Assembly (NCBI GenBank): GCA_964407715.1
Contig: CAYOWP010000006.1
Location: forward strand, 1-12,634
Reading direction: 5' to 3'
DNA length: 12,634 bases
DNA from: an uncultured archaeon
GTDB taxonomy: Archaea > EX4484-52 > JAADEF01
Below the pieces are notes generated by a model. That model searched no databases, had not been told where the DNA came from, and saw only the letters and a program-made list of their open reading frames with translations. Made by a program: the position numbers and the translations under genes. Numbering within the stretch: position 1 is the stretch's first letter; every line of letters begins with the position of its first letter. This document shows positions 1-12,634 of the stretch, one piece after another.

Positions 1-1
1 T

Positions 2-109
2 TGCGATATACTGTGCAATAACATAAAAGACATAATAGTTGAAACCACGTGTGGTATAAAAGACAAGCTATCAAGTCATCCTGCAAGGGATGAGATTTTG
101 AGGTGTTAA
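2..109 (+). CDS. Possible 3' end of an upstream CDS (truncated by window edge)
   Basis: Frame 2 is open from the window start (CDILCNNIKDIIVETTCGIKDKLSSHPARDEILRC) to TAA at 107-109, just before the TATA-like element of the next gene. No recognisable motif. Confidence 0.35.
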   Translation, partial: CDILCNNIKDIIVETTCGIKDKLSSHPARDEILRC

Positions 110-113
110 AACC

Positions 114-133
114 AAACAAAAAAATTATATATT
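114..133 (+). promoter_or_regulatory. Putative archaeal BRE/TATA promoter for the 158..1291 gene (likely leaderless)
   Basis: A-rich run followed by TTATATAT at 125-132, about 25 nt upstream of ATG 158. No SD before the ATG. Confidence 0.5.
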
Positions 134-157
134 TATCCTGCCCTAAATATTTTCTAT

Positions 158-1291
158 ATGGTAGAATTATCCTTAAAAAAATTTAATTTTAGATTTGAGA
201 ATATAAATGTGCTTGCTATTATTGTAATTTTAATTTTTGTTTCTCTTTCAGGATGTACGCGTTCAACGCCAGGATCTTCTTCTGGTAGTGGTGCTGGTTT
301 AGAGATAGCAAGATATGAGGTTTATCCTAAAACTATCTATGAGGATGAAAGTGTTGATATTGATTTGGTTATTGAAAATAGAGGAAGCAAGACATTGCTT
401 GATGATGCAAAATTATGGATTTATGGCCCTTCATCAAATGAATGGCTTGCTTCTGGAGAATTAGAAGATGCATTTTCATTATCTGGATTAATTATCAATT
501 TAGAGGATATGATGCCTGGAGATTATGATGAAGTTTATGGATCATTTGAATATATAGGAGATGTGCAACAAGGTACACATAAGGAATACGACTTCATTGC
601 TCGATTATGTTATCCTTATGTGACAACATATGTTGGTAATTTTTATGTTGTGTCGAGAGATGAGGCAAGGTTAGAGAGAAAAACTGGAAACATTTATGAT
701 GTATTATCCTCAGGACCTATAGGCATAAGTTTTGAGAGAAGGGAGAGAGTGATCACAGGTAATGTAGTAAAAGAAACAGGAAAAGCCGTGAGAGGTAGCG
801 TGTATATAGGCGGAGAGACAGAGGTAGAGGGAATCTCTATAAGAATTCAAGGAACCTATAGAACAGGTACAGGAGAAACCGTAAGATATGTAAGTTTACC
901 CATAAGGATTTATAATCGCGGGGATGGATTTCCAACATTGCCTTCAGAATGTGAACTTGGACCAGATGTTGATTCTGAAGAAAGGGGATATGTAGCTGTG
1001 AGAGTATTACTGGATGGATATGATATCACTCAGTCATGTTTTAGGGATGAGGATACACGTAGGGTATCTGTAACATACAATAATGGTAATGTTGGTGTAG
1101 GATGGTTTGGAATTGTAAAGTTAAGAAGGGAGAGAGATAGATATACAGAGGGAAGAATCACATGTAGATTAGAAGGGCTTGATTTTGATACACCAGAAAG
1201 ACAATATACTCTTGAGGTAGAGGCATACTATGACTACTATACTGAGAGAAGAGATCGCGTGATAGTTAGAAGTGTTGAGGACATATATTAA
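158..1291 (+). CDS. Secreted/lipid-anchored surface protein of unknown function, predicted Ig-like beta-sandwich domains (paralog 1)
   Basis: Basic N-region, hydrophobic stretch and lipobox-like SLSGC, then a Ser/Gly linker. Beta-rich body with motifs P.TIY..E.V...L.IEN, ARLCYPY, SGPI, IYNRGDG and YDY shared with the next ORF. Confidence 0.8.
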   Translation: MVELSLKKFNFRFENINVLAIIVILIFVSLSGCTRSTPGSSSGSGAGLEIARYEVYPKTIYEDESVDIDLVIENRGSKTLLDDAKLWIYGPSSNEWLASGELEDAFSLSGLIINLEDMMPGDYDEVYGSFEYIGDVQQGTHKEYDFIARLCYPYVTTYVGNFYVVSRDEARLERKTGNIYDVLSSGPIGISFERRERVITGNVVKETGKAVRGSVYIGGETEVEGISIRIQGTYRTGTGETVRYVSLPIRIYNRGDGFPTLPSECELGPDVDSEERGYVAVRVLLDGYDITQSCFRDEDTRRVSVTYNNGNVGVGWFGIVKLRRERDRYTEGRITCRLEGLDFDTPERQYTLEVEAYYDYYTERRDRVIVRSVEDIY

Positions 1292-1334
1292 CTTAGAATT
1301 CTTATTGTTTGATTTTCTATCTTGGTGTGTTTAT

Positions 1335-2573
1335 ATGATAAAACACAAAATGAGAAACATAAAACATGCAATATTTTTTATTCTTGGTTTAAGTATTTTC
1401 ATTGTTCTTAGCGGATGTGTTAATTCCTCATCTACTTATTTGCCAAGGAATAGCATTATCAAGGAATTCTCATCAATTCCCTCACAAATATATTCGAATG
1501 AAGATGTTTATCTCAAAATGAGACTTGAAAATGACCAAGATTTTTTTGTAAAAAATATTTATGCGTATGTGTATAATGTTGGCAATGATTGGGGAATTAG
1601 AGATGTATGGGGGGAAAAAACACATAAAGTATCGACATCATCATGGTTATTTGATGTAGATGCTAGTTTTTATGTTAGTGAAGATTTTGAGATTGGAGAT
1701 AATAATGTTATTATCAATGGAGAGGTCAAAATAAATGATATGGAGAATATTCTTAAGGGAAAATTGCCTGAGATTAGTGTAGAAGATGCGAATATATTTA
1801 TAATGAGAGACGATATCAGCATTATGATTTATGATTTGGAAAGATTCTTTGATATTGCATATAAGAACAACTATGAGAGAGTGGCAGATGTGAATTTGCA
1901 AAGAGTGTATACCACAGCGGATAAATTGCCTCCAGTCTATATTAATTATCTCTATCCTCCTCCTGAGAATGGCATGGGTAGAGGGGAGGAGATAGAGATA
2001 TATTGGGTTGTTAAGCCTCCAGAAGATATTCCAAAAGGAAAAAAATTCTCTAATGAGGTTAAGGCAAGGGTATGCTATGAAGGAGTAAATCGCTTATCTG
2101 ATGCTATTCACTTTATCTCAAGTAATGAGTTCCTTTATAGGGATATTAAGCATATAAGAAAAAAGAGAGTTACATCACATAGTGGTCCAGTATCTTTGAC
2201 ATTGGAGGTTAATGATCCGGTAATTATTACAGATACAAACAGAGTAATTAGTATGGTTATTACAGTGAAAAATGAAGGCAATGGAGTGGTCACATCTGAG
2301 AGTTGTAAAGAGGTTATGGGAATTAATAAAAGGAAAAGAGATATTGAGAGGATAAATAAGTTTAATATAAGGATAGAGGGAGATATTGATTTTCAATGTG
2401 ACATTCAAAATGAGAACTTTTATTTAATGAGGGATAATTCTATAAAGATTCCAGTGTTCTGCTATGTTCAGATACCTAAGGGACTTCCAGAGCAGGAGAG
2501 ATATCTTGATGTGGAAATTTCCTATACATATTATGAAGATGTTTCAACAAAGATAAATGTGGAAGGAGTGTAA
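1335..2573 (+). CDS. Secreted/lipid-anchored surface protein of unknown function (paralog 2)
   Basis: ORF track starts at 1272, but ATG 1335 (GGTG 7 nt upstream) or ATG 1350 gives a proper signal peptide ending in VLSGC. Motifs PSQIYSNEDV.L..RLEN, ARVCYEG, SGPV, VKNEGNG and YTY are colinear with paralog 1. Confidence 0.8.
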   Translation: MIKHKMRNIKHAIFFILGLSIFIVLSGCVNSSSTYLPRNSIIKEFSSIPSQIYSNEDVYLKMRLENDQDFFVKNIYAYVYNVGNDWGIRDVWGEKTHKVSTSSWLFDVDASFYVSEDFEIGDNNVIINGEVKINDMENILKGKLPEISVEDANIFIMRDDISIMIYDLERFFDIAYKNNYERVADVNLQRVYTTADKLPPVYINYLYPPPENGMGRGEEIEIYWVVKPPEDIPKGKKFSNEVKARVCYEGVNRLSDAIHFISSNEFLYRDIKHIRKKRVTSHSGPVSLTLEVNDPVIITDTNRVISMVITVKNEGNGVVTSESCKEVMGINKRKRDIERINKFNIRIEGDIDFQCDIQNENFYLMRDNSIKIPVFCYVQIPKGLPEQERYLDVEISYTYYEDVSTKINVEGV

Positions 2574-2591
2574 ATATCAAGAGCAGAGTAT

Positions 2592-3278
2592 TTAACAATT
2601 TTTGATTTCTTTCTTTATGAGAGCAATTATTTCATTAAAATCAGAGAAGCAGAAATCTGCAGGACATGATGAGAAGGTGCGAGGAACATAAAGTGCAGTT
2701 TTTAGAGATAACTTTTCTTTAGCAATTTCCAAATCCTTGTGATAATCATCTCCTATTACTAAAAATATGTTCTCCATGCTATATCCAAACAGCTTTACAT
2801 AGGTATAATACTTCTCGCACGGTTTCATGCATTTGGTTAACTCAGGTGTAATGAATCCATAAAAATATCTTTTATATGAATCTCCAAGAGAATGGGAAAG
2901 TTTGAGATTAAGAAACCTCTCAAATTCATCGCTAAAGATGATAACAGGAATTTTGTTTGTTAAACAAAAATCCAAGAAATCTTTTATTCCAGGATTTAGA
3001 ATAAGATTCGAGATGATATGTGTGAAAAAGATATCTATAGCTTTTTTAATCTCTTTTTCATTTAGACCAAGCATGCGTAATGGAACCTCGCGCATGTGAT
3101 CTTCTGGATGTAAAGATTCTCTTTTTGATGATACAATATCATAAAATCTTTTTTTGATGGTTTCAAATGGCATTTTAAGAGTTTTTGCCACATAAGATAA
3201 CATGGCATCATAAGCGCTCTTTTTCTTATGAATTGTGTAAATTGTGTTATCTGCATCAATGAGAATTATTCTTCTCAC
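2592..3278 (-). CDS. HAD-superfamily hydrolase (subfamily IA-like)
   Basis: Motif I LIDADNT, motif II FSD, motif III KP, motif IV IGDDYHKD. GTG start with GGTG SD 5 nt upstream; 10 bp downstream of the GlmU-like gene, so probably co-transcribed. Confidence 0.9.
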   Translation of the reverse strand: MRRIILIDADNTIYTIHKKKSAYDAMLSYVAKTLKMPFETIKKRFYDIVSSKRESLHPEDHMREVPLRMLGLNEKEIKKAIDIFFTHIISNLILNPGIKDFLDFCLTNKIPVIIFSDEFERFLNLKLSHSLGDSYKRYFYGFITPELTKCMKPCEKYYTYVKLFGYSMENIFLVIGDDYHKDLEIAKEKLSLKTALYVPRTFSSCPADFCFSDFNEIIALIKKEIKNC

Positions 3279-3288
3279 TTTTTCACCA

Positions 3289-4539
3289 TTAAAAGTTGTT
3301 TGTTTTTACAATACCTTCTACTACTCCTTTGAATCTTACGTTTGGGTAGATTATGGTATTTGGCATGATTATTGTGCCTGGCATGGAGGTTGAGTTTGAT
3401 CCAATAGCTACGTTCTCACCACAGATAATACCAAGTCCTTTGCCATTATATTCTGTGAGTTTATTTTTTATCATCACCTTTATTTTTTTGTTGTCTAATC
3501 TTCTATTGGCTGTAACAAATCCGAATCCGCATCTGAAATCCCTATCAATAATGCTATCTCCTATATAACCAGCATGAATCTTAGCATTGCCCTGCAATAT
3601 TGATCTCACAATCTCGCTATTATAACCAATTAGAGAATCATTCTCTATGTTGGAATTCCTAATAAGTGTGTGATTTCCTATAATTGTGTTTTTTCCAATG
3701 TATGCAGGACCCCTTATGATTGCTCCTTCCTTTATTTTGGCATTGTTATCAATAATTATAGCTCCATTTTTTGTATCAAGATATGCATACTCTGAAATTT
3801 CCGCATTTTCCAATAGATAGATTTTATTTGATGGGTAAAGGTGTGAGATGAGATACTCAAAATACTTTACATAATCCCATGGATATTTTAAAGATGGTGT
3901 TTCAAACTCATACTTTACAAATGAAATTCCTTCTCTCATGGCTTTCTTTTTTATACTTTCCTCAAATGAATAATGATTTTTATGGATTTCTTCTTTTAGT
4001 AGATATCTGTTCAGAAAATCCTTTGAGAGAATATAAAAGCCTATTACTCTTAAAGGATGTTCATCCCATTTAGATGGCTTTTCAACTATATCAATAATAA
4101 CATTATCTTTGACTTTTACCATTCCATATTTTTCTGGTTCGTTTGTTCCTTTAACAAAAAGAGTTTCCTCTTTGATATTCATAAGAATTTCTTTTAAGTG
4201 ATTTGTCATTAGATGATAACCATTTGCTAAGAAAAATAAATCTGAAACATAATCTTTTATTAATGATAATGCATGTCCCACTCCTAAAGGTTTCTCTTGA
4301 TAAATTATATTGATTTTGTTAAGGATATTGTTATCCAATACTTTTTTCAAGTTGTGTGAGGGTGAGGAAATAACAAATATGTCCTTGAAATTATTATTAA
4401 CAAAACTTTCTATTACATGCTGCAATATGCTTTTACCAAGTAATTTAATATGTGTCTTATGTTTGTTATGCGAGATTGGAAACATCCTGCTGCTTTCACC
4501 TGCAGCTAAAAGAAAAACAGGCATATTGTTTCTTCCCAT
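3289..4539 (-). CDS. GlmU-like bifunctional sugar-1-phosphate nucleotidyltransferase/acetyltransferase
   Basis: N-terminal LLAAGESSRMFP, YQEKPLGVGHAL and VEKP; C-terminal hexapeptide left-handed beta-helix repeats with GYIGDSII and TANRRLD. Start more likely ATG 4539 (or 4524) than 4620. Confidence 0.85.
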   Translation of the reverse strand: MGRNNMPVFLLAAGESSRMFPISHNKHKTHIKLLGKSILQHVIESFVNNNFKDIFVISSPSHNLKKVLDNNILNKINIIYQEKPLGVGHALSLIKDYVSDLFFLANGYHLMTNHLKEILMNIKEETLFVKGTNEPEKYGMVKVKDNVIIDIVEKPSKWDEHPLRVIGFYILSKDFLNRYLLKEEIHKNHYSFEESIKKKAMREGISFVKYEFETPSLKYPWDYVKYFEYLISHLYPSNKIYLLENAEISEYAYLDTKNGAIIIDNNAKIKEGAIIRGPAYIGKNTIIGNHTLIRNSNIENDSLIGYNSEIVRSILQGNAKIHAGYIGDSIIDRDFRCGFGFVTANRRLDNKKIKVMIKNKLTEYNGKGLGIICGENVAIGSNSTSMPGTIIMPNTIIYPNVRFKGVVEGIVKTNNF

Positions 4540-4633
4540 AGAAAAAAAATATCTTATAATTTTTTTAAAGTTAATTATAATTATTAATGTTATCTTGCTT
4601 TCCAATGATGTATTGTCCAAATAATGTGTTAAG

Positions 4634-4672
4634 AAATTTTGTTAACGGGAAGTGTAGCCTATTCAAAGGGTT
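4634..4672 (+). repeat. Solo partial copy of the GGTTA...TAACC repeat monomer
   Basis: aaattttgttaacgggaagtgtagcctattcaaagggtt aligns with aaatttggttaacgagaagatatcgctattcagaaggtt (10941-10979). Confidence 0.75.
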
Positions 4673-4726
4673 AAACCGCTAGAAGTGCCATTGAACAATG
4701 CTTTCCAATGAGAGTCGGGGGTAGTA

Positions 4727-6025
4727 ATGATGAAAGAGAGCATTTTAGAACTTTCTTTTAAATTGCTTTCCTCATACACTCTATGTGATCACTGTTTGGG
4801 AAGACAGTTTGCTCAGCTATTAACTGGAACATCTAATGAGGAGAGAGGAAGGCATATAAGATATATTACTGCTATGTATATAGACACCTTAGAGGAATAT
4901 GAAGATAAACATAATAACTTTGCTTCTTTTGAATTTCATAATTGTAAGGTCTTAAGAAAAAATAATAATGTGAAGGAATGTTTTATATGTGGAGGGATAT
5001 TTGATAGAGTAAATGAGATAGCAAATAACATCCTTAAAATCATAGAGGGCTATGAATACAGCACATTTCTTGTTGGCATAGTGCCAAAAAAAGAGATGAT
5101 ACTTAACGAGGAGAAAATCTGGGAAGAGATTGGGGTTGAGTATGTGGAGCCATTAAAAGAGGAATTAAGTAGAGAAATAGGCAAAAAGGTTCATGAAAGA
5201 ACAGGGAAAAATGTTGATTTTGAAAAACCTGATATAACAATTATTGTGGATTTAGATAAGAATCTCATAAAGAAAATGGTGAAATCTCTTTATATATATG
5301 GGAGATACAATAAGTATGTAGAGATACCTCAAACAAAATGGATATGTAGCTTCTGTAATGGTATTGGATGTGAAAAATGCGGATATACAGGTAAAAGATA
5401 TACTGAGAGTGTAGAGGAGCTAATAGGTAATGTTTTGCTTAAGCATACAAAAGGAATAGATACAAGTTTTCATGGTGCAGGTAGAGAAGATATAAATGCT
5501 CTGTGTTATGGATGGAGAGAGTTTGTAATAGAGATTCATGAGCCAAAAATAAGATCCATTGATCTCGCTAAAATAGAAGAAGAGATAAATTCGATAAATA
5601 AAGGGAAGATAGAGGTTAGGGATTTGAGGTTCTCAGATGCTCAAGAAGTCAAGAAAATAAAGGAAAAGAGGGATAATAAGATATATCTTGCCGAGATTAT
5701 ATGTGAGAAGCCTTTTACGAAACAAGACATCAAGATATTAGAGGAGATAAAGGATCTTGTGATAAATCAGCAGACACCGGAAAGGGTCATTCATAGAAGA
5801 GCAGATAAGATCAGAAGAAGGAAGATATTTTTTGTTAAAGTATTGAAAGTGAATAAAAATGAGGCAAAAATAAGAATCAAAGCAGAGGCAGGAACATATA
5901 TAAAGGAATTTATTCATGGAGATAATGGAAGAACTCGTCCAAGTGTTTCATCTCTTCTTGGGAAGAAGTGTGATGTGAAGAGATTGATTGTTGAGAGGTT
6001 TGAGGAGAATGGAGATAAAAAATAA
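4727..6025 (+). CDS. pus10: tRNA pseudouridine(54/55) synthase Pus10
   Basis: N-terminal CDHCLGRQF and CFIC, THUMP-like region, YGRYNK, PQTKW, catalytic HGAGRED, QQTPERVIHRRAD, AGTYIKEFIHGDNGRTRPS. GGGGGT SD upstream. Confidence 0.96.
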   Translation: MMKESILELSFKLLSSYTLCDHCLGRQFAQLLTGTSNEERGRHIRYITAMYIDTLEEYEDKHNNFASFEFHNCKVLRKNNNVKECFICGGIFDRVNEIANNILKIIEGYEYSTFLVGIVPKKEMILNEEKIWEEIGVEYVEPLKEELSREIGKKVHERTGKNVDFEKPDITIIVDLDKNLIKKMVKSLYIYGRYNKYVEIPQTKWICSFCNGIGCEKCGYTGKRYTESVEELIGNVLLKHTKGIDTSFHGAGREDINALCYGWREFVIEIHEPKIRSIDLAKIEEEINSINKGKIEVRDLRFSDAQEVKKIKEKRDNKIYLAEIICEKPFTKQDIKILEEIKDLVINQQTPERVIHRRADKIRRRKIFFVKVLKVNKNEAKIRIKAEAGTYIKEFIHGDNGRTRPSVSSLLGKKCDVKRLIVERFEENGDKK

Positions 6026-6605
6026 TAAGGAAAAGGTCATTTTAGGAGCAGAGGCTAAGATAGTGCTTTTCAAAGATGTTGTTATCAAAGAAAGAATAAA
6101 AAAAGGATATCGACATGAGATATTAGATGAAACTCTGCGTAAAGAGAGAGCAAAGGCAGAAGTAAGAATAATTAAACGACTAAGAGAAATAGGATTAAAT
6201 GTACCTAAGGTATTAGAGCATAAGGATTTTGTTATCAAAATGGAGCGTATTAAAGGAGTTACATTTGCTGATCTCCAACATTTTCCTGAAAATTTGGTAA
6301 AGGAACTTGCATCTTACATTGCTAAGATGCATAATCATGATATAATACATGGTGATTTGACATTAAGGAATATATTATTAGCGCATGATAATAAGATTTA
6401 TTTTATAGATTTTGGATTGTCTTTTATTTCTTCAAGATATGAGGATAAAGGCACAGATTTATATGTGCTTGAGGAGACATCCCGTACCACTGCTTTTCCA
6501 TTAGATATATTTTATAAGGAATACTTCTCAAAAGTTCGTAATTCTCACCTTATAAAATCAAGATTAGAGAAAATAAGAAGAAGAAGGAGATATCTTGGTA
6601 GTTGA
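6009..6605 (+). CDS. bud32: KEOPS complex kinase/ATPase Bud32 (stand-alone, not fused to Kae1)
   Basis: GAEAKI, KERIKKGYRH, HGDLTLRN, IDFGLS, EDKGTDL and a C-terminal RRRY tail. Likely ATG 6009 overlaps the pus10 3' end by 17 bp. Confidence 0.93.
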   Translation: MEIKNNKEKVILGAEAKIVLFKDVVIKERIKKGYRHEILDETLRKERAKAEVRIIKRLREIGLNVPKVLEHKDFVIKMERIKGVTFADLQHFPENLVKELASYIAKMHNHDIIHGDLTLRNILLAHDNKIYFIDFGLSFISSRYEDKGTDLYVLEETSRTTAFPLDIFYKEYFSKVRNSHLIKSRLEKIRRRRRYLGS

Positions 6606-7652
6606 AATTTTTCTTAACTTCGATACTCCTTTGCGTGTTTCTCTTGGAAGATGTCTTAAAACCTCCCATAGATGATCATGTCTTTGTATTTTTCTTTTAA
6701 ATTTTGTTATTCCCATGTTATATATAACCCATAGATACTTCTCATGTGAATCAGGAACTATCTTTAGGTGTTCTCTACCTACAAAGTGATAGGGAGATCT
6801 TCTCACTAACCTATATTTTTTGCCATCTCTTATTAATTGAAGTGTTCCTATATCAGTTTTTATAGCATACATATATAAGGCACCTATAAGTGCATTGTGT
6901 TTTGGATTTAAGGCAACCTCTTTCCATGTCTTATTCAGAACACCTTTATGAGAATCTAAGGCAAGAAATAATGGGGTATAGTAATATTTTATGTCCCTCA
7001 ATAATTTTTTATCAATCCCCTCATCTTTTACTTTTATAAACTCGAAGGTATATGGATTCCTTATATCCACATGTGATAAAGAATCCTTTTCAACATATCT
7101 ATCCACATAATACTTAGATAGCGCATATAATCTTTTAAGTTCATCAAAAGATTGTTTCTTAATTTGCATTAATCCATATGCTTTTTTGTTGGAAACTATA
7201 TCATAACGAAAATTGCTCTCTATATATGCTGTCTTTATCAGAAAATTTTCTTTAAATCCAAGTTCCTTTTCAAGCTGTGATAGATATTCTTTGATATTCT
7301 CTTTATCACTTATTTCCTTTTCTTCTCTAATTTTGTTGCGATTAAATATCTCATTATAATATTTAAATGTCTCCCATATCTCTGCTTCCTCCTTGCATTT
7401 TAGATACTTATCTGTGCATTCCTCAATATCTCCAACAATAAACACTTTATTTGAATTTTTTAAGAACTCTGCTTTTTCATTTAAGCATGAGTTGTATTGA
7501 GTTTCACAGTATTCCATAGTAGGATGAGTAGCAATATATTTTTCCCTTTCATTAAACACTTTATTTTTGAGAAATAAGTAACTTCCAAGAGTCATTTGCA
7601 GCGCAGCTATTACTGATCCACCCACATACAATAACTTTTTAAATGTTTTCAT
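6564..7652 (-). CDS. Membrane-anchored lytic transglycosylase (SLT/lysozyme-like domain) protein
   Basis: N-terminal hydrophobic anchor. SLT motifs: catalytic AYIESNF, SNKKAYGLMQI, NPKHNALIGALYM and YNMG. GAGGT SD upstream of the ATG. Confidence 0.85.
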   Translation of the reverse strand: MKTFKKLLYVGGSVIAALQMTLGSYLFLKNKVFNEREKYIATHPTMEYCETQYNSCLNEKAEFLKNSNKVFIVGDIEECTDKYLKCKEEAEIWETFKYYNEIFNRNKIREEKEISDKENIKEYLSQLEKELGFKENFLIKTAYIESNFRYDIVSNKKAYGLMQIKKQSFDELKRLYALSKYYVDRYVEKDSLSHVDIRNPYTFEFIKVKDEGIDKKLLRDIKYYYTPLFLALDSHKGVLNKTWKEVALNPKHNALIGALYMYAIKTDIGTLQLIRDGKKYRLVRRSPYHFVGREHLKIVPDSHEKYLWVIYNMGITKFKRKIQRHDHLWEVLRHLPRETRKGVSKLRKISTTKISPSSSYFL

Positions 7653-7779
7653 ACTCTCTACCTCATATTGCCACTTAAATATAGTTATATTTAAATATGT
7701 TTAATATAATTTTTAGTAAATTTTTTAAATTTAAAGTAATCATTAGAAATTTTCTGCAAAATCTTAGGGGTGAAGGAAG

Positions 7780-8106
7780 ATGAGATTTTGTAAGAAATGC
7801 GGTAATTTGTTAACACCTAAAAAAATAAATGGAATAACTGTTTGGTACTGTGAAACTTGCAATATTGAATATAAAGAGGAAAAGGATAACAAAGTGGTTT
7901 TGAGTCAAAAAAATGTAGAAAACAAGGAATCGCTGGTTGTAGTAAAGGAAAACAAAGAATCGTTACCTATTACAGAGAAAGAGTGTCCTAAATGCGGATA
8001 TAATAAGGCATATTGGTGGACTATGCAAACACGTGCAAGCGATGAGCCTGAGACAAGATTTTATAAATGTGTGAGATGCTCATATACATGGAGGGAATAT
8101 TCTTAA
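7780..8106 (+). CDS. tfs: Transcription elongation factor TFS (RpoM/TFIIS-like)
   Basis: Two Zn ribbons (CKKC...CETC; CPKC...CVRC) and the catalytic QTRASDEPET loop. GGGGTGA SD. Confidence 0.95.
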   Translation: MRFCKKCGNLLTPKKINGITVWYCETCNIEYKEEKDNKVVLSQKNVENKESLVVVKENKESLPITEKECPKCGYNKAYWWTMQTRASDEPETRFYKCVRCSYTWREYS

Positions 8107-9656
8107 TCCCTTTTAAGGATAAGATCAAGCAATAAGCTATATATTTTCTTGATTTCTTTTATTGTTATTGTTTTTGTTAGGAATAAAAATAATAAATACA
8201 CGAGACCGCTTAAGAATATTAATAGAATTCCTAAACTTATGGTAATATAGGGAACATATAGGTGAATTATTTTGTTTATGGTAATTAGTGATAACACTGA
8301 AAAAATGAAAGATAATAAGATTTCCTTGAGAGGGATATAAATTCTCATTATTTTGCGTGATGAATAAATGTGATACATGCTCATTATAGATAATGAAACG
8401 AAAGTTGCAATGGCGCTACCTATAAAACCATATATTGGTACCAATAGAAGATTCAATATGAGATTCATTGAAGAGCCAACAAATACAAGGTAGGGAAGAT
8501 ATTTCACTGTCTTTTTTGCCCAGATAATGTTAAAATGCGTATTTCCTATAAATGCTATAATATATGCAAGTGATAGAATTATTAATGGTTTATAAGCATC
8601 TCTGTATTCCTTACCGAAAATAGAAGATATAATGTCTTCACCATAGAGAAAATATATTGAGTATATAAACAATAGAAAGATAAGGAAATACTTTAATATA
8701 TATTTGAGAAGTATCTTGATTTCTTTTTCCTTTTTTTGGTTTAATCTCTCTGTAAGGATTAAAGAAAGCAAGTTCTGTAAGGATGATGTTGATAATTGAA
8801 TAATCGAGATAAAAGGATTTGTTATGCTATAAATTCCAGTTTGTATAGCACCATGAAAATAATTTATAATTATTATATTTGTTTGATTGAATAGTATTCT
8901 TGATATTTTGCTTATTCCTATAGGCAATGAGATGCATATAAGCTCTTTGAGGTCAGAGATTTTCTTTATCACAAACTTTGGGGATGGAATAAATAAGTTA
9001 TACTTTTTTGTGGTATAGAGAAATATTAATATTGAGAAAAATGTTTCACCTATGAGATAAGAGGTTAAAGCCGCAATTAAATTTTGTAGATTAAAATAAT
9101 AAAAAAACATGATTAATGTTACAACCTTTATTATACTTACTCCTAGTGGTTTAAGTATGGATGGAAGAAAAATCTTTCTTTTTGATGATAAATACGCTCC
9201 TATGCTTCTCAATGGAAACATTACAAAAGCAAAAATTGAGATATATATTAAGATATGCTTTAAATCGATATTCTTATAGATATAAAGTGCAATTAAATCT
9301 CCAAATAAAAACACAATGAGAAGAAAGAATATATTTGAGAAAAGGACTGTATAAAATATCATATATAATATCTCTCTTGCCTTTTTTTCACTCTGTTTTT
9401 CTCTAAAATATATCAGATTCCTTACAGATTGGCGGGTTAACCAGATTGTTGTTAATGTTCCATAAATAGAAATAAAACCCATCATTAAAGAGAAATACCC
9501 ATACATCTCAGGACCTTGTTTGGCAATTAAATATATCCAAATATATCCTATCATCTTAGATAGTACATTGGAAAATATTATAGCCGGATAGGAATAAAAC
9601 AAGAATTTAATATCTTTTAGAAGATCCTTTTTCATAGAACTACTTTCGCTCCTCAT
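8103..9656 (-). CDS. Oligosaccharide flippase, Wzx/RfbX (MOP/MATE superfamily)
   Basis: 517 aa with many hydrophobic helices. GPEMYGYFSL, GIYS, IFGKEY and NLILNLLLVPIYGFIGSAIAT are typical of polysaccharide-biosynthesis flippases. Stop overlaps the tfs stop in TTAA 8103-8106. Confidence 0.88.
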   Translation of the reverse strand: MRSESSSMKKDLLKDIKFLFYSYPAIIFSNVLSKMIGYIWIYLIAKQGPEMYGYFSLMMGFISIYGTLTTIWLTRQSVRNLIYFREKQSEKKAREILYMIFYTVLFSNIFFLLIVFLFGDLIALYIYKNIDLKHILIYISIFAFVMFPLRSIGAYLSSKRKIFLPSILKPLGVSIIKVVTLIMFFYYFNLQNLIAALTSYLIGETFFSILIFLYTTKKYNLFIPSPKFVIKKISDLKELICISLPIGISKISRILFNQTNIIIINYFHGAIQTGIYSITNPFISIIQLSTSSLQNLLSLILTERLNQKKEKEIKILLKYILKYFLIFLLFIYSIYFLYGEDIISSIFGKEYRDAYKPLIILSLAYIIAFIGNTHFNIIWAKKTVKYLPYLVFVGSSMNLILNLLLVPIYGFIGSAIATFVSLSIMSMYHIYSSRKIMRIYIPLKEILLSFIFSVLSLITINKIIHLYVPYITISLGILLIFLSGLVYLLFLFLTKTITIKEIKKIYSLLLDLILKRD

Positions 9657-9727
9657 ATCTATTAGTATAAAATCTTATAATTTTTTAAAGATGAGTTGAT
9701 TAATGTATTACTTCCTTGGAGATCCAG

Positions 9728-10336
9728 CTACCTTGCTCCTTCTGCCTCCTTTTCTCTTCTGTTCTTATCAGCAATCGCAAAACTTTCAGGATTGTTTTCA
9801 TATGCTAAAAGAATTTCCTCTGCAAGTACTTCGCCAGCTGATTTTTTATTAGCATGCCTTTTCATATATGCTCCTACCACAATATTTCTAATTGCTAAAT
9901 CTACTCTTCTTTGCGGTGAAACAATAACAGGCTCCCTTGCAATAATTCCTCCTTTCTGATAGGTTATGGCTTCCTCTACAGGCGCTGCATTTTCAATTGC
10001 TTTAACAAGCACTTGTATTGGATTTTTTTTAGTTTTTTTCTCTATTATCTCAAAAGCTTCAATTAAGTTGTCCATATTTAGCAATGTCTTTCCAACATTT
10101 ATGCCTGATGTAAGTTTGTGTTTCTTACCTTTATGACCTGCAACAAACATTCTATTCAACAATCTTTCAACAATATTAATTTTTGCTTTACCAAAAGGTA
10201 TCTTTGCAAGTTTACCGCCAGTTTTTGGATATGCAATAGGATGCAATGAAATGACATTAACTAACCCGGGATCTTCCACTTTAACATCATGAAAACTCCA
10301 CCTATTGAAAAGCTTTATATTAATCTTACCTGACAT
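9728..10336 (-). CDS. rps7: 30S ribosomal protein uS7 (archaeal S7)
   Basis: KLFNRW, VEDPGL, IVERLLNR, NPIQVLVKAIENAAP, SPQRRVDLAIRNI, LAEEI. GAGGTG SD. Confidence 0.98.
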   Translation of the reverse strand: MSGKINIKLFNRWSFHDVKVEDPGLVNVISLHPIAYPKTGGKLAKIPFGKAKINIVERLLNRMFVAGHKGKKHKLTSGINVGKTLLNMDNLIEAFEIIEKKTKKNPIQVLVKAIENAAPVEEAITYQKGGIIAREPVIVSPQRRVDLAIRNIVVGAYMKRHANKKSAGEVLAEEILLAYENNPESFAIADKNRREKEAEGAR

Positions 10337-10356
10337 GAAGACACCTCTTTAATTCA

Positions 10357-10791
10357 TTATCTACCTCTTTGCTTTCTACCAAGAACAAGCTCCTTTAAAG
10401 AGATACCATTAACTTTAACAACTTGATACTTCACACCGGGAATATCTCCTTTTGCACCACCTTGTGCTCCTCCTATTTTTTCTATTATTACTTCATCATG
10501 TTCATTAATGTGCTTTATAGCACCATTACCAGGTGCAAACGCTGTAACTCTTATCCCATTCTTTATTAATTGCACTCTTACACATTTTCTCATAGCAGAG
10601 TTTGGCTGCTTAGCTTCTACTTGTCTTTTCTCTAACACAATACCTCTTGCTTGCGGAGCTCCCTCTAAAGGATCCGCTTTAATATCCAAACCCAAAACTT
10701 TCCTTACATATGATTTCTTATGCCATCTTTTTATCTTGGCTTTTCTGATTAAGTTCCTTGCTGCGAACAACCCTCCTTTTGGAATAACCAT
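10357..10791 (-). CDS. rps12: 30S ribosomal protein uS12 (archaeal S12)
   Basis: [48 protein letters not shown]. Exact start uncertain (GTG 10794, ATG 10791). Confidence 0.98.
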
Positions 10792-10821
10792 CACCCCTTA
10801 ACATTATTAGTTTCACATCAA

Positions 10822-10840
10822 TTTATAAAATTTTTGTTTT
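10822..10840 (-). promoter_or_regulatory. Putative BRE/TATA promoter of rps12-rps7
   Basis: Minus strand reads AAAACAAAAAT-TTTATAAA, with the TATA box at 10822-10829, about 30 nt upstream of the start. Confidence 0.6.
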
Positions 10841-10858
10841 AAGAATAAATCCTTCACA

Positions 10859-11119
10859 TTGCAGCATGCTAACCAACATAAAAAGATTAGCTGCTTCAAT
10901 GTGCTTTTGTAGTTGGCATGCTTCCTGTTAACCAATATAAAAATTTGGTTAACGAGAAGATATCGCTATTCAGAAGGTTTTGGAGCAAATAACCTTTTAC
11001 AGCAGGATACCTGCTTCATTGCCTTTTGATATGGCTACATCTCCCGTTAACCATTTTATCTCAAAATAAAATTTGGTTAACGGGAAGCATACATCTTACC
11101 AAAGGCTTTATGAATAACC
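10859..11119. repeat. Array A of alternating-orientation ~49-bp monomers (GGTTA...TAACC)
   Basis: Partial R 10859-10874; F 10885-10933; R 10947-10994; F 11005-11052; R 11075-11119. F = GGTTAGCTGCT...TTCCCGTTAACC and R = GGTTAACGGGAA...AGCATGCTAACC are approximate reverse complements. Confidence 0.92.
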
Positions 11120-11123
11120 TTAC

Positions 11124-11852
11124 TCACCCTTTCCAATAAATGATATTTGATCTCCCTTTCTTTATCTTTTTTATCATTCCTAAATCCTCTAACTCTGAGA
11201 GCATGAGACTTATCTTGGCTTCAGAAAGAGGGATTTTTTTGTTAATCTCTCTTTGTGTGATTCTCTTTTCCTGTTTTAGCAATTCAATGAGTTTGCTCAT
11301 ATATTCATCACTCTCAATAATTCTTTTTCTCTTTATTCTTTTATGTAAATAAAGATATGAGATACATACAAGAGGTGTAACTAAGATTATGAAGATAAAT
11401 ATAGCCGTCCAAATAGAAAGGTGCAATTTACTTTCGTTCTCTTCGTATGAGATATCAAGTGATTCTAAAGGCGCTGAGATATCTTTACTCAGTTTATTCT
11501 CTGATGGCATGAGGATAAAATCATAATCCACCTTATCACCATTTTTGACACATAATACATCTGATGACTCATATTTGATGTCCTCTATAAAAGTATATGC
11601 TGTTAGATTGTAACATCCTGTTGAGAGATTGAGATAATAATATCCATTTGTGATTACTATCCTCATTTTTGGTGAGGTGTTTATTTCCATAACCACATTG
11701 TTTATCCTCTCAAAGGTATTGAAATTATAAAATGAGCCTTTTATCACTGCAGTAGTATCGCTTTCCTCACCATATGTTAAACAACACAAAAGAACCAATA
11801 CAATAGCGATGCTGCATATATGTGATAGAGCCACTCCTCTTTCGCTACTCAT
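11124..11852 (-). CDS. Membrane-anchored protein: signal peptide, extracellular beta-sandwich, one TM helix, C-terminal winged helix-turn-helix
   Basis: Hydrophobic N-terminus, beta-rich middle, TM segment IWTAIFIFIILVTPLVCISYLYL followed by basic residues, and wHTH ITQREINKKIPLSEAKISLMLSELEDLGMIKKIKKGRSNII. Matches a widespread uncharacterised archaeal membrane-HTH architecture. Confidence 0.85.
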   Translation of the reverse strand: MSSERGVALSHICSIAIVLVLLCCLTYGEESDTTAVIKGSFYNFNTFERINNVVMEINTSPKMRIVITNGYYYLNLSTGCYNLTAYTFIEDIKYESSDVLCVKNGDKVDYDFILMPSENKLSKDISAPLESLDISYEENESKLHLSIWTAIFIFIILVTPLVCISYLYLHKRIKRKRIIESDEYMSKLIELLKQEKRITQREINKKIPLSEAKISLMLSELEDLGMIKKIKKGRSNIIYWKG

Positions 11853-11878
11853 AAAGAATTATTATGTTATCAAAAATA

Positions 11879-11886
11879 TTTATAAA
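11879..11886 (-). promoter_or_regulatory. Putative TATA box of the membrane-wHTH gene (likely leaderless)
   Basis: TTTATAAA 26 nt upstream of ATG 11852; no SD. Confidence 0.55.
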
Positions 11887-11908
11887 ATTAATGATATACT
11901 TTTAAAAT

Positions 11909-12537
11909 GTTAGCTGCTGTAATGAGGTTTGGTAGATAGCTAAAAAAGATGGTTAATGAGAAGATATCACATTCGCAACCATATTTTAGCATGCTAACCC
12001 TAATTTTAAAGGTTAGCTGCTTCTTAACCGCTTTAAAAGGTTAGCCACTGTGAGATGTGGTTTGATAAGGTATGTTTCCCGTTAACCATAGTATCAAGAT
12101 AAAATTTGGTTAACGGGAAAATATCGCTATTCACTCAGGTTTGCAGCATGCTAACCAACATGAAAAGATTAGCTGCTCCAATGTGCTTTTGTAGTTGGCA
12201 TGTTTCCTGTTAACCAAGTAATAGAAATTTGGTTAACGGGAAGAGTACATCTTACCAAAGAGGTTCATAGCATGCTAATCAAAGTTAAAAGGTTACCTGC
12301 TTCATTGCTTTTTGATATGGCACATCTTCCGTTAACCATTTTATTTCAAAATAAAATTTAGTTAACAGCAAGATATCGCTTTTCCAAGGCACATTTCAGC
12401 ATGCTATTCTCTTAAAAGGGTTAGCTGCTCTAATGTAGTTTTTGATGAGGTATGCTTTTCCTTAACCAGTTATCATTAAAGAGATTTAAGGGTTATCAGC
12501 TCAAAGATGTCTTTTATCATGCTATTTTTTGTTAACC
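11909..12537. repeat. Array B of alternating-orientation ~49-bp monomers (GGTTA...TAACC)
   Basis: Partial F from 11909; R 11951-11999; mini unit 12011-12029; F 12039-12087; R 12108-12156; F 12167-12215; R 12231-12280; F 12291-12337; R 12360-12409; F 12419-12467; degenerate F-like 12491-12537. Confidence 0.93.
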
Positions 12538-12568
12538 ATGGAGAATCTCTTTTTAGGATAGGGCACTA

Positions 12569-12634
12569 TGGGCCGGCCCGGATTTGAACCGGGGACCTTC
12601 GCCGCGTCAAGGCGACGTCATAACCAGACTAGAC
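12569..12634 (-). tRNA. tRNA-Val(GAC), 5' end outside the window
   Basis: Reverse complement has D-arm remnant GTCTAGTCTGGTTATGAC, anticodon arm TCGCC-TTGACGC-GGCGA, T arm CCCGG-TTCAAAT-CCGGG, acceptor 3' strand CCGGCCC and discriminator A. CCA not encoded; no intron in the visible part. Confidence 0.96.

What the first reader, a model, noticed from the sequence alone, without database searches (positions are those of the whole stretch)
10859..12537. Unrecognised array of ~49-bp monomers in alternating orientation forming chains of hairpins
Seen: 13 full-length monomers (45-50 bp, mostly 48-50) plus partials in two intergenic blocks. Each is bounded by GGTTA...TAACC, with conserved ends and a more variable ~20-nt middle. 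Orientation alternates, giving two junction palindromes: CAGCATGCTAACC-N9-11-GGTTAGCTGCT and TTCCCGTTAACCA...TGGTTAACGGGAA (13-22 nt between monomers, ending in AAATTT). An R+F pair is a 106-108 bp imperfect palindrome (10947-11052, 12108-12215, 12231-12337, 12360-12467). Known: bacterial REP/BIME/REPIN arrays also alternate orientation and are spread by HUH (RAYT) transposases. Inference: this is an archaeal REP/BIME-like or recombination-site family, or a structured-RNA array, whose cognate enzyme lies elsewhere. I do not know a described archaeal equivalent.
Basis: partly seen in the sequence, partly recalled or inferred. Interest (0 to 1): 0.88.

Follow-up and report, generated by a model that had tools for sequence, protein, structure and literature searches.

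The report
Archaeal BIME-like mosaic repeat arrays
A small-genome archaeon from hydrothermal vents has filled about a third of its non-coding DNA with arrays of two alternating, head-to-head and tail-to-tail 50-bp repeat types that resemble bacterial REP/BIME elements but come without the enzyme that spreads those.

Summary
The two blocks (10855-11120, 11903-12538) belong to a genome-wide family. There are about 580 monomers in about 130 arrays, 40 kb in all. That is 4.7% of the 0.85-Mb non-redundant genome and 33% of its intergenic DNA.

There are two monomer types, A and B. They alternate in orientation at 94% of junctions, with two junction classes. A+B forms a ~110-nt imperfect palindrome.

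Independent assemblies from two samples reproduce the arrays. Strains differ by whole-unit indels and swapped monomers.

Nothing supports an RNA. There is no Rfam hit, no covariation and no orientation bias relative to genes. Monomer ends are 89-97% conserved, while interiors have drifted to ~67%. I read this as sequence-specific recognition at the DNA level.

No Y1/HUH, TnpB, DDE, rve, IS256, IS1595 or serine recombinase gene was found in the 92%-complete MAG. The family is absent from 41 phylum relatives and from 185k species genomes.

A second, related family was found. It is a true ~150-bp MITE with a 17-bp TIR and a 9-bp TSD, and it carries the same hairpin module. One copy lies at window 4609-4702.

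Verdict: a BIME/REPIN-like, probably selfish DNA repeat system in an archaeon, with no identified enzyme.

The parts
10855..11120 (.). Array block 1. A-tail partial, then B, A, B, A monomers in alternating orientation. It lies between the start of the S12 gene and the 3' end of the wHTH gene.
   Evidence: reproduced by independent contigs
11903..12538 (.). Array block 2. A partial B, eight alternating A/B monomers (11950-12468), and a degenerate B (12488-12538). It lies between the start of the wHTH gene and a tRNA gene.
   Evidence: one X1 contig spans 11056-12598 with 0 differences
12106..12217 (+). Best-preserved A+B unit. P end TGGTTAACGGGAA, then the A interior, GCAGCATGCTAACC, a 10-nt loop, GATTAGCTGCT, the B interior, and TTCCTGTTAACCA. 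It is an imperfect palindrome.
   Evidence: DNA fold -18 kcal/mol, z -3.29; seed of the genome-wide model
10945..11054 (+). A+B unit (imperfect palindrome).
   Evidence: z -4.08
12229..12339 (+). A+B unit (imperfect palindrome).
   Evidence: z -3.48
12358..12468 (+). A+B unit with decayed P ends (TAGTTAACAGC / TTCCTTAACCA). It no longer folds better than shuffles.
   Evidence: z +0.43
12012..12030 (.). 19-nt mini-monomer GGTTAGCTGCTTCTTAACC. It makes this tail-to-tail junction 'long' (39 nt). Genome-wide, about a third of such junctions are long.
   Evidence: the same mini-element is an indel between two strains at another array
10859..10935 (+). 77-bp segment 96% identical to 12141-12217. It is the closest pair in the window, and the two copies lie in direct orientation on either side of the wHTH gene.
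   Evidence: the repeat finder family D6
4609..4702 (.). Short copy of the second, related family. It is a MITE with degenerate TIRs (GTATTGTCCAAATAAT ... ATTGAACAATGC) around a B-like monomer. It is flanked by a perfect 9-bp target-site duplication, TTCCAATGA, at 4600-4608 and 4703-4711.
   Evidence: family defined
11124..11852 (-). Context gene between the two blocks. A 242-aa membrane protein with a C-terminal winged helix (DUF7343). I see no evidence that it is the cognate protein.
   Evidence: Pfam PF24034 E 2.8e-12
10357..10794 (-). Context gene: ribosomal protein S12. Block 1 begins 61-65 nt upstream of its start.
   Evidence: Pfam. The S12 upstream spacers in three relatives are 58, 93 and about 176 bp and carry no repeat.
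12569..12634 (-). Context: tRNA gene cut by the window end.
   Evidence: Rfam RF00005, 43.8 bits

Best explanation
The finding is one locus of a lineage-restricted, very abundant family of non-coding mosaic DNA repeats. It works at the DNA level, like bacterial BIME/REPIN systems.

The building block is a ~50-bp monomer with a 'head' (P end, TGGTTAACGGGAAG) and a 'tail' (Q end, GCAGC(AT)GCTAACC). Both ends terminate in GGTTARC. Two diverged monomer types, A and B, sit tail-to-tail. They are separated by a 9-11-nt loop, or by about 37 nt when a 19-nt mini-monomer is present. Together they give a ~110-nt imperfect palindrome. These units are strung head-to-head through 13-24-nt spacers that are 92% A/T.

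Shown: abundance, grammar, intergenic restriction, absence from relatives, turnover between strains, absence of RNA-type covariation, and strong conservation of the ends against drifting interiors.

Inferred:
- The conserved ends are recognition sites for a trans-acting sequence-specific protein (a transposase, recombinase or domesticated binder) that is not among the known families searched.
- Units spread to new sites or into existing arrays, since the nearest relative of a unit is usually in another array. Arrays then grow, shrink and exchange units by unequal recombination, slippage or conversion.
- The family is evolutionarily tied to a co-resident TIR/TSD MITE that carries the same hairpin module. 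That points to a cut-and-paste IS, now missing from the assembly, as the original vehicle.

Most likely it is selfish or neutral DNA, tolerated where it does not hit core promoters.
For: Abundance and location:
- nhmmer with the unit model finds 128 arrays and 40,013 bp. That is 4.7% of 854,505 non-redundant bases and 33% of intergenic DNA. Only 3.7% of repeat bases fall in ORFs of 70 aa or more.
- 580 monomers at E<0.01 (253 A, 327 B). Of 431 neighbour junctions, 229 are tail-tail, 178 head-head and 24 same-orientation. A pairs with B at 202/229 and 160/178 of these junctions. Tail-tail spacing is bimodal, 8-13 and 35-41 nt.

Lineage restriction:
- 59 BLAST matches in G000 and 0 in 40 relatives.
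- The core pattern occurs 58 times in G000 (reversed control 0) and 0 times in the other 41 genomes of the phylum.
- In 185,579 species genomes there are only 8 single chance hits in unrelated bacteria.

Real and dynamic:
- Independent contigs from two samples reproduce the arrays.
- The metagenome contig L034 is 99% identical to C11. It differs by one whole 122-bp unit, one mini-monomer junction, and a cluster of 9 substitutions in one unit.
- The X2 strain has one monomer replaced.

DNA-level recognition:
- In 54 units found using interior columns only, the P-end cores are 97% and 89% conserved, against 67-68% for the interiors.
- Median pairwise identity of units is 61%.
- No covariation.

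Dispersal:
- The nearest relative lies in the same array for only 18 of 116 units.

Link to a MITE:
- 138 TIR matches against 0-2 for shuffled motifs, and 54 left-right pairs of mostly 140-160 bp.
- 9-bp TSDs, and interiors made of the same module.

Placement:
- Array ends keep at least 55 nt (5th percentile) from gene starts, but abut or overlap stops.
Against: - No enzyme was identified. The 92%-complete MAG has no Y1_Tnp, TnpB, DDE_Tnp_1, rve, IS256-type, IS1595-type or serine recombinase gene, and only one XerA-like tyrosine recombinase.
- No target-site duplication or conserved target was seen at the ends of the TIR-less arrays.
- There are almost no young copies: only one pair at 93% identity or more among 166 units. 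Ongoing transposition is therefore not shown. Conserved ends in old copies fit host-level selection as well as they fit a selfish model.
- Arrays are over-represented between divergent genes: 50/145, against 37/466 tandem and 15/147 convergent. This could mean function rather than tolerance.
- Gene calls were a simple long-ORF heuristic.
- No RNA data exist.
Confidence: 0.6

Rival explanations
1. Host-functional DNA elements. The arrays are platforms of binding sites, with palindromic GTTAAC-containing heads flanking AT-rich spacers. The binder would be a chromatin, insulator or regulatory protein, and the arrays would be kept by selection in promoter-side intergenic regions.
For: - Ends are conserved (97%/89%) in copies whose interiors have diverged to about 67%, and young copies are scarce. 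This argues for in-situ purifying selection.
- Arrays are enriched between divergent genes, 34% against 8-10%.
- 77 of 126 array ends face gene starts, at a median of 119 nt.
- 416 of 551 GTTAAC sites lie in arrays.
Against: - The family is absent from all 41 relatives, including one genome of the same genus.
- S12 upstream regions in three relatives are short and repeat-free.
- Unit number and content vary between co-occurring strains.
- There is no fixed distance to starts.
- Divergent spacers are also the longest spacers without arrays (median 84 bp against 14 and 6.5 bp), so the enrichment may reflect available space.
- There is no candidate binder.
Confidence: 0.22
2. Structured-RNA or small-RNA arrays, or bidirectional transcription terminators. 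Each ~110-nt hairpin followed by an oligo-T tract would be made as RNA and act in cis or in trans.
For: - Units fold well below shuffles: mean -32.7 against -19.3 kcal/mol as RNA, and z -3.3 to -4.1 as DNA.
- Head-to-head spacers start with T-runs on either strand.
Against: - No Rfam family at E up to 1.
- Watson-Crick counts equal the independence expectation at all 29 pairs.
- Native and swapped halves fold alike, -32.7 against -32.0 kcal/mol, p=0.48.
- The covariation term is -0.04 kcal/mol.
- Orientation relative to flanking tandem genes is 14 same and 12 opposite.
- Only 15/147 convergent spacers carry arrays, the opposite of what terminators would show.
Confidence: 0.08
3. A decaying remnant of one ancient burst of the TIR-bounded MITE. 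The arrays would be nothing but MITE interiors that were locally amplified and lost their TIRs, with no present activity or recognition.
For: - The MITE interior and the array monomers share a module.
- MITE sizes step up (about 150, 250, 350 bp), suggesting internal unit gain.
- Units are old, with median identity 61%.
- No transposase is present.
Against: - 51 of 65 long arrays have no TIR at either end.
- Array heads read TGGTTAAC, while MITE heads read TTGTTAAC.
- Neutral decay does not explain ends at 89-97% against interiors at 67%.
- Strains still differ by unit indels.
Confidence: 0.08
4. Assembly or binning artefact.
For: - The MAG does contain a redundancy: C9:262-43957 is a 100% reverse-complement copy of C8:7161-50856.
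- The MAG also lacks its rRNA operon.
Against: - Independent Logan contigs from X1 match the window arrays with 0 differences, and X2 carries them too.
- A JGI metagenome contig carries a 940-bp array joined to unique genes.
- Counts were made after removing the duplicate (onward).
Confidence: 0.01

Closest known systems
Bacterial REP/BIME clusters and REPIN-RAYT systems (Escherichia, Pseudomonas, Xanthomonas, Stenotrophomonas)
   Same: - Hundreds of short extragenic repeats.
- Clusters of regularly spaced copies in alternating orientation, with head-head and tail-tail junctions and distinct linker classes.
- Two alternating repeat subtypes, like the Y/Z REPs of BIMEs (recalled).
- A doublet forms the hairpin unit, like a REPIN.
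- Species-specific sequence.
- The abstract and passages of PMC2817692 and PMC3733652 describe these features.
   Different: - The host is an archaeon.
- The single monomer is not itself a stem-loop.
- There is no GTAG/CGTC tag.
- There is no Y1 HUH gene.
- The monomer is longer (about 50 bp against 20-40 bp).
- Arrays favour divergent (promoter-side) spacers rather than gene 3' ends.
- The load is 4.7% of the genome.
Prokaryotic MITEs, including archaeal ones (census in PMC11602168)
   Same: - Small, non-coding and intergenic.
- Inverted ends.
- Non-autonomous.
- Taxon-specific.
- The companion family here is a textbook MITE, with a 17-bp TIR, a 9-bp TSD and a size of about 150 bp.
   Different: - The arrays themselves have no TIR pair at their borders (51/65) and no TSD.
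- They are tandem mosaics rather than single insertions.
- Their density is far above the highest values quoted in the passages I read: 146 MITEs/Mb for an archaeon and 1.23% of a genome. The methods differ, and that paper's supplements could not be read.
Modular mosaic repeats such as pneumococcal BOX elements and enterobacterial ERIC/IRU (recalled, not looked up)
   Same: - Units of about 110-130 bp that form imperfect palindromes.
- A modular build with variable numbers of an internal module (here the 19-nt mini-monomer).
   Different: - No sequence relation was tested.
- Those elements are transcribed with neighbouring genes and mostly occur singly.
- Here arrays reach up to 15 monomers, and no transcription data exist.
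CRISPR arrays
   Same: Regularly spaced short repeats with partly palindromic sequence in non-coding DNA of an archaeon.
   Different: - Repeats alternate in orientation rather than being direct.
- The 'variable middles' are diverged homologues, not unique spacers.
- There are about 130 loci rather than a few.
Pithovirus M1/M2 repeat arrays (bioRxiv 10.1101/2023.03.08.530996; I saw only the search listing and the start of the abstract)
   Same: A compact genome invaded by short palindromic non-coding repeats that form arrays.
   Different: - It is a giant virus of amoebae.
- No sequence or mechanistic link was examined.

Membership tests
REP/BIME with RAYT (REPIN-RAYT) | High-copy, extragenic short repeats | tested here: met
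   580 monomers. Only 3.7% of repeat bases lie in ORFs, against 86% coding genome-wide.
REP/BIME with RAYT (REPIN-RAYT) | Clusters of regularly spaced copies in alternating orientation (BIME grammar) | tested here: met
   407 of 431 junctions are inverted. There are two junction classes with characteristic lengths.
REP/BIME with RAYT (REPIN-RAYT) | Each REP is itself a 20-40-bp imperfect palindrome (stem-loop) | tested here: not met
   Single monomers do not fold better than shuffles: z -1.11 and +1.36. Only the A+B doublet is palindromic. Two monomers of the window were tested.
REP/BIME with RAYT (REPIN-RAYT) | Conserved GTAG or CGTC tetranucleotide at one end (PMC3733652 abstract) | tested here: not met
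   Monomer consensus ends are TGGTTAAC... and ...GCTAACC. No terminal GTAG/CGTC is present.
REP/BIME with RAYT (REPIN-RAYT) | A single-copy Y1 HUH transposase (RAYT) in the same genome, usually flanked by its REPs | tested here: not met
   PF01797 gives 0 matches in six-frame G000, while the controls ring in 6 of 14 genomes. Caveat: the MAG is 92% complete. Ten single genes flanked by arrays were scanned: 7 have housekeeping, toxin-antitoxin or weak structural hits, and 3 have no Pfam hit.
MITE (cut-and-paste, DDE-dependent) | Terminal inverted repeats at the borders of the inserted element | tested here: inconclusive
   Each A+B unit has 14-nt inverted heads. Arrays as a whole have no TIR pair: 51 of 65 arrays with 4 or more monomers lack the family-2 TIR on both sides. 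The companion family meets this feature.
MITE (cut-and-paste, DDE-dependent) | Target-site duplication | tested here: not met
   Inspection of 130 array ends shows no duplication. The companion MITE has 9-bp TSDs, for example the window copy TTCCAATGA.
MITE (cut-and-paste, DDE-dependent) | A cognate autonomous IS with the same ends | tested here: not met
   No TIR pair lies at IS-like distance. No DDE_Tnp_1, rve, IS256, IS1595, TnpB or resolvase hits. The TIR is absent from 41 relatives and gives only chance-level hits in viral contigs.
Structured non-coding RNA family | Base pairs maintained by compensatory change, or a match to a curated family | tested here: not met
   No Rfam match. Observed equals expected Watson-Crick at 29 pairs in 166 units. 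Swapped-partner test p=0.48. RNAalifold covariation -0.04 kcal/mol on 21 units.
CRISPR array | Direct repeats of one sequence separated by unique spacers | tested here: not met
   Repeats are inverted at 94% of junctions. The interiors are homologous to each other.

The most novel reading that the evidence does not exclude
This would be an archaeal counterpart of the REPIN-RAYT partnership that does not use a HUH enzyme. A long-lived, vertically inherited population of mosaic repeats would have its GGTTAAC/GGTTAGC ends held constant by an unknown sequence-specific protein of a DPANN-like archaeon. That protein would be a new kind of domesticated transposase or recombinase, or a chromatin or insulator factor. 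The repeats would have become part of how this streamlined genome organises a third of its intergenic DNA.
Probability: 0.25. Interest if true: 0.8.

Novelty: new variant of a known kind. Interest (0 to 1): 0.62.

Why it matters
REP/BIME/REPIN systems are regarded as bacterial and tied to RAYT transposases. In the survey I read, only IS200-type Y1 proteins occur in Archaea (PMC6006769, passages).

Here a very small archaeal genome of about 0.85 Mb, of the kind thought to be under strong streamlining, gives 4.7% of its DNA and a third of its spacers to a BIME-like mosaic repeat. No recognisable transposase is present. The repeat ends look selected, yet the family is missing from every relative searched.

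If the ends are bound by a host or element protein, that protein is probably new. If the family is purely selfish, it is an extreme case of repeat tolerance in a reduced genome.

There is also a practical point. These repeats break assemblies: the rRNA operon sits next to an array and is missing from the MAG.

Tried and rejected
- Tandem Repeats Finder did not report the arrays. Units are only about 60-80% alike.
- An all-against-all mutual-information scan was dominated by subfamily or mis-orientation signals and gave no anti-diagonal pattern. I replaced it with explicit pair tests.
- First try at 'conserved ends without ascertainment bias': only 43 of 85 interior-ascertained hits had both exact hexamers. 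Inspection showed that most failures were a second family. After removing hits near its TIR, 54 units remained.
- Expression: no RNA holder was listed for the stretch. Only DNA contigs could be laid. Stretches without cover in X3 and X4 say nothing.
- Restriction-site avoidance: GTTAAC outside arrays occurs 135 times against 156 expected, so there is no signal.
- Array as promoter donor: there is no fixed distance to starts.
- Candidate enzymes among array-flanked genes: three proteins without Pfam hits (P0001-P0003). The Atlas look-ups of P0003 and P0002 gave no usable lead, with TM below 0.5 and feature scores below 0.9.
- Pattern hits elsewhere: 8 genome loci and 10 of 11 metagenome loci did not match the unit model. 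L028 owes its many GGTTAAC sites to an unrelated 19-bp iteron-like tandem. Viral contigs gave 1 and 10 single chance hits. Single near-matches of the TIR in relatives were not elements.
- The supplementary tables of PMC11602168 (MITE census) could not be read. Whether this MAG was scored there is unknown.
Full report
**Observation.**
- The repeat finder returns ten overlapping direct families and many short inverted pairs centred on TTCCCGTTAACCA/TGGTTAACGGGAA.
- The head motif TGGTTAACNGGAA (up to 2 mismatches) occurs 13 times in the window, against 0.92 expected. None of 200 shuffles reach 13.
- Monomer models place 13 hits in the two blocks with strictly alternating strands.
- Three of the four proposed 106-112-nt palindromes fold far better than dinucleotide shuffles as DNA (z -3.3, -4.1, -3.5). 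The fourth has decayed (z +0.4). Single monomers do not fold.
- Independent Logan contigs of run X1 reproduce 9746-10974, 10946-11073 and 11056-12598 without a difference. A second sample (X2) carries the same arrays with SNPs and one replaced monomer. This is not an assembly artefact.

**Context.** The window is C6:1-12634 of a 16-contig, 898,521-bp, 32% G+C archaeal MAG that is 92% complete. It carries an archaeal Pus10 and the ribosomal proteins S7 and S12. Contig C9:262-43957 is an exact reverse-complement duplicate of part of C8. I masked it, leaving 854,505 bases. The runs that hold the window are labelled hydrothermal vent metagenomes.

**Scale.** A unit model built from the four window palindromes and iterated once finds 128 arrays.
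- They cover 40,013 bp, which is 4.7% of the genome and 33% of all DNA outside ORFs of 70 aa or more.
- Only 3.7% of repeat bases overlap such ORFs.
- This figure includes the interiors of the second family described below.
- Gene calls were a simple longest-ORF heuristic.

**Grammar.** There are two monomer types. A ends in GCAGCATGCTAACC and B in GAGCAGCTAACC. Both start with TGGTTAA(C/G)GGGAA.
- At E<0.01 there are 580 monomers (253 A, 327 B).
- Of 431 neighbour junctions, 229 are tail-to-tail, 178 head-to-head and 24 same-orientation.
- A meets B at 202/229 and 160/178 of these junctions.
- Tail-to-tail gaps are bimodal, with modes at 9 and 37 nt. The long form contains a 19-nt mini-monomer (GGTTAGCTGCTTCCTAACC) plus a second loop.
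- Head-to-head spacers are 13-24 nt and 92% A/T.
- An array is therefore a direct tandem of ~128-bp A+B hairpin units. This is the BIME pattern of two alternating repeat types with two linker classes.

**Distribution.**
- Arrays occupy 50 of 145 divergent, 37 of 466 tandem and 15 of 147 convergent spacers.
- Divergent spacers are also the longest when empty.
- In tandem spacers the A-to-B direction agrees with gene direction 14 times and opposes it 12 times.
- Array ends stay at least 55 nt (5th percentile, n=77) from starts, but reach or overlap stops (n=49).
- 93 of 130 ends of long arrays stop at a head, next to A/T-rich DNA. No duplication is visible.

**RNA or DNA?**
- Rfam gives nothing but a tRNA.
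- In 166 full units, the number of Watson-Crick cells equals the expectation from independent columns at each of 29 stem pairs.
- Units fold at -32.7 kcal/mol against -19.3 for shuffles. Units whose B half comes from another unit fold just as well (-32.0, p=0.48).
- RNAalifold on 21 units gives a covariation term of -0.04 kcal/mol.
- The palindrome is therefore a property of the family consensus, not something each copy maintains.
- The sequence of the ends, by contrast, is maintained. In 54 units ascertained from interior columns alone, the head cores are 97% and 89% conserved and the interiors 67-68%.
- Units are old. Median pairwise identity is 61% and median best match is 79%. Only one pair is at 93% or more. 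The closest relative sits in the same array for only 18 of 116 units.
- I infer sequence-specific recognition of the ends by a protein, and exchange of units among arrays.

**Turnover.** The metagenome contig L034 joins the starts of C1 and C11 and carries the rRNA genes. It is 99% identical to C11. It differs inside the array by one whole 122-bp unit, by the presence or absence of the mini-monomer junction, and by nine clustered substitutions in one unit.

**Range.**
- No match in 40 relatives by BLAST.
- No match in the 41 other genomes that make up the whole phylum in the library, by pattern.
- In 185,579 species genomes there are 8 single hits in unrelated bacteria, and none fits the model.
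- S12 upstream spacers in three relatives are 58, 93 and about 176 bp without repeats, against 329 bp here.

**Enzyme.** Six-frame searches of G000 found no Y1_Tnp, Cas12f1-like_TNB (TnpB-type), DDE_Tnp_1, rve, Transposase_mut, DDE_Tnp_IS1595 or Resolvase. There is one 286-aa Phage_integrase gene. Genes flanked by arrays on both sides are ordinary: Hef-like helicase-nuclease, diphthamide synthase, NIF3, HAD-kinase, ParE and RHH. Three others have no family, and two Atlas look-ups gave nothing.

**A second family.** Interior-only searches exposed a related element.
- It has a 17-bp TIR, GGCATTGTCCAATAATT. There are 138 matches at up to 3 mismatches, against 0-2 for shuffled motifs.
- There are 54 left-right pairs, mostly 140-160 bp, with steps near 250 and 350 bp.
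- It makes 9-bp target duplications.
- Its interior is one hairpin unit with TTGTTAAC heads.
- 42 of 84 short clusters are bounded by this TIR on both sides. 51 of 65 long arrays have it on neither side.
- One copy lies in the window at 4609-4702, with the duplication TTCCAATGA.
- The TIR is not in relatives or viral contigs beyond chance.

**Literature.** Four searches and passages of four papers were read.
- REP/BIME/RAYT are described for bacteria (PMC2817692, PMC3733652).
- Only subclass 1.1 Y1 proteins occur in Archaea (PMC6006769).
- The MITE census reports at most 146 MITEs/Mb in an archaeon (PMC11602168). Its supplements could not be read.
- I found no description of an archaeal BIME-like system.

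**Verdict.** This is a real, striking, lineage-specific BIME/REPIN-like DNA repeat system in an archaeon, with no identified enzyme. It is most likely selfish or tolerated DNA whose ends are protein-recognition sites (0.6). A host-functional role for the arrays is the main rival (0.22).

Noticed in passing
window 4600-4711: A 94-bp MITE of the second family lies between two divergent genes. It is flanked by a perfect 9-bp duplication, TTCCAATGA. Genome-wide the family has about 54-69 copies with the TIR GGCATTGTCCAATAATT, and no autonomous partner is in the MAG.
   Followed up: yes
G000 C8:7161-50856 and C9:262-43957: The two stretches are 100% identical as reverse complements (43,696 bp). The MAG holds the same region twice, so raw copy counts are inflated unless one is masked.
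   Followed up: yes
L034 738-5726: Both rRNA genes are on the minus strand, with the 23S (5726 to 2760) upstream of the 16S (2199 to 738). That is an unusual order. The operon is missing from the MAG and sits directly beside a 940-bp array.
   Followed up: no
G000 C2:111155-113226, C3:37241-39469, C14:18515-21389, C10:35040-36023, C8:5662-7939: There are several 80-95% identical copies of a gene pair. One gene encodes a 110-aa membrane protein. The other encodes a 560-630-aa secreted protein full of 'NTLTNIT.NNN' beta-helix-like repeats. Another multicopy surface protein lies at C1:29852-31246.
   Followed up: partly
L028 360-660: An unrelated metagenome contig carries a tandem of about 15 copies of a 19-bp palindromic unit (ACAGGTTAACCTGTATAAT-like). 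It looks like plasmid or phage iterons. It matched my pattern by chance.
   Followed up: partly
G000 C7:54417-54674 and C10:28993-29259: A ParE-type toxin gene and a ribbon-helix-helix gene each sit alone between two repeat arrays.
   Followed up: no
window 158-2573: Two long ORFs (377 and 433 aa) have no Pfam match.
   Followed up: no
window 12569-12634: A tRNA gene cut by the window end is seen by Rfam (43.8 bits) but not by ARAGORN.
   Followed up: no
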